DNA of 64,000 nt, from IMG/VR virus record IMGVR_UViG_3300017719_000005; one strand, 5' to 3'. The position numbers were made by a program, and so were the translations under genes. This document shows, in pieces, positions 1 to 64,000 of the stretch. Each line of letters opens with the position of its first letter. Position 1 is the stretch's first letter. This DNA comes from an uncultured virus (IMG/VR IMGVR_UViG_3300017719_000005) (lineage: Duplodnaviria; Heunggongvirae; Uroviricota; Caudoviricetes; Kyanoviridae). A model generated the notes under the pieces. It had not been told where the DNA came from. It ran no database searches and saw only the letters and a list, made by a program, of their open reading frames with translations.

Positions 1-1870
1 CCTTTTTCTTTTCAGTCTGAGTTGCTTGGAATTGTACACTATTACTTACGCCACCACCAGCAGTGCCACCACCACCAGTACTGACCTGCACACCTAGTCC
101 ACCAGCAATCTTTTGAATGTCAGGTGCTAGGACAGATTTTACTTTATTACCAACAAATCCAAATGCACCAAATGATCCTACTATGGTCTTGAGGTAGAGA
201 CCACCCACCATGCCCAGCATGTCAGGGTGACTACCAAACTGTAGAGCACCACCCGCTGCCATCTGTACAGGACCGCCTGCTGCCTTCTTATTCTCTTTGT
301 CGAAGTCAAACAGGTTGAATGTCAACGCATCAGCAATACCACCTGCCACAGAGGCAGGATTCATCAGACGCTTGGCATTATTGACGACAAATTGGACGGT
401 GCCACCAATGGCATCCATCATTCCACCGAAGATAAACCCAGCGAAGTCTCCGAGAATCTTAGCAGCATCCATTAGGACTTTGCCAAGTTGACCTATGAAA
501 CCAAATATTAACCCTAAGGGCTCAGCGAGTTGTTGGAAGAGAGGTCCGATGGTCATCTTGACCACCTCAAACATCATCTTAAATGCTTTACCAATAGGTC
601 CAAAGATAGGTTCCATGATCGGACCTAACTCTTTACCTACCCACTCACCTAAGAAACTACCGATCGCATTACCAACGATAGGTGCAAAGGGTCCTAGGAA
701 GGGTCCTAGGAGTGCTGTGCCAGCGATACCGCCAACTAAACCACCAACACCCTGACCGACACCAGCACCAACAGCAGAGGATGCTTTCTCACCGCTTGCA
801 AGACCTGCTGCGATCCTTCCAGCGCCTCCTACGACGCTCATGCCGACGTTTAACTTACCGCCGAGCTTACCAAATGCTTTGTTAGCACCAGCACCAAATC
901 TCTTGCGTGCTGCAGATGCTTTACCTTTGAATTTAGAGAAACGACTTTCTTTGCCAAATCTATCCTCAAATGCTTTGCCAGCACCAGGATTCTTGCGTTC
1001 TGCCTTTGCGGCAGACTTCTTCATCGCTTCGTATTCTTCTTTGGAGTAGATAACTCCAGTCTTCTTATCTCTAAACCCGCTCTTTCTTACCTTCTGGTTA
1101 GCATCCTGCTCTGCAGACTGCTGGTTGGACATGTTGAAGATCATTCTCAGACGATTAACGTCCTTCATCAACTTCCAAGGCATGATCAGATACTGTGCTG
1201 TCCTAAGCGCAGCAAGACCACCCATCAGTTGCACGACTCCGAGTATGCCTCGGAATGCACGTCTGATCGGACCTTCTTCCTTAAAATTACCAATTACATT
1301 AGTCAGTCCATCAAGGAGCAGACCAACCCCAAATTTAGTAACTTTGAATGCAAACTTACCTATCGTGAATAGTATCTTGAATACCTTTACGGCACTCTCA
1401 GCATTCTTGGGGTTACTTAACCAGTTTAATGCTCCAAATATAATCATATATTTGAAGACTTTGAATAGACCATTGAAAAGTCCACCAAGCATATTTAACT
1501 TGGGTTTCTGCTTCTCAACTGCCTTCCTACCTTCCTCTTTGCCTTCTTCTACGCCCTTCTCTGCTTCGTCTTCTAATTTACCACGTTTCTTTTTTCGGAA
1601 AGTTCTTCGGAAATCCCGCATGGATGTAGTCCACTTGGTCTTATCCTTCTTATCTTTCCTCTTAATCGTCGTGACTTCTGTCTTGGAAGTGTCTGTAAGA
1701 TACTCTTTCTCAAACTTTAGAAGCTCAGTAGTATCATAAAAACTCTTGGCAATGCCATCCGTCACGCTCCCCATGCGATTGATGCCCTTACGCACCTGAT
1801 CCATGTTTTGAGCGATACCTGACTTACCAGTTATCGGTTGAATTTTTATGAAACTGCGGATTGCTGCCAT
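1..1870 (-). CDS. Tape-measure/baseplate hub-like protein, partial (3' end outside the window)
   Basis: Manual translation from ATG at 1870 (MAAIRSFIKIQPITGKSG...). Long helical, Gly/Ala-rich amphipathic stretches; lies directly after gp26/gp51. Missing from the ORF track, presumably because it runs off the edge. Confidence 0.6.
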   Translation of the reverse strand, partial: MAAIRSFIKIQPITGKSGIAQNMDQVRKGINRMGSVTDGIAKSFYDTTELLKFEKEYLTDTSKTEVTTIKRKDKKDKTKWTTSMRDFRRTFRKKKRGKLEDEAEKGVEEGKEEGRKAVEKQKPKLNMLGGLFNGLFKVFKYMIIFGALNWLSNPKNAESAVKVFKILFTIGKFAFKVTKFGVGLLLDGLTNVIGNFKEEGPIRRAFRGILGVVQLMGGLAALRTAQYLIMPWKLMKDVNRLRMIFNMSNQQSAEQDANQKVRKSGFRDKKTGVIYSKEEYEAMKKSAAKAERKNPGAGKAFEDRFGKESRFSKFKGKASAARKRFGAGANKAFGKLGGKLNVGMSVVGGAGRIAAGLASGEKASSAVGAGVGQGVGGLVGGIAGTALLGPFLGPFAPIVGNAIGSFLGEWVGKELGPIMEPIFGPIGKAFKMMFEVVKMTIGPLFQQLAEPLGLIFGFIGQLGKVLMDAAKILGDFAGFIFGGMMDAIGGTVQFVVNNAKRLMNPASVAGGIADALTFNLFDFDKENKKAAGGPVQMAAGGALQFGSHPDMLGMVGGLYLKTIVGSFGAFGFVGNKVKSVLAPDIQKIAGGLGVQVSTGGGGTAGGGVSNSVQFQATQTEKKK

Positions 1871-2010
1871 TAGAGGGACATGCGTGACTGATCTTGGTTT
1901 TGTCTTCTTTCTTCCTCAGCAATGTGTGCGAGGAGAAGATTCACATATACATCACGTTCCCACGGTATCATATTCTCTAATTCTGTTAGCGAATACTTGT
2001 GGTGCTGCAT
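1870..2010 (-). CDS. gp51: Baseplate hub assembly catalyst gp51 (frame stays open upstream to 2085)
   Basis: Manual translation ...HDSLENYYKTNFALMQHHKYSLTELENMIPWERDVYV, the typical gp51 motif. First ATG is at 2010. Confidence 0.85.
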   Translation of the reverse strand: MQHHKYSLTELENMIPWERDVYVNLLLAHIAEEERRQNQDQSRMSL

Positions 2011-2060
2011 CAAGGCAAAGTTTGTCTTATAGTAGTTTTCAAGACTATCGTGCAGTAGGG

Positions 2061-2765
2061 CTATGCGAAAAAACTCGCTAGTCCTTCAAGCACAACATCG
2101 GATACGACTTTAGTGTTGGGGTTAACAACTTCAAGTGTGTATGACAGTTTGGGCATAGTCTCAAAGAATTTCTGGACTTTAGCAAACTGCTCGGAATTCA
2201 AGTCTTCCAAGAATTCAAGTGCTTCTTTCTTAGTGAAGCTGTCATAGACCTCTTCCTTATCGTAAACACTTTCAATACACCCTGCTGCCAACTCGAAGAT
2301 ATCCTCGATATTAGGATCCTCCGACATATTTTGACTGATGAATACATCAATCGACGGATACTTCATAACAATACCTACATTATCATCGAGAAGCATTTTC
2401 TTCTCATGATCTGCAGGAACAACAACCTCAACTTGATTTAGAGGGACCATCACTTCTACTTGGGTCTCATTATCATCAGGGCAGGTGATTTTGAATTCAC
2501 TTGCTTCACCAACAGCAGTAGCACGAATGCGAAGGAAGATATATTCGATCTCGAATGTTGCGAGATCTTCAACCTTACCTTTCAGGTTGGTGCAGTTTTT
2601 GATGATGGTCTTAACTGCCTTGATCATCTGCTTGTCGTCTTGCGACTCCATAGCGAGATACAGCAGTTTTTCCTCCTTAACGAGGAAAGGTCTATATGTG
2701 ATTTTAGTGCCAGTAATAGGCAGTGTCAAATCATACTCGGGGATAGCGAGCTTAGGTAAAGGCAT
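2061..2765 (-). CDS. gp26: Baseplate hub subunit/assembly protein gp26
   Basis: MPLPK...YRPFLVKEEK...LEGLASFF motifs. Confidence 0.9.
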   Translation of the reverse strand: MPLPKLAIPEYDLTLPITGTKITYRPFLVKEEKLLYLAMESQDDKQMIKAVKTIIKNCTNLKGKVEDLATFEIEYIFLRIRATAVGEASEFKITCPDDNETQVEVMVPLNQVEVVVPADHEKKMLLDDNVGIVMKYPSIDVFISQNMSEDPNIEDIFELAAGCIESVYDKEEVYDSFTKKEALEFLEDLNSEQFAKVQKFFETMPKLSYTLEVVNPNTKVVSDVVLEGLASFFA

Positions 2766-2790
2766 AATGCTCCATAACTATTAAATTTAT

Positions 2791-3543
2791 TTAGGTGCCA
2801 AAGAACGATGAATCTATCTGATCGTTGGAGAATCCTAAGCGACTGAATACTTTATCAAAATCGCGAATGACTTTATCATTGGCACTAGCTTTGAATGACA
2901 GCACATCCTCTGCAGTTGTGTCAAATCTAAATCTCTCGTATTTGAAGTCAACATCAATCTTCAGCAGATCTGCTGGTCCATTATTAAGAGTCATTGCTGA
3001 GATGTCAAATGGATATGCACCATACATCTGCCAGACTGCAGTGGATCTATTCATCCTCTGCTCAAATTTAACTGGTTTTCCAGCACCATTATTAGATCTA
3101 CCTTTATATACAACGTTAGCACCATTCTCCCATTTCAGGATCTGAATGCTTGATGTATACTCATCATAGAATGATACTCTATTTTCAGCATCATTAGCAG
3201 TCATATTCATCCAATTCTCAAAGAATTGGCGATGATACATGTCCTTTGTCATAATAAAGGACATTCGGACTTCTTGCTTCTGCTGACCGTATGCATAGTC
3301 ATATGGCATACCAACAGTCTTGATTGATTGTGTCTTAATCCTTCTAGCAGGGATAGTTACACTGTCAGCAAAATAGTTGATAGATTCGTAATGCTCTTTG
3401 AAATCGGGTTGTGTTCCAGTAGCATACATCATTACGGGGAGAGTAATCTCCACCGAGAATAGATTCGACTTTGCAATATCTTTCTCGCCACTTGCGACTA
3501 GATCAGCAAATCGGAGAAAACTATTGGGATTTCTGTAACTCAT
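2791..3543 (-). CDS. Tail tube-like/baseplate tube initiator (gp54/gp19-like)
   Basis: SVTIP...FFENW...GAYP pattern of the tube-protein fold; baseplate context. Confidence 0.6.
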   Translation of the reverse strand: MSYRNPNSFLRFADLVASGEKDIAKSNLFSVEITLPVMMYATGTQPDFKEHYESINYFADSVTIPARRIKTQSIKTVGMPYDYAYGQQKQEVRMSFIMTKDMYHRQFFENWMNMTANDAENRVSFYDEYTSSIQILKWENGANVVYKGRSNNGAGKPVKFEQRMNRSTAVWQMYGAYPFDISAMTLNNGPADLLKIDVDFKYERFRFDTTAEDVLSFKASANDKVIRDFDKVFSRLGFSNDQIDSSFFGT

Positions 3544-4013
3544 TAAACTCGACTCCAGATGTGACTGCTAGGGACTTCGATCCAGCGACCTGCTGCATTA
3601 AATAAGAATTGCTCGATAGGCAATGGAGTCATATCCTGCAGATCAATCGGTTTAACAGTGTAAATGTTGGTAGCATTTGACATAAAGTATTTATGATAGC
3701 AACGGGCAGGAAATGCGGGACTGCCCATAGACCACTGTGCAGCGATTGTCCTTCTTGCTGATGGTTGTAGATAATGTAAGTTACCACCTGAGAATTGCAT
3801 GTTACGTTTATCCAGATCGGATATTTGCACCATGGGGAATCTGTCATAAAATGACAATTTCTCAGTTGATGCAGAATATGCAAAAAAGATGATGTCACCA
3901 ACTGCAAAGGTGCCCTCATAGGGTTCCATACCATATTGCAGTTGAGAGCGATACCACTCTTTAGATTGTGACTTGCCTTCTGCAAGATCCTTAACATCAG
4001 TGAAGATGCTCAT
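3543..4013 (-). CDS. gp2: DNA end protector protein gp2
   Basis: YDRFP and GNLHYL motifs; adjacent to gp4. Confidence 0.8.
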   Translation of the reverse strand: MSIFTDVKDLAEGKSQSKEWYRSQLQYGMEPYEGTFAVGDIIFFAYSASTEKLSFYDRFPMVQISDLDKRNMQFSGGNLHYLQPSARRTIAAQWSMGSPAFPARCYHKYFMSNATNIYTVKPIDLQDMTPLPIEQFLFNAAGRWIEVPSSHIWSRV

Positions 4014-4444
4014 ACGTTTAACTCTTTTTCTGTGAGAATTAGGAATTCCATACGACGATCCTTACAGTATTCTCTTGCTGCCTTCCATTTTGCTTGGTTG
4101 ACACCGTAAGTTTTCACTTCAGTTATATATCTTTTAGTCTGCCTCTTCGGTCTCTTCGGGGGCGCACACTGGACTTTCGGTTTAACTTCGATAATGAATT
4201 TCTGAGTCCCTCCGTTTCTAGTTCGTGCTCTGACGTAGAAGTCGGGAAAATAGCGGTGAATCCGACCATCAACAGGACTGATGTATGGAATAACGATCTC
4301 TTCACTTCCCCACTCCATTACATTTACATTTTTGTCGCACCAGACCATAAACTTTCTTTCCCACAAACTCCTATAAATAATATTAGTGGGATCACCCTTA
4401 TACTTATGTCTATTTGATGGTCTGTATTTGCCAGAATAACTCAT
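4010..4444 (-). CDS. gp4: Head completion nuclease gp4
   Basis: KYKGDPTNIIYRSLWE, HRYFPDF, IEVKP; likely start MSYSGKY at 4444. Confidence 0.92.
   Translation of the reverse strand: MSYSGKYRPSNRHKYKGDPTNIIYRSLWERKFMVWCDKNVNVMEWGSEEIVIPYISPVDGRIHRYFPDFYVRARTRNGGTQKFIIEVKPKVQCAPPKRPKRQTKRYITEVKTYGVNQAKWKAAREYCKDRRMEFLILTEKELNV
4372..4379 (+). promoter_or_regulatory. T4-type late promoter TATAAATA for gp48-gp53
   Basis: Exact consensus about 65 nt upstream of the gp48 start. Confidence 0.7.
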
Positions 4445-5372
4445 GCCGAAGTCAAATTTGTTAGTATTCCCTAGGGTCAAACCTATGGGCACATCAAGTA
4501 GTAGCAGGGCGTCTGTAAGAGACAAAGCCTCGTATCCTACAGAAGTTGTAGACTACCTTAAGTTAAATATTTATAAACACAAAAAGAGATCTCAAGGATC
4601 TGATAAAGGTAGTGGTGAAGGATATAAGCAACTTTACTTATACCTCCCTCCTGGTTTGAATGAGAGGTATTCTGCTAAGTATGAAGGTAAGAACCTTGGT
4701 GCAGTTGGTAATGCCGTAATCGGTGCTGCTGCTGACGTGGTTGGTAGTGGTGGATCTCTTGATAATATCGGTGACAATGTTTCAGCGGCGGCAAAAGCAG
4801 CAAAACCTGCTCTAGGATTTAAGCTTGGTGCTACCGCAATCAACACGGTGGTGGGTGAAGTGTCACCTTATGGATTCAACATTGATTCTAACGATCTTTC
4901 CCAACTAACGCAAGGTAAAGTATTCAACCCTTATGAAGAGATGCTCTTCAAAGGTGTCGGATTTATCTCTCATAGTTTTAAGTTTAGTTTCGTGCCTAAG
5001 AGTGCTGCAGATGTGCAGACGATCTATGAGATCATTAGTTGTCTTAGACAATCTATGCACCCAGCGAAAGAAGGAAACGACTGGTTGCTCATCCCTGACA
5101 AGTTCAAGGCAGAGATTGTTAGGTATGAATCAAGTGGTGACGATGAAAAACTAGGTAAAGGAAAAAGGTCAGGTGGGTATATGAATGCCCTACTACGCTT
5201 TCCTCACAAAATGGTGTTACAGGACATGAGCGTTGACTTTGGCGATTCAACTGCAATTCGCACCCATACGCCTGGACTGGAAAATAAAGACTTCGGTTTT
5301 GCCGTCTATAACATGTCTCTCACTTTCCAAGAGACCAAATACCGTACTCGCGAGGACTTCAAGGACGAATAA
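4443..5372 (+). CDS. gp48: Baseplate tail tube cap gp48
   Basis: LYLP, FNPYEEMLFKGV...F.F.F.PKS motifs; precedes gp53. Confidence 0.85.
   Translation: MPKSNLLVFPRVKPMGTSSSSRASVRDKASYPTEVVDYLKLNIYKHKKRSQGSDKGSGEGYKQLYLYLPPGLNERYSAKYEGKNLGAVGNAVIGAAADVVGSGGSLDNIGDNVSAAAKAAKPALGFKLGATAINTVVGEVSPYGFNIDSNDLSQLTQGKVFNPYEEMLFKGVGFISHSFKFSFVPKSAADVQTIYEIISCLRQSMHPAKEGNDWLLIPDKFKAEIVRYESSGDDEKLGKGKRSGGYMNALLRFPHKMVLQDMSVDFGDSTAIRTHTPGLENKDFGFAVYNMSLTFQETKYRTREDFKDE
4568..4575 (-). promoter_or_regulatory. T4-type late promoter TATAAATA for gp4-gp2
   Basis: Exact consensus on the minus strand upstream of gp4, inside gp48. Confidence 0.55.
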
Positions 5373-6325
5373 TGTCAAATTACTTCTCATACTTACCTGA
5401 CGTATTCGTAAGGACATCTAGTTATCGCACAGGTAATAATGATCCTTACGTCCAGGCAAAAAATCTATTCCGTCGTATTAAGATACGAGATGATATAAGT
5501 GATATCATTCTTGGATTTGAAAAATACATCATTCAACACAACGAAAGACCCGATCAGATTGCTGATAGGGTATATGGTAACGTTGAATATGATTGGGTCG
5601 TGCTACTCACTAATAACATCATCAACGTATATGATGAATGGCCTATGACTGAGCAGGAGATGTATGCATATATGGTTCGTAAATACGGTGCGAAACACGT
5701 AGAAAGCATTCACCACTGGGTAACACAAGAGATTAAAAGCACAAGGGGTGATGTAATCCTTAGAGATGGATTTGAGGTTGCTCAAGACTTTGAATACTCA
5801 CGTCCTGATGGCACACTTATCCCCAAAGAAGAGTTAGTTAGACCTGTGTCCAACTATGACTATGAATTGGCACTAAATGACTATAAGAGAGGTATACACC
5901 TACTCAAACCTCAATATATCGATGCATTTGTTGAAGAATTTGAGAAATTGGTTGAATACCTTCCTTCTAATGAAGTTGATCCTGCTACAGGTATTAAGAA
6001 GACTGCAGCAGCTGTTGCAGAGGCATTTACCAATGTCAAACCCACGTATGAGACTCTTGTGGGACAAATACCTTCAATTCAATTTGCCTCTTCAGCAGAA
6101 TACACCTCCAGAAGTTTCGGATCTTCCGATCCTACTATCTCTGAAGGTGATGTACTTGCTGATGGTAGCACCGTTGTTTCAGTTAGCGTCTCTACAGGAA
6201 CTAGCAGTGCAACTATTGAGCAGGCAGGACAAATGGATACAACTGAAACTAATCAGTATGGGTCTGCTGGATCATCTAGTGGTCAACAGTCCTCAGGATC
6301 GTCCTACAGCGGTGGTGGATATTAG
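5372..6325 (+). CDS. gp53: Baseplate wedge subunit gp53 with Ser/Gly-rich C-terminal extension
   Basis: YFSYLP, ERPDQIA..YG, WVVLLTNNI...WP. Confidence 0.9.
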   Translation: MSNYFSYLPDVFVRTSSYRTGNNDPYVQAKNLFRRIKIRDDISDIILGFEKYIIQHNERPDQIADRVYGNVEYDWVVLLTNNIINVYDEWPMTEQEMYAYMVRKYGAKHVESIHHWVTQEIKSTRGDVILRDGFEVAQDFEYSRPDGTLIPKEELVRPVSNYDYELALNDYKRGIHLLKPQYIDAFVEEFEKLVEYLPSNEVDPATGIKKTAAAVAEAFTNVKPTYETLVGQIPSIQFASSAEYTSRSFGSSDPTISEGDVLADGSTVVSVSVSTGTSSATIEQAGQMDTTETNQYGSAGSSSGQQSSGSSYSGGGY

Positions 6326-6564
6326 ATAAGTCCTTTCTCTTTTGCTACATGTAGCAAATCTTTCAAATTACCCACATGTTGCGCTCCAAGTGCGATTTGT
6401 GGGTATTCTGCTTTTTGACCAAATTCGTTTTCAAACGATTTTTGCGTAAAATGCTGATTTAGGCGATATTCGAGATATTCGCCATCTAGTGATAGTAGCA
6501 GTTGTGCTGCCCTTTCACATTCTTGACTTCCATTTGAATAGATTACAGCGGTCTGAGGGATCAT
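6322..6564 (-). CDS. Glutaredoxin-like protein
   Basis: Grx-like length and YPQI motif; SQEC instead of CxxC. Confidence 0.65.
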   Translation of the reverse strand: MIPQTAVIYSNGSQECERAAQLLLSLDGEYLEYRLNQHFTQKSFENEFGQKAEYPQIALGAQHVGNLKDLLHVAKEKGLI

Positions 6565-6752
6565 GATTGTTTCTCCTTACGATCGTAGGTAATTACAAAT
6601 TTTTGATGTTGAGTCTTTTTATCGGTGCAAATATAATGAGTTGCTTCGCCACCCAATATTCTGCATATATTATCTAGTTGTATCTGAACTGCAAACTTCT
6701 TAAAATTGTCATCAATCCCTGGTCTTTCCTGTGGTTGGTTAAAGTCATCCAT
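6561..6752 (-). CDS. Hypothetical protein
   Basis: Tightly packed in the minus-strand operon. Confidence 0.6.
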   Translation of the reverse strand: MDDFNQPQERPGIDDNFKKFAVQIQLDNICRILGGEATHYICTDKKTQHQKFVITYDRKEKQS

Positions 6753-7059
6753 AAGTAATCACAATTTTGTTGTCTAGGTATTCAACTTGAGCATTCAATA
6801 AACCACCTGCTCTTCTGATAAGAGCAAGTCCTGCAATTTTATCTGCTTCAGGACCAGATTCAGGTTGCTCTCTATGCTTCTTCCACATCTCAGCAACCAT
6901 ATCGACAGGTTCTGGTGTGTTGTAAGGCAGTGCAGGAGCGTTATACCACTCATCAATTGCTTCCTGTGTAGGAATAGTAATGGTAAAAGCAAGTCCCTCT
7001 TCGCGAAACTCATCTTCCATCTTTTGATAAGTTTCTGGTGTGATATTCGCATCATTCAT
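6745..7059 (-). CDS. Hypothetical protein
   Basis: Overlapping start/stop with neighbours. Confidence 0.6.
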   Translation of the reverse strand: MNDANITPETYQKMEDEFREEGLAFTITIPTQEAIDEWYNAPALPYNTPEPVDMVAEMWKKHREQPESGPEADKIAGLALIRRAGGLLNAQVEYLDNKIVITYG

Positions 7060-7355
7060 AATGTCCTTTCCAGTCTTTCAGTTGGTTGATCAGGGAAGTC
7101 TCTTGGTCTGCTATCAGTAGCGTTATCGGTCCTAGGGGATCCTTCATTCGCCTTCATGGTATGTTGATAGTTTGGTCTTGGATATCTGATACGAAATGGA
7201 TCAGGCATCCAATAGGTCACTTGCCACTCTTGCTCAGGACACAGTTCAAGGTGCTTCTCTACACTATGAGAGAAACTACCAAGTTGAATATATCCATCAT
7301 GACTGACACACCTGCCATTGCCAGTGTCAACCAAGAACATCATCTTGCTACTCAT
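7056..7355 (-). CDS. Hypothetical cyanophage protein
   Basis: Likely start MSSKMMF, overlapping the upstream stop. Confidence 0.6.
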   Translation of the reverse strand: MSSKMMFLVDTGNGRCVSHDGYIQLGSFSHSVEKHLELCPEQEWQVTYWMPDPFRIRYPRPNYQHTMKANEGSPRTDNATDSRPRDFPDQPTERLERTL

Positions 7356-7483
7356 AGCACGTTTTGCTCTGGATTGAGGTTTTTCACGAATTGCACTGGA
7401 TCCTCTTCTGACTTGTGTACCCAATGATAGCGCATACACTCAAAAATAGGATCCCATGTTTGGACACAGACATAATCAGTCAC
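7352..7483 (-). CDS. Small hypothetical protein
   Basis: GTG start (VTDYVCVQTWDP...) fills the gap between neighbours. Confidence 0.5.
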   Translation of the reverse strand: MTDYVCVQTWDPIFECMRYHWVHKSEEDPVQFVKNLNPEQNVL

Positions 7484-7790
7484 GTTGTCTCCAATCATCA
7501 GGTTTTTCTTGATGAAACCAACTCTTAATGTCGTCGGCGTCAGTAAATCCCTTTTTGTGGTTGGATGGGTCGGGATCACCTAATCCCATCCTATTCAGAA
7601 AATCGTCTGTGCTGCCTTCTTCAATATTGTATGTAATCTGGCGACGTGCGATTTTCAACATTTCATTAGCAGAGGTATTTGCCTTTGCAAGTTTGTTTGC
7701 CCAGATCATGTCGTCTAGTTTGACTTCTTCGCCGTTAGCAATGCGCTTACAAATGAATTCCATTCGTAGGCGATAAGCAGTTGATAACAT
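7476..7790 (-). CDS. Conserved cyanophage hypothetical protein
   Basis: MLSTAYRLR...DWRQRD; CTAAATA late-promoter-like motif upstream. Confidence 0.75.
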   Translation of the reverse strand: MLSTAYRLRMEFICKRIANGEEVKLDDMIWANKLAKANTSANEMLKIARRQITYNIEEGSTDDFLNRMGLGDPDPSNHKKGFTDADDIKSWFHQEKPDDWRQRD

Positions 7791-7899
7791 TAATTACATC
7801 CTTTATCACTTGATATTTAGGAAAAACCCTGGAGACTAAAAATTACCCCGAATTTTTTTCCGCCGATCCTGTAACTCAAAAGTCAAATAATATATGAGG

Positions 7900-8175
7900 T
7901 CAACGGCACGGTCTGTACTTCAGACGTGTCTGCTTCTCGTAGTAACCCTCGATGTATTGGTGATGCCCTAACCAATAGCCAGGGATCCAAACACGTCGGG
8001 TTACTTGCACCTCACACATGCGTCTACGGGGTCTGTAATAGTCCCTGTGGATGTGTGAATCATGGTAATGGTAATGCCGATCCCCATCAAACGGCTCCCA
8101 GAATTCCTTCCAGGTTATTGCGTTGGCGGGTGCCGCAGACAGTAGCAGCAGAAGGGGAAGGGCAAGTAGTTTCAT
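7900..8175 (-). CDS. Secreted His/Arg-rich small protein
   Basis: Signal peptide MKLLALPLLLLLSAAPANA; WIPGYW repeat-like motif. Confidence 0.65.
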   Translation of the reverse strand: MKLLALPLLLLLSAAPANAITWKEFWEPFDGDRHYHYHDSHIHRDYYRPRRRMCEVQVTRRVWIPGYWLGHHQYIEGYYEKQTRLKYRPCR

Positions 8176-9113
8176 CAGTCGTTGGCGAGTGCAGCGAAGT
8201 AGTCCAGGTCAGGACCATCGTCTGCTTTGTTTAACTCTTCAATCTTAGCACCGAATCCACTGGGTGTGGTGTCAGGTTGTGACAGTGGTGCAACTGACAT
8301 GATGTCAGGAGAGTTGAAGTTGCCACGACCCTCAGACTCATCCTCAAAGGACTCGTCACGAGTGCGGACCTGAGTACGACCCCTGTTGAGGACCATATTC
8401 AAACGCTCTTCCAACTTCTCATAAGGCTTGAATGCTGTAGGATCAGTGAATTCCTTGAGGGAATGCTGAGACTTCCAGATATCTTCAAGTTGCTCATCAC
8501 TAAATCCACCCAGCGTAGCAGGTGCAGCGAAGTCAGACTTATCATAATTCCAGTATCCACCAATGGTTTGGATCTTGATACGGAAATCAGCGCCTTGCCA
8601 CATGTCAAAAGGATTGACAGGAGTCTCATCCTCGAACTGTGGTTGCATAGAGGACACCACCTTGTCGTGGATCTTCTTACCATACTTATACAGGAATACT
8701 TTACCCTCATTCTGAGGATTCAGTTGATCCTTCACGACATAGATGTTACTGTAGTAGGAAAGCTTACGCTTCTGCTTACGAGCAACCTCTTTGTCAGCAT
8801 CGAGACCACTATTCCATAGTGTGCGATTCAATTCACCAACAGGATCTTTCTGACCCAATGTGGTGAGGGAGTTTTCAATATACCATCCGCCAGGACCTTG
8901 GAAAGCGTGGCTCCACACCTGTGCCCAAGGAAGGTCTTCACCATCAGGCTCAGGGAGGAAACGGATCACGGCATAACCGTTACCGCTCTTGTCCACCCCA
9001 GGTTTCCAAAGTCGCTCATCAGGACCAGCGCCTTGGGGTTTGGACATCTTCTCAATCTGTTGAGTCAGCTTATCAAACGTGCCTGACTTTTTCTTGAGAC
9101 TTGCAAAAGACAT
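8175..9113 (-). CDS. gp32: Single-stranded DNA-binding protein gp32
   Basis: MSFASLKK, GNGYAVIRFLP, acidic C-terminus; GGAG RBS before ATG 9113. Confidence 0.97.
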   Translation of the reverse strand: MSFASLKKKSGTFDKLTQQIEKMSKPQGAGPDERLWKPGVDKSGNGYAVIRFLPEPDGEDLPWAQVWSHAFQGPGGWYIENSLTTLGQKDPVGELNRTLWNSGLDADKEVARKQKRKLSYYSNIYVVKDQLNPQNEGKVFLYKYGKKIHDKVVSSMQPQFEDETPVNPFDMWQGADFRIKIQTIGGYWNYDKSDFAAPATLGGFSDEQLEDIWKSQHSLKEFTDPTAFKPYEKLEERLNMVLNRGRTQVRTRDESFEDESEGRGNFNSPDIMSVAPLSQPDTTPSGFGAKIEELNKADDGPDLDYFAALAND

Positions 9114-9173
9114 GTGTTTCTCCGTTGTGGTTGTGTGTTTTGTATTTGCCACCGTATTATAGTGGCATAGTAT

Positions 9174-9326
9174 TTAGCGTTTGTCAAGCGCCTGTGTGCG
9201 GTTTATGATCAGGACCTTCTCACCGTCATGGGTGAATTGTAACTCGTCATCAGGACCCCACAGCAGCTCCTCGTATAGGTCATCGAGTTTCTGCATGTCC
9301 TCGTACAGTTGGTTAGGATTTGGCAT
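9174..9326 (-). CDS. Small hypothetical protein (50 aa)
   Basis: Manual translation MPNPNQLYEDMQKLDDLYEELLW... Confidence 0.6.
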   Translation of the reverse strand: MPNPNQLYEDMQKLDDLYEELLWGPDDELQFTHDGEKVLIINRTQALDKR

Positions 9327-9681
9327 CACGTAACTCCTTACGCCACGCCTGTAGTTTGTCTTCCATTGTCTGTAGGATCATCATGAGATTCAATCCACCA
9401 GAATACTCCTGTGACAAGAGATCAATACGATCCTTGACATACTTCGCTTCATTGTCATTCTCATCAGTAGGATCCATCCCATGAGATGCTAGTGCCAAGC
9501 GTGAGTAAAATACTTTTTGCTTGGCGATCAACTCTAGGGTTTTCTCTACATGCTCCAGACGCTGCTCTGGATCAAACTCTTTAAGACCAGCAGACATCTT
9601 CAAGAGTTCTGTATAGCACTCCTGAATCTGCTCTACCTCATCTTTTACTACGTCGCTCTTGAAAAATTCGTTGTCAGTCAT
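9313..9681 (-). CDS. Conserved cyanophage protein (DUF1825-like)
   Basis: FFKSDVV...KQKVFYSRLAL. Confidence 0.65.
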   Translation of the reverse strand: MTDNEFFKSDVVKDEVEQIQECYTELLKMSAGLKEFDPEQRLEHVEKTLELIAKQKVFYSRLALASHGMDPTDENDNEAKYVKDRIDLLSQEYSGGLNLMMILQTMEDKLQAWRKELRDAKS

Positions 9682-9923
9682 AGGGGCAAGATCGCTTTGC
9701 TCGTTCGTTTAATGTAATTTAATTGCTGGGCGTCCCATTTGATTTTGTCCTTGAGTGGTTTAGAGATCAGTTTACTGACAGTTTCAACTTCAATCTCAAA
9801 CTCCTCACAAACAGACGCAACTGCTTCTATGTAGTTGATGAGTCCTTGGGAGTCTTTGACTCGCATTTCTACGAGTGAGGTAAACTTACCCTGAGTCATG
9901 AATTTTTCTTCAATCTCTTTCAT
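9678..9923 (-). CDS. gp33: Late promoter co-activator gp33
   Basis: NYIEA...KLISKPLKDKIK.DA..LN. Confidence 0.9.
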   Translation of the reverse strand: MKEIEEKFMTQGKFTSLVEMRVKDSQGLINYIEAVASVCEEFEIEVETVSKLISKPLKDKIKWDAQQLNYIKRTSKAILPL

Positions 9924-10594
9924 TTAAGTCCCTCGACATAGTAACGATACTCTTCGATCCATTTGATTAGGGTATCCATATAAGGTATCTTATCATACTT
10001 CTCTACAATTTGCATCTGCCCATCCTCTGCCACAGATAATGTAACAAGTTTGTCTACCTCAACACCAGTCATCTCGTAATACATGTAAGCATATGCTGCT
10101 TCCTGTACAAAGTATGACTTAAGATACTCCTCCTTCTTGATCCTAGTTGTGGTCTTGAAGTCAATGATTGCTAGAGAGTTATCAAACTCAGCAATACAAT
10201 CAACCCTACCAGCAAGACCCAACTTAAGAGAATGAAGAGGGGCTTCAATACAATGAATGTTAGAAATACGATCAAGATCCTTACGAGCAAACCCGAAAAG
10301 GTACTTGGGAAGACCTTTGCTTTCTTTAATTTTCTCCAAGTCATTGTTTAGATAGTGCTCCACGATGGTATGGTATTGGGTGCCACGCCACGATGCAGCA
10401 CGGCGGACACGCTCTGCCTCAGTGTATCCTACTCTCTTCTCCCAGGCAAGGATACCCGCCTTAGTATTATGACCGACAACAGTTGTGACGCTAGGCATCC
10501 AACCACTATCGGTCTTATAGAACCTTCCGTGAGGAAGAGTCCTGCTCTCTAACTCAGTGAGAGGAGAAGCAGGACCAACATAATTAAAAGACAT
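9920..10594 (-). CDS. PD-(D/E)xK exonuclease
   Basis: PSVTTV, AGRVDCIAE, IIDFKT. Confidence 0.9.
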   Translation of the reverse strand: MSFNYVGPASPLTELESRTLPHGRFYKTDSGWMPSVTTVVGHNTKAGILAWEKRVGYTEAERVRRAASWRGTQYHTIVEHYLNNDLEKIKESKGLPKYLFGFARKDLDRISNIHCIEAPLHSLKLGLAGRVDCIAEFDNSLAIIDFKTTTRIKKEEYLKSYFVQEAAYAYMYYEMTGVEVDKLVTLSVAEDGQMQIVEKYDKIPYMDTLIKWIEEYRYYVEGLK

Positions 10595-11359
10595 TCACAT
10601 TCCCATGTTAATTTTAGATACAAGATACTCTTTCACTAACCCAGACCTTACGATGTCCTCGATACCAAACTCAACACAGTCGAAGGATGGCATAGATTGT
10701 AGGATCTTCATGAAGTCAAGCACGCCATTGCGCTCATTAGATTTCAGTAGATCAGACTGGGAGTAGTCACCAGAGAAGATGATCTTAGCATCCTCACCAA
10801 CACGAGTGATAATGGAATCAAGCTCATGGAAGTTGAGATTACTAAACTCATCCACTATTATAATGCACCTGTCAAGTGTCACGCCACGAATGAATGAGGT
10901 AGACCAGAACGAGACAGACTCTTGTGCTCTGAGGTTAGCATACAGTGCTTCAAACGCATTGTCATCTGGCATCTCAAACATATACTTCACCATATTCTTG
11001 TATGGTATCTGGTATAGGTTTGCTTTGTCCTCGTGATCACCTGGCAAGAAACCAATCTCTCTCGTAGGCACCAGTGATCGGACCATGTAGACCTTCTCGT
11101 ATGGAGTCTCTGGGTCCAGGACCTCACGCAATGCTAAGTAAAGACTAATAAAAGTCTTGCCTGTGCCAGCGGCACCATGCAGGACTAGGTTTTTACCTTC
11201 AGCAAAAGAGTTGAAGATAGTTTCTTGATTGTCTGTGAGTGGATTAATCTGCTTGAGATGCTCAAGATTAATAGGTTTCTTTCTTCTCATTTGCTTTGCT
11301 GTGAGTGTCTCCAGTTTCATGGAGCGACGGCGTGTCTTGGACTTAACAGATGTTGGCAT
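10595..11359 (-). CDS. phoH: PhoH-family ATPase
   Basis: GAAGTGKT, GFLPG, RGVTLD, GD..QSDL. Confidence 0.96.
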   Translation of the reverse strand: MPTSVKSKTRRRSMKLETLTAKQMRRKKPINLEHLKQINPLTDNQETIFNSFAEGKNLVLHGAAGTGKTFISLYLALREVLDPETPYEKVYMVRSLVPTREIGFLPGDHEDKANLYQIPYKNMVKYMFEMPDDNAFEALYANLRAQESVSFWSTSFIRGVTLDRCIIIVDEFSNLNFHELDSIITRVGEDAKIIFSGDYSQSDLLKSNERNGVLDFMKILQSMPSFDCVEFGIEDIVRSGLVKEYLVSKINMGM

Positions 11360-11371
11360 AGAGGGTGTTGG

Positions 11372-11602
11372 TTAGGTGTAACGGGACAAGTTTGCTACGG
11401 GGTGGTCGGCTTGCATCTTCTGCATAACCTCTTTGAAACCATCGGACTGCTTAGGTTCTCCGTAGGTTACCCCACCGATACCTGCTTGCCAGTCCTTATC
11501 CCAGTCGGGATTATCTTTACGCCACTGATCATAGTTGACCATTGACATAGAGAATTCTTGTTTCTCGCCTGTCTTAAGATTCTTTACATTGTATGTAGGC
11601 AT
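11372..11602 (-). CDS. Conserved hypothetical protein (FmdB-like, MPTY start)
   Basis: Typical neighbour of phoH in T4-like phages. Confidence 0.7.
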   Translation of the reverse strand: MPTYNVKNLKTGEKQEFSMSMVNYDQWRKDNPDWDKDWQAGIGGVTYGEPKQSDGFKEVMQKMQADHPVANLSRYT

Positions 11603-11781
11603 TACAGACTCCTGCTTTGGGGCATAACTTGACTGCTAATATACTTAGCGGTAGGTATATCTGACTCAAAGAGTTGCTTTGATTCAGACTGCGACCGTGC
11701 TTCAACGATCTTATGGTGACGACGATTACCTGTAGCGGGTAGCGAATAGGTAATCATGTATCTGATTAGTTTGAAACTCAT
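11602..11781 (-). CDS. Small hypothetical protein (59 aa)
   Basis: Manual translation MSFKLIRYMITYSLP...; fills the gap exactly. Confidence 0.6.
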   Translation of the reverse strand: MSFKLIRYMITYSLPATGNRRHHKIVEARSQSESKQLFESDIPTAKYISSQVMPQSRSL

Positions 11782-12518
11782 TAGTCAATCCTCAAACAGG
11801 GTTGTATGTCTTGCCAGTATTGATCATCATCATTACATCCACAGTCCTGCTCAGGACACCAGTCCAGTGCCTTAGAGATAGTAGGAAACTGACAGATGAA
11901 ATGCTTCTGACACAGTTGAGCGATGTCCATGTGCTCCTGCTGAGTGCCATTAGAAGACCTCAGTTGGATGTAATGGATCCATGAACGCACAGAGCCAGTC
12001 ATGAAAATTCTGGTGGGTGCGGCAAGGGGGAGCACAAAACGAGCACACTCCTTTGCAATACCTTCACGCAGTAATTCATTGTAGAGATCCATTCCCTCAA
12101 TAAAGTATTGATGGATGCGTCCCTGTAAGAATGCTTTCTGCTCTACATCTACAGCGTCAATACTATTCTGACGATTCTTAGTGTCTTGCAGTCGTAGATC
12201 AGGCACCTCAATCATTTCACTCAGCAGATTAGTATCTGCATAGCGTTGTGAGAACTCTTGATAGGTGAAAGATCTATGCCTCAGGATCTGAGCTGCCAGT
12301 CCCCTGGTAGTGTTGATCTCAAGCGTCATGAATGCTTGCTCAAAGACACTCCAGTGCCCATGCTTGATGCAATACTTCAGTAGACCAGCAACCTCAGGGT
12401 TGTCCTGGTTGTTTGGGTTACTCACACGAGCAACATATCCCATGTGCTTCTCAGCATCAGGGGTCACAGATACCATACACACCTTAGAGGAGTGCTCTAC
12501 AGGAGAAATTTTAGTCAT
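11781..12518 (-). CDS. thyX: Flavin-dependent thymidylate synthase
   Basis: HWSVFE and RHRSFTYQEFSQRY signature. Confidence 0.97.
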   Translation of the reverse strand: MTKISPVEHSSKVCMVSVTPDAEKHMGYVARVSNPNNQDNPEVAGLLKYCIKHGHWSVFEQAFMTLEINTTRGLAAQILRHRSFTYQEFSQRYADTNLLSEMIEVPDLRLQDTKNRQNSIDAVDVEQKAFLQGRIHQYFIEGMDLYNELLREGIAKECARFVLPLAAPTRIFMTGSVRSWIHYIQLRSSNGTQQEHMDIAQLCQKHFICQFPTISKALDWCPEQDCGCNDDDQYWQDIQPCLRID

Positions 12519-12813
12519 TCTTAGGGATAAGCAGGCGAGAGATTACGATTAGTCCCATGCTTGTCCAGTAGGTTAGCACAGGTAGTGCGAATAAACCTGG
12601 CATAAACATATTCCAGATAAACATCAGCACCAGTGGTGAGATGAAGAGGGTGCCGAGTCCTGCAACAATAGATTTACCCATCTCAATGTTGCTCAGTTTC
12701 TCCTGCTCCTCTTCTTCTTTCTTCAGGGCAGCATCCACTGCTGCCTTCATGTCTTCAATCTGCTGCTCAGCAGACTGTCTAGGGTCGAAGTAAACTTGAT
12801 CTCCTTTAGTCAT
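12511..12813 (-). CDS. Hypothetical membrane protein
   Basis: Two C-terminal hydrophobic helices. Confidence 0.6.
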   Translation of the reverse strand: MTKGDQVYFDPRQSAEQQIEDMKAAVDAALKKEEEEQEKLSNIEMGKSIVAGLGTLFISPLVLMFIWNMFMPGLFALPVLTYWTSMGLIVISRLLIPKND

Positions 12814-13088
12814 CCTTTGCCCTTGGTTACCTTTGCTGGGGGTTTGTTTGGATCTTGCCATAGTTTGGGATTGATTCTTCCTTCTGCTTGTTTGTACCAT
12901 TTCAGATCATGTTTATACTTGTCCCAATAATGGTCAAAGATATCAACATTCTTTCCGCTGGTAACGATGTCATAGTGCTCTTGACCTTCAATCAGATAGC
13001 AAACGATAAACGCTGACGTTGGTAGCGATCTATCCTCTGCTGCTTGAAGGTCACAATCTGATTGTAAGGTTTTAATCCCTCTACTCAT
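12810..13088 (-). CDS. Conserved cyanophage hypothetical protein
   Basis: DIFDHYWDKY...GRINPKLW. Confidence 0.7.
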   Translation of the reverse strand: MSRGIKTLQSDCDLQAAEDRSLPTSAFIVCYLIEGQEHYDIVTSGKNVDIFDHYWDKYKHDLKWYKQAEGRINPKLWQDPNKPPAKVTKGKG

Positions 13089-13525
13089 CGAGCTCGTCCC
13101 CCCCACTCAATAGAAGGAAATGCATCCTTAACTACTGACTGTGTGATGCGGTATTTCTTATGGAGTGTCTTATTCACTGCTTTGATAAGGACTTCTGCTT
13201 CACTCTCATGCAGTCCTTCAAGCATCTGAATAAACATGCTCTCGATCTTCATCCCAGGCAATGTATCGTCACCACCCTTGAAGAATCGATAGAGTTTCTT
13301 ACCCTCCTTCTCCAACAGTGTGTGCTCAGTGCCAACAGGTGCTTCGTTAGGACGATAAGGGACATCTTCACCCATAGGGACACGAGGTTCTATGCTCTCA
13401 TCAAAGTTGATGATGAAGATAGACCTTAGTGTCTGGGTGTTGTTGTCTTGCAAGATTTTAATCTTTGCTGCTTTCGTCTTAGCATTATGTGCTTTCTGAA
13501 GCACTTCAGAAATCATCAGTTTCAT
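13085..13525 (-). CDS. Conserved T4-like hypothetical protein
   Basis: LMISEVL...FIQMLEGLH..EAE. Confidence 0.75.
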   Translation of the reverse strand: MKLMISEVLQKAHNAKTKAAKIKILQDNNTQTLRSIFIINFDESIEPRVPMGEDVPYRPNEAPVGTEHTLLEKEGKKLYRFFKGGDDTLPGMKIESMFIQMLEGLHESEAEVLIKAVNKTLHKKYRITQSVVKDAFPSIEWGGRAR

Positions 13526-13547
13526 GGTTTAGATAGTAGGTTTACAT

Positions 13548-13784
13548 TCACTCTTCGTCATCAATCATATCATCTTCATCTGCGATCCGCAAGTAGAGGA
13601 GCTCAGCTGGGTCTGCCATGCCATCTTCACCCTGCATTTCAGGGTGCATAACAACAGCAGCATACTCTGCTCTATCTAACCACAGATCAAACACATGCTT
13701 CAGGTTCCATGATGCGATAAACCCTAGAAGAAAGGATCCTAGGGTAAGAAAGAAGGCAATGTACAGAAATGTAAGATCAGCCAT
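13548..13784 (-). CDS. Small membrane protein (DUF2973-like)
   Basis: N-terminal TM helix followed by HPEM. Confidence 0.6.
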   Translation of the reverse strand: MADLTFLYIAFFLTLGSFLLGFIASWNLKHVFDLWLDRAEYAAVVMHPEMQGEDGMADPAELLYLRIADEDDMIDDEE

Positions 13785-13809
13785 GATGCCTCCTTAAGTC
13801 TTGTTAAAA

Positions 13810-14163
13810 TTATTTAGCAACCTTCTTACGCCTTCCAGGTTTCCTCTCGGCATGATACTGCCAAGCGCCCTCCAGGATGCTGTAGAGGTAGTCTCTGATC
13901 TTTCTTGCCTTAGGTTTGGGGATGTGACCATACGCTTCGCGTAGCACTGGGTCCCCCCCTTTGATGTAACCATTTAACTCCTCCACGGTGTTACTCAGTT
14001 GTGCTGCAGTGGATGACTCAATGAAATCATTTGTTTCACGTCGTGTCCACTTCGCTTGCTTGAGATAGTTGTACATCTTGAATAAAAATTTCTGATTGAG
14101 CATTGCCTCATCGAGTGCTCGCTCTACCAGTTGATAGACTTCAGTTGTGTCTTTTGTCTTCAC
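13810..14163 (-). CDS. Conserved cyanophage hypothetical protein
   Basis: REAYGHIPKPKARKIR. Confidence 0.7.
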   Translation of the reverse strand: MKTKDTTEVYQLVERALDEAMLNQKFLFKMYNYLKQAKWTRRETNDFIESSTAAQLSNTVEELNGYIKGGDPVLREAYGHIPKPKARKIRDYLYSILEGAWQYHAERKPGRRKKVAK

Positions 14164-14408
14164 AGTAAGTTGTTTTCTCTCAGATACTTAACAGTTTCAG
14201 TGCATCCACCCATCTGTCGTCCATTGATTAGAACTTGAGGGAAGGTAGCACCATTACCAAACTCTTTATAGAATTGGTCTCTTGTAAAGTTAACATTTAA
14301 TGTGAATTCTGCAAAGGGATAACCTTTCATTCGATACACTTCTTTAATTTTAGTGCAGAAAGGACACCCAGGTCGTGTGTAAATTGCTGTGTTGCCAGGT
14401 TTTGCCAT
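14160..14408 (-). CDS. nrdC: Glutaredoxin
   Basis: CPFC active site, TFPQV, GGC. Confidence 0.93.
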   Translation of the reverse strand: MAKPGNTAIYTRPGCPFCTKIKEVYRMKGYPFAEFTLNVNFTRDQFYKEFGNGATFPQVLINGRQMGGCTETVKYLRENNLL

Positions 14409-14427
14409 CGTAATATATGAGAGAGAA

Positions 14428-14451
14428 TAAAAAAGGGTCCCGAAGGACCCT
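14428..14451 (-). terminator. Rho-independent terminator
   Basis: AGGGTCC-TTCG-GGACCCT followed by a T tract on the minus strand. Confidence 0.85.
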
Positions 14452-14484
14452 CAACAGAGCATCAGATTCCGTCTAAATTATATA

Positions 14485-14862
14485 TCAGAAAGAATACTTG
14501 ACGCCCAGTTTCCCACCGTAGCCACGGTCGATGTTGTCATCGCCACTGCCCACGAATGAGACTTCACCATACGCACCCAGAGCATCGCTCAGGGAAACAC
14601 CGACACCTGCCTTACCAGAAGGAACCGTGTCATTCTCAGCGCCATCAGGAGAAACCAAAGTAGCGCCGCCCTGGACATAGTATGAAGCGGATTCGCCCAG
14701 AGCACCTTCATACCCTACGTGAAAATCCGTCGCGGCACCAGAATAATCTGCGCCAGTCCAACCAGCATTGGTTTCTACGTTAACGTAGGGACCTGCGAGG
14801 GCAGCAGACGGAGCCACAATTGCGGCAGTGGCGGCGAGAGTTGCGATTGCAGTTTTGATCAT
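14485..14862 (-). CDS. Small outer-membrane beta-barrel-like protein
   Basis: Signal peptide, alternating beta strands, C-terminal KYSF. Confidence 0.75.
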   Translation of the reverse strand: MIKTAIATLAATAAIVAPSAALAGPYVNVETNAGWTGADYSGAATDFHVGYEGALGESASYYVQGGATLVSPDGAENDTVPSGKAGVGVSLSDALGAYGEVSFVGSGDDNIDRGYGGKLGVKYSF

Positions 14863-14978
14863 TGAATTAATACCTCTTAGTGTTTTCTTGTGGAGTGTTT
14901 ACCCACAGATGATAGGGGATTCGACTCTCCCCGTGTGTAGTCTGTAACAATCCGTAACCTTAGTTGGTCACGGTTGGT

Positions 14979-15009
14979 TATTTATAGCAGTTTAATCTCC
15001 AAATGTCAA
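14979..15009 (-). promoter_or_regulatory. Overlapping sigma70 (TTGACA-N17-TATAAA) and late (TATAAATA) promoter
   Basis: ttgacatttggagattaaactgctataaata on the minus strand. Confidence 0.7.
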
Positions 15010-15224
15010 TCCCTTGTGCCAGTTGGACAACGGTTAACCTTCTTGATCAACTGCTCGGACAGATCATAGTGCAGCTCATGGCATTCTGTCAAGACATAGT
15101 ATCCAGTGAGATCCACTCCATCATCTGTCCATCCATAGGTGATTATGCGCTCATGCACGTCATCTGAGTCCAGAAGTTTATCCGTATTGAGATAGTGATT
15201 ATACTTCTGGTGCAGATTGATCAT
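15006..15224 (-). CDS. Hypothetical protein
   Basis: ORF track; operon packing. Confidence 0.6.
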   Translation of the reverse strand: MINLHQKYNHYLNTDKLLDSDDVHERIITYGWTDDGVDLTGYYVLTECHELHYDLSEQLIKKVNRCPTGTRD

Positions 15225-15603
15225 GGTCTGAAAGTTCCTTGGACTTACTAATTATATCACGAATCTCTGACATTTGTCCAGTCGTTAGATTCTCTTCAGG
15301 TTGAGTAACATCTTCTTGGGTGTCCTCTGCAGGGGAGAGTGACTTCTGGACTGCCTCCAGGTCTTCTATCATACCAACAGGCACGAACCCACCACCAAAT
15401 GCTTGAGTCTTGCCAGGTTTGTGATCCATACCCTGCACCTCTGCAAGGTTAGACCTCCAATACTTCTGCATTTTCTTCATCATCTTCTTACGACCCTTGG
15501 GATCGTCTTTGTATTTCTCAATGATCCTCCTGAGTGCTTTCAACTCACGGGAGGTTTTCTCCATGGACCTCTCTGCGTGTCCAGTATTACCAAATCCTGC
15601 CAT
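15199..15603 (-). CDS. Hypothetical protein
   Basis: Follows the 1535-aa gene after 2 nt. Confidence 0.65.
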   Translation of the reverse strand: MAGFGNTGHAERSMEKTSRELKALRRIIEKYKDDPKGRKKMMKKMQKYWRSNLAEVQGMDHKPGKTQAFGGGFVPVGMIEDLEAVQKSLSPAEDTQEDVTQPEENLTTGQMSEIRDIISKSKELSDHDQSAPEV

Positions 15604-15605
15604 AA

Positions 15606-18600
15606 TTACGATGTTTGTGTGATGATTAGTTTGAATTTAACACGGTGTTTGTCTCTGTCAGAGCTAGTATACCACACAGGTGAGTTTTTGTTGTGTGATT
15701 CTTGATAGAATGCTTCCTTCGCACTCCTCCTCATACTATCTCTTTCATAGAATGCAGCAAGGTTACGTGGTAACGTAAAGTTGCCCTTCATGTCTGGGTA
15801 GTAAGGTGATGTGTTTGGATCTTCCATTGCATTATAGGCAGCATCAGCAGATTGTCCACCACCGCTAGTAGTTAGGTCTGCAATTACCATTGTAGCATTA
15901 ACGTCAAATCCATTCGCTGCATTGTCATCCCATTGAATCGTCTGACCACTGTCTCTGATTCGGAAACCAGCATCTCCACTTTGCTCACCACCTAACCAAG
16001 TAAATCCTTGCTCATCATCGTCTGCATCAACTTGGAAGAGTGAAGTGAAACCACGATCAGGTAGACCATGTTCGCTATCTGGATCAGGGAAATATCCGAC
16101 CGCTTGTTGGTGAAGCTCTGGATCAGTAAGGTATTCTGGATGATCATCCCAACCTTGTACAATTACATCCTTTGCAAAGTTTGAAAGTGATGTAATGTCA
16201 CCAGCGTTAAATGCCTCTCTAGCATTTGCATATTGACCAGCCTGACCATTGATAGTCCAAAGATATTTGTTGCCACCAGTAACAGAGAAGGATCGAGTCT
16301 GGTTGCCAGTCTCGCTGTTACCCTGATCAAATGTCTGACCTTCAATAACCAGTTTACCAACTGCTTGACCAGATGTGCTGGGTTGATCATCCCAATCAAA
16401 GTCAAGTGTAATGGTGCCACTACCAGCACCCTCAACCTGAATACCTGTGCCATTAGGCAAGAAGTATGCAGACAGGGTGCCCGTCGCTCCCTGGTCGTAT
16501 CTCCTAGGTGGCCACGTAAGATCATACTCCTGCCCCTGAGAGTATCCTATACCCGTCTGTAGCACCTCCATAAGGGTGATGGCACACATCCACCTCTCAG
16601 GGTTGGCAACACCGCCCTCTGGTTTGCCCTGCTCGTTAGGGATTCCCTTAGTGGAGTAGAAGGTGAATCCAATCCTAACCTTTGCATACAATGAAGCTGC
16701 TACGCTCACATTCTCAATAGCATCATTCTCAAACTCATTACCATCTAGGTAGTAGTCCTGAGTGAAAGTATTTGCACTAAAGAAGTTTGTGCCACCATCG
16801 AATACTGATGCTGCTGTTGACTGACAGTCAGCAACTACATACCAGGGTTTCTCTTGTCTAGCAAAGCAGACAGGAGACTTGTTGAGGAATGTGTTACGTT
16901 GAGGGATTGTTCCATCACCCTGATCGAATCGTGTGACTAGATGTCTTCTTACAAAATCACCATAGTCACCACCCAACACCTGCACACGATACCCTTGCCA
17001 GTTTCCTCTTTCATATTCAGATGCTGAGTCCTCAGGATATCCTGTGTCGCAATACCCTCCCGTGACATTAGGAATCAGAGGGTTGAAAGTATCTCTAGCC
17101 ATGCCACCTAGAATTGCAGGGTTGTTCTGTAGCAGACCATGCATCGATGTGATGGTGGAGTTTTCATATACCTTGGTAGATGCCTGCTTAGGACCAGCAG
17201 ATTTCTTGTTAGGTTTGGCACGATCATGCCAAGTGTCACCAATCATACTACCTGCTCTCGTCTTGCCATCTGCCTTGGCATTGATCTGAGATCCATATGA
17301 TGGATAGAATTGGAAGTTTATTCCAACCACAGCACCAGCAGATTGAATACTAAGTAACTGTGTGTTTGCCATCATCATAGGACTGAGTGGGTTATCACCA
17401 GACACTGTTGTCAACTGGAGACCCCACTGCATCTCAAACTTACCTGTGTCTACATTCCATAGAGCACAGTATGGTGTGATCGTTCCTGTAGGTGGACCAG
17501 TGATAATTGACTGCAGTTTGAAGTTAAGTTTGTCTCCAGGCGAGAGGGAAATGGTGCCATCATAGAGGTCTTGCCCAATAGTCGGCCAGTCCCCAGCGTC
17601 ATACCTCTGCGAAAAGATCTCCGATCCATTCTTTTTCATCCTCATTTTGAATCTGATGCAGTCACCTGTGCTACCACCAGTGATACCACCGAAGGACTTC
17701 AACTTAAAGTTACCACCTGTGATCGTAGTAATAGTTTGGTTACGACCTTGTGAGATTGAGTAGTCCCCGTCACACTTACCACACTCATGGTTTTCATCCC
17801 ACTCACCAAATGTGATAGGTGAATCGTTACCACACCCCTGACGTTGGAGGATAACATCCTTAAAGTTTTTCTTAAATGACTGAGGATCACATGGGTTAGA
17901 CAGATCAATCTTCAGCATCACAGGCTCAGGTCTGTTGTCTGCAAACACATAGCACTGAATACCCTCGTAAATGTAACCAGGATAAGCAGTAAACTCTACA
18001 GTATGCCAAAGGATCAGGTCATCATAGTCATCGTCACCATCAATAAGGTCTTCCCACATCTGTTTGTTGGGACCCTTCCACTTGGTGTAGTCCTTCTTGT
18101 CCTCAGGATTCCACTCCTTATCTGAGAAGAGGATGTAATCATTCTCCTTGGTATCAATACCACTACCACGGAATCCAGAACCATGACCGTTGGAGTGTGA
18201 GTTGATATTAAATGTCTGGTTGGTGCTCAGACTGTTTTGACCAGCACCATCAGACAGCAGGAAGAATCCCATGGTGCCACCTTTATATGCCTGCAACTCA
18301 GACACACTGATTGTGACGACGTTGGTCTCGTTACCACCACCCTCTTCAGCATTCTTAGCACTAGGCACAACGATCTTGCCCCACTGAGGACCACTGCTAT
18401 TTGCTAGGTAGTAACCAAATGCATTGTCGTATCCTGCCTTACCCTTCTCCACATCCAGACGGACGGTAAGATCAGTAGTAACCTTCTGAGGGATACGGTA
18501 TGCAAACCTGCTCCGTGAGACCCTCTGAGGGATGGTGTTGTTCTGTGGGTCAATTGTATACCTATGGTCACCTGTGGAGGGATTGTAGAAGCGATGAAGT

Positions 18601-20213
18601 CCCCACAGTTTTTCCTTATCAGCAATGAATTCAATGCCATCGGGTTTCTTCTGGAAGACATACCCCAGGATACTATGGAAGACCATGCCAGCACCATTCA
18701 TGGTGTCTCTCTCACCAGCACCCTGAGTATCAGGAGCACCAGGGTTAGTGGTCAGGAAATAATCATGAGGATTGCTACCTTTGTACTTAAACAGAGGCAC
18801 ACTTCTATCTCTTGTCTCAGATCCAAGGATAGATGCAGTGATATTCATCACCCTCTGACCGTCATTACCATTCTGCTGAGGCATGAATGTAAATGGAATC
18901 TCCACACCAGACTCAGGAAGTTTACCAGTCCAAGAGGTTACTCTCCACTCACTATCAATATCATCTGCCTTACCATCACTGCCTACATTATATACAGGTC
19001 TGACTTCAAAGTTAATCACAGCACCACCATATCTGATAGTGTGCTGTGCGATATCTCCTCTTCTTCCATTGCCACTACTTAAACCTAGGTTTTTCTTAGG
19101 CCAGAAGTCAGCACCACCCTCATTATAAACCCAGGTGCCATTACCTACACCTTCATTGTTAGTAGTTTTGATCGGTGGATTCTTTTCTGATGTTGTGAAT
19201 CCTGAATTGCTACCAGTGATTAGCTCTACGTTTTGTCCACTACCACCTGCTGATCCAGGCACCTTATCCTTTAGGCACCACCATGCAGCATCACCATCAG
19301 TCAGAGAGTATCCAGAAGGACCAGCGATCTCATTGTGATAGTTGTACTCATTACCATTCTCGGATTCATAGACAGGGACTCTCTCAGGGAAGCAGTTCTT
19401 GATACAAACTTCCGTCTTGTTAGCAGACCATCCACGAGGGTGGAATCCTTCACAGTCTGCCTTGGCAGGTGTCCAACCACCACCTAGGTATGGTTTGAAT
19501 GTACATTCTAAAGTTTTTCTAACACATCGTGCCCAATCGTCATCCTCTGGTTTAGAGAAAGGACAATACAATATCTCTTCAGGGTCACTTCCAATTACTT
19601 TCCAGTATCCATTACCTATATCTTTTACTTTGCCACGAATTCTTAACTCACTGACACGCTTACAGTCATCAGGGGGACCACCGCCAGTGCTACCACCAGT
19701 GCCTATCCATGGACCATCAGGCTCGGGACCAGTTGGCCAGTGGATGGTGATGGGATTGCCGCATTTCAGACCAGGAATTTCTATACCTAATTCATCTACA
19801 ACGAAACAAATAATAGGATCGATGTTAACAATCGTAGGGAGATCAGGTAAATCGTCAGGTGGACGGGGTGGTAGTAGTGGCGGAAGGGCAGGGTAACATC
19901 TCCCAACCAGATCTTGAATCACCTCATTAGGTGTTGGCGGGGGAGTAAATTCAGGAGCATCAGGACGCTCAGGGATATTGAGCGAGTCCAGTGGGTTGGG
20001 ACTGTTTGGTGGTGCAGTAGGACCATAACATCTACCCACCAGATTCTGAATCACTTCAGAAGGTGTTAGTGTTGGTGGTATACCCTCGGAGGTTCCACCT
20101 GCGGGTCTAAATTCACTAGCAGGATTCTCACCATCCAATGCGTTGGGGGTCAGACCAATCGGACCCGTGACATTGTAACAGCGAGCAACTAGATTACGAA
20201 TATGCTCGGACAT
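15606..20213 (-). CDS. Large (1535 aa) probable virion/adhesin-like protein
   Basis: Pro-rich repeated N-terminus, Cys-rich segments, beta-rich domains, WEDL..GDDDYDDL Ca-binding-like motif; CTAAATA upstream. Confidence 0.7.
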   Translation of the reverse strand: MSEHIRNLVARCYNVTGPIGLTPNALDGENPASEFRPAGGTSEGIPPTLTPSEVIQNLVGRCYGPTAPPNSPNPLDSLNIPERPDAPEFTPPPTPNEVIQDLVGRCYPALPPLLPPRPPDDLPDLPTIVNIDPIICFVVDELGIEIPGLKCGNPITIHWPTGPEPDGPWIGTGGSTGGGPPDDCKRVSELRIRGKVKDIGNGYWKVIGSDPEEILYCPFSKPEDDDWARCVRKTLECTFKPYLGGGWTPAKADCEGFHPRGWSANKTEVCIKNCFPERVPVYESENGNEYNYHNEIAGPSGYSLTDGDAAWWCLKDKVPGSAGGSGQNVELITGSNSGFTTSEKNPPIKTTNNEGVGNGTWVYNEGGADFWPKKNLGLSSGNGRRGDIAQHTIRYGGAVINFEVRPVYNVGSDGKADDIDSEWRVTSWTGKLPESGVEIPFTFMPQQNGNDGQRVMNITASILGSETRDRSVPLFKYKGSNPHDYFLTTNPGAPDTQGAGERDTMNGAGMVFHSILGYVFQKKPDGIEFIADKEKLWGLHRFYNPSTGDHRYTIDPQNNTIPQRVSRSRFAYRIPQKVTTDLTVRLDVEKGKAGYDNAFGYYLANSSGPQWGKIVVPSAKNAEEGGGNETNVVTISVSELQAYKGGTMGFFLLSDGAGQNSLSTNQTFNINSHSNGHGSGFRGSGIDTKENDYILFSDKEWNPEDKKDYTKWKGPNKQMWEDLIDGDDDYDDLILWHTVEFTAYPGYIYEGIQCYVFADNRPEPVMLKIDLSNPCDPQSFKKNFKDVILQRQGCGNDSPITFGEWDENHECGKCDGDYSISQGRNQTITTITGGNFKLKSFGGITGGSTGDCIRFKMRMKKNGSEIFSQRYDAGDWPTIGQDLYDGTISLSPGDKLNFKLQSIITGPPTGTITPYCALWNVDTGKFEMQWGLQLTTVSGDNPLSPMMMANTQLLSIQSAGAVVGINFQFYPSYGSQINAKADGKTRAGSMIGDTWHDRAKPNKKSAGPKQASTKVYENSTITSMHGLLQNNPAILGGMARDTFNPLIPNVTGGYCDTGYPEDSASEYERGNWQGYRVQVLGGDYGDFVRRHLVTRFDQGDGTIPQRNTFLNKSPVCFARQEKPWYVVADCQSTAASVFDGGTNFFSANTFTQDYYLDGNEFENDAIENVSVAASLYAKVRIGFTFYSTKGIPNEQGKPEGGVANPERWMCAITLMEVLQTGIGYSQGQEYDLTWPPRRYDQGATGTLSAYFLPNGTGIQVEGAGSGTITLDFDWDDQPSTSGQAVGKLVIEGQTFDQGNSETGNQTRSFSVTGGNKYLWTINGQAGQYANAREAFNAGDITSLSNFAKDVIVQGWDDHPEYLTDPELHQQAVGYFPDPDSEHGLPDRGFTSLFQVDADDDEQGFTWLGGEQSGDAGFRIRDSGQTIQWDDNAANGFDVNATMVIADLTTSGGGQSADAAYNAMEDPNTSPYYPDMKGNFTLPRNLAAFYERDSMRRSAKEAFYQESHNKNSPVWYTSSDRDKHRVKFKLIITQTS

Positions 20214-20214
20214 T

Positions 20215-20241
20215 AAAAAAGAGGAGCGGGTGCTGCTCCTC
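20215..20241 (-). terminator. Rho-independent terminator
   Basis: GAGGAGC-agcaccc-GCTCCTC-TTTTTT. Confidence 0.8.
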
Positions 20242-20297
20242 TATTTAGTGTGATGTGTTTGATGGATTTTGCCATCCACATCAGCGGCGACGATACT

Positions 20298-20504
20298 TTA
20301 TTTATCGTTGTATAGATTCTCCAGTTTTTCTCTGGATAGATCTACATACAATACCTCTTCACCTATCTGAGGTGCCTCGGGATGTTTCCGAGATCTAGCA
20401 CCCCAGTAAATAGATTTAAGGTTGTAATACATAAGAGCAAAGGCACCGCCAGCAATGAGAGCGAAGCATGTGAAGTAAAGAAAGACTTCAAAACTATTCA
20501 TCAT
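20298..20504 (-). CDS. Small membrane protein (DUF2973-like)
   Basis: TM helix followed by HPEAP..GEE.LYV. Confidence 0.65.
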   Translation of the reverse strand: MMNSFEVFLYFTCFALIAGGAFALMYYNLKSIYWGARSRKHPEAPQIGEEVLYVDLSREKLENLYNDK

Positions 20505-20746
20505 GCCTCCTGAAGAGATTGAACTGTGTTGTGTAACTCACCAACATCACGAAGACCCTCGGCACTAAACCAAGGAGCATTAGCCCAACTGAATCCTTCA
20601 CCAAAGGTGTTATCAGGTGCAGTGATATACCAATGACATGATGTGTCAGGCACATCTACTGCACACTTAGACCAATCGTCACTCCACTGTGGGACTTGCA
20701 CCCACATTAGAGCAGCAAACATAATACTGAAGAGTGATTTAATCAC
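20501..20746 (-). CDS. Conserved cyanophage hypothetical protein downstream of psbD
   Basis: [24 protein letters not shown]. Confidence 0.7.
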
Positions 20747-21798
20747 AGTGCATTACCTCTTGGTAGTACTTCCTCAGGGAAGATGAAGTTTTCATGTGGT
20801 TGGTCAGCAGGTGCCATCCAAGCACGGAGTCCTTCATTCAGGAGGATATTCTTGGTGTAGAAGGTCTCGAATTCAGGATCCTCCGCTGCACGAATCTCCT
20901 GAGATACGAAGTCGTAAGCACGAAGATTAAGAGCGAGTCCAACAATACCGATAGAAGAAGTCCAGAGACCCATGACGGGCACGAATAGCATAAAGAAATG
21001 CAACCAACGCTTGTTACTAAAAGCAATACCGAAGATCTGTGACCAGAAACGGTTCGCAGTAACCATCGAGTAAGTTTCCTCCTCTTGCGTAGGCTCAAAA
21101 GCCTTGAAAGTATTCGCTTGCTCACCATCTTCAAACAGCGTGTTTTCTACAGTAGCACCATGGATTGCACATAGCAATGCTCCACCCAGTATACCAGCAA
21201 CACCCATCATATGGAAGGGGTTGAGGGTCCAGTTGTGGAAACCCTGCAGGAAGAGTAGGAATCTAAAGATTGCTGCTACCCCGAAACTAGGTGCAAAGAA
21301 CCATGAAGACTGACCCAGTGGATACAGAAGGAATACGCTGACAAAGACAGCAATAGGACCAGAGAACGCAATAGCATTGTAGGGACGGATACCAACTAGA
21401 CGAGCGATCTCAAACTGTCTAAGCATGAAACCAATGAGAGCGAAGGCACCGTGGAGAGCCACGAAAGCCCAGAGTCCCCCAAGTTGGCACCAGCGGACGA
21501 AATCCCCCTGAGCTTCAGGACCCCAAAGTAGAAGAAGAGAATGACCCATAGCGTCAGCAGGCGTTGAGACAGCTGACGTAAGAAAATTAGCACCCTCAAG
21601 ATAGGAAGTAGCAAGTCCGTGGGTGTACCAACTCGTGACAAAAGTTGTGCCAGTAAGCCAACCACCAATGGCAAGATAAGCAGTGGGAAGAAGAAGTATT
21701 CCAGACCAACCCACAAAGACAAAGCGATCCCGTTTAAGCCAGTCATCAAGGATATCAAACCAACCCCTCCGTTGTTGTTGTAGTGTAGCAGTCGTCAT
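20743..21798 (-). CDS. psbD: Photosystem II D2 protein
   Basis: [16 protein letters not shown]...[10 protein letters not shown]. Confidence 0.99.
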
Positions 21799-21809
21799 TG
21801 AATTTTACC

Positions 21810-22031
21810 TTAGTTGTTTAGTTCCAAATAGAATTTTGTTTGATCACTAGGTGCATTCTCGTAGAATGAGATGTCACCATACATTTTATGATCTTTGTAT
21901 CCAACCATGCGACCTTTTGTATTTTGGATAGCACCCATCATAGCAATGATAAGGAAGATAGCAGGAGGACCAATGATTAAAGCACCACCGATCACATAGT
22001 AAGTGAGCAATTCGATTAGATCAGTAGACAT
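21810..22031 (-). CDS. Small membrane protein between psbA and psbD
   Basis: One TM helix; fills the intergenic space. Confidence 0.65.
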   Translation of the reverse strand: MSTDLIELLTYYVIGGALIIGPPAIFLIIAMMGAIQNTKGRMVGYKDHKMYGDISFYENAPSDQTKFYLELNN

Positions 22032-22055
22032 AAAACTTTACAGTAATGAAGAAAA

Positions 22056-22079
22056 GAAAAGGGGTCCGTAGACCCCTTT
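22056..22079 (-). terminator. psbA terminator
   Basis: AAAGGGGTC-TACG-GACCCCTTTT hairpin. Confidence 0.8.
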
Positions 22080-22100
22080 ATTATACCACAAGTTGAGTGA

Positions 22101-23180
22101 TCAACCGATGCTAGGTGCGGTAAGTGCCACAGGTGTGGACTCGGCAGCAGCCAGATCGAGTGGGAAGTTGTGAGCGTTACGCTCGTGCATGACTTCCATA
22201 CCAAGACCAGCGCGGTTAAGCACGTCTGCCCAGGTAGGGAGGACACGACCATTGTTGTCCAAGATGGACTGGTTGAAGTTGAAACCGTTGAGGTTGAATG
22301 CCATGGTGCTTACGCCCAGTGCAGTAAACCAGATTCCGACAACAGGCCATGCGGCAAGGAAGAAGTGAAGACTTCTGCTGTTGTTGAAGGAAGCGTATTG
22401 GAAGATCAAACGACCAAAGTAACCATGAGCGGCGACGATGTTGTAAGTCTCTTCCTCTTGTCCAAACTTGTAACCATAGTTTTGTGACTCAGATTCAGTC
22501 GTCTCACGGACGAGTGAAGAAGTAACAAGACTACCATGCATTGCCGAGAAGAGTGATCCACCGAAGACACCTGCTACTCCCAACATGTGGAAGGGGTGCA
22601 TAAGGATGTTGTGCTCTGCTTGGAAGACAAGCATGTAGTTGAATGTGCCAGAGATACCAAGAGGCATTGCGTCAGAGAAAGAACCTTGACCGAAAGGATA
22701 GACCAGGAAGACTGCGGATGCTGCTGCAACAGGTGCAGAGTATGCAACACAGATCCAAGGACGCATCCCAAGACGGTAAGACAATTCCCATTCACGTCCC
22801 ATATAGGCAAAGATGCCGATCAGGAAGTGGAAGATTACCAATTGGAAAGGACCGCCGTTATACAACCACTCGTCGAGTGATGCGGCTTCCCAGATGGGGT
22901 AGAAGTGAAGACCAATTGCGTTGGAGGATGGGACAACAGCACCAGAAATGATGTTGTTACCATACATGAGTGAACCTGCTACGGGCTCACGGATACCGTC
23001 GATATCGACGGGTGGTGCCGCTACGAAAGCGATCACGAAGCAGATGGTTGCCGCCAACAGAGTTGGGATCATCAGCACTCCAAACCATCCGACATAGAGT
23101 CGGTTGTTTGTGGAAGTTACCCACTCGCAGAACGAATCCCACGCGGAGGTTGTTTGTTGTTGCCTTGAAAGAGTTGACAT
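22101..23180 (-). CDS. psbA: Photosystem II D1 protein
   Basis: [10 protein letters not shown]...[13 protein letters not shown]. Confidence 0.99.
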
Positions 23181-23184
23181 TGAA

Positions 23185-23300
23185 ATTTAGGGTAGGTATG
23201 AGTGCAGGGAAACACTAATATAATATGCCTGTTGCACCCTCAGCAGCAGGTATGAAAGACTGTTATTTAATGACGCTGTTTAGTCTTGGTGAGGCGTCAA
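23185..23300 (-). ncRNA. Structured psbA 5' leader, probably a PhotoRC-II-type motif
   Basis: Hairpins (TGACGC/GCGTCA; ATACCTGCTGC/GCAACAGGCAT) between the promoter and psbA. Family assigned from position and recall only. Confidence 0.55.
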
Positions 23301-23327
23301 GTGTGTCGTTGTGTAACGACCGTCCAT

Positions 23328-23356
23328 ACTATATATGGTTTTCAACACCTTGTCAA
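23328..23356 (-). promoter_or_regulatory. sigma70-type psbA promoter
   Basis: TTGACA-N17-TATAGT. Confidence 0.8.
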
Positions 23357-24822
23357 GTGTAATCGAAGGTGGACTCCAAGAAAACCGACATAGGAGGACA
23401 TGTCTTGGCATATTGTAGCACAAGTTGGTGCTCATATGCCCAGTCATCGACTTTGCGACGAGTAACAAGCTCTGGATACTTGAAGTATTCAGTGAGTCGC
23501 TTGTTGACTGTAGTATAACCTGATCCTGCAAGGATGTGAAGGACCTGTGTGCCACCATGGGAAATGGCTTCGTTGCCATTCATAATATACTGAATGGCTT
23601 CATGGGTTCCTGTGAGATCATACTCTATCTCATCGCTGACATGACTCCAGAAAGGTGTGTCACGACGGCGACTGTAATAGTAGTGTGCCTCTACAAACTC
23701 ACGCCATCCGTCCATATGCTCAGTGAGGTTATGGTTGAAGCGATCACGCTGGAATTGTCCAGGCAGAGGTGCCTCCTGTAGGAGGTCCATGAGAGCAAGG
23801 ATGCCATGGTGTGTGTTGAAGAGACTTGTAGATTCTAGCGGCTCGATGAATCCAAACGAGAGTCCGATGGACACACAGTTACCTGTCCATGCTCTCTCAT
23901 GCCTGCCGTTTTCAAACTTGATCAGACGTGCATCATCGTATCCGAATTCTTTACGGGCATCCTCTTCGCTCTGAAACTTTGAGCAGAATACATATCCCCT
24001 GCTGAGGAAGTCATAGGTAGGGATGGTCCACTGCCAACCAGCAGTCATTGCTTTAGCGTTGGTGTAGGGGACCATCTCGGTCTCCCGATCAGTGTAGTCA
24101 GTCTTAACTACGAGTGCGCTGTCAGTTACAATTGAATCGTAGGGTTTCCACTTGCTAAGCGCCCCCCCGACAACTGCTTGCTGCCCACTACAGTCGATAA
24201 AGAGATCACCAAAAATCTTTTCTCCCCCGAGTTTGTATGGTCCACCTGTGACCACGACGTGCTCGATGTTCCTTCCTTTAGTAGCAACAGACTTAACTGT
24301 GCTATTAACCACCTTAAGATCTTTGCAGAAGGTGTCTCTGAGAAAGTTGGAGAAGGCTGCTCCGTTAATATGGAATGATCTGTCTTTAGCGAGGTCATAT
24401 GGTCCTAGGATATTTTTATTCAGTGGTAGTCGCCCTGCCTCTGCCACCGCCGTGAATGGCATGAATACTTGGGAGAAGGGTGGTAGATTCTCTGGATGAA
24501 ATGCTTTGGCGAGCATCCACTCTTGAAATTTTATATGTTTTGCGACTGACTGTCCATTGGGATAGTGAAATACTTCACCCTCCTTCACGAAACCATCAAA
24601 CCTTGAAGAGGATTTGAATGTTGCTCGTGCTGCAGGGAGGAATACTTCATCAGTGATCCCCATGTAATCAAGATACTGATTGATGTGTGGCGTAGTGCTT
24701 TCACCTACACCGATGGCATCACCACCATTGATCATAGTGATGTCCCAGTTAGGGAAAGTTTTACAAAAAGCGGCGGCAGTCATCCAACCAGATGTACCAC
24801 CACCGACAATCACAATACGCAT
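23353..24822 (-). CDS. Flavin-dependent (tryptophan-halogenase family) halogenase
   Basis: GGGTSG, VGEST, ATFK, WQWTIP, FIEPLEST. Confidence 0.9.
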   Translation of the reverse strand: MRIVIVGGGTSGWMTAAAFCKTFPNWDITMINGGDAIGVGESTTPHINQYLDYMGITDEVFLPAARATFKSSSRFDGFVKEGEVFHYPNGQSVAKHIKFQEWMLAKAFHPENLPPFSQVFMPFTAVAEAGRLPLNKNILGPYDLAKDRSFHINGAAFSNFLRDTFCKDLKVVNSTVKSVATKGRNIEHVVVTGGPYKLGGEKIFGDLFIDCSGQQAVVGGALSKWKPYDSIVTDSALVVKTDYTDRETEMVPYTNAKAMTAGWQWTIPTYDFLSRGYVFCSKFQSEEDARKEFGYDDARLIKFENGRHERAWTGNCVSIGLSFGFIEPLESTSLFNTHHGILALMDLLQEAPLPGQFQRDRFNHNLTEHMDGWREFVEAHYYYSRRRDTPFWSHVSDEIEYDLTGTHEAIQYIMNGNEAISHGGTQVLHILAGSGYTTVNKRLTEYFKYPELVTRRKVDDWAYEHQLVLQYAKTCPPMSVFLESTFDYT

Positions 24823-24823
24823 G

Positions 24824-24964
24824 TTACTTTTTTTTCAGTGTCTTTTTAATCATCTTAGCATACAAAACTTCCTCTGGTGTATACCAATTGGGATGTTTCT
24901 TTGCTCCTTTAAGTAGTTTCTTTACTGCTTTCTTTGTTGAGAGTTGTTTCTTTTCTTCCATTAA
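24824..24964 (-). CDS. Small basic hypothetical protein
   Basis: MEEKKQL...AKKHPNWYTPEEVLYAK. Confidence 0.55.
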   Translation of the reverse strand, partial: LMEEKKQLSTKKAVKKLLKGAKKHPNWYTPEEVLYAKMIKKTLKKK

Positions 24965-25214
24965 TGGATTGATATTTAGAAAATTCTTTGAAGAGATTCT
25001 CACCAACGAAAGCATAGAGGTCTCCGCCATGGGTAGACAATGCTTCTTCTAATCCTTGCTGGGTGGATGGGACATTAAGCAACCCATTCGACACATAGTA
25101 GTGACAGAACTCATACACTTCTCTATTTATGGGGATTTGCTTATGAATAAATGCAGTCAGACAAATCTGTCTCTCTGCCATCTTGCCGTCGTCATAGCGC
25201 CAGTCTTCAATCAT
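24909..25214 (-). CDS. Hypothetical protein
   Basis: ORF track; DWRY...VYEFC. Confidence 0.6.
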   Translation of the reverse strand: MIEDWRYDDGKMAERQICLTAFIHKQIPINREVYEFCHYYVSNGLLNVPSTQQGLEEALSTHGGDLYAFVGENLFKEFSKYQSINGRKETTLNKESSKETT

Positions 25215-25366
25215 TGAGCAATCATCCTGAATTCTTTTTTAGTTTGGAATGCCTTCTGCCCTGCTTCACACAGGTGCAGAAGAAATTGAGCCTTGTGTAG
25301 GGATAGGTTGGAGTAGTTTTTTAACTTAACCCAGTTACCATCCCAGTAAAACTCTAAGCAATACAT
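25211..25366 (-). CDS. Small hypothetical protein (51 aa)
   Basis: Manual translation MYCLEFYWDGNWVKL... Confidence 0.55.
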   Translation of the reverse strand: MYCLEFYWDGNWVKLKNYSNLSLHKAQFLLHLCEAGQKAFQTKKEFRMIAQ

Positions 25367-25369
25367 GAC

Positions 25370-25963
25370 TCATGCATCCAACCTGAGTTTATTTAGATAA
25401 TCCCAAGCATATACTTCACGGTTACCTTTGATGCCCCATCCCAACCAACGATAAGAAGGTTGCATATAGTATGCAATACTCATTCCATTCGATTGGAAGT
25501 ATGGAAGTTGACGCTGAAATATATTCTCGTTAACCATGTAACGAAGTTGGCAGTCGAATGTGGAGGGATCACACTCAAACTTATTGGCAAATTTGCCGAG
25601 GTTGACGTAGCGGTTTACGCTGGTCCACTGAATGATGCCATAACCACCCCGATGACAATCGTGGTAAGGAACTCTAGCACCTCCCTCGCATATATTGGCA
25701 GTGAAATTAGACTCCTGTCTAATGTTGCCAAGAATTGTAGCAATAGCATTTTTGTCTTTGATATTTACTGATGGTGTTTGTAAATACGCTACGACTTTTG
25801 TCTCTTCAGGGGAGCAATCTTCACACTCCCATTTAGTCTCTAAGATCTTTGTAGGTCTCAGTCCTGCTGCTTCAACTTTGTGAGGAGCAGAAGAAGTACA
25901 TGCCATAAGCAGTGGCAGCATTGCTGTTACCATTACAAGTGGTCTCATGTCTAGTCTATCCAT
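25370..25963 (-). CDS. Phage tail-lysozyme-like muramidase with lipobox
   Basis: ATILGNIRQES, GYGIIQWT; LLMAC lipobox. Confidence 0.75.
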   Translation of the reverse strand: MDRLDMRPLVMVTAMLPLLMACTSSAPHKVEAAGLRPTKILETKWECEDCSPEETKVVAYLQTPSVNIKDKNAIATILGNIRQESNFTANICEGGARVPYHDCHRGGYGIIQWTSVNRYVNLGKFANKFECDPSTFDCQLRYMVNENIFQRQLPYFQSNGMSIAYYMQPSYRWLGWGIKGNREVYAWDYLNKLRLDA

Positions 25964-25968
25964 AATAG

Positions 25969-25989
25969 AAAAGGGTGCCAGAGGCACCC
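25969..25989 (-). terminator. Terminator after the hli operon
   Basis: GGGTGCC-tct-GGCACCC-TTTT. Confidence 0.7.
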
Positions 25990-26017
25990 GAGTATCATAG
26001 CGTATTTAGCGTGGTTG

Positions 26018-26155
26018 TCAAGAGGTTGGAGCATAAGAAGGAATCATCATTCCCCCATCACTTCCGTCGTCATCCTCATCAGTGTCTGCTAGTAGTAGCA
26101 AGATAATGAAAGGAGTAAAACAGAAGACGATCGTCTGAAATACCTCTAGACTCAT
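26018..26155 (-). CDS. Small membrane protein with acidic DDDG..GGMM.P tail
   Basis: 45 aa; start overlaps the hli stop. Confidence 0.6.
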   Translation of the reverse strand: MSLEVFQTIVFCFTPFIILLLLADTDEDDDGSDGGMMIPSYAPTS

Positions 26156-26262
26156 TACCAAATACCTGGGATGATCTGTCCTGTGACAGCGTAGGTGCCC
26201 ATTGCGGCAACGATTCCGATCATTGCCATCCAACCATTAAAACGTTCTGCTTGAGGAGTCAT
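26155..26262 (-). CDS. hli: High-light-inducible protein (35 aa)
   Basis: Manual translation MTPQAERFNGWMAMIG...TGQIIPGIW. Confidence 0.92.
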   Translation of the reverse strand: MTPQAERFNGWMAMIGIVAAMGTYAVTGQIIPGIW

Positions 26263-26263
26263 T

Positions 26264-26482
26264 TCACCACACTCCGAAGAAGAGTTTGCCAGTGAAGGCA
26301 TAGGACAGGAAGGCAGAGACGATGCCAAGCATTGCTAGGCGTCCGTTGAGTTTCTCTGCGGACTCATTGTGAGTCTCGTATACTTCTGATTGCATTGCTT
26401 TCTCCACTTTAGGGTCGATGTACATTTGGGGCTCGGTGGCATACATGTTGGTGCGACCACCGTCTTCGATTGTAACAGTCAT
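26264..26482 (-). CDS. hli: High-light-inducible protein
   Basis: AEKLNGRLAMLG. Confidence 0.95.
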   Translation of the reverse strand: MTVTIEDGGRTNMYATEPQMYIDPKVEKAMQSEVYETHNESAEKLNGRLAMLGIVSAFLSYAFTGKLFFGVW

Positions 26483-26507
26483 TTGTTAAGGTATGTTACT
26501 TCTTGTA

Positions 26508-26536
26508 ACTATATATAACTTTACAATATTTGTCAA
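26508..26536 (-). promoter_or_regulatory. sigma70-type hli promoter
   Basis: TTGACA-N17-TATAGT. Confidence 0.8.
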
Positions 26537-26542
26537 GCCCCC

Positions 26543-26860
26543 TTAAGAAAATGTGATGACATCCTGTCCACCGATCACCCCACCGAGGTCTACTGGTTGT
26601 GCTGCAAAGGTGTCCCCACTGAAGGAGATCGTGTCACTGCTCTCAATGTTCTGGAAGTCATAGTTATCGTTGAGATAGATCGGACTGCTAGGGAATTCGA
26701 TCTGTGGCACGTCCTCAGCACACTGCTCAGTGATGGTCTGTAGACCATTGTAGTGACGCCACAGCTCACTCAGGTGACTGCGATTGAAGTTAGGGTCATC
26801 GATCGCACTGTGCAGTGCTTTCTTGAGTGCCTCTGTTGCTGCTGTCAATTCTGCTTTCAT
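26543..26860 (-). CDS. Hypothetical protein
   Basis: Likely start MKAELT; ELWRHY.G...DVITFS. Confidence 0.6.
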   Translation of the reverse strand: MKAELTAATEALKKALHSAIDDPNFNRSHLSELWRHYNGLQTITEQCAEDVPQIEFPSSPIYLNDNYDFQNIESSDTISFSGDTFAAQPVDLGGVIGGQDVITFS

Positions 26861-27050
26861 AATTCCAGTGACGGATAACTCCGCTGACGATAAAACAATT
26901 GGTGACAAGATAGGATACAAAAATGCAGGTACGAATACCTGCAATGTAATTATCATAGGGTCCTGTCTTGTCATCAGAGAATGACCCTAGGGAATACTTC
27001 CAGACGTTAAGAAGACGCTTTAACACTGTCTCGTGTATAGCAAGGGACAC
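26796..27050 (-). CDS. Hypothetical membrane protein
   Basis: WKYSLGSFSDDKT...IRHW; true start probably internal. Confidence 0.55.
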   Translation of the reverse strand: MSLAIHETVLKRLLNVWKYSLGSFSDDKTGPYDNYIAGIRTCIFVSYLVTNCFIVSGVIRHWNYESRIDSSNRGTQESTAQCDR

Positions 27051-27288
27051 CAGCAGGGTCTAACCATTTGGCATACTCAAAGTCTTCAATAGCAAGAAGC
27101 ATCTGATCACCATTATCAAAGAGATAGATGTCAGAATACTTCTTTGTATACTCGTTTGCTTTTTGCAAACGAAAATCAGGTTTGCCATTCAATTGAATGT
27201 GACCCTTCTGCACATAGCGATAGGGAAACCTCTCGTGAATCACAGTAGTCTTGGTCGTTGCGACTGACTGCGGATCAAGATCATTCAT
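27007..27288 (-). CDS. Conserved cyanophage hypothetical protein
   Basis: ERFPYRYV...WLDP.GVPCY. Confidence 0.7.
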   Translation of the reverse strand: MNDLDPQSVATTKTTVIHERFPYRYVQKGHIQLNGKPDFRLQKANEYTKKYSDIYLFDNGDQMLLAIEDFEYAKWLDPAGVPCYTRDSVKASS

Positions 27289-27455
27289 GGTCGTCTGAGT
27301 GTCTTCAAATATGATAGCACATCCTCACGGATCCACAACAGTTCGTGGTAACATTTCTGGGAATGAGCACATGCTCTCAGTTTGGGATCAGGTTCTAGCA
27401 CACTCTCTATGAAAATGTCAAGTCCCCTATTCCATTTGTCGTCCTGTGTCTCCAT
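27285..27455 (-). CDS. Small hypothetical protein (56 aa)
   Basis: Manual translation METQDDKWNRGLDIFIESV...; AGGAG RBS. Confidence 0.65.
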   Translation of the reverse strand: METQDDKWNRGLDIFIESVLEPDPKLRACAHSQKCYHELLWIREDVLSYLKTLRRP

Positions 27456-27463
27456 GTAACTCC

Positions 27464-28087
27464 TTAGATAAAATTAAACCAACCTGTAATAATCATCTTC
27501 TCACTATCGTTAGAGACTCTACCACGATGGTGGAATGTCCAATCTGCTGGCCAGATCACAGTGTATCCACGCTGCGCTGGGACATACTTCTGCTGATAAT
27601 ACCATTCGGTACCACCATCAGGGACATCATTGAGGTAAGTCATGAAGACTAGGTGTCGATAGACGGATCCAGGCAGGGCATTAGACCTTTCGGTATGCCA
27701 CTGCTTGAATCCACCACCTTTAGGATACCACTGCATAGACAGTGGCTCCTTTACTTGGAATCGTGAGGTCTCACAGAAAGGAAACCTCTCCAAGTATTGA
27801 TTGAGCACGTCTTGAAGTGCGTGCATATAGTTTTGCACCTGAGGACAGGACAGTTGATAAGGGACATGTAGATCGAGAGAGTCTTTATACTCCTTATCCA
27901 CCGTCACATCTCCTTGTCTAAGGACCTGACCCTCATGAAAATTCAAGACGTTTTGATTATGCCAGAAATCTTCAAGTCCCGTCACAACGGATTCATCAAT
28001 AAAATTACCCCAGATGAAGTCATTACACTCATCATTAAGTGGGGTGCAGACGTTACCTTTATAAATTGTGATTTCTTCTTTAAGCAT
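27464..28087 (-). CDS. 2OG-Fe(II) oxygenase
   Basis: WHTE, MTYLNDV..GGT, WTFHHRG, KMIITGW. Confidence 0.9.
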   Translation of the reverse strand: MLKEEITIYKGNVCTPLNDECNDFIWGNFIDESVVTGLEDFWHNQNVLNFHEGQVLRQGDVTVDKEYKDSLDLHVPYQLSCPQVQNYMHALQDVLNQYLERFPFCETSRFQVKEPLSMQWYPKGGGFKQWHTERSNALPGSVYRHLVFMTYLNDVPDGGTEWYYQQKYVPAQRGYTVIWPADWTFHHRGRVSNDSEKMIITGWFNFI

Positions 28088-28110
28088 AAGTATCCCGACC
28101 AGGGTAAAGT

Positions 28111-28335
28111 TTAGGTCATTTCCAGGACGCCATCGGCAATCATGTTATCAATGAGAATCGTATAGTCCTCCTCAACATCCAGTCCCCAAAAGTGGACGTG
28201 ACGTGCGCTCTTGTCACTGTAAAAGCGACAGAGTGCTGAGAAGAGGGGAGGATACTCTGTGTCAAGGGCAATGTTACCATTGACAGTCTCCTTCAGAATT
28301 TGCATAGAATCTGCAAAGCGATCTCTAACAGTCAT
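28111..28335 (-). CDS. Hypothetical protein
   Basis: AGGAG RBS; ORF track. Confidence 0.65.
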   Translation of the reverse strand: MTVRDRFADSMQILKETVNGNIALDTEYPPLFSALCRFYSDKSARHVHFWGLDVEEDYTILIDNMIADGVLEMT

Positions 28336-28379
28336 GACTGACTCCTATTCGGTTTTCCAACATGCACCCTAGGGTGCAA

Positions 28380-28453
28380 CGATCCAGGATGGATTCGAAC
28401 CATCGACCGACTGCTTAGAAGGCAGTTGCTCTATTCCACTGAGCTACTGGACC
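28380..28453 (-). tRNA. tRNA-Arg (anticodon UCU)
   Basis: GGTCCAG-TAGCTCAGTGGAATAGAGCA-ACTGC-CTTCTAA-GCAGT...GGTTCGAATCC...CTGGATCG cloverleaf; CCA not encoded. Confidence 0.95.
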
Positions 28454-29044
28454 TTAAGCATTTACACGAACGATTGGGTCACCCTCCCACATAGTCCTCT
28501 TAACCTTGTCAACTTTGCCTCGTAGGTTAAACGAAACGATGGTGCGTGGTCTGTCTGACTCATTGGGTAGTGCCTCATGTGCAATGGTTGCTGGAAAAAT
28601 AACCATGTCACCTTCTTTAACAGGTGGGACGAAGGACTGTAACCTACCGCTCCAAGGATTATTGAAAGGTGAAATGAATTGCGTGGCTTGATGGAGTTGT
28701 GGATCAAAGTCCACATACATTACTGCTGACCATCCACTGTGTCCATGATTGTGTAGACCGTGCTTCTGACCTTTGTATGATGTTTGACACCACATGTCAG
28801 TAAACTCGGTGCGTCTACGCTCAGTAAACTCAGCAATGTATGGCTCGATAATATCAATTACCGTATCAGCGTAAGGTGGCAACTCCCATTCTGCCTGATG
28901 AAAGAAGTCTGTGTATTGCTCACCATTAGAATCTAAATGCTCTTGCCCAAAGATAGGCAGAGCACTCATGATCTTTTCTTTATTCTGTTTCCAATTCTGT
29001 ATTTCATAGTGTGCAATCGGAATTGAGAATAAAGAATGAATCAT
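28454..29044 (-). CDS. 2OG-Fe(II) oxygenase-like (TIGR02466-type)
   Basis: HNH, SAVMY, IFPA...H, R.IVSFN. Confidence 0.85.
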   Translation of the reverse strand: MIHSLFSIPIAHYEIQNWKQNKEKIMSALPIFGQEHLDSNGEQYTDFFHQAEWELPPYADTVIDIIEPYIAEFTERRRTEFTDMWCQTSYKGQKHGLHNHGHSGWSAVMYVDFDPQLHQATQFISPFNNPWSGRLQSFVPPVKEGDMVIFPATIAHEALPNESDRPRTIVSFNLRGKVDKVKRTMWEGDPIVRVNA

Positions 29045-29193
29045 TTAGATGCTTCAGAGTATTGTTTGATCTTGTCTGCAAGGACTTCACCTCGTAGGAG
29101 ATCTCCTGCTGCTAAGGCTTCATGTAGTTGGTCTACTAGAAATTCGATTGTGTAATTAATCTCATCAATCTCCTCAAGAAATTGATTTTCCAT
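29041..29193 (-). CDS. Small acidic hypothetical protein (50 aa)
   Basis: Manual translation MENQFLEEIDEINY... Confidence 0.55.
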   Translation of the reverse strand: MENQFLEEIDEINYTIEFLVDQLHEALAAGDLLRGEVLADKIKQYSEASK

Positions 29194-29223
29194 GGTAGGT
29201 CTCCACTTCCCTTAACTTGCTAA

Positions 29224-29580
29224 TTATATATGCTCAATAGGTTGACTGTCAACCCCAAAGTGTTTGATAAACCATTCGGCATCCACTACCACGAGTGCTT
29301 GCTTCCTATTCTTTTTCATGAAGAGGATGGGTTCGTAATTTCCAGAGTTAGCACATGCCTGATCGTAAGCATCATACACATTCAACTTCTCTACATTTTT
29401 ACACTCGATACTAAAAGGAAATTTCTTCCTAGCATCTCGTGCCATGATGAGATCTTCTCCACCAGCACCCATGCTGCGAGACTCAATGTCTTCAGGGTGG
29501 ACATCCCTATGCTCAATGAGCATGTCTCTCACCCACTTCTGGAAGTTTCTACCCTTTGCTTTCGCACTCTGTGGTTTCAC
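29224..29580 (-). CDS. PD-(D/E)xK nuclease/resolvase-like protein
   Basis: SAKAKGR, GEDL, SIECK. Confidence 0.8.
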   Translation of the reverse strand: MKPQSAKAKGRNFQKWVRDMLIEHRDVHPEDIESRSMGAGGEDLIMARDARKKFPFSIECKNVEKLNVYDAYDQACANSGNYEPILFMKKNRKQALVVVDAEWFIKHFGVDSQPIEHI

Positions 29581-29747
29581 TTAGGTATCCTCTCATCAAG
29601 TGCTTCATGAATAATTTGCTTCAACTCAATACGTTCTTCTGCTGTAAAGATTGTCCTTACCTTGACAGGCATAGGTGCATAACTACTAGGTTTCTTTGAT
29701 TTGCCAGGGAGACTCATGCCCTGTGTGTCGATCTTATTCAATGACAT
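29577..29747 (-). CDS. Small hypothetical protein
   Basis: KIDTQGMS...ELKQIIHEALDE. Confidence 0.55.
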   Translation of the reverse strand: MSLNKIDTQGMSLPGKSKKPSSYAPMPVKVRTIFTAEERIELKQIIHEALDERIPK

Positions 29748-29952
29748 CTTCTTCAGTCTCCTTCTTGAATCCAAACGGCGAAACTTTATCTTCTTCTAGT
29801 CTCAACTTAAGTGCAACAGCACCCAGAGACTCCATTACTTTGAGGATGTCTTCGGTCTTAGCATCACCGCCTAACTCTTTAGCAACATACCAATACTTTT
29901 CCCAGAAAGTATCTCCTGCTTTCTTGTAATCATCTAACGTTAATAGTTTCAT
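29734..29952 (-). CDS. Hypothetical protein
   Basis: FWEKYWYVAKELG...EDILKVMES. Confidence 0.65.
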   Translation of the reverse strand: MKLLTLDDYKKAGDTFWEKYWYVAKELGGDAKTEDILKVMESLGAVALKLRLEEDKVSPFGFKKETEEDVIE

Positions 29953-29964
29953 ATAAAAGTATAA

Positions 29965-29989
29965 TAAAAAAGAGGGGTTACCCCCTCTT
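29965..29989 (-). terminator. Rho-independent terminator
   Basis: AAGAGGGG-gtaa-CCCCTCTT-TTTT. Confidence 0.8.
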
Positions 29990-29996
29990 ACTTAGG

Positions 29997-30164
29997 TCAC
30001 TTGCTGTAGGTCTTTCCACGGTAGCAGAAAGTCCCGTGAGACTCTTTGCTTTCCACACAACGTGTGTCATACTTTACACCGCGATATGTGGTGTGAGTAA
30101 TCTGTGCGTTATGCAAGGCAGATGCCTTGTGAATTTGCTTGCGAATGAGGTTAAGTGTGTTCAT
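29997..30164 (-). CDS. DUF4278-type small basic protein (55 aa)
   Basis: Manual translation MNTLNLIRKQIHKASALHNAQITHTTYRGVKY...FCYRGKTYSK; two YRG motifs; GGAG RBS. Confidence 0.75.
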   Translation of the reverse strand: MNTLNLIRKQIHKASALHNAQITHTTYRGVKYDTRCVESKESHGTFCYRGKTYSK

Positions 30165-30197
30165 GAGTTCGTCTCCGAAGTTAGGGTTTTTAATCCC

Positions 30198-30423
30198 CGT
30201 TCCTTCAATCGTGTGCGTCCCAATAACACTCAGGGACAGATTCCTTTACGGTCTCTATCAACTCTACCTTAAAAGCATGTGAGAGATCCTCATTTGCTTT
30301 CATTTTAAGCATGATTGTATCAGCTTGTTGGCAGGTGAGTGATGAATACAGAAGTAATTCAAACATGGGATCAACGCTCCGTTGCGCGACTTACTTGCGT
30401 CCCACCCAAGAGTGGGATGAACG
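30198..30423 (-). promoter_or_regulatory. Tandem glutamine-riboswitch-like (glnA/Downstream-peptide-type) element
   Basis: Two modules CGUU(C/G)AUCCCA...UGGGACGCA...GGA(G/A)CG upstream of a DUF4278-type ORF. Confidence 0.65.
30205..30366 (-). CDS. Small ORF (53 aa) nested in a riboswitch-like leader
   Basis: Manual translation MFELLLYSSLTCQQADTIMLKM...VPECYWDAHD. Confidence 0.6.
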   Translation of the reverse strand: MFELLLYSSLTCQQADTIMLKMKANEDLSHAFKVELIETVKESVPECYWDAHD

Positions 30424-30463
30424 TGTTGTCATGATAGCATGACATTACTATTTATGCAACCCC

Positions 30464-30661
30464 CTACTTCTTTCGTTTCTTTTTGCGACGATGGTAGGGA
30501 GTGTTACTAATGGGCTTGGTATTCTTTAAGTCCTTCTTGAGTTTCTTCAAGAAGGATAAGTGGTCCCTGATACCATGTATCGGGGTTTTCGGAATACCAG
30601 TCGATTGTGTCTCGTTTGTATACAGGGACCTCGCTTGTCTCTTCCAATTTCTTCTCGGCAT
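30464..30661 (-). CDS. Small basic hypothetical protein
   Basis: ORF track; competes with an overlapping frame, so uncertain. Confidence 0.35.
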   Translation of the reverse strand: MPRRNWKRQARSLYTNETQSTGIPKTPIHGIRDHLSFLKKLKKDLKNTKPISNTPYHRRKKKRKK

Positions 30662-30711
30662 CGTGATGTGTATCTGGATACACCTTGGGTATCCGTATCC
30701 ATGTTGTAATT

Positions 30712-31872
30712 TTATAGCTTAAACCCGCTAAAAGTTTCCGCACTAACATCCTGCTTGATTCCCCCAACGACATAGGATTCAATCTCAGTTTCCTGAGGGG
30801 CATTTTGTTGACCCTTGCTATTTAGCCAGTGCTCTGTCCAAGGCAGAGGATTGTTTTTAGCAGGGATATCGAAGGCGGGTGCTAGTCCGATTGCTTTCAT
30901 ACGACGATTAGCAATCCATTCCACGTATTGAGAAAGCAGACGCTCGTTAAGACCGATCATACTACCATTCTCAAACAAATATTTTGCCCACTCTTTCTCT
31001 TGGGCAACTGCGTCAAGGAACATCTGACGCACTGTCTCTTCCTCTTCCTGAATGATCTGCTGCATCTCAGGATCGTCACCCTTCTTCCACTTGTAGAGGA
31101 TCTTCTGGGTCAATGCGAGGTGCTGTGACTCGTCCCTGGCAATAAGGGAGATAATTTTTGCAGAACCTTCCATGAGTTTAAGTTCACCAAAAGCAAAGCT
31201 GCAAGCAAAAGAAACATAAAACCGAATTCCTTCAAGGATATTGACATTAGCAATCGCCAGATAGAGTTTACGCTTGACATCTCTGATAGTCCACTGTGAA
31301 GTAGGAGAGTCTTTCCAACCTTCCTTCCACATGTTACTGAGTGACCACTCAGTTGCTACCTCAATGAAGTCATTGTATGCTTTGCATACTGCTGTAGCAC
31401 GGTCAAGGATCTTCTCATTATCTAATACTGCATCGAAGACTTCTGATGGGTCTGCGTATACGTTCTTGATGATATGAGTATAGGAGCGAGAGTGAATCTG
31501 CTCCATGAATTCCCATACTCCCATGCATCCTTCCAACTCTGGAAGACTACAGTAAGGTGAGAATGCCATGCCAGGACCACGCCCTTGCACAGAGTCCAGA
31601 AGGATCTGATACTTGAGGTTGCTGGTGTAGATATGTTTTTGTTGCTCATTCAGTGTCTTGTAATCGGCACGGTCCTTCTGTAGAGATACCTCTTCAGGTC
31701 TCCAGAAGTAACCGAGTTGTGTCTGTGTTAGTTTGTCGAAGTCAGGATACTTATATTCATCGTATCGTTGCATCCCCAAGGGAGCTCCGAAAAACATTGG
31801 TTGTTTTTTGGTGTCTACTTTCTTGTCGTTGAAAACAGTCAGTCCCATTTTGGCTCCCTTGGATTCTTGCAT
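30712..31872 (-). CDS. nrdB: Ribonucleotide reductase class Ia beta subunit
   Basis: FWRPEEV, EQIHSRSY, EGIRFYVSF, RDESQH; start may be MGLTVF at 31848. Confidence 0.97.
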   Translation of the reverse strand: MQESKGAKMGLTVFNDKKVDTKKQPMFFGAPLGMQRYDEYKYPDFDKLTQTQLGYFWRPEEVSLQKDRADYKTLNEQQKHIYTSNLKYQILLDSVQGRGPGMAFSPYCSLPELEGCMGVWEFMEQIHSRSYTHIIKNVYADPSEVFDAVLDNEKILDRATAVCKAYNDFIEVATEWSLSNMWKEGWKDSPTSQWTIRDVKRKLYLAIANVNILEGIRFYVSFACSFAFGELKLMEGSAKIISLIARDESQHLALTQKILYKWKKGDDPEMQQIIQEEEETVRQMFLDAVAQEKEWAKYLFENGSMIGLNERLLSQYVEWIANRRMKAIGLAPAFDIPAKNNPLPWTEHWLNSKGQQNAPQETEIESYVVGGIKQDVSAETFSGFKL

Positions 31873-32006
31873 GTACCGTAGTTGTGAATATAATTTAGGA
31901 ATGCATTGATCCTTGGAGCAAAGTCCAGGGAGTCACAGCAGTCAAGATAGGACTCAAATTCTTCTTGTAAGTCCTTGCTGAGTGTGATAGTAATGTCCTT
32001 AGACAT
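31839..32006 (-). CDS. Small hypothetical protein between nrdA and nrdB
   Basis: MSKDITITLSK...; overlaps both neighbours. Confidence 0.5.
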   Translation of the reverse strand: MSKDITITLSKDLQEEFESYLDCCDSLDFAPRINAFLNYIHNYGTCKNPREPKWD

Positions 32007-34320
32007 TGCAGGCATCGCATTCAGACTCATCGCCTGCATCAATCTCCGCTAAGAGATTGTCTAGTTTGGAAGCAGTCTCATCAACCCATCCAATTGAATG
32101 AGCAGGCTCGTCTACATCTTTTTTGGCATCGTATGTATTTTGATAGTAAGAAGTTTTCCAACCATACTTGTAGGTCATTAGTAGGTCTTGTGCCATAACG
32201 GATACAGGCACTTCATTATTTTCAAATTTCTCTGGGTTATAAGACCAGTTGCCTGAGATGGCTTGGTCAAAGAATTTCTGCATGACTGCAACAATCTCAA
32301 CGTATCCTTTGTTGGATTGCATTTCCCATAGGAGAGTATAGTTATTCTTCAGTGTATTGAATTGAAGAACAATCTGCTTAAGAGGTCCCTTCTTGGACTT
32401 TTTAATGGACAAGTAGTCTCTAGGTGGCTCAATTCCATTTGTTGCGTTTGACACAACGGAACTGCTTTCCGATGGCATTTGTGCGGACAGAGTGCTGTGC
32501 CTGAGTCCGTATTCATCGATAGATTGCCTAAGAGAATCCCAATCATAGTTGTATTCTGGTGCTACTAAGTCATCGACATCCTTCTTATATGTATCTAATG
32601 GTAGAAGTCCATCAGAGTACTTGGTGCGGTGGAATGCTTCGCATGGACCACGCTCTTGAGCGAGTCTATTAGATGCTCTCAGCAGGTAGTATTGGAATGC
32701 TTCAGTCAACTCATGGACGAGTCTCAATGCACCTTTGTCATCGTAATGCTCACCGTTCTTAGCAAGGTAGTGTGCTAGTCCGATGTATCCAATACCCAGA
32801 GAGCGACGTGCCAACGTGCTACGCTCAGCAGCAGCGACTGGATACTCCTGGTAGTCAATCAACTCCTCCAGACCCCTCACAGAGAGGTCACAGAGGTCTT
32901 CCATCTCATCTAGGGACTTCAGTTTACCCACGTTGATAGCAGAGAGAATACACAGAGCAATCTCACCACCACGATCATCAATGTGATTGATAGGATCAGT
33001 AGGTAGAGTGATCTCCTGACAGAGGTTACTCATATTCACCTTGTCCTTGAAGGAGGAGTGAGTATTACAGTGGTCGATATTCATGATGTAAATACGACCT
33101 GTCTCTGCTCGCTCCTTTAGTAGATCAAGGAAGAGTTGCTGGGCAGAGATGGTGAGTCTAGGGACCGACTGATCCCCTTCGTAACCAAGATACATAGCGT
33201 CAAACTCATCAGTCCCGTAAGCGTCATACAACCCAGGGACATCATGAGGACTGAAAAGCGCCATCTCTCCGTTTCCGATGAATCTTTCATAAAATAGTTT
33301 ACTAATTTGGATAGAATAGTCAAGTTTCCTTACTCGGTTGTCTTCTGTGCCTTTGTTGTTTTTGAGGACGATGATGTCTTCGATCTCTCTGTGCCAGATG
33401 GGGAAGTGGACAGTTGCGCTTCCACCTCGGACGCCATTTTGAGTACAGCATCTGACAGTGCTCTCAAACTTCTTGAGGAAAGGGATAACACCTGTGTGTT
33501 GAACTTCTCCCCCTCTGATTTTAGCGTTGATGCCACGGATTCTGCCTGCGTTGATGCCAATCCCCGCCCTTTGAGCAACGTAGTAACCAATAGCCATGTC
33601 ACTGCTAAAAATGCTATCGAGGGTGTCATCAGCATCAACAAGAACACAGCTAGCAAATTGTCGTAGAGGGGTCCTGACCCCTGCCATGATGGGGGTTGGG
33701 ATGTTGATCCTGTGCTTTGAGATCGCGTTGTAGTATCGTCTGACATAATCGAGTCTTGTCTCTTGTGGATAGGTTTGGAAGAGAGTTGCTGCAATCATGA
33801 TGTACATCTGCTGGGGTGTCTCATACACCTCCCCAGACGATCGATCCTGCACGAGATATTTATCAACGACCTGCCTTAGACCAGCATATGTAAACAAATA
33901 GTCACGGTCGTGGTCAATGAATGATTCAATCTGATCCCACTCATCATCACTATATGTTGTAAGGATACTTTTATCATAGACACCACGATGAACGCAGTCC
34001 CATACATGCTCCTGAATATGAGGACGCAAGTCTGGGTGTCCATTATATACTTGCTTGCGAAGACCAAACAGAAGCAGACGTGCTGCTACAAACTGATAGT
34101 TTGGTGCATCTAATGTAATCAAATCATTAGCAGAGCGCACAAGAATCTCTTGGATGTCACTGGTTTTGATGCCATCAAATAGTTGCAGGTTAGCATTCAT
34201 TTCGATTGCCGACTCTGACACACCAGCAAGTCCTCTGCAAGCGTGCTCTACCATTTCATGGATTTTACTTAGGTGGATCTCTTCCACCTGTCCGTTGCGT
34301 TTGACAACTGTGTTGCTCAT
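31999..34320 (-). CDS. nrdA: Ribonucleotide reductase class Ia alpha subunit
   Basis: ATP cone VVKRNG, SNLCQEI, C-terminal CDAC. Confidence 0.98.
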   Translation of the reverse strand: MSNTVVKRNGQVEEIHLSKIHEMVEHACRGLAGVSESAIEMNANLQLFDGIKTSDIQEILVRSANDLITLDAPNYQFVAARLLLFGLRKQVYNGHPDLRPHIQEHVWDCVHRGVYDKSILTTYSDDEWDQIESFIDHDRDYLFTYAGLRQVVDKYLVQDRSSGEVYETPQQMYIMIAATLFQTYPQETRLDYVRRYYNAISKHRINIPTPIMAGVRTPLRQFASCVLVDADDTLDSIFSSDMAIGYYVAQRAGIGINAGRIRGINAKIRGGEVQHTGVIPFLKKFESTVRCCTQNGVRGGSATVHFPIWHREIEDIIVLKNNKGTEDNRVRKLDYSIQISKLFYERFIGNGEMALFSPHDVPGLYDAYGTDEFDAMYLGYEGDQSVPRLTISAQQLFLDLLKERAETGRIYIMNIDHCNTHSSFKDKVNMSNLCQEITLPTDPINHIDDRGGEIALCILSAINVGKLKSLDEMEDLCDLSVRGLEELIDYQEYPVAAAERSTLARRSLGIGYIGLAHYLAKNGEHYDDKGALRLVHELTEAFQYYLLRASNRLAQERGPCEAFHRTKYSDGLLPLDTYKKDVDDLVAPEYNYDWDSLRQSIDEYGLRHSTLSAQMPSESSSVVSNATNGIEPPRDYLSIKKSKKGPLKQIVLQFNTLKNNYTLLWEMQSNKGYVEIVAVMQKFFDQAISGNWSYNPEKFENNEVPVSVMAQDLLMTYKYGWKTSYYQNTYDAKKDVDEPAHSIGWVDETASKLDNLLAEIDAGDESECDACNV

Positions 34321-35309
34321 ACCTTTTTCCAATCTGTAAGTTGTACCTTTGCTTTTAATCCTGAAAAGGTGTTGCTCTTTATTATAGCAGCAGGGTCAAG
34401 TCCTGCCAACACCATGTCATTAATATCTTTTTCTTTTACTGACTTCGGCCAGATGACTACTGCTTCGCCGCTTCCAATTGCCGCATCAATCCTAGACACG
34501 ATCTGTCTGTTTCTAGGCTCGTTGTCGAAGACCCAGACCCTATGTGTATAAGGAAGAGTGCGGTGGTCAACATCGCTGCCACACATAGCAACAGATTGCT
34601 TAATGAAAGTACTATCGAAGGGTCCTTCTGTGACATACACTGTCTCCTCTGGGTTTACTTGGTCTTGTCCGAATAGTTTGAGTTGATTCTCAAACATCAC
34701 GGTGATGTATCGTAGCGTAGAAGTTGCTGCCATAGATCTACCCTGAATGCCAAACCAATTACCGTCCTTGTCAATGAGAGGGATAATAATTCTAGGTCTG
34801 TCATTCTGAAGATTGTCAAATGTCTGGCGTTGCGTATTAACCCACCTCTTAAACTTGTCAACATAGAAGAATCTACCCAGTTGATCTTCTGGGATTCTTC
34901 TATCAAGAAGATACTTCTTGGCGGGGTGCGTTGTATTTAGCTCGCTGATCGGAGTGAGATCTGTCACTTTGTTAGCAAACTTTGGCTTTGCACCTTTGTA
35001 TTCAGGAGCAGGTGTGTGCCTACCTTTACCAGTCATCCCCTGCTTATATTTCTCCATGACGAACTCACCATGAAGGTCAGCAGCATTGTCCTTTAGAAAA
35101 TTAGACAGCGATCTACCCATGCCACAGTTGTGACACTTGAAGATGTATTCAGTCTTCTTCAGAAAAAAATACCCCCGTGCCTTATTCTTATGCTTCTGTG
35201 AATCACCACAGTAAGGGCAGCGGAAGTTATATAGTCCTGATTTGACGTGTTTGTATTTCTCTAGCCTGGTGCTGAGAAGTCGGATGTATTTGTCATCGAC
35301 GTAATCCAT
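34317..35309 (-). CDS. gp61: DNA primase gp61
   Basis: CPYCGDS...CHNC zinc finger; EGPFDS; DNEPRN. Confidence 0.96.
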   Translation of the reverse strand: MDYVDDKYIRLLSTRLEKYKHVKSGLYNFRCPYCGDSQKHKNKARGYFFLKKTEYIFKCHNCGMGRSLSNFLKDNAADLHGEFVMEKYKQGMTGKGRHTPAPEYKGAKPKFANKVTDLTPISELNTTHPAKKYLLDRRIPEDQLGRFFYVDKFKRWVNTQRQTFDNLQNDRPRIIIPLIDKDGNWFGIQGRSMAATSTLRYITVMFENQLKLFGQDQVNPEETVYVTEGPFDSTFIKQSVAMCGSDVDHRTLPYTHRVWVFDNEPRNRQIVSRIDAAIGSGEAVVIWPKSVKEKDINDMVLAGLDPAAIIKSNTFSGLKAKVQLTDWKKV

Positions 35310-35692
35310 GCAGAGCGGTCCATTGCATCCACCATAGCAGATGGATCGCCAGGTGTCAATGACCTAAGCAATGCTTGACCTGGGACACTGACGAGGAAAG
35401 AGATCACAGCAAGACCACCGAAGATGGTCCACATCTTTTTCTCCATCATCCTGAGTCTATCATCCACCAAACGAATGTCTCTCTCACAACCTTTCTTGAT
35501 TGTGTCTGTCTCTTTATTCAGATCTGCATGAAGTCTATCTACTTTTTCAAATAGAATACCGTCAACTTCACTCTGTGTAGATAGTTTTTCGTTATGTACT
35601 GCAAGTAGTTGACCCATCTTTACAGAATTATCCTGTAATGAATCAACTACCTTTTCTAATCTTTCTAGAATCGCTGAGTTAATGTCGGCCAT
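35261..35692 (-). CDS. Coiled-coil protein with C-terminal TM helix (holin-like?)
   Basis: LAVHNEKL, TM segment near the C-terminus. Confidence 0.6.
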   Translation of the reverse strand: MADINSAILERLEKVVDSLQDNSVKMGQLLAVHNEKLSTQSEVDGILFEKVDRLHADLNKETDTIKKGCERDIRLVDDRLRMMEKKMWTIFGGLAVISFLVSVPGQALLRSLTPGDPSAMVDAMDRSAWITSMTNTSDFSAPG

Positions 35693-36081
35693 TATTCGGA
35701 TCTAAGTGCTGCTTGTCGTTTCTTCCAGTAAAACTGGATTACATCATTAGGATAAAGACGTTTAACATCCAACTTCTTAAAGTTTTCTGGGCGATAGATC
35801 TTACGAAGTTCTATCTTTAGTTGTGCTTCTGACTTACTATACAATACATACTGCTCTGCCCCATCATAGGAGATAAGGAATGGTAGGTATGAGGTATCTT
35901 TCTGTGCTCCTTCAGTCGCTAACATGTCGGACTGGGAAATAGTATAGCGACGACGCTTCTTAGGTTTCTTTTTCGACCCTCCTAGGAGAGGAGTGAAACC
36001 AGCATTGGGTCCAGTTGCATCAGCAGTGTTGCTGAAACCACCATCGCCTGCGCTCATTGTGGGTGCGTCTTCATTCATCAC
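35692..36081 (-). CDS. Hypothetical protein
   Basis: NEDAPTMSAG start, typical of T4-like late proteins. Confidence 0.65.
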   Translation of the reverse strand: MMNEDAPTMSAGDGGFSNTADATGPNAGFTPLLGGSKKKPKKRRRYTISQSDMLATEGAQKDTSYLPFLISYDGAEQYVLYSKSEAQLKIELRKIYRPENFKKLDVKRLYPNDVIQFYWKKRQAALRSE

Positions 36082-36449
36082 AGATCTTCTAGTAAGTCTT
36101 TTACGTCGTTATCGATATCAACAAGGTCAAGACATCCAGCAGGAACCTGTGGATATCTATTCAGATATACAAGAAAGGTCTTTATCAGGGACCAATATTC
36201 TCTCTCTAATTTATACATCAGTAGCGGGATCGTCCCGTCACTAAACACATTAAACAGAATGATAAGATGATTGAGTATCAGATTGACACGGAGGACACCC
36301 GTTTTCAAATACCTCTTGAGTAACCTCTTAAGGTATTTGAATTTCTTCATGTCCTCCATAAAATCATCTACGGTAACCGACTGTGGGTTATCATAATGCT
36401 GAATAGCAAACATTAAATAGTTTTTTTCACTAAGTTGATCAAAATGCAT
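36078..36449 (-). CDS. Conserved T4-like hypothetical protein
   Basis: FAIQHYDNP...FKYLKRL...LILNHLIILFNVF. Confidence 0.8.
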   Translation of the reverse strand: MHFDQLSEKNYLMFAIQHYDNPQSVTVDDFMEDMKKFKYLKRLLKRYLKTGVLRVNLILNHLIILFNVFSDGTIPLLMYKLEREYWSLIKTFLVYLNRYPQVPAGCLDLVDIDNDVKDLLEDL

Positions 36450-36467
36450 TATGTAAAAAGTCAGTTA

Positions 36468-37292
36468 TCAAGACCCGAAGGTCAGAGCGCCTACGCCATC
36501 GGTGATCACTTCTTCGGTGCCACCTGCTGAGGTAATCTTGACGCGATACTTGTAACCGTCCAGAGTGTCGCCAGCGAGACCACTGTAAGCAAGAGTTGCG
36601 GTCGTGAAGTCTGCATAGGTGATGCCAGTGTCAAGGGAAGCAGTGATGTTAGTCCACTTCTTAGTTGAGGCAGCAGTCTGACGTTGCCAGACATATGCAA
36701 GTGCTCCAGGTGTTCCTGTGGTGGATGTGGTAAGAGTAAACGTACCAGCACCAGAGGAAGAAGTAGAAGCAGCAGGTTGTGCTGTAACAGTTACAGCAGA
36801 TGCTACATCAGCAACCACAGTGTCATCAGCGTCGTCACCAGCAGCACCAGCAGTAGCATGGACGAATGCTAAGCACTCTGCCTTATGCTTGGTGTCACCA
36901 TTAGCAGTGGTGTATGTGCGATACTGCCACCAACCAGGACCTGTGATACCGCGAGACTTATTCTCAGCGAGTGACATTTCCGTGGTGTCAACAAATACGA
37001 GATCATATGAGTTGCTGTCGCCACCCTTGATCACATACTCAGCAACCGCTTTAGGTGCAGTCCTACGGACAGCGCCAGCGAGAGCAGCAGCAGTGCTACC
37101 TGCATATACTTTGTGCAATTCGATTGCAGTAGTGCTAGTAACTTCTTTAACGATGTAAGCAACGTTAGAGAGCTCTAAGATGTCGCCTACGACGACGGTA
37201 TCCGCAGCGTTTTTCGTAACAGTGGCGTCACCATTGGTGACCGCTACATTGTTTGCGAAGGTTGCGGCATCAATTTTTCCAAATACAGCCAT
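36468..37292 (-). CDS. Virion structural protein with Ig-like C-terminal domain
   Basis: Thr/Ala-rich; QP...YVWQ...DGYKYRV Ig pattern; TATAAATA at 37329-37336. Confidence 0.75.
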   Translation of the reverse strand: MAVFGKIDAATFANNVAVTNGDATVTKNAADTVVVGDILELSNVAYIVKEVTSTTAIELHKVYAGSTAAALAGAVRRTAPKAVAEYVIKGGDSNSYDLVFVDTTEMSLAENKSRGITGPGWWQYRTYTTANGDTKHKAECLAFVHATAGAAGDDADDTVVADVASAVTVTAQPAASTSSSGAGTFTLTTSTTGTPGALAYVWQRQTAASTKKWTNITASLDTGITYADFTTATLAYSGLAGDTLDGYKYRVKITSAGGTEEVITDGVGALTFGS

Positions 37293-37337
37293 TGTTTCTC
37301 CGTGTATGAAGATTATATTCCTATAAGTTATTTATAG

Positions 37338-37514
37338 CTATTCTTCTTTCTGGAAAAGAAGTGACTCTACTACATCAACTGCCTTGTCGTCTAACTTGTT
37401 ATCAGTTGTAGCGACTAGGGAGCGCAGCACGTCCACAAGAAAGTGGCGCACTTCGTCTTTACCAAGTAGTGCAGTGATTGTTTTCTTTGCTAAAGGTAGG
37501 AGCAGTGCTAACAT
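37338..37514 (-). CDS. Small protein of the TDNxxDD type (58 aa)
   Basis: Manual translation MLALLLPLAKK...TTDNKLDDKAVDVV. Confidence 0.65.
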   Translation of the reverse strand: MLALLLPLAKKTITALLGKDEVRHFLVDVLRSLVATTDNKLDDKAVDVVESLLFQKEE

Positions 37515-37547
37515 AGATCAATACGGGTTACTGATCTATATATGTGA

Positions 37548-37931
37548 TTACTTCCCGCCTGCCTTCTTTCTATCGAAATCGGCTGTAGCTTGTAGCATCT
37601 TTTCCTTCATGCGATCCTTAGCAGCTTTCTTTGCAGCGTCGTCTGCTACGTTGTCTACCTTGGGGGCAGGGGTGTCGCACTCTTCTTTCTTGACATCCTG
37701 ACCAGGCTCATACCACTTGCCATCGCCGTCAGAATCCTGCCAACGCTTACCTGCCTTGGCGGCTTTGATGTGTTTGTCTTTTTTCTTGGCAGCTTCCTTG
37801 AGTGCTTCTACGCTACTCAGGATTCTACTTCTCAGATGTTCAGACATAAGGTCCTCTTTCTTTGGATTGATGGTGACGTTACCTTTCTTGGTAGTCTTTA
37901 GAGATGATTCTTTGTGACCGATTGGTTTCAT
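37548..37931 (-). CDS. Lys-rich hypothetical late protein
   Basis: WQDSDGDGKWYEPG.DVKKEE. Confidence 0.7.
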   Translation of the reverse strand: MKPIGHKESSLKTTKKGNVTINPKKEDLMSEHLRSRILSSVEALKEAAKKKDKHIKAAKAGKRWQDSDGDGKWYEPGQDVKKEECDTPAPKVDNVADDAAKKAAKDRMKEKMLQATADFDRKKAGGK

Positions 37932-38806
37932 TCAATCTCACCCATCTTTTGTAATTCAGCCTCAGTAAATAATCCTGAGTCCGATAGTTTATTTATAAAG
38001 TCCTCATTCTTTGCTTTGAGGTTTGCTTTACGCATTACTAATTCGGCACGACCACCTTTGTCCATCCTACCTTGTGCCTTTGGTTTCTTAGAACCACCAG
38101 CAGGTTGTGGACCAGCGCCACCGTCGTCAACTCTTCTGCCGTGAGAGTATTTTGCACCACTCCCTTTAGAATCGCCAGAGACCATCTTGCCACCTTGTGA
38201 GCGACCGTCTTGATACTCTTTCTCGGACTGTCCGTGCTTACCTTTGTAGAGTTCGTCTAACTCTTCTTCTTTGACACAGTTGGGGACATCTTTGCCACCC
38301 TTCTTCTTAGTGCCACTTGCTTTGTATCCGTCCCAGCACTTGCTAGCACCCACATTCTTGCGTGCTTGCTTGAGACCTTCAAGCATTTCTTGATGGAGGT
38401 CATCGATATCAATGCCGACCACTTCTTCTTTGGCGGTCACGCCGAGGTCAGCAGCATCTCTCGCTGACTTCTCTCCTTTCTTACCGACAACAATGTAACG
38501 ACCGTCTGCCTTCTTACCAGTGATGAGCATAGAGTCACCACTACCAGATCTGACAACACGACCTACATTTCGATCATCTTTATACTCTGCCTTCTTCTTT
38601 GAGACGGAGTTACGATCAATTTTGAATCCTGCATAGCCTTCTACTGTAGGCTCGTAAGCATCGAATGCTTCCATCACTTTCATGACACCTGTGTGGAGTC
38701 TCTGTGATTTTGGAAGAGTATCTTCTTCGATTGCTTTGAGGATGTATGTCTGCTCAGTGGGATTGTAATCCATGAGTGCGGCAGACACCAGCATTTCTAA
38801 CGTCAT
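37928..38806 (-). CDS. Lys/Gly-rich hypothetical late protein (possible internal head protein)
   Basis: KCWDGYK..GTKKKGGK.VPNCVKEE module. Confidence 0.7.
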   Translation of the reverse strand: MTLEMLVSAALMDYNPTEQTYILKAIEEDTLPKSQRLHTGVMKVMEAFDAYEPTVEGYAGFKIDRNSVSKKKAEYKDDRNVGRVVRSGSGDSMLITGKKADGRYIVVGKKGEKSARDAADLGVTAKEEVVGIDIDDLHQEMLEGLKQARKNVGASKCWDGYKASGTKKKGGKDVPNCVKEEELDELYKGKHGQSEKEYQDGRSQGGKMVSGDSKGSGAKYSHGRRVDDGGAGPQPAGGSKKPKAQGRMDKGGRAELVMRKANLKAKNEDFINKLSDSGLFTEAELQKMGEIE

Positions 38807-38836
38807 GTTTCTAAACCGAAATGAATTTCGCTAATA

Positions 38837-39976
38837 CTATTTAGTTTCAGCAGATTTTCTGAAATCTGTGAATTTAACTGTCTTTTGACCAGGGGTCATG
38901 TTCTGAAGTGCTTCACGGTAGCGATCAGTCCCTGCTTTCCAGGTGTTACCACTGCCATCATCGGCACTATAGTTGCTTTGATCCTTAGTAGTATCAGCAG
39001 CAACCTCTTGCTTGTGACTAAGATCTGATGGTCCTAGTTGTGCAACTTCACTGATGTGCTGCAACCAGCAACGGTGCTCGCCACCCCAACTATCACGAAT
39101 GATAACGTAGTTAGTGCCACGATGTGCAACCCTACCACGGATACCACTGTCGTCATGCTCTACGATTGCACCCACCTTAAAGATTTGGTTGAGCATATAG
39201 TAGTCACGGAAGGCATCGAAGTCAAGTTTAGGAGCGTATGACCACACAGATTCGTGGACAGACTCACCCTTCTTACCCTTCTTCGCTTTAGGTGGAGGTG
39301 TCATCCCAGTGAGGACATCACCCATCAGTTTCTTAGAGTCCTTGTATCCACCAGTCCCAGCGTGGAATGATTCATGGTCACCCCCTTGGGCGTGTTTACG
39401 CATTGCTGATGCAGACAGATTCTCGATAGGATCATCAGAGTCAGTAGCACGAGCCCCTGCAGACTTAATGTTAATAGACTTGAAGTCATAGTGCTTACCA
39501 TTATATTTGTTAGCAAGAGTTTCAAACTCTTTCACACGGTCGTCTCCGACAACCATAGTTACATGCTCATGCCCTTCATCATGAAGGTCACGAAGGATAT
39601 CAAAAATATTTCTGTGCGCTTCATTGTTCTGGATAGCATCCTTGTGCCCCTTAAACATCTTACGCATGTGATCCACCTTCTGATGTGCAGTCAGTGGATT
39701 CTTCTTATGATCTTGCGATCTAGATGGGTAGATACGATAGTTACCTGAGTCACCACCATGGTCCTTGACTGCATCAAGGAGTTTACCATGACCAGCATGA
39801 GGTGGATTGAATCTACCAAAGGTGATAGCAACATGCTTATCATCTATCTTTGCTTGAGCAGCAGGAGACTTACCCTTACTAGATGTGGAAGGTTTCTTAG
39901 CAGCAGGTTTTGCTGCAGCCGCTGCTTCTCTTATGAATGTAATAAATCGCATTGGTTTACTAAAAAACTCAGCCAT
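38837..39976 (-). CDS. Cytidylyltransferase-like (HIGH-motif) nucleotidyltransferase
   Basis: FGRFNPPHAGH, VVGDDR, SASAMR. Confidence 0.88.
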   Translation of the reverse strand: MAEFFSKPMRFITFIREAAAAAKPAAKKPSTSSKGKSPAAQAKIDDKHVAITFGRFNPPHAGHGKLLDAVKDHGGDSGNYRIYPSRSQDHKKNPLTAHQKVDHMRKMFKGHKDAIQNNEAHRNIFDILRDLHDEGHEHVTMVVGDDRVKEFETLANKYNGKHYDFKSINIKSAGARATDSDDPIENLSASAMRKHAQGGDHESFHAGTGGYKDSKKLMGDVLTGMTPPPKAKKGKKGESVHESVWSYAPKLDFDAFRDYYMLNQIFKVGAIVEHDDSGIRGRVAHRGTNYVIIRDSWGGEHRCWLQHISEVAQLGPSDLSHKQEVAADTTKDQSNYSADDGSGNTWKAGTDRYREALQNMTPGQKTVKFTDFRKSAETK

Positions 39977-39988
39977 ATACTTTATTTA

Positions 39989-41173
39989 TCAACCCCAGTT
40001 CTTCTCGACGGTGAAATTCGCTCTGGAAAACTCCAAGCGGTCCACCAATTTGAGTGCATTGCCCGACTTGATAGCAACGAATCCTTCTGGTGCAGTAACT
40101 TTGTAACCTTTATCAGTCTTGATATAGGTGCCAATGCCTTGGACTTTCTCTAGTTGTCTGATGACCAGAGTCTTAGCAGCAGTGAGATTCATGTAGGAAG
40201 CGACAGTCATGTAGATAGCAGTGCTATTCATTTTGATAAACTTCAGACCATTCTCTTTCATTGTAAGATACTTCTTCTTGGTTGTCTCCTGCTTCTTGAG
40301 GGAGATCTCCTTATCAAGTGCAGCAGTATAGAAGTCTTCAAATCCCTTGGATACTTGTGCAGCACTGGGGAATGTCTTACCTTGTCGGATATATGTGTTG
40401 AAATAAATCTTAAACATAGGAGCAAGCATAAACTTACCTTCACCACTCGTCTGCAGAATATCTAAGAACTTAGATGCCTGCTTGAGAGATCCTTCTGCCT
40501 TCTTGACAGCAGCATTGTAACGAATACGCTCAGCATTAGTGAAGTAAGACTTACCTTTATCGTCTGAGAAGTTGGAAGAGAATACAGCGACACTCTTCAC
40601 ACCCTGCATACCATTAACATTAACACCAAAGGATGCCTTCATGTCACGGAGGGTAGGACCACCACTATATGAGGTGTGGAATACAATGCCCACCTTCGCT
40701 GCTTGCAATTTCTTTGCCATATCTGTATCGGCAGGTACTGCATAGGTGATGGTGTTGGGTTGGAAGACCAAGGACTTCTCACCATTAATATTTTTAACAA
40801 TCGTATCGTTAGTGAAGAGGAGATCACCCTGTAGCACACCTTTGATACCTAACTTAGGTAACTCGTTAAGACAATCTTTAAGTTTCTCTGCTAAGGCACC
40901 GCTATACCATGTGTCAACATCCTCATGAGTCACACAGATCTTAGGCATCTTAGCAAAGACACCCTTGGTGCCCACGAAGAAGTTACCAGTGCCAGGATGA
41001 ATGCCACAGATGACAGCGGGAGCACCGTCCCACTTAGTAGTGACCCTCATGTTGGACTGAGGTTTGCCAAGCATGTCGCCTAGCGAGCGCAAGAATGCGA
41101 TAGCGTTGTGACCTCCCTTGGATCCTCCATTGAGGATGTCGTCCTCTAGGTGCTCTAAGTGTGTGTTTGCCAT
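39989..41173 (-). CDS. DUF6267-type protein with ligase-like motifs
   Basis: HLEHLED, TKWDGAP, QGDLLF, PEGFV, LKLVDRLEFS. Confidence 0.7.
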   Translation of the reverse strand: MANTHLEHLEDDILNGGSKGGHNAIAFLRSLGDMLGKPQSNMRVTTKWDGAPAVICGIHPGTGNFFVGTKGVFAKMPKICVTHEDVDTWYSGALAEKLKDCLNELPKLGIKGVLQGDLLFTNDTIVKNINGEKSLVFQPNTITYAVPADTDMAKKLQAAKVGIVFHTSYSGGPTLRDMKASFGVNVNGMQGVKSVAVFSSNFSDDKGKSYFTNAERIRYNAAVKKAEGSLKQASKFLDILQTSGEGKFMLAPMFKIYFNTYIRQGKTFPSAAQVSKGFEDFYTAALDKEISLKKQETTKKKYLTMKENGLKFIKMNSTAIYMTVASYMNLTAAKTLVIRQLEKVQGIGTYIKTDKGYKVTAPEGFVAIKSGNALKLVDRLEFSRANFTVEKNWG

Positions 41174-41180
41174 ACCTGTA

Positions 41181-42005
41181 TTATACCTCGTATCGGATCA
41201 CAATGGCGTTCTGACGGACACCTGTAACTTTGTCCGTGCCCCTGCCCTTGAGGGATACCCTGACTCCTGCCACCTTCATCACGTCACGGACTGCCTTCTC
41301 ATCTATGGGTTTGATCCCGTCCTCTGTCAGGATATGAGATGCTGCCCTGTCATCACCGTTAAACAGGAGGGCACCAGTCATACACTCGTGCGTCAAGTTA
41401 TATTTGAATCTATCATATGCTTCTGCACCATTAGGTTTCTGCTTTGATCCTAAGATCTCTTGCAGTTGCTCATTCAACCCACCCGACTTCTTGATATCAG
41501 AGAGGATTGCTTTGGCCTGTGGTTGTGCGATGGTGCCTTTTGCATTCTCACACTTGTTACCGATCTGCTCCAGGACTAATTGTAGATAACCTAGGGTCTC
41601 AGCATCAGTGCTACCACCCATTTCCTTTGCAGTCTTTTTCAAAACATTTTGTAAAACAAGAAGACTCTTATCAACCCCCGCTGATGAGAGTTGAAAAGAG
41701 TCTCCCCATTTCATTGAGCACTTATATACTGTGCTACCAGACTTAAACTTAATATCAGTCTTAGGTTCTTCTCCACCACCAGACATCTTCTCGAATGAAG
41801 AATAGTATTCTTGTCTTGCACCGAGACCAGATGGAGCATAGTTTTGCACAACTCGATCTGCTGCTTGCTTGATGTCATTAGGAATGGCTTCATAGCGTCC
41901 AGCAGCATCATCAAAATCTTTTTTATTTTGTGATGACTTACTGGTGACTCTGCTCATAGCAGAATACATTACAGCGTGCTCAAATTGTAAACCCTTGTTT
42001 GCCAT
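41181..42005 (-). CDS. Hypothetical protein, possible PD-(D/E)xK nuclease
   Basis: G..FE, EPKTDI...SMK pattern. Confidence 0.5.
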   Translation of the reverse strand: MANKGLQFEHAVMYSAMSRVTSKSSQNKKDFDDAAGRYEAIPNDIKQAADRVVQNYAPSGLGARQEYYSSFEKMSGGGEEPKTDIKFKSGSTVYKCSMKWGDSFQLSSAGVDKSLLVLQNVLKKTAKEMGGSTDAETLGYLQLVLEQIGNKCENAKGTIAQPQAKAILSDIKKSGGLNEQLQEILGSKQKPNGAEAYDRFKYNLTHECMTGALLFNGDDRAASHILTEDGIKPIDEKAVRDVMKVAGVRVSLKGRGTDKVTGVRQNAIVIRYEV

Positions 42006-42022
42006 CTGACCTAGGACTCGAT

Positions 42023-42289
42023 CTAACTATTTAGATGATGAGGTTTGTGCTCCCTGTCCATAGGTTGAGACTTGGTGTCGTCGTTGCGTGATAGGTTCTT
42101 GATAACAATGAATGCATCCTTATTATACTTGCGGTCACCCTTTTGGGCTGCCCACTTTTTATTGTATCCTTCAGGTTGCTCGATACCAGATACCTGTGTG
42201 CCACCAATCTCGATGTGAATGTTATCATGCCTTACATCCCAACCAAGGGATGCAATCTGATTCCAAAGATCATCTTGACTAAACTGCAT
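42023..42289 (-). CDS. Conserved cyanophage hypothetical protein
   Basis: IEIGGT...G.RKYNKDAFIVIKNLSR. Confidence 0.7.
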   Translation of the reverse strand: MQFSQDDLWNQIASLGWDVRHDNIHIEIGGTQVSGIEQPEGYNKKWAAQKGDRKYNKDAFIVIKNLSRNDDTKSQPMDREHKPHHLNS

Positions 42290-42945
42290 TAGATATCTCC
42301 TGGAGCACGATTCTCACTGTAGTTGACATCAAACATACCCTCAGGGTAACGTGCTGCCAGTTTCAGTGTGTTGATGTAGATGATTTCATCGAGTCGCATG
42401 TCCAGTGCAATAGCAGCATTGGCAACATACCACATGATATCACCCAACTCTTTCTGCAGGTGCTCTTTGTTAGCAGTGTCCCAAGGTTTGCCTTGGAATT
42501 TGATCTTCTTAACGATCTCTGCAAACTCTCCACCCTCTGCACAGATACCTGCTGCAGCAGTGTCAAGACGCTCGATGTTACAACCTGCTTTGTGCAACTC
42601 AGTCAGACGCTCCATGTAAGACAGGTAGTCCTTACTAGCAGGAGAAGTAACACGATCTACAAAACTGCAATAGCGATCAAGATCCACTTCAAACTTCTCA
42701 CTCCCACCCTTTCCTGCAGCGGCAGCAGCTTTCTTCTCTGCTGCTTTCTTCTTGGTCTTGGGTGCCACAACATCAGGGTTGTTGAGCATCTCCTCAGGAG
42801 TCTTGGGAGTAGAGTCTGCGACCTCTTGAGCACGAACACGCTCCTCTTCAACCTTCTCTTGAGCATCACCAGAGATTTTCTCTGTCTGTTGCTCTAATTC
42901 ATAATTAGGCTCACCTTGTTGGGTAAACTTGTTGGGGTCAGTCAT
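42289..42945 (-). CDS. mazG: MazG-family nucleotide pyrophosphohydrolase
   Basis: EGGEFAEIVKK, ELGDIMWY, KL.ARYP. Confidence 0.92.
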   Translation of the reverse strand: MTDPNKFTQQGEPNYELEQQTEKISGDAQEKVEEERVRAQEVADSTPKTPEEMLNNPDVVAPKTKKKAAEKKAAAAAGKGGSEKFEVDLDRYCSFVDRVTSPASKDYLSYMERLTELHKAGCNIERLDTAAAGICAEGGEFAEIVKKIKFQGKPWDTANKEHLQKELGDIMWYVANAAIALDMRLDEIIYINTLKLAARYPEGMFDVNYSENRAPGDI

Positions 42946-44318
42946 ACTTTGAATCCGTCAAAACTTTTTTTAGTATCGGTGAATGCATCCTCACTGATGT
43001 CACCAGCATCAATGATGTTGTCCTGGGCGGACTGGTCACAATCATACAGCCTCATCTTCGCCCTGTCAATCCCTACAACAAATCGTTTGAATAGGGTGGG
43101 GTCGTTGTATCTATTTTTGAGTTGCTTGACCATGATCTGACCCATCTGCTCCATCTCCTCTGTGGATATAAGCGCGACCATAAGATCAGCAGTAGCAGGC
43201 AGTCCAAAAGACTCGCTAGTATCGGTAATATCCACATCAGAATTTCCATATCCACTTCGGGTAGTTTGAGTAGCAGAGACAATAGGGACATTCAACTTGC
43301 CAGCGAGTCCTCTCAATTCCTCTGCGATGGACTTAACATATGTATAGGAATTGACTGCAGTCCCTTTGTATCGTGAGGACGCACAGATATTAAGGTAGTC
43401 AACAAATACAATGTCAGGATGGAAACCTTTCTTGAGTGACAACTCATTCAAGAGTGCTTCAAAGTGTCCCACATGTGCAGACGCTGTGGGATACTCTTTA
43501 ATAACTAAGCGACCTTGTGTCTTCTTCTTAAGAGAGTCCACCTTCTTGATGTATCTCTCTTTAGTAAACATCGGATCACTCAGTTGTTGGATCGGGATGT
43601 CCAGAAGGTTGGCGTCAATTCGCTCAGCAATCTTCTCCTCTGCCATTTCAAGTGTAATGTAGAGTACGTTCCTCCCCTGCAGGAGACTGGCACTAGCGCA
43701 GTGGCACATGAATAGAGACTTCCCGACACCTGTGCCAGCAAGTGCGATGTTGAGAGTCTTATTAGGCAGACCACCTTTTGTGATTTTGTTAAAATAGTCG
43801 ATGTCAAAGGGAATCTTCTCCTCTTTCCTGTGGTAAAAGTCGTAACGGTCTGATGCATCAGAGATGTAATCGTGACCTACATGATCATCAAAACAGACGC
43901 CCAATGCCTCAGACATAATGCTGGGGATAGCGTCCTTTGTCCTTGTCTTATCTTGTCCATCTGCAATCTTAACTGACTCCATGAGAGCAAGATAGACTGC
44001 ACGTTCTTTACACCACTTCTCAGTGGTCTCCATCAACCATTCATCGTTGTATGTGTCACGGTCTAGGTTATCAAGGAAGGTTTCAATCTCCTTGTAAGTG
44101 TCCTCCGTGATGTCACGTCGCTGCTCAATCTCAATCTTCAGAGCGTTAGGCTCTGGATTGATATCGTACTCACCGATGTATTCCTGAATCGTCTGAAACA
44201 ACAGACGGTTAGTAAACATATCGAAGTATTCATCCTTAAGGAAAGGCAAAACCTTTCGACAGTAATCTTCCTCAAGGATAAGTTTACTGAGTGCAATCTC
44301 TTCGATCTTTAGGCTCAT
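42942..44318 (-). CDS. gp41: Replicative DNA helicase gp41
   Basis: AGTGVGKS, VDYLNI, SESFGLP, KQLKNRY. Confidence 0.97.
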   Translation of the reverse strand: MSLKIEEIALSKLILEEDYCRKVLPFLKDEYFDMFTNRLLFQTIQEYIGEYDINPEPNALKIEIEQRRDITEDTYKEIETFLDNLDRDTYNDEWLMETTEKWCKERAVYLALMESVKIADGQDKTRTKDAIPSIMSEALGVCFDDHVGHDYISDASDRYDFYHRKEEKIPFDIDYFNKITKGGLPNKTLNIALAGTGVGKSLFMCHCASASLLQGRNVLYITLEMAEEKIAERIDANLLDIPIQQLSDPMFTKERYIKKVDSLKKKTQGRLVIKEYPTASAHVGHFEALLNELSLKKGFHPDIVFVDYLNICASSRYKGTAVNSYTYVKSIAEELRGLAGKLNVPIVSATQTTRSGYGNSDVDITDTSESFGLPATADLMVALISTEEMEQMGQIMVKQLKNRYNDPTLFKRFVVGIDRAKMRLYDCDQSAQDNIIDAGDISEDAFTDTKKSFDGFKV

Positions 44319-44875
44319 TGATAATGTAGATAGGTGGTCAATTCATACTTGTCATTACTGATAGGAGCGTTGTCCGAGTAAGGAAACGTCCACCCAGGTG
44401 GATATAATACCACATCACCTTGCTGTGGTTTAATCTTGAGACCCACTTGCGGGAATTCCATTTCGCCTCCCTCCTCAACATCGTTAAGGAAGAATTTGTA
44501 TGCTAGGAATCTCTTAGCAGAGTCGGCATCACCAACATCGATATGTAGACCGAAGTTATCCCCAGTCTCGACATTGTATTTATTCAATTTGATCTGCTCA
44601 AGATTATTCTTGGTTGCCCAGAATTTCTCGCAGTCCATCTGCTTCATGTATTCATGTGCAGACCACTGAATGATGGGTACAATCTGTTGTTGGATTGCAT
44701 TCCACTCATGATCACCCTCGTCTGCCAGGAAAGAAATGTTGATGATGTTATATTGTGGGACACCATCATCCCACCGCATCATCTTGTCAGTATTGTCTGC
44801 CTTAAGGAGAGCATTACGACATACATTTGGATCAAGTGCTTTGGGATAGATCTTAATCCATTCCTTATGATCCAT
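44315..44875 (-). CDS. 2OG-Fe(II) oxygenase-like protein
   Basis: [22 protein letters not shown]; distal His appears replaced. Confidence 0.8.
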
Positions 44876-45878
44876 AAGAGAACTCCTGCTCTGCTGCTTT
44901 GTCAAGTTTAACCATCACTTCGGGGGTGAAGTATTTTTCGGGATCAGAGAGAATAGACTTAGGATAAACAGAAGTCTCACCAAACTTGATACGATTACCG
45001 ACCCGTTGGAAGACTCCATACTTCTCACCCAATTCCAGTAGTCCGAAATAGCGGTCAAGTCCACGCTCGTCATAGTAAAGACGTGTTTCAACGACAGTGT
45101 TCTCCTTACTCAGACGCGACTTAGCAGTCTTTGCCTTGATAATGTTTCCAATAACTTCTTTGCCATCCTTCTCTTTTTTCTTTGAGAGATAGATGATTGT
45201 AGATGCAGCATACTTGAGTCCACTGCCTCCACCCATTTCCTTTGTAGGGACATAAGATCCAATAACATCATAAGTGTGGTTAGTAACGATCATAGGCACG
45301 TTTGCTTTACCCAGTTTAAGAGTGAGCACACGGAAGATAGACTTAACTACCTGTGCCCGTGACATATCGCGGGTTTCTTTACCCGCTTCGGTGTCCTCAA
45401 TCTCCTTAGAGGTTGAGAGCATTCCTAATGAGTCTAACACAAACATCATAGGTTGGCGAGACTCCTCAGGCAGACTTAAGTATTTGTCAATAATCTTGAT
45501 TGCCTGCTGCCTAAACTCCTGCACTGTAGTGACAGGGACAATGACCATACGATTTGAGTCAATCTTGCGAGACTCGATCATGTTCTTACTGATGGCAGAC
45601 TCAGATTCAAAATAGATTACACCTGCATCAGGATCCATGTCAAGAAAATGCTTGACAATCCCAAGGCAATAGAAAGTCTTACCAGTTGAAGACTCGCCTG
45701 CCAGAGCTGTAATCTTATTGGACGGGATGCCACCATAGATCGATCCAGATACCAGTGCATTAAAAATATAACTGCCAGTATCGATATAAGAGGTGGTATC
45801 ACCTGCTGCAACTCCGTCTGAAACCAGACCAGCGTATTCATTATCGATCTCCTTTACGATATCAGAAAGAAAATTCAC
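44865..45878 (-). CDS. uvsX: RecA-like recombinase UvsX
   Basis: [29 protein letters not shown] start overlaps the gp43 stop. Confidence 0.96.
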
Positions 45879-48382
45879 GACCAAAGTGCCTCCAGGGTGT
45901 TTATTTTTTCGGGTTTCCAACCAATGGTGTCTAAGATCACAGTCAAAGGGTCAAGAAACGACTTCTTAAACTGTAGGTCATAGTCTATGCTTTTGTCAAG
46001 TCCAAACTCGGTTGGGAGAGTCTGGAAGAATGAGATCACGTTCTCGTTGATCTGGTTTGGTGTCCTCAGCATCACATACTTAATCTTCTCACCCTCTTGG
46101 ATGATGGGATACTTGTGTGCCAGTTTCCTCTTCTTGATATAGAAGTTATACAGCAGTGCTCCTCGCACATGCATGGGGCATCCCTTGCCATAGATGGTAG
46201 CAGGTGACGAATTCTTTGCCACGTTGTTACATCCACGGGGGAATGCAATCTCCTCCACAGGCATCGCCTCAAACCTCTCACGGAAGTCAGCGATAAACTT
46301 CTGCAACTCATCCTCTGTGCCATTCATAATGACCTTCAGAGCATCCTTAATGGCAGTGCGACAGGGTGCAGGGGTAGAAGACTTGACTGCTTCAATACCG
46401 TTGATCTTAAGTTTGGGAGTCTTGTAACGGACACCCTCACTATCAAATACATTGAGGATATATCTCTTCTTTGCTGTCCAGATGCCACGGTTAGCGATAT
46501 TCTCTCGCTTCATAAACATCTTCTGGTCGTAGGCGTTTACATAGGTCGCCAACGCTTCATAAGAATTTCCAATATACTTCTCAAATTCCACTTCACACAC
46601 CTTGTTAAGGAACCTAACAACACTTTCATCGCTCTTCTCTCTGCCTTGGAATACCTTGTCAACAAAAGGACCCAGATTGAGATAGATGGAATCAGTATCA
46701 GCAGCAATAACGTAGTCAACATCAGTAGTCCTCAAGATTTTATTAAGGTAAGTATTCATTTTGTTTTGAATCCATCGGATACTTACCTGTCCCGATAGAG
46801 TAATCGCTTCAGCATTTGCCAGAGAGTAGTATCGGAAGTATTGATTTCCGATGGCACCATAGGCGCTGTTGAGTTGGATCTTTCTTGCCATTTGGATGTT
46901 GTTGAATTTTGACACATCCTTTTGTAATGCCAAGGTTTCTGCAGGTGTGGTGGCATCTTCGAGATTTTGCTTAGCGGCAAGCATTCTCTTCTTGTAAATG
47001 GTCCTTTCATCATAGATTCTTTGCATCATTTGTGGAAGGAATCCAAGTGTATCCTTACGGTATTGAGCACCGTTAGCACACACACAACCATCCCCATCGA
47101 ATACTATTTCCTGATTAAGTATTTTATCAACTGTAACCGTTGGGTGTCGCTCATCCATGAGCGTCTCGGGGGAGATGTTGTACTGCATAATGAGATGAGG
47201 ATACAGAGAGTTAAGATCGAAAGACACCACCCAATCATAACTTCCTGGAATCGGTTCTTTGACATATGCTCCTGCATACTTATCATCCTTCTTAGTAGTT
47301 AGGCGAGGTGGCACCACAATGTTACGACCTTTAAGATCATTATAGATCAGGGTGTCCCACATACGGACTTGAGAATATACATCCTCAAGGTTTACCTTAG
47401 CGTCATACGCCATGGTAACTGCCAACTCGATTAACTTCATCTTATCTTCCAGCATGTCAACCAGATTCACGTCATGGATGTTGTATTCCACGAAGCGTTG
47501 CCAGTCAGACGTGTAGAAATCCTTGAAGTTTTCAAACTCAGAGTGGTCCAACTTCTTATCACCCAATTCAACCATAGCAATATGGTCTAGGCGATAGGAT
47601 TCCTGGTTAGTGTAAGTGAATTTCTTATAGAGATCGAGATAATCGAGGATCGCTACACCAGTTATTTCATACGCTATATTGGTGCGTCCCATCATCTTGA
47701 TCTCTCTGTCAATGACCCTATTCCAGGGGGACAGAGACTTCTTCCACTTCTCACCTAGCACCCGCTCGATACGACGACAGATGTAAGGGATGTCATACAG
47801 GTTGTTATTCCATCCAGTAATGATATCAGGGGTATTCTGATTCCACCATGAGTGAAAGTCCTGTAGCATCTCTTGCTCTGTCCAGAAGACACGGTATTCA
47901 ACATCCTTTGGAGCAACAAACTCTCTGGTCCCCCAGGTGATTGTCTCCTTGGTATTGAAGTTCTTCATCGTAATACAAAGCATCTCCTCAGCAGATGCTT
48001 GCACGTCTGGGAATCCATTTTCGCAGGCAACCTCAATGTCAATAGTCCAGATCTTCATCTTAGACATGTCATAATCAATCTCACCCTGCCACTTCTGAGC
48101 AATATGTTGATAAACATACCGCTCATATCCATGGACTTCCAGACCCGATGCGCCCTCATACGTTTTGATAAACTCTCGTGCTTCACGAGCGCCATCAAAC
48201 TGCTTAGGGAAAGCATAACGACCATCCAGTGTCCGATACTTACTCGTCTTCTGTTGTGCGTTAGGCACTAGAAACAAAGTAGGGCGAGACTTCTCTCGAT
48301 ACTGCACGGGGTCTCCGTGCTCGTAACCTCTGATGAGAATGTCATCGCCCAGTAGACAGACACTTGTGTAAAAATCACTCAT
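45875..48382 (-). CDS. gp43: Family B DNA polymerase gp43
   Basis: DIEV exonuclease motif, [22 protein letters not shown]. Confidence 0.99.
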
Positions 48383-48624
48383 TCCTTAACTGCTTTCTGG
48401 TATGCTGCCAGCACTGCGGGTGCAGGATCCAGTATAGACATAATATCTGTAGATGTCAAGAAGAGAAATGATTGGTCAGTGTGCAGGGGATACCTATGAA
48501 GGCTGGTGTCTACATCAATCACATGAGAGTCTTCCAATAGGAGACTGGGTTCTTCATCCATCTCAGTCAGTTTACCAATGAGGTAAGTGTCAGGATTGTT
48601 CTTAAGAATTAAAACTTTAATCAT
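48379..48624 (-). CDS. Hypothetical protein (Sm-like fold possible)
   Basis: Typical small gene upstream of gp43. Confidence 0.65.
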   Translation of the reverse strand: MIKVLILKNNPDTYLIGKLTEMDEEPSLLLEDSHVIDVDTSLHRYPLHTDQSFLFLTSTDIMSILDPAPAVLAAYQKAVKE

Positions 48625-49013
48625 AGGTCTCTTGCAGATGCATCTTCTTCGTCGAAGTAAACACTCATACCAGCAGGTTTATGAGATTTAAGTATAGCCT
48701 TGTAACTTTCAGTCACGTTTTCGTGAGGGTCACCAAGACTGACAACTGACATTACAGATACAATGTTGTTACCAACAGTCAGTGGTGACCATGGAAACAG
48801 TTTGATCTGCACGTCAGAGAGGTCCATCTCGTCAGGGACAGTCTCTCCCCCTTGGAAATCAAACATCTTGTCTGCTGGTTGCTCAATCACCACTGAGTAT
48901 GGTTGACTAAACTGATACGCGAGAGGCAGAGTGCTGTCGTCGGACGCCCTGACTTCTTTAATGTCAGCGATTACGTCCTCGCCGCTTTGCATTCTTGCGA
49001 TTTTTACGCTCAT
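48621..49013 (-). CDS. Hypothetical protein (Sm-like, SGEDVIA start)
   Basis: SGEDVIAD...FPWSPL. Confidence 0.7.
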   Translation of the reverse strand: MSVKIARMQSGEDVIADIKEVRASDDSTLPLAYQFSQPYSVVIEQPADKMFDFQGGETVPDEMDLSDVQIKLFPWSPLTVGNNIVSVMSVVSLGDPHENVTESYKAILKSHKPAGMSVYFDEEDASARDL

Positions 49014-49203
49014 AATCTTTTTCCATTAGTTGTTCGTAAGTGCCTTGCACCATGTCTTGAAAGGCACGGCGAGCAGAGATGTTTTTCTCTTCCGCAAGGA
49101 CGTGGACATACTGCATAAACGTATCCATCTGATCAGGTGGCACGTCTAGAGTAAGTGTTTCGCTTTTCTCTGCGTATGCAGTACACAGGTTAACATACAT
49201 GTT
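48964..49203 (-). CDS. Hypothetical protein
   Basis: MNMYVNLC...; GGAG upstream. Confidence 0.55.
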   Translation of the reverse strand, partial: NMYVNLCTAYAEKSETLTLDVPPDQMDTFMQYVHVLAEEKNISARRAFQDMVQGTYEQLMEKDYERKNRKNAKRRGRNR

Positions 49204-49223
49204 CATTAAAATCAACTCCAAAC

Positions 49224-49251
49224 AAAAAGAGACCCCCATCAGGGTGGTCTC
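49224..49251 (-). terminator. Terminator after petF
   Basis: AGAGACC...GGTCTCT-TTTT. Confidence 0.75.
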
Positions 49252-49272
49252 TTCAGTTGCATATTATATATG

Positions 49273-49560
49273 TCAATAAAGATACTCTTCTTGCTCTGCT
49301 AGGATCACCAGATCTGATGTGGGATACGATACACAAGTGAGTAGGAATCCTGCTGCGATCTGATCGTCATCTAAGAATGATTGATCTTCCTGATTCACTG
49401 TGCCTGATTCAATCTTGCCTGCACAAGTGCTACAGGCACCTGCACGGCAGGAGTATGGCATATCTGCTCCTGCTTCTTCTGCTGCGTCAAGAATATATGT
49501 GTCACCGTCACATTCAAAAGTTGTTTCGGTCCCGTCTGTCTGCTTAATAGTTACGTTCAT
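49273..49560 (-). CDS. petF: Plant-type [2Fe-2S] ferredoxin
   Basis: [14 protein letters not shown]...LTC. Confidence 0.97.
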
Positions 49561-49589
49561 GTTTCGTAAGTCACTAACCCCAGTATATA

Positions 49590-49805
49590 TCAATAATCGG
49601 TGCTGTAACTTTTGCAAGTCGCTTTGTTTTGATCTGAAGACCTACACCATTGCCTGACATATGCATCTGCATCCTTCTCCATGGAGAAGTGAGCATGGTT
49701 ATGGAGCACTCCAATCATAATCAGAGTGCCCACCATCATAAGGTTAGCGTGCGTCGCTGGGTGTGTCACTGCTACCTTGATCCAGTGCAGTATTTTCGAT
49801 GTCAT
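49590..49805 (-). CDS. Small membrane protein
   Basis: TM helix followed by HNHAHF...DAD.YVRQWC. Confidence 0.6.
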
Positions 49806-50238
49806 AAACTTTTCGTTTCTGATGATCAGGAATAATCCTCTGCAATTCTACCACGAGCAACCCGTTTGTAAACCTGACTGTACCGACTTCGACATCATCA
49901 CTCAGGTTGAATCCCCTAGTGAAGGTGCGTGAAGACAATCCACGATGCACATACTCATCATCTTCAATATCATTCTTAGATGCAACAGATTTTACTAAGA
50001 GTATATTTGACTCAGTAGTTACCTCAACATCTTTCGGATCCCATCCAGCAAGTGCTACTTCAATGCGCCATTTAATATTTGATTCTTTGATGATATTGTA
50101 TGGGGGATATTGTCCACCAGGATGATTCGATCCATATGAATGTAATCGATAGAAGATATCATCTAGTCCGATGCTGTATCTGTTCGCAGCATCAAAAATT
50201 TTATCGACATCTTTCGATGACCATCTAGTAAGGTCCAT
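49744..50238 (-). CDS. hsp20: Small heat-shock protein
   Basis: YPPYNI, EVALAG, HRGLSSR.F.R.F.L, NGLL. Confidence 0.95.
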   Translation of the reverse strand: MDLTRWSSKDVDKIFDAANRYSIGLDDIFYRLHSYGSNHPGGQYPPYNIIKESNIKWRIEVALAGWDPKDVEVTTESNILLVKSVASKNDIEDDEYVHRGLSSRTFTRGFNLSDDVEVGTVRFTNGLLVVELQRIIPDHQKRKVYDIENTALDQGSSDTPSDAR

Positions 50239-50370
50239 GTAACTTCTCCTTATAAAGCGAGATTGTATTGTGTGGTCCCCGAAGGCAACCGATATATTTA
50301 GTAAACATACCTAGTAGTGTTTACCGTAAACATACTCATCTTGCTAAATACCTCTAGCACTTTATAACCG

Positions 50371-50874
50371 ATGGAAATGAGAAAATCTCTGCTCCCTATC
50401 GTTATGTTATTGATGACAGCGGGTGCCGCCCAAGCAGGTGGACTCGTTACTAAACATGCTTCTAGTGTGCAGTTGAATGTTGACGCAGCAAGGTCTACCG
50501 TCTCCAGAGTTGGAAACTCTTACGCGATCTCAGGTAGTGGTATAAACACTACTGATGGCACGACTGCTGGCACTATCTCAGCAGGCACGATCACCTCAGG
50601 TGTCATGGCACCTGGCACTATCGCAGCAACACAGCATACAAACGGCAATGCATTTAGCTATAGCCAGTCCTTTACTCAAGGTGATGCTATTTCAACTAGC
50701 GCACCAACTGTAGGTGATGTAAGCAACTACTCCTCTCAGACCTCATACACTGCTGGAGTTGCATCAACCCTTGCAGGTACAGTCTTGAGTAGCGGTGCTC
50801 TTACCGTGACAGCTGGTGGAGCTGGCACATCTGCCACGGGACAATTCGTCTCTGAGATCACTGTCATTGACTAG
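50371..50874 (+). CDS. Secreted Thr/Gly/Ser-rich protein
   Basis: Signal peptide ending AQA; CTAAATA at 50344-50350. Confidence 0.75.
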   Translation: MEMRKSLLPIVMLLMTAGAAQAGGLVTKHASSVQLNVDAARSTVSRVGNSYAISGSGINTTDGTTAGTISAGTITSGVMAPGTIAATQHTNGNAFSYSQSFTQGDAISTSAPTVGDVSNYSSQTSYTAGVASTLAGTVLSSGALTVTAGGAGTSATGQFVSEITVID

Positions 50875-50885
50875 GAGCGTTAGGG

Positions 50886-51332
50886 ATGACCCATTTTGGA
50901 AAGACGATCTTATGGTCTGTGATGTCTGTGGTGGGTGTAAGTGTCACACTTGCTCCTGCCCTGGCGGTCCCCGTGGTCCCAAACTTCACCCAGGGGTCAA
51001 TGACGAGCCACACGGAAACGACCAGTAAGGTAACAGAAACCATAAACAGCATGGACTATAACACAGGGTATCAATACTCTGTGACTGGCTCAGGAGTTAC
51101 CGCTTCAGGTAACCTAAATCCTGGTACAGGTACAAACAATGTAACTATTGATGGAGTGACTTCTTCATGGACAACGCCGACCAACAAACCAGCGTTTACA
51201 CAAACGACACCAGGCGCAGCGTTTCAATTCACGGAAACTCTGAGCGGACCAGGGTTGACTCAACAGACAATTATCCAAAGGGTAACAGAGGTGACAAGCG
51301 TCACCGATACTACAAGTATCTTTACCCAGTAA
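50886..51332 (+). CDS. Secreted Thr-rich protein
   Basis: Signal peptide ending ALA, then VPVVPNFTQG; AGGAG RBS. Confidence 0.75.
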   Translation: MTHFGKTILWSVMSVVGVSVTLAPALAVPVVPNFTQGSMTSHTETTSKVTETINSMDYNTGYQYSVTGSGVTASGNLNPGTGTNNVTIDGVTSSWTTPTNKPAFTQTTPGAAFQFTETLSGPGLTQQTIIQRVTEVTSVTDTTSIFTQ

Positions 51333-52165
51333 TAGCACTGTTTATAGCAGCACCAGTCAACGCTGAGACAGTTGGTGGTGTCAGTGCAACAGCATCTCCA
51401 ATCGCGAATAGCTCTGGCTCAGTGACGAACCAAGCTATTCAGGTTTTGCAGGGACCATACATTACTAATACATATGGGAATGGTATTAGTTGTCAAGGAC
51501 CCACTATGAATTTCACCCCGTATGTGACAGGCACAGCGTCTGCATCTAAACCATACGAGCCTTACTATCAAGATCCTGTATATGATATGCGTGATCTAGA
51601 TGAAGACGGATCTTTAGATAATCCTGGCTCGATTTTATACCATGTCCCCACTAGGACAGGACAGAAAGACAACTACAGTATTGGCGTAGGTTTCTCTGCT
51701 ACATGGTCAACACCATTAGATAAGAAACTACAAGCACAATGCAAAGAAGCAGCTGCTGCTAACATCAACATGATGAATCAACTAACTGCTAACAAGCGTC
51801 TCGACTTTGAGATTGCGAGACTAAAAAATTGTGGAAATTTAATGAAGGAAGGTATTCGCTTTGCACCTGGCACACAGTATGCTTCCATCTGTGCAGATGT
51901 CCAAGTGACTAATGTAAATGTATTAAAGGATCACAGGCACTCTATTCCTTCCCCTTCAGTTTCCGAATCGCGTGTGAGCGAATCCGCTGCTGATCTTGGC
52001 GCTCCTTTGACGACTCAATCGGAGGAGTCTTCCCCCGTATCGCAGCAATCTTCTTCATTACCTTCTTCACAGTCGGCTTCACCACTTTCAGAATTAGATC
52101 GGCAAGCGGTTTTGAAAGCAGTGCAGCAGTCGTTGCAACGACAGCAATCGATGCAGTCGCAGTAA
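51167..52165 (+). CDS. Probable secreted protein, start uncertain
   Basis: Signal-like LYPVIALFIAAPVNA|ETVGG; four Cys. Confidence 0.65.
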   Translation: MDNADQQTSVYTNDTRRSVSIHGNSERTRVDSTDNYPKGNRGDKRHRYYKYLYPVIALFIAAPVNAETVGGVSATASPIANSSGSVTNQAIQVLQGPYITNTYGNGISCQGPTMNFTPYVTGTASASKPYEPYYQDPVYDMRDLDEDGSLDNPGSILYHVPTRTGQKDNYSIGVGFSATWSTPLDKKLQAQCKEAAAANINMMNQLTANKRLDFEIARLKNCGNLMKEGIRFAPGTQYASICADVQVTNVNVLKDHRHSIPSPSVSESRVSESAADLGAPLTTQSEESSPVSQQSSSLPSSQSASPLSELDRQAVLKAVQQSLQRQQSMQSQ

Positions 52166-52724
52166 CAGCACCAGCACTAGGAAGATTACCTATAACCTGA
52201 TCAGGAATGGATAGTTTATCTGTTACCTGTATACACTCCTTACCAACCAGTCGATACTCAGTGACCTTCTTGTCACCCTTGATGTGTCCGACTGGTTCTT
52301 TTAATGCTTGTGTCTCTGTGGGACAGTCTACCTTTGCAGTCGCTGCACCAGTGCCTGCAGGGATCTCTGGTGTGTCAACCTCTGGTTGCTCAGGAGATTT
52401 TACTGGTGGGACTGGAGAGTTATACTCAAAGTCCATCTTGTTAGTGTCGTAGTCAAGAGGACTGAAGTTTGGCATACCAGCATCGCAGTATGTTATCAGT
52501 CCATTCTCATCATCTACACCTACAGTATTAGAATTATTTTTTGATTCGTGTGCCTCTACACATCCAGGCATGTCTACAATAGGCACACCTATCTGCTCTG
52601 TGATAGGGACATTGGGTGGGATTACTCTTGGAGGATTTACAATCCAATCACGGACTTCAGAAATTCTAACATTCCCAATGTCAATGTTTCTAATATTGAT
52701 ATCAATATCAGGAATATCAGGCAT
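51942..52724 (-). CDS. Pro-rich membrane-anchored hypothetical protein
   Basis: PIVDMPGCVE, paired Cys, C-terminal hydrophobic and basic tail. Confidence 0.7.
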   Translation of the reverse strand: MPDIPDIDINIRNIDIGNVRISEVRDWIVNPPRVIPPNVPITEQIGVPIVDMPGCVEAHESKNNSNTVGVDDENGLITYCDAGMPNFSPLDYDTNKMDFEYNSPVPPVKSPEQPEVDTPEIPAGTGAATAKVDCPTETQALKEPVGHIKGDKKVTEYRLVGKECIQVTDKLSIPDQVIGNLPSAGAVTATASIAVVATTAALLSKPLADLILKVVKPTVKKVMKKIAAIRGKTPPIESSKERQDQQRIRSHAIRKLKGKE

Positions 52725-53208
52725 AGGTCACCACCAATACAACACGACGATCTTTCTCAGGTAGAGCATGACAATGTGGTCCTTCAAATAGGCACGCAGT
52801 GTCTTCATTTGCAGGGAATGATTCATCGCCAGCGATGGTATCACCACCAGCGTCCGTCAAATATATGATAACGTTTTTATGTGGGAAGGTATGGTCTTCA
52901 TGCACAGCACCAATCTTAGGGTTGGATGGCAACGGCTCAATAGCATTTGCATTCATCCTTAAGAGGTAGTTGAATCCTATGTCCTCGTTATGTTGACAGA
53001 TCTGACTAAAGACAACCTGGAATAACTGTAGATATTCACATTGTTGCACTGGGTATCCAGCAATCTCAGGTCTCTCTAGAAAGATATGACTATAGAAGTA
53101 AAAATTATCTAACTGATTTTGAGTCCGCATCCAGGGGAAAAACTCCCCTGTTACCAGACTCTTTAACTCATGATACTCATGGGTTTGAGGGACAATCAAC
53201 TCTTTCAT
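52717..53208 (-). CDS. 2OG-Fe(II) oxygenase-like/cupin protein
   Basis: HEDH, IIYLTD, H...P...RRVV. Confidence 0.65.
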   Translation of the reverse strand: MKELIVPQTHEYHELKSLVTGEFFPWMRTQNQLDNFYFYSHIFLERPEIAGYPVQQCEYLQLFQVVFSQICQHNEDIGFNYLLRMNANAIEPLPSNPKIGAVHEDHTFPHKNVIIYLTDAGGDTIAGDESFPANEDTACLFEGPHCHALPEKDRRVVLVVTYA

Positions 53209-53216
53209 AATTAAAA

Positions 53217-53786
53217 TTAGCAATCATTAAATACTGACCCCACTTGTGATCCAACCGATGAGCCTGCCTTCTGACCCAGAAGCAATGCCCAACCACCTGC
53301 TAGCCATCCAACGTATGGGATACCCATTACAGCAGGGACAGCAACACCAGCAGCGATAGCACTACCTGCCATTGCACCTTGTGAGCGTGCTCCAGCGTCC
53401 GCGATTAAACACTGTACGTCTTTCGCAGACTTTCCCTCGCTATCAACACCCCCAATATTTCTAGTCCCATCCATAGTGTATTGATCACTACGAAACTCGG
53501 TGCGATCTTCATATGTCTTACCACCAAAGAAACCACTTTTACTTTTAGTGAGGTCTAAGGATTTCTGAGACTCAAGGATAGCAGGATCGTTTGCTTTGTA
53601 TTCGATACTGTAACCATCCTTACCTGCTTCTATTTTGTAAGAAGAGTAAGGTGTGCCTCGTGGGATATTAATGGTAGGGACCTGAGGATGCTTCGGCCTG
53701 TTGACTACATACCCAAGTAATCCAATATGTGCCACAGCAAATAAACCACCAACTGTAGCAGCTACAATCTTTAGTTTATTATTCAT
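53217..53786 (-). CDS. Membrane protein with C-terminal glycine-zipper-like segment
   Basis: N-terminal TM; GAMAGSAIAAG...GWLAGGW...GSSVGSQVG. Confidence 0.7.
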   Translation of the reverse strand: MNNKLKIVAATVGGLFAVAHIGLLGYVVNRPKHPQVPTINIPRGTPYSSYKIEAGKDGYSIEYKANDPAILESQKSLDLTKSKSGFFGGKTYEDRTEFRSDQYTMDGTRNIGGVDSEGKSAKDVQCLIADAGARSQGAMAGSAIAAGVAVPAVMGIPYVGWLAGGWALLLGQKAGSSVGSQVGSVFNDC

Positions 53787-54052
53787 GGCAATCTCATTCC
53801 AGGAACTCCTCCACCTTTACCTTCACCAAAAGGCAGAGCAGCACCTCCTGTTGCCTTAGGTAACTCAGGCATTGCGCCATCCACAATACTAGGCAATGCA
53901 CCAGCGATTGCTTCTGTCGCTGCTGCAGCAACCTTACCCATAAGTTGTGCGGTAATTGCATCCTTCTGCACATACAGATAGGTGCCACCTCCGACGATAC
54001 CTGCAGTACCTACAAATGATAGGACTGCCATTACATTAATTAGTTTTTGCAT
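53783..54052 (-). CDS. Small membrane protein
   Basis: MQKLIN.. TM helix, Pro/Gly tail. Confidence 0.7.
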   Translation of the reverse strand: MQKLINVMAVLSFVGTAGIVGGGTYLYVQKDAITAQLMGKVAAAATEAIAGALPSIVDGAMPELPKATGGAALPFGEGKGGGVPGMRLP

Positions 54053-54057
54053 AACAT

Positions 54058-54480
54058 TTACAGTTTGTAGGATTCATCTGTAGAAATTTTGATTGGTCCC
54101 TGCTCAAGACGAATAGTCTGTGAAGGTGCAGTCTGTGCTGCTTTCTCAATCAATCTTTCCATCTGGTCTTTGGTAATTCCACCACCATTACCACCACCTT
54201 CTCCAGCTTTCTTTGCTGCCTGAACACCAAAAGTAGCCAAAACGCCTGTGAAGACGCTGGCTATGAAAGTTGGATCCAGTTTCTGCTCTGGAATACCCAG
54301 TGCAGGGGGTAATTTAATATACGCTAGAGTGAGTATACCACCACTCCAAACGAGAATACCAAGTCTAACAAAAGTAGACAGAATAGCTAGCTGCTCTTCT
54401 TTGTCATCAGCTGCTTCTTTGATTTTACCTAGGAGACCTTTCTTTTTAGGTTCTTCCTTCGGTGTGGTTTCTTGTGACAT
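54058..54480 (-). CDS. Two-TM membrane protein
   Basis: VRLGILVWSG...DPTFIASVFTGVLATFGV. Confidence 0.75.
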   Translation of the reverse strand: MSQETTPKEEPKKKGLLGKIKEAADDKEEQLAILSTFVRLGILVWSGGILTLAYIKLPPALGIPEQKLDPTFIASVFTGVLATFGVQAAKKAGEGGGNGGGITKDQMERLIEKAAQTAPSQTIRLEQGPIKISTDESYKL

Positions 54481-54902
54481 TAGGATTCAACTGGTTGTTT
54501 TTTCTTCCCAATATTATATTTGGACTCTAGAGACCATTCACCTTTATCCTTAAAGGACAAAACTTTGATTTGGTTAAGGGGAGCAAGCTCTCCTACCTCT
54601 TCATCACGAGCAATGTCAATCAGACCCCAGTCTGATAACAGTTTCGCAATGCGACTTCTACGTTCGATATCATTCGTAGTGATGTTTGTTGGCTTACCAT
54701 CCAACGCAAACAACTCCTTGAAGTGTACGACGTAATACTTACCACGTTTGTGGAGAATGTGACAAGACTGATACAGTTTGCGCTCTTTCCTAGACGCAAC
54801 ACCAATACGGGTGAGGGTTTCTCTTACCTTGAGAAAATCGTCGGGTTCTTTAAGCGTCACTTCTAACATCATGTCTTGAGACCATTGGATCTCATCGCTC
54901 AT
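54480..54902 (-). CDS. regA: Translational repressor RegA
   Basis: DDFLKVRETLTRIG, LYQSCHILHK, HFKELFALDG. Confidence 0.97.
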   Translation of the reverse strand: MSDEIQWSQDMMLEVTLKEPDDFLKVRETLTRIGVASRKERKLYQSCHILHKRGKYYVVHFKELFALDGKPTNITTNDIERRSRIAKLLSDWGLIDIARDEEVGELAPLNQIKVLSFKDKGEWSLESKYNIGKKKQPVES

Positions 54903-55291
54903 TTCTTACCTCCAGTATTCAATTTAGATGCAATAATTTTTAGCTGGTCCTGGGTTAGAATCTTTAGTGCCGCTTGTGCTTTCTCAGTGTTGTAACCATA
55001 GTATCGTTTAACTAGGTCAAGATCACCGTCTTTTATCTTCTTGTCCCACGGGGAAAATCTCTTCGATTTCCTAACACTATATAGGAAATATTGATATTGT
55101 AAGTCACTATCTAAGTTCTGACACGCATTCATCTCATTAGCGTGCATCAACGTATCAATGTGGTGCATCATACACTTATTGATAACGTATGCTGGATACT
55201 TCTTCATAGCAATAGGATCCTCTGAGAGATCCCCTTGCTTCAGGTTGATACTGTTGAGGTAATCTTTGAGAGGAATGTCATACTGTTTCAT
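54899..55291 (-). CDS. gp62: Clamp loader small subunit gp62
   Basis: YLNSIN, ANEMN, RFSPW, YYGYN.EKA. Confidence 0.92.
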   Translation of the reverse strand: MKQYDIPLKDYLNSINLKQGDLSEDPIAMKKYPAYVINKCMMHHIDTLMHANEMNACQNLDSDLQYQYFLYSVRKSKRFSPWDKKIKDGDLDLVKRYYGYNTEKAQAALKILTQDQLKIIASKLNTGGKK

Positions 55292-56123
55292 AAAGGGATG
55301 CCAGAGGAGTGGATTCAGTGAAGTTGGTAACTAACAATTCAGTCTTGAGTTTATTATCTGGACGGTGCTTCATACCATAGGTAATACGAAACTCTTCTTG
55401 ATGGTAGTCAGTATATGCTTCTTTCAACTCATCGTCAATGTTGTATGTAACCAACCAACTGTGAGGACATACCTTACAGTCTTCCACAAACTGAGTGTGG
55501 TTAAAATTCTTATGCATCTCGGCGTTAGTGCCGTAGAGATATGTGTTGATCTTGTATGGAGGATCCAGGAAGATGAATGTATTACTCAACCCCTCCTCAG
55601 TATTCATTACGGTCTGGTAATCTAGGTTAGTGATACGCCAGTGCTGAATGATCTCAGAGATATTCTTCAGGTTATGAGCACCACGGGTGGTGAAGTTTTG
55701 ATTGGATGCAGTCTTAGAGAAGGAAGAGTTTTCAGTCAACCCGCTATAGCTACACTTATTAAGAATCCAAAAGAGCACAGCTTGGCGAAAAGTATCTGCG
55801 TTGGATATCTCTGCTTTAGCAGATACGAATAACTCTTTCGCTTTTTCTTCCGTGCTGTTTTCGACTTTGATATTGTAGAGAGTATCCGATAACTCATCGC
55901 CACGCTCTTGGAGCATCTTCCAAAAACTGTAGAGGTAGACATACTTATCATTAATCCATATGGGAACGTCAGGATACTTCTGAGAGAATAGCAGTGCTAC
56001 ACTCCCACCACCCACGAAGGGCTCACGAAATTCATTGATCTCACTTGGGAATTTCTCAAGCAACGTCTTTGCTACCCTTGATTTACCACCAGGATAACGG
56101 AGTGGAGTTTTCAAATACTTCAT
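55278..56123 (-). CDS. dam: DNA adenine methyltransferase (Dam/D12 class)
   Basis: RYPGGKS, EPFVGGGS, DPPY. Confidence 0.9.
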   Translation of the reverse strand: MKYLKTPLRYPGGKSRVAKTLLEKFPSEINEFREPFVGGGSVALLFSQKYPDVPIWINDKYVYLYSFWKMLQERGDELSDTLYNIKVENSTEEKAKELFVSAKAEISNADTFRQAVLFWILNKCSYSGLTENSSFSKTASNQNFTTRGAHNLKNISEIIQHWRITNLDYQTVMNTEEGLSNTFIFLDPPYKINTYLYGTNAEMHKNFNHTQFVEDCKVCPHSWLVTYNIDDELKEAYTDYHQEEFRITYGMKHRPDNKLKTELLVTNFTESTPLASLYETV

Positions 56124-56764
56124 TGTATAGAGACGTGTAGTTGTGGCATTTCAAATGGACCTACATTTATGTTTCCACAAGGGAATACATTAAATGAAAT
56201 AGTCCAACGGTCATAGTTATCTAGTTGACGACCTGAGTAGTGTCGTAACCAGGAGGGAAAGAGAATAAGTTTATTCTCCTGTGCATCAACCTTTTCATTG
56301 ATACCCCAATCACGCTCCATCATATCACCTTGGAAGACATCTAGTGTGTCGTATGTCCGAGGTGTAACAGGATCGTCAAAGAAGGTAGGAGCACCTGGAG
56401 TGAGGTAGTAGACAGCACTCAGATAGGACATTGGATGCCTGTGTAAGGGGTGTCCATACCCACTCCCTGCAGGTGCATGGTTAAACCACATAGAAGAGAT
56501 CTCTAAGGCATCACAGTAGAGTTTGTAGGCATACCTATACTCTGCCAGACAGTCCCAGAAGAACTGCCTCAACTCTGTGATAGGACCCTCCTCAAGTTTA
56601 TGGAGATCAGGACGTGAAGTAATGACACCTTCAGGAAAGTTGGACTGCTGAGCAGGATACCCATCCATTGATTCAATCACACGTTGATTGAGAGTCTCGT
56701 CTGGTTGTTGATATGTCCTGCACACGACAGGAAACATATGTACTTCAGTCCCTTGCATAGTCAC
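56120..56764 (-). CDS. 2OG-Fe(II) oxygenase-like (TIGR02466-type)
   Basis: HRHP.SYLSAVYY, LFPSWLRH, R.TISFN. Confidence 0.85.
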   Translation of the reverse strand: MTMQGTEVHMFPVVCRTYQQPDETLNQRVIESMDGYPAQQSNFPEGVITSRPDLHKLEEGPITELRQFFWDCLAEYRYAYKLYCDALEISSMWFNHAPAGSGYGHPLHRHPMSYLSAVYYLTPGAPTFFDDPVTPRTYDTLDVFQGDMMERDWGINEKVDAQENKLILFPSWLRHYSGRQLDNYDRWTISFNVFPCGNINVGPFEMPQLHVSIQ

Positions 56765-57410
56765 TAAGTTTCAATGGTCCAAGATCATCATTCCATGATT
56801 CTACTTTGACTTTACTCATAGGTTTACCCCATCCGCCTTGGTTAATACCCCCATCAGGATAGGTATTGAAGGCAATAGTATACCTATCAACATCATCATG
56901 ATTGGGTAAACTAGCATGGATCATGTAACTAGGAAATACAACCAACCCACCTGGACCACCATGAAATGCCAACTCCTGAGCGATTTTACCATCTAAATGG
57001 AAAGATCCCCACTCTCTCTGGAAGAGGGGGTCAACAAAGATTGTAGGAGCACCTTTAGTGAGGTAGAAGATACCACTCAGATAAGACATAGGATGTCTGT
57101 GAGCATCATGATGATGAGCAGAATTTGCTAGGGATCTATTTGCCCATGCCTTATTGACTGCCAGACGATCACAATCGTAACCAGCATCAAAGTGAATGGT
57201 ATCCACACACTCCTGAAACCAGGACATGAGTGGTTTGAATACTTCCCTACGATGAATGTCATCGCTTGTTTTAACACCAGTAGGTTCGTTGTATGCTTTA
57301 TACTCTACGTCTTGTAAAAGACCTAGAGTAGTGTCAACTAAAAATTGATCACAACGAAACTCATAACACTGGACAGGAAAGAAGTTTAGTGCTTCGTAAT
57401 TTTGCCTCAC
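56745..57410 (-). CDS. 2OG-Fe(II) oxygenase-like (TIGR02466-type), paralogue
   Basis: HRHPMSYLSGIFY, FPSYMIH, R.TIAFN. Confidence 0.85.
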   Translation of the reverse strand: MRQNYEALNFFPVQCYEFRCDQFLVDTTLGLLQDVEYKAYNEPTGVKTSDDIHRREVFKPLMSWFQECVDTIHFDAGYDCDRLAVNKAWANRSLANSAHHHDAHRHPMSYLSGIFYLTKGAPTIFVDPLFQREWGSFHLDGKIAQELAFHGGPGGLVVFPSYMIHASLPNHDDVDRYTIAFNTYPDGGINQGGWGKPMSKVKVESWNDDLGPLKLSDYARD

Positions 57411-57610
57411 ATGTATCCCTCATATGGATTTGGTTTTGCCTCCAACAACACACCGTTAACCTTATTAATTAGATCTTCCATAGAGTAATGCAACTTACGG
57501 TATCCACTACCAACATAGAGTTGACCTAGCAGTACTGAAACAGTAGCAACACCCCAGAAGATGTAATAAAATTTGGACTTAACTTGTGCTCTCCTCTTTT
57601 CAATCATCAC
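57407..57610 (-). CDS. Small membrane protein
   Basis: Single TM helix. Confidence 0.6.
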   Translation of the reverse strand: MMIEKRRAQVKSKFYYIFWGVATVSVLLGQLYVGSGYRKLHYSMEDLINKVNGVLLEAKPNPYEGYM

Positions 57611-57897
57611 ATGATCAGTTTTTTACTAGGGGTCTCAATGATACTAAACATTTGCTCAAACTGTTTGACTACTGCCTCTTGAGTGTCCAGAGGACCGAAG
57701 ACAAGGTAGTCTTTGGGGACAGTCACAGGTGCATCACGTCCATTCAGGAGTGGTGCCCAAGGAGCAAACCCCAGTCTACCTTCTCCACTAGGGATAGCGA
57801 CAATAGGGTTACAGAAGGTGACACTAAGTGCAGTGTCTTCGATCAGGTCTGCAACGACATCTTCGCCAGACCGCATACGGAATAGTTTTACATTCAT
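57607..57897 (-). CDS. Hypothetical protein (Sm-like, SGEDVVA start)
   Basis: Similar N-terminus to 48621..49013. Confidence 0.7.
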   Translation of the reverse strand: MNVKLFRMRSGEDVVADLIEDTALSVTFCNPIVAIPSGEGRLGFAPWAPLLNGRDAPVTVPKDYLVFGPLDTQEAVVKQFEQMFSIIETPSKKLIM

Positions 57898-58841
57898 TTG
57901 AATTCACATCTCATCATTAACTCAGTCAGGAATGCCACCATGTTGATCTCTTGGTCAACAACGAAAGCAGACTTATACTGATACTCAGAGATGACCAGCA
58001 CTGCTTCAGGAATGGACTTTGGTTGGACATGGGTGTAGAGGTTGTCATAGATTTTTCTCATAATAGAAATAGGCTCGTTGTCCATATTCTGAGTCACCCA
58101 CTTCTTCATGTTGGTAAACTCTTTTGTGCGAATATATCCCACGAGGTTGGTAATATTGATGTCATTGGAGACACCAAGGATACCTGTGTCAATCTTTCCC
58201 GAAGAAGAATACCGTTGCAACTCATTGAGTGTGCGACGGAAGTCAGGGAAATGTTTCTGGACCACCTCAGCGACAACCTTTGGCTCATAGTTGACGCCTT
58301 CACTATCTAGGATAGTTTTGACACGGTTGAAGAATGCTCCTGCCAGTGCTCGCTTCTCCTCACCTTTGAGGGAGAATTCAACAACAGAGCATCGTGAGTG
58401 TAGAGGGGAGATGATCTTGTTCTTGTAGTTACAAGTGAAGATAAATCTACAGTTACCTTGAAACTCTTCGATGCAAGCACGAAGAAGCATCTGCACATCA
58501 GGTGTGGTGTTGTCTGCCTCATCAATAATGATGACCTTGTGCTTAGCAGTGGAGGTCAACGATACTGTGGAAGCATATACCTTTGCCTGATTACGGACGG
58601 TATCGAGGAAACGACCTTCGTCAGATCCGTTGATAACCAGACAGTCAGCACCTAACTCTTTACACAGTGCCTTAGCGATAGTAGTTTTACCAACACCAGC
58701 AGACCCTGAGAGTAAGAGATTAGGGATCTCACCCTGATCAAGGAAACCTTGAAAGATTTCCTTAGTGCTTCCTGGTAGAATGCACTCCTCAATAGTCTGA
58801 GGACGATACTTTTCTACCCAAAGAAACAGTTTGTTACTCAT
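57894..58841 (-). CDS. gp44: Clamp loader large subunit gp44
   Basis: LWVEKYRP, GVGKTT, IIDEAD, SRC. Confidence 0.97.
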   Translation of the reverse strand: MSNKLFLWVEKYRPQTIEECILPGSTKEIFQGFLDQGEIPNLLLSGSAGVGKTTIAKALCKELGADCLVINGSDEGRFLDTVRNQAKVYASTVSLTSTAKHKVIIIDEADNTTPDVQMLLRACIEEFQGNCRFIFTCNYKNKIISPLHSRCSVVEFSLKGEEKRALAGAFFNRVKTILDSEGVNYEPKVVAEVVQKHFPDFRRTLNELQRYSSSGKIDTGILGVSNDINITNLVGYIRTKEFTNMKKWVTQNMDNEPISIMRKIYDNLYTHVQPKSIPEAVLVISEYQYKSAFVVDQEINMVAFLTELMMRCEFK

Positions 58842-59560
58842 TTGTTAGGCTCGAGTGCGATGAAATAGTTGAGTGAGGAGTTGGAGAGACTGGAGAAGTT
58901 AGCGATGTTACGTCGTGAGAGACATACATGGTAACTGCCAGGGAGCAGTTTCAGGTTCTCAACCTTGAAACAATAACAGAATGTCATACGCTCAACTGTC
59001 ATGTTACCTGGGTCACTAAAGGTTGGTTTCTTCAGTGGCAGGGAGAAGACATTGGACGTGTCATTCTTCTTGTCTTTCACGCAGATACTATACTCACCTT
59101 CATATCCATAGATGCAGAGATCTTCCACACCATAGACTTTAGATGCCTGCATCAGTTGCTCCAGGTCCTGCTGTGGCAGGTCAAAGAACAATTCAGGATC
59201 AGGGAGGTCAGGATTAAACTCAGGGACTCTGCCGATGATCTCAGGGTCACTGTAGTAGAAGGTGGTCTTACCCTTGGTGTCCTCATCATAGATCACAACC
59301 TTCTTGTTATCAGGGAAGAAGAGAGTGGGAGTCTTGAAAAGTGACAGAGCACCGAGGAAGAGTGGCAGATCATAGATTGCCATCTGCTCAGGGATTCCTT
59401 CACGGATGTCGCTTGCTGCGATGATATTCTTATTGACTGACATCGTTTCTACAAACTTACCAGGATCAATAAGAATAGACTTGTTAATAGCACTGAAGTT
59501 GCGAAGCACCTCAATGGTTTGCTTGCTCAATTTAACAGTTTGTCTTGCTTCGGCTTGCAT
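58838..59560 (-). CDS. gp45: Sliding clamp gp45
   Basis: L.NFS.IN.SI, IYDL..FL, YFIALEP. Confidence 0.93.
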   Translation of the reverse strand: MQAEARQTVKLSKQTIEVLRNFSAINKSILIDPGKFVETMSVNKNIIAASDIREGIPEQMAIYDLPLFLGALSLFKTPTLFFPDNKKVVIYDEDTKGKTTFYYSDPEIIGRVPEFNPDLPDPELFFDLPQQDLEQLMQASKVYGVEDLCIYGYEGEYSICVKDKKNDTSNVFSLPLKKPTFSDPGNMTVERMTFCYCFKVENLKLLPGSYHVCLSRRNIANFSSLSNSSLNYFIALEPNK

Positions 59561-59562
59561 AG

Positions 59563-59853
59563 TTACTGGGGGTAAGTTTCTTTGATTGCTGATTCGTCAC
59601 TGAAATGAATCAGTAACACAGCGTAGTGTAGCACTTTCATAAGGTCACGTCTAGCAGTGCCTTTCTTGTCATAGCGAGAGGCATACTTCAGGATGTTACT
59701 CCTACAGAATGCCTCAGCGTCACCACAAGCATTGATGAGATCAAGGGTCTGGACACCTTCACCATTACCACTGGAATAGTGCTGCTGGTAGGTGGCGCAG
59801 ATGTAGTCTTTCAACTCCTTGATGATCTCTTCTTCGTTATACTTGTTTGCCAT
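59563..59853 (-). CDS. Conserved hypothetical protein (DUF3310-like)
   Basis: TYQQHY, NILKYASRY.KKG. Confidence 0.7.
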   Translation of the reverse strand: MANKYNEEEIIKELKDYICATYQQHYSSGNGEGVQTLDLINACGDAEAFCRSNILKYASRYDKKGTARRDLMKVLHYAVLLIHFSDESAIKETYPQ

Positions 59854-59881
59854 AATATACAGAGATTATCTATAAAGGATA

Positions 59882-60964
59882 TCAGAGATTGAGGGGATTG
59901 TCAACTGACACGTCAACGTCAGCATCGATCTTGTCATACAATTCGATGAATGATTGCTTGGTCTCGTCATCGAAACGATTGAGGCAGACCTTAATTGCCT
60001 TCACACGGTCAGAGAAGATGCTGTAAGCACGAATGATGTGGACAAGACGACGGGTGGAGATCACCTCATCGACACCACCATCCTTGAAAGTCTTACGGAT
60101 GATGTCTGCCCATGCAACAAGGTTCTTGATGAAGTCATCATCGCAGCAATCCAACTCAGAGCAGTAGTTATTGAGCATCTTGATCTCAATAGCAGGAGCA
60201 GGATACTCTTGCTCAAAGGTCACAGGGAAACGCTCAAGGAATGCCTCATTGAGCACGTTGGTGCCGATGAAACGACCGTCATCGCTGCCTTTACCCTTAG
60301 TATTAGCAGTAGCAAAGACGTTGAAACCAGGGGCAGGTGTGACGTGGCGACCAATCTTCTTGAGGAAGACACCCTTACCTTCTAGTATGGACTGCAGGCA
60401 GAGGATTTTGTTGGATGCGAGATCGATCTCGTCAAGAAGGAGCACTGCTCCCCGCTCAAGGGCTTCAATAACTGGTCCATTGTGCCATACAGTATTGCCA
60501 TCGACAAGACGGAAACCGCCAATAAGATCGTCTTCATCAGTTTCAACAGTAATGTTTACGCGGATCAACTCACGTCCGAGTTGAGCACAGGATTGCTCCA
60601 CACCAAGGGTCTTACCGTTACCTGAGAGACCAGTGATGAATGTAGGGTAGAAGATCTTGGACTTGATGATCTTCTTAAGGTCTGTAGCGTTGCCAAAGGG
60701 AACGTAGTTGGCATCCTTAGAAGGAATGAGTGATTCACTGTGCTTCACGACAGTCTCAAGTTGTTGCTTGACTTCTTGCACAGACAGATTCCACTTACCA
60801 ATACCTGCTTTGTATTCAGTGAGACGCTTCTTGACAGTAGCAAAGGAGCAGGAGAAGTGCTCAGCAGCACCAAGCAATTCTGTGGTGCCAACTTGCTCGC
60901 CGTGCTTGCTTTGAAGGTAGTCAACGATTTGATTGGTGGTCACAGGGTGTGGTGCGAATGTCAT
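59882..60964 (-). CDS. cobS: CobS/MoxR-like AAA+ ATPase
   Basis: GLSGNGKT, LLLDEID, TANTKG, NEAFLERF. Confidence 0.92.
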   Translation of the reverse strand: MTFAPHPVTTNQIVDYLQSKHGEQVGTTELLGAAEHFSCSFATVKKRLTEYKAGIGKWNLSVQEVKQQLETVVKHSESLIPSKDANYVPFGNATDLKKIIKSKIFYPTFITGLSGNGKTLGVEQSCAQLGRELIRVNITVETDEDDLIGGFRLVDGNTVWHNGPVIEALERGAVLLLDEIDLASNKILCLQSILEGKGVFLKKIGRHVTPAPGFNVFATANTKGKGSDDGRFIGTNVLNEAFLERFPVTFEQEYPAPAIEIKMLNNYCSELDCCDDDFIKNLVAWADIIRKTFKDGGVDEVISTRRLVHIIRAYSIFSDRVKAIKVCLNRFDDETKQSFIELYDKIDADVDVSVDNPLNL

Positions 60965-60990
60965 GTGTTTCTTTGTTGTGTATACAGTAA

Positions 60991-61527
60991 TTATACACAG
61001 GTTGCGGTGGAGTAGTAGTCCACCCAGGACGGTTTGTGATCTGGCACACGCAGGTAGTTAGTCGCTACCCATGGTTTGCTTGCCACATACCGTTGGTATG
61101 CTTCGATAGTAGAGATACTATCATCAAACTTCCACTCGTCAGGCATAGCGCGAGCGAACGGAGTGTGGTCATCAGGACAACCATGCTGATACGTGACTGC
61201 AGCAACTACGAGTGATGACTGACAGGCATGTCTTTTACCGTATCTATATGTATATTCTTCACATAGAGAAATGCCATGCTGCATCAACCACTGAATGTTA
61301 TCATCAGACTCTGCTACCCACTTGGTGCAAGGGTGATTACGAAATGCACCCTTCTCTGTAGCGTAAGGAGTCCCATCCTTCTTAAGAACAGGACCCTCAT
61401 TGAGATACCACTTGCTGAATACAATGGCGAGCATTTGGCAACACTCTAGTGGCATCTTGACGATGTGCTTGTCTGGCAGACAAGTTGCTGCCAGGACAGG
61501 ATCATCATCTACTGCAAAGATATTCAT
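60991..61527 (-). CDS. Pyrimidine-dimer-glycosylase-like conserved protein
   Basis: MNIF, DKHIVKM..E..QML, NHPCT.W, EY..RYGK.H. Confidence 0.65.
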   Translation of the reverse strand: MNIFAVDDDPVLAATCLPDKHIVKMPLECCQMLAIVFSKWYLNEGPVLKKDGTPYATEKGAFRNHPCTKWVAESDDNIQWLMQHGISLCEEYTYRYGKRHACQSSLVVAAVTYQHGCPDDHTPFARAMPDEWKFDDSISTIEAYQRYVASKPWVATNYLRVPDHKPSWVDYYSTATCV

Positions 61528-63641
61528 GCAATTTGGTTGATAAAGGACGCGAGGATCTTCTTGTTGTTGGACTTTGCCTTGAGAGTTTTCTTGAAGGCAC
61601 GAGTAATCTGTGCTTTGGATGCAGACTCCTCTACATCAAACTCTACCTCCTCATTCAACTTGTTACTTTGGATTAGAAACAATTCTTGATAACCCATGAT
61701 TGGAGCAGAGGTTGACTTGTGCTTCTTGAATACATCAGCAGCGGTCTTCCTCTGTGGTTGAGTGAGAGTATTAAAGTTTTGGATGATGTAATTGATGTCA
61801 CGGGTGCTACCAAGACGGAAACCAGTGAAGTTACACTGTGGGAAACGACCCTTCATGTAACGTAGGAGAGTTTCAGTCATGTAGTTACCCCACCTTGGTG
61901 TGTTGTAGGTGCGACCCGTCTTGCGACAACGAATAGCGGACTGTGCAGGCATTGCAGAGCGATGGATCTTATCGTCATATGTAGACTTGACCCAGCATCC
62001 AGACCAGTTGCTCTCGCCATCAGACAGGATACTAACGTGGCACTTCTCAACACCATGCTTAGCAGTAAATGCAGGAATCAGAGTCTGTAGGCATATAATT
62101 GCCTCATTCAGAGGGGTGCCACCAAGCATAAGGTGAGGAGGGATGCAGTCAGGGACAGGACGATTCGCGAATGGATTGCGGTTACCATAGCGTTGCTCAT
62201 ACATCTGAGTCACACGGTAAATATCCCTAGCATAACGGTCAAAAGTGCTGTTATTAAGGGTGCTGTTGAGCAATTCTACAAGGTGGAAGTGCTTAGCAAC
62301 ATACAGGTCATTCTCATTACCAACAGTCTCTTCATAGTCACGGAACTGAGCGTAGGATGCGTCATTTACGAAGGCATACACACTGAATGGGATGCCAGAC
62401 TTGCGACAGAAGAAACACAATGACAACAGTTGCCTGTATGTGTCATGGATAACCTCTGCCATGGATCCAGACCAGTCAAGAAGGAAGATCAGACCGTGAT
62501 TCTTGCCATCAGGACGGATTGTGACCTTCTTAAAGAGATCTTCGTTGTAAAGATACTGATGAAGTTTAGCAGTGTCAAGTACACCAGTCTTAGAGATAGA
62601 CTCGCGAGCATGTGCTGCTGCAGACTTCTTCATCTCAAACTCTTTCTGAAGATATGACACCTCACGGGTGCAATCTCTCTTGAAAGTCTGGTAGTTTTGA
62701 TCTGAAACACTCCAGTCAAGACTTGTGGATGGAGTGAGTGGGTGTGTCCACTCAGACCAGTATGCCTGTGCCGCGTCATTGACCAGTTTAGGGTCAATAA
62801 TGACGTGATTTAGGTCAACATTAGGGATCTCAAGATACCTAGTCTCACTGTTACTGTTCTCAGTTGCAATGTCCTGCAGTGCTTCTTCAAGAGACTCATC
62901 AGTCATTGCACCTTCACCACCATCACGGTTGAATGAGGGTGTGTCAAGGTCTGCATCTTCCTGACCTTCATTATCACCGTCTTGCTCATCACCATCATCA
63001 CCTCCAGAAGAAGGTCTCTCATCTTGTGCTTCCTGCTGGTCGCTACCACCACCAGAATTGTTGTCTACATCACTAATATCATCAATTTTTTGCTGATCTG
63101 CTTCTGCTTTTTCAAACTCTTTGATAGCGACAGCAGCATCGATAGCGTCTTGGAAAGACTCTGCCTCACCTACTGCATCGCGAAGAGGAATCTCTTCAGC
63201 AGAGAAGGGCATAAAGGCATTTGCACCCAATTTATAGTAAAGATTGATACGGTCAATCAGTTTGAGTGAGTTGGTGTTGATCTCCTTGACGCTGAAGAAA
63301 TCATCCTCATGAAGTTGCTTGTATCCACCGTAGAAATCCTTGGAAATACCTGCAAATTTACGTTTCATCAACTTCTCAATGCGAGCATCCTCGGTCACAT
63401 TGACATAAGACTTGGGGCAAGGAAGTCTCTCTAGAAGGTCACTGTCTGGGGTGAAGAGAGCGTGTCCTACTTCATGCGCTACCAGCAGGTTGAAGACAAT
63501 TTCCTTAGCATTCCAGATAGGGAGGGTCAGGACACGAAGATGCACGTCAAAGGATGCTGTGCTGACTGCCTTGTGCTCTACAACGAGGTTTTCAGCGGCG
63601 AGTAATTTGGCAAGGGTGCCTTTGACTTCTTGTACGGTCAT
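61524..63641 (-). CDS. Metallopeptidase-like/VWA (CobT-like) protein
   Basis: HEVGH, EDARIE, acidic linker, MIDAS DWSGS, GGTPL, LSDGE. Confidence 0.85.
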   Translation of the reverse strand: MTVQEVKGTLAKLLAAENLVVEHKAVSTASFDVHLRVLTLPIWNAKEIVFNLLVAHEVGHALFTPDSDLLERLPCPKSYVNVTEDARIEKLMKRKFAGISKDFYGGYKQLHEDDFFSVKEINTNSLKLIDRINLYYKLGANAFMPFSAEEIPLRDAVGEAESFQDAIDAAVAIKEFEKAEADQQKIDDISDVDNNSGGGSDQQEAQDERPSSGGDDGDEQDGDNEGQEDADLDTPSFNRDGGEGAMTDESLEEALQDIATENSNSETRYLEIPNVDLNHVIIDPKLVNDAAQAYWSEWTHPLTPSTSLDWSVSDQNYQTFKRDCTREVSYLQKEFEMKKSAAAHARESISKTGVLDTAKLHQYLYNEDLFKKVTIRPDGKNHGLIFLLDWSGSMAEVIHDTYRQLLSLCFFCRKSGIPFSVYAFVNDASYAQFRDYEETVGNENDLYVAKHFHLVELLNSTLNNSTFDRYARDIYRVTQMYEQRYGNRNPFANRPVPDCIPPHLMLGGTPLNEAIICLQTLIPAFTAKHGVEKCHVSILSDGESNWSGCWVKSTYDDKIHRSAMPAQSAIRCRKTGRTYNTPRWGNYMTETLLRYMKGRFPQCNFTGFRLGSTRDINYIIQNFNTLTQPQRKTAADVFKKHKSTSAPIMGYQELFLIQSNKLNEEVEFDVEESASKAQITRAFKKTLKAKSNNKKILASFINQIA

Positions 63642-63706
63642 GCTTTCTTTGTGTATGCATCTATTATACACAGCCACACAGTCCCCGAAAGGGGGAAGGT
63701 GCCACT

Positions 63707-64000
63707 TTATAGACTGTCCTGCTTCATGGTCGAGAAATCACCCACCTTGTCAAAGGTGACCACACTATCAAACTTGTCCAAGAGGATGTCACCCTTGTGA
63801 CTGATCACAAATAGGTTGGTCCTGTCGTCCATACCCCTTAGAATCTTCATCAATTCGTCTGTAGCAGCAGTATCAAGAGAAGAATCGAATACCTCGTCAA
63901 GGATGAGGAGATTGGTTGATGCAGAGTTTTTCATCTTGGCAATGTCACGCCAGCAGAACAGCAAAGACAGGTCAATTTTCTGCTTTTCACCCTCTGAAAA
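63707..64000 (-). CDS. gp46: Recombination endonuclease subunit gp46, C-terminal part
   Basis: FSEGEK..IDL, LILDEVFDSSLD, FVISH. Confidence 0.93.
   Translation of the reverse strand, partial: FSEGEKQKIDLSLLFCWRDIAKMKNSASTNLLILDEVFDSSLDTAATDELMKILRGMDDRTNLFVISHKGDILLDKFDSVVTFDKVGDFSTMKQDSL

Follow-up and report, generated by a model that had tools for sequence, protein, structure and literature searches.

We consider it fairly probable that the leader of a small operon in an ocean cyanophage is best explained, as a whole, as a composite glutamine riboswitch with two cores, one lying within the other. The window, which is the whole 64,000-nucleotide stretch of uncultured Kyanoviridae virus DNA that was analysed (IMG/VR record IMGVR_UViG_3300017719_000005), carries two glutamine-riboswitch cores on the minus strand, at 30423-30197, in a three-part cyanophage cassette in which a promoter is followed by a nested gene, a DUF4278-like gene and a terminator. 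All features described below are on the minus strand. Module A (30423-30375) consists of CGUUC, A, a UCCCAC/GUGGGA hairpin, CGCAAGUA, AGUCG and then CAACGG. Module B is split, and its 5′ part (30376-30366) is CGUUG, A and UCCCA, with the 3′ part (30222-30198), made up of UGGGA, CGCACA, CGAUU, GAAG and GAACG, located 143 nt away. Sequence comparison resolves these strands into two three-way junctions that share a helix, P3, one junction lying at either end of it; each has the conserved glutamine-pocket bases, and the cores are nested and not side by side. The outer junction, formed by P1 (30423-30419 with 30202-30198), P2A and P3, is by its bases a Glutamine-I-type aptamer, and the inner junction repeats it in circularly permuted form, with P1 closed by a 3-nt loop and with a long-range stem around a gene of 53 codons as its P2. 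We regard the helices, the coding status and the family membership as established at the level of sequence.

The region was matched by blastn in 413 phage records, with at least 80% of its length covered in 162 of them, and the same layout was parsed in 148 of 149 sources (28 phage-record loci, 120 IMG/VR loci and the window), which is far beyond chance; because the pattern used to retrieve the IMG/VR loci fixed most core bases, variation outside its N positions is under-sampled in this set. Across the related phages, the P2 hairpin loops hold other small genes in the second hairpin, also in the first, or no gene. A junction-motif scan of one genome per prokaryote species returned only 7 stretches. 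Five came from metagenome-assembled bins (Puia, Verrucomicrobiales, an uncultured bacterium and two contigs of one 'Euryarchaeota' bin), and the other two from a Nonlabens isolate assembly and a 193,981-base contig of a Synechococcus bin; all seven are probably phage DNA and not host copies.

RNA-library contigs from 4 runs in 4 studies cover 30024-30424, and one of them, 360 nt long, corresponds to 30024-30383 with 0 differences from the window; these contigs report presence in RNA libraries only, strand, ends and a single transcript not being readable from them. Contigs from two runs end near 30414-30424, and a transcript start at about this position was considered and rejected, since relatives have loose ends there and one contig extends to 30560.

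Glutamine-riboswitch cores in the window and its relatives

An Rfam scan of the whole window, at gathering thresholds and E ≤ 0.05, reported only tRNA and PhotoRC-II and left the sensor unreported, as standard scans miss the phage sensor because of its split layout. Window module A scored 24.8 bits with the Glutamine-II model (RF01704, cut-off 33) and 15.3 bits with the Glutamine-I model (RF01739, cut-off 35), and was thus below both; the latter model cannot bridge the 153-nt hairpin. Natural relatives with a short second hairpin served to examine core identity, and 5 of 7 such loci passed the Glutamine-I cut-off of 35 bits (L003 at 41.1, L137 at 46.4, L034 and L038 at 43.6, and L058 at 40.3), all five aligning in the nested form with 38-46 nt within P3. 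The initial annotation had taken both modules for glutamine-aptamer cores and proposed Rfam matches as the check. The window sequence itself stayed below the cut-offs and the five natural relatives passed, and we uphold the assignment. Glutamine-II scores in relatives ranged from 24.2 to 33.1 bits, and only module A of P-RSM6 reached 33.1.

The two junctions can also be compared strand by strand. The outer one carries the conserved Glutamine-I strands, namely AAGUA in the joining strand CGCAAGUA (30399-30392), which aligns with the corresponding consensus strand of the Rfam Glutamine-I model, and the segment at 30206-30197, where GAAG, the E-loop strand, is followed by the outer P1 3′ strand GAACG and a further G, as assigned by aligning ORF-less relatives with the Rfam model. 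Pocket bases are present in the inner junction too, but its E-loop strands are absent, CGCACA (30217-30212, which also serves as codons of the nested gene) and CG standing in place of CGCAAGUA and GAAG.

Because these E-loop strands are absent, the inner junction may not bind glutamine, and an alternative in which the outer junction is the sole sensor, the inner one being a scaffold or a decayed copy, would leave one site and no cooperativity. In ORF-less loci module B alone gives 24-32 bits with the Glutamine-II model, and RNAfold pairs part of the inner core with a GCG following P3, both of which speak for a single site. However, the inner CGUU, ACGCA and AACGG are conserved as strongly as their outer counterparts across the parsed loci, and coding cannot explain this conservation, since the ORF-less loci retain the same 3′ core. 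The sole change in the inner core, moreover, falls at a pair that corresponds to C5:G36 of the Glutamine-II structure, which is reported to lie outside the conserved bases around the ligand (PMC6698751). We therefore hold the single-sensor alternative to be unlikely, and keep the two-core composite as the preferred reading.

Leader signals and a possible switch

A promoter-like region is found at 30459-30431, where TTGCAT (30459-30454) is separated by 17 nt from TATCAT (30436-30431), with TGC before the latter. It includes CATAAATA at 30456-30449, which the initial annotation called a late-promoter-like motif. The motif is indeed present at this position, but its 'late' class is ambiguous, as is the promoter class of the region: ATAAATA is present in 26 of 106 distinct related upstream regions and missing in 80, and the window region aligns with promoters of relatives that have a TTGAC-type -35 box, AAATA and TATAAT. 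Among the 70 related upstream regions listed, most of those lacking ATAAATA show the TTGAC-type -35 box aligned, followed by AAATA and by TATAAT in a palindrome. A sigma-70 consensus scan of 29900-30560 returned no qualifying site. Just 5′ of the sensor the window has a palindromic hairpin (30444-30427) with a 7-pair stem and a -10-like hexamer in its loop; when the 26 relatives with ATAAATA were folded, a hairpin of different sequence was seen at the same place in those listed. The NtcA box, GTA-N8-TAC, is enriched among relatives (54 of 97). The sole copy in the window is out of register, 77 nt 5′ of the sensor, may be a chance occurrence and was not retained as an NtcA box.

At the other end of the cassette, a DUF4278-type gene followed by a terminator had been proposed, and both were recovered: a 55-codon ORF at 30164-29997, belonging to the Syn9 gp198 family (phrog_545), and an intrinsic-terminator-like hairpin with a U tract at 29989-29968, identified by hairpin search. 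The ORF has two YRG motifs and matches Pfam DUF4278 (PF14105) with an E value of 1.2e-4 and 22.8 bits, below the gathering cut-off of 25.3. Of 20 relatives of the protein, 19 match the model at E ≤ 0.1, and the scores of 3 reach the cut-off. By these profile matches the downstream protein is a related but divergent short form of DUF4278.

The ribosome site of this gene could be masked by an alternative pairing, as befits a DUF4278/IF17-like leader. UUGAAG (30208-30203) has a CUUCGG partner (30180-30173) that overlaps the SD-like GGAG (30176-30173), and the resulting anti-SD helix covaries over 141 loci (G:C in 69, G:U in 36, A:U in 36 and A:C in 0) and belongs to the unconstrained minimum free energy (MFE) fold of the window leader. 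The stop codon of the nested gene, UGA here and UAA in relatives, lies within the anti-SD strand in nearly all loci. The nested gene has a GGAG of its own (30380-30377), 10 nt 5′ of its AUG and within inner P1; this spacing occurs in 116 of 123 distinct ORF-bearing modules, compared to 4 of 9 ORF-less ones.

These elements suggest the following mode of action. At low glutamine, UUGAAG would pair with CUUCGG near the downstream SD and hold down the DUF4278-like gene, and the GGAG and AUG of the nested gene would be free, chiefly during RNA synthesis. With glutamine bound, both junctions would lock into the nested fold; this would release the SD of the DUF4278-like gene, by analogy with the ON switches of host leaders, and bury the GGAG and AUG of the nested gene. 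A ribosome reading the nested gene to its stop would have to open P2B, P3, outer P1 and the anti-SD helix, leaving both cores unfolded, so that translation of the nested gene and sensing would exclude each other. For the phage leader we thus infer that glutamine binds, in which direction the switch works and that its two outputs are reciprocal. In its fullest form, which we put forward tentatively and with less than even confidence, the aptamer would itself be an ORF, and two cooperative glutamine sites would make up a toggle that ribosomes can reset, giving a two-cysteine protein at low glutamine and at high glutamine an IF17-like peptide that may inhibit the glutamine synthetase of the host, with the hairpin loops serving as exchangeable slots for small genes across cyanomyoviruses.

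The same signals could be read as coupling with no toggle. If ribosomes often read the nested gene, they would open the anti-SD helix at any glutamine level, and the DUF4278-like gene would therefore be coupled to the nested gene and not reciprocal; the nested gene would be constitutive, its terminating ribosome would drive the DUF4278-like gene, and glutamine would fine-tune the outcome. The position of the stop codon and the preference of ORF-bearing modules for a well-spaced GGAG fit such an arrangement. ORF-less relatives nevertheless retain the whole sensor together with the anti-SD helix, and their switch would therefore need no coupling; the nested AUG, in turn, sits in a covarying stem. 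On balance we find coupling as the main output quite improbable, and prefer glutamine-dependent switching of the two genes.

Pairing of the two cores and the gene in the loop

The initial annotation described the modules as tandem, and it is this layout that the pairing evidence contradicts: by covariation, the strands pair crosswise between the modules, 5′ of A with 3′ of B and 3′ of A with 5′ of B. The outer P1 5′ strand CGUUC (30423-30419) pairs with 30202-30198, and in L081 the two strands read CGUUU and AAACG. P2A (30417-30400), the UCCCAC/GUGGGA hairpin of the outer core, covaries at stem positions 3-5 over 66 distinct arm pairs, a set that the parser limited to those with at least 4 pairs. 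The pairing of AGUCG (30391-30387) with CGAUU (30211-30207), which had been pointed out as a possible contact between the modules, turns out to be the shared helix P3. It covaries between the modules, with AGUCA:UGACU in L049, L092 and L073, likewise in L078 as judged by eye from its sequence, and AGACU:AGUCU in L134. Outer P1, P2A and P3 thus all covary, and the window bases form all three helices of a three-way junction. The long-range stem P2B is formed by UCCCA (30370-30366), which ends on the A of the nested AUG, and UGGGA (30222-30218), which overlaps nested-gene codons 48-50. Covariation of these two arms, suggested earlier as a check, was found: stem positions 1-5 are paired in 66, 66, 65, 64 and 52 of 66 distinct arm pairs, and position 4 alone appears as C-G (39), U-A (16), U-G (4), A-U (3) and G-C (2).

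In the rival arrangement, two ordinary tandem glutamine aptamers would each have a self-closed P1, with AGUCG/CGAUU as a merely optional tertiary link. Of 104 distinct complete elements, 100 have the same four P1 strands, and for that reason both the nested and the tandem pairings are possible in those elements. The informative position is the closing pair of the inner P1 hairpin, CAACG-GAG-CGUUG (30384-30372), which is flipped to C:G in the window. Among 137 loci this pair is C:G in 7 and G:C in 130, with 0 mismatches and 0 single-change intermediates, and on the tree of adjacent DNA (99 rows) the label requires 4 changes. The outer P1 strands remain complementary in the 7 C:G loci, and L081 has all four P1 strands altered (CGUUU/CAACG/CGUUG/AAACG). 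Nested pairing of the changed strands is perfect in all 7 of these loci, and tandem pairing is mismatched; if each module closed on itself, the window bases would give C-C and G-G mismatches. The compensatory double change in the window is, as far as base pairing goes, compatible only with the nested fold.

What can be said for the tandem arrangement, apart from the identical strands, is that module A alone gives the best Rfam matches in the window and several relatives, that P-RSM6 (L005) has a local mini-P3 in each module, and that a 2022 review counts 157 doublets as tandem (PMC9481103). Against it, the Glutamine-I model favours the nested alignment, above cut-off, in relatives, and by strand order tandem P1s would force the P3 contact across both as a pseudoknot. 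We consider a tandem fold of the window leader very unlikely, and retain the nested one. As a separate observation, P-RSM6 and the first module of L078, which also has a local mini-P3, look truly tandem.

With RNAfold, the full nested fold was obtained for 4 of 6 loci in which both hairpins are short, and outer P1 for 6 of 6. When the folds were enforced on the window, the nested one had -70.6 kcal/mol and the tandem one -65.7 kcal/mol; the unconstrained MFE was -77.6 kcal/mol, 7 kcal/mol below the nested fold, so in the window the nested fold would require ligand and tertiary contacts that lie beyond the computation.

The open frame within the second-core hairpin, noted in the initial annotation, is a real gene (30366-30205) of 53 codons and a UGA, belonging to the Syn9 gp197 family. 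Its first base is A30366, with which the P2B 5′ arm ends, its UGA occupies 30207-30205, and the core takes in this stop together with the five codons before it. Conservation of the ORF, another check suggested at the outset, was confirmed: an ORF starts in the P2B 5′ arm in 139 of 148 loci, and at the loop site the ORFs are 49-67 codons long, belong to several distinct protein families, and all read in frame into one and the same end encoded by the core. The protein matches phrog_504, a family of unknown function, over residues 1-53 of 53 (E 3.4e-27). Codon-position entropies are 1.07/0.53/1.44, the third position being highest, and the median dN/dS of 0.33 over 452 pairs indicates purifying selection; the last 7 codons are constrained at all positions (0.35/0.34/0.27). 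The product is a small two-cysteine protein, for which AF2 predicts two helices (pLDDT 82). Searches for a function gave no match in Pfam, only families of unknown function in PHROGs, only unnamed clusters in the ESM Atlas, and no PDB structure by Foldseek at E ≤ 0.001 (best E 5.1). That the frame is merely a long structured loop and untranslated has nothing in its favour beyond its position within an RNA element and the lack of Pfam and PDB matches, and is hardly credible given the codon-position pattern, the dN/dS, the in-frame ORFs and the several protein families at the site.

Significance and relation to known riboswitches

Riboswitch aptamers are regarded as non-coding and as lying 5′ of the genes they control. 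In the phage sensor one stem encloses a gene, of which five codons and the stop double as pocket or helix bases, and therefore ribosome traffic and ligand sensing would be physically exclusive on one RNA. The arrangement would be a natural case of nested, possibly cooperative, aptamers, and suggests a way, open to test, in which abundant ocean viruses might sense the nitrogen status of their hosts. Phage riboswitches have been thought rare, a 2017 survey listing two glutamine aptamers in two cyanophage genomes (PMC5473149); the present element occurs in 413 phage records. The ORF-in-aptamer layout had been suspected to be undescribed, and in the literature searched only "tandem" glutamine riboswitches appear, with no account of an ORF within the aptamer.

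Glutamine-I and Glutamine-II are reported to act as ON switches before DUF4278/IF17-like genes in hosts (PMC6212724, PMC6698751). The phage element, whose ORF-less relatives pass the Rfam cut-off, resembles Glutamine-I (glnA RNA, RF01739), as in the Synechocystis gifB/IF17 leader (PMC6212724), in its core strands (CGUUC-A, a hairpin, ACGCAAGUA, P3 and GAAG-GAACG-G) and three-way junction, in its place in the leader of a DUF4278/IF17-like gene, and in an alternative pairing that masks the ribosome site, as in an ON switch. Unlike Glutamine-I, the phage P3 does not end in a hairpin but opens into a second, permuted core; one hairpin closes over about 150 nt around a gene, with core bases doubling as codons and stop; and the element is phage-borne, with the window copy under the Rfam cut-off. 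Glutamine-II (the Downstream-peptide motif, RF01704, of yfr6-type loci in marine picocyanobacteria) shares the pocket bases and a small downstream DUF4278 peptide, its carriers are hosts of these phages, and it is the best Rfam match of the window (24.8 bits). The phage element, in contrast, has no pseudoknot hairpin around GGAACGG, scores under 33, and has its ORF inside the aptamer and not 3′ of it.

The published tandem glutamine riboswitches (Weinberg 2010, PMC2864571; Sherlock 2022, PMC9481103) also have two cores before one gene, and their doublets and triplets are called tandem or pseudo-cooperative. Neither nesting nor a shared P3 is mentioned in the passages searched of these two papers, nor are phages or an embedded ORF, and many of the published doublets are probably the same RNA as the phage element. 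Finally, riboswitch-uORF systems, such as the mycobacterial B12 riboswitches and Mbox (PMC11260477, PMC12810186), similarly combine a small ORF and a riboswitch on one leader, with translation as part of the expression platform. The mycobacterial uORF is reported to be located after or beside the aptamer, whereas the phage ORF lies within the aptamer stem-loop and shares the bases of the ligand core.

Arrangement of the cassette in the window and in related phages

The window comes from a T4-like cyanomyovirus, and the element lies on the minus strand just downstream of nrdA (31999-34332) and nrdB (30712-31872). Every item listed in the initial annotation was found at its coordinates when the minus strand was read. 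By sequence reading, these were the CATAAATA motif (30456-30449), the first core (30423-30375), the second core, made of a 5' part (30376-30366) and its partner (30222-30198), and a 53-codon frame whose AUG starts on the final base of the 5' arm (A30366) and whose UGA occupies 30207-30205. A 55-codon frame with a YRG motif (30164-29997), which matched Pfam DUF4278 with an E-value of 1.2e-4 at 22.8 bits, under the cut-off of 25.3, and a terminator-like hairpin (29989-29968) complete the cassette. A tRNA and a PhotoRC-II RNA (23215-23311, minus strand; 49.9 bits, above its cut-off) are found further on, and a 118-aa ORF (29224-29580, minus strand) resembled the PDDEXK_15 family of phage endonucleases below threshold (24.3 bits, cut-off 27).

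A blastn search with 29960-30470 matched 413 phage records, each of which bears the name Synechococcus phage, Cyanophage or Prochlorococcus phage; in 162 of them the match spanned 80% or more of the query, with identities of 60-95%. The comparison set consisted of 28 annotated phage loci and at least 120 IMG/VR loci, the latter retrieved by the junction pattern with variable positions open and with flanks for 80 loci only. The layout was parsed in 148 of 149 sources including the window; in the remaining source (L025), the second module alone was found. The order is constant in all parsed loci: 2-4 linker bases join the first core to the second, and after a further 35-70 nt come an AGGAG-like site and the DUF4278-like gene. 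In P-RSM6 (L005), the cassette is followed by a manA RNA (1093-1278; 188 bits with Rfam) that precedes transaldolase. Among prokaryote assemblies with one genome per species, the junction motif occurred in 7 stretches only (L149-L155), probably mis-binned phage DNA; they include a contig of 193,981 bases assigned to a Synechococcus bin and others assigned to 'Euryarchaeota' and Verrucomicrobiales.

Two glutamine-riboswitch cores sharing one helix

An Rfam scan of the whole window at E <= 0.05 did not report the element, and sub-threshold matches were confined to the first module (Glutamine-II 24.8 bits, cut-off 33; Glutamine-I 15.3 bits, cut-off 35). The initial annotation had called the RNA glutamine-aptamer-like and proposed matching it with the intervening loop removed, for which natural relatives with a short second hairpin serve: 5 of 7 such loci passed the Glutamine-I cut-off (L003 with 41.1 bits, L137 with 46.4, L034 and L038 with 43.6, L058 with 40.3), while L057 (30.9) and L041 (30.1) fell below it. 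In all five passing loci, Infernal aligned the 5' half of the first module with the 3' half of the second, with 38-46 nt inside P3, the helix common to both cores. Judged by sequence, both cores are glutamine-riboswitch cores.

The initial annotation had placed two modules side by side, each closed by its own P1. We denoted the P1-type strands h1 and h3 (5' and 3' strands of the first module) and h4 and h6 (those of the second). These are CGUUC/GAACG/CGUUC/GAACG in 100 of 104 distinct complete elements, so that either the tandem or the nested pairing is possible there. The window and relatives L043, L098 and L104 have CGUUC/CAACG/CGUUG/GAACG; L080 and L099 carry the same h3/h4 change, with one outer strand per locus unrecovered, and L081 has CGUUU/CAACG/CGUUG/AAACG. 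In all of these changed-strand loci, h1:h6 and h3:h4 pair perfectly and h1:h3 and h4:h6 are mismatched. The window itself is such a natural compensatory variant, of the rare kind that discriminates the nested fold from the tandem one. Among 137 loci matching the strict junction pattern, the inner closing pair was G...C in 130, C...G in 7 and mixed in none. A maximum-likelihood tree with 99 rows was built from adjacent DNA comprising the nested gene and a further 100 nt. The C...G label, carried by 5 rows, needed 4 changes on it, as it did in all 200 bootstrap trees, compared with a mean of 4.9 for shuffled labels, and is therefore essentially scattered over the tree; such independent origins could be mimicked by recombination at the junction between lineages. 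According to PMC6698751, in the part describing the Glutamine-II crystal structure, the equivalent of the window's flipped pair is C5:G36, which is among the few non-conserved pairs of the pocket helix and is absent from the ligand contacts listed there.

P3 likewise pairs between the modules, AGUCG with CGACU, and covaries as AGUCA:UGACU in L049, L092 and L073, as well as in L078 by eye, and as AGACU:AGUCU in L134. Wobble forms were CGAUU in the window, L043, L028 and L102, and CGGCU in L053 and L106. For the six loci with two short hairpins, the RNAfold minimum was the complete nested fold in 4 and contained the outer P1 in all 6. The 272-nt window leader gave -70.6 kcal/mol with the nested fold enforced, -65.7 with the tandem fold enforced and -77.6 as the unconstrained minimum. 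The compensatory changes across crossed strands and the inter-module P3 covariation contradict the side-by-side arrangement. The element is two three-way junctions, one at each end of a single common helix: the outer junction is of the Glutamine-I type and has the E-loop strands, and the inner one is a circular permutation without them, its P1 closed by a 3-nt loop. This sensor architecture is well supported by the comparative evidence. Exceptions with a local mini-P3 are P-RSM6 and the first module of L078, which look truly tandem. The leader of L078 (76-400) has three modules, a self-contained first aptamer being followed by a nested pair with a 67-codon gene in its first hairpin.

The stem enclosing the nested gene also covaries. 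Positions 1-5 of the second-hairpin arms were paired in 66, 66, 65, 64 and 52 of 66 distinct arm pairs, and position 4 was C-G in 39, U-A in 16, U-G in 4, A-U in 3 and G-C in 2, which indicates selection on this stem to pair.

Genes within the hairpins and the upstream region

An ORF starts in the 5' arm of the second hairpin in 139 of 148 loci. The 9 loci lacking it retain the same 3' core, showing that conservation of the core is independent of coding. Across 44 distinct copies of 53 codons, codons 2-47 had mean entropies of 1.07, 0.53 and 1.44 at their first, second and third positions, and dN/dS had a median of 0.33 over 452 pairs, a pattern that marks the nested frame as a gene. All three positions are constrained in its last seven codons (0.35, 0.34, 0.27), as expected where codons double as sensor bases; the C-terminus encoded by the core is mostly W-D-A-N/H-D-stop, and a G to A change in the E-loop of some copies converts the UGA stop to UAA. 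The window protein matched phrog_504 over its whole length (E 3.4e-27), and the slot is elsewhere occupied by phrog_13397 or unassigned proteins. By eye, nearly all nested proteins have a hydrophobic N-terminus and two cysteines, and an AlphaFold2 model from 56 sequences (pLDDT 82.2) has two helices, at residues 12-24 and 30-43. Sequence and structure searches found no Pfam family and no PDB match at E <= 0.001 for the protein, and yielded no functional assignment.

Forty-three of the 148 loci have an ORF of at least 30 codons ending within 14 nt of the first core, mostly of the Syn9 gp196 family (phrog_6471), with a few judged by eye to be spurious or truncated. Short and gene-bearing hairpins occur in all four combinations. 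The first hairpin bears a gene in Syn9 (L004, 294-530), in L019, L020, L021 and L027, and in about 35 IMG/VR loci; this gp196-family gene encodes 65-68 aa, starts with an AUG in the 5' arm and stops within the 3' arm or the GCAAGUAA core.

ATAAATA was present in 26 of 106 distinct related upstream regions and absent in 80, most of which have, by eye over 70 regions, a TTGAC-type -35 box, AAATA and a palindrome with TATAAT in its loop. When the 26 ATAAATA regions were folded, those inspected had a hairpin after the motif. The window has TTGCAT, 17 nt and TGC-TATCAT, overlapped by CATAAATA, and the scan called no sigma-70 promoter by its criteria in this region. A palindromic hairpin of changing sequence lies between promoter motif and sensor (30427-30444, minus strand, in the window, and the equivalent place in relatives), its loop holding TATAAT in relatives with a sigma-70-type promoter and TATCAT in the window. 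An NtcA-type box, GTA-N8-TAC, was present in 54 of the 97 distinct upstream regions, its centre 46-54 nt ahead of the sensor's first CGUUC, against 0.03 per region in shuffles, which suggests additional wiring of many cassettes to the host nitrogen regulator; the window's sole copy (30507-30494, minus strand) is out of register.

RNA-library contigs from four runs in four studies cover 30024-30424, including one of 360 nt (30024-30383, 0 differences) and one of 237 nt (30178-30414). They attest presence in RNA libraries, and not a transcript, its strand or its ends.

Expression platform and relation to known glutamine riboswitches

Together, the end of P3 and the E-loop form a strand, CUGAAG (UUGAAG in the window), whose complement is CUUCAG, or CUUCGG in the window. 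This partner site overlaps the AGGAG site and, in the great majority of loci, stands 15-17 nt ahead of the downstream AUG. In our own tally of 141 loci, the variable position of this anti-SD helix was G:C in 69, G:U in 36, A:U in 36 and A:C in 0, and the window leader, when folded without constraints, contains this helix in its minimum structure. A GGAG built from the G after h3 and the linker AG stands 10 nt before the nested AUG; it was found in 116 of 123 distinct modules that carry a gene and in 4 of 9 that do not. Relatedness among the loci makes this correlation a weak one.

At low glutamine, the anti-SD helix would form and hold the downstream gene down, leaving the nested start accessible; at high glutamine, both junctions would be locked, releasing the downstream site and burying the nested GGAG and AUG. 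To arrive at the stop of the nested gene, a ribosome would have to open P2B (the second hairpin), P3, the outer P1 and the anti-SD helix, so that translation would reset the sensor and may also couple both genes. Such a mechanism, whether toggle or coupling, is plausible. The initial interpretation is partly supported, with the glutamine cores and the gene within the second hairpin retained and the tandem layout replaced by the nested one.

The anti-SD helix fits the ON logic of host glutamine riboswitches before DUF4278/IF17-like genes, as reported in PMC6212724 and PMC6698751. Sherlock 2022 counted 157 doublets and 4 triplets as pseudo-cooperative tandems, and the words phage and nested are absent from its text (PMC9481103), as is phage from that of Klähn 2018 (PMC6212724). 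McCown 2017 (PMC5473149) reported two glutamine aptamers in two cyanophage genomes, and a glutamine riboswitch or glnA RNA is named without further description in papers on cyanophage genomes (PMC9964418). Our full-text literature search, outside whose scope lie Ames and Breaker 2011 and the supplements of Weinberg 2010, which may bear on the matter, returned no description of a gene inside a glutamine aptamer or of a nested pair. The RNA belongs to a known riboswitch class, and its nested, gene-bearing layout is a new variation on that class.
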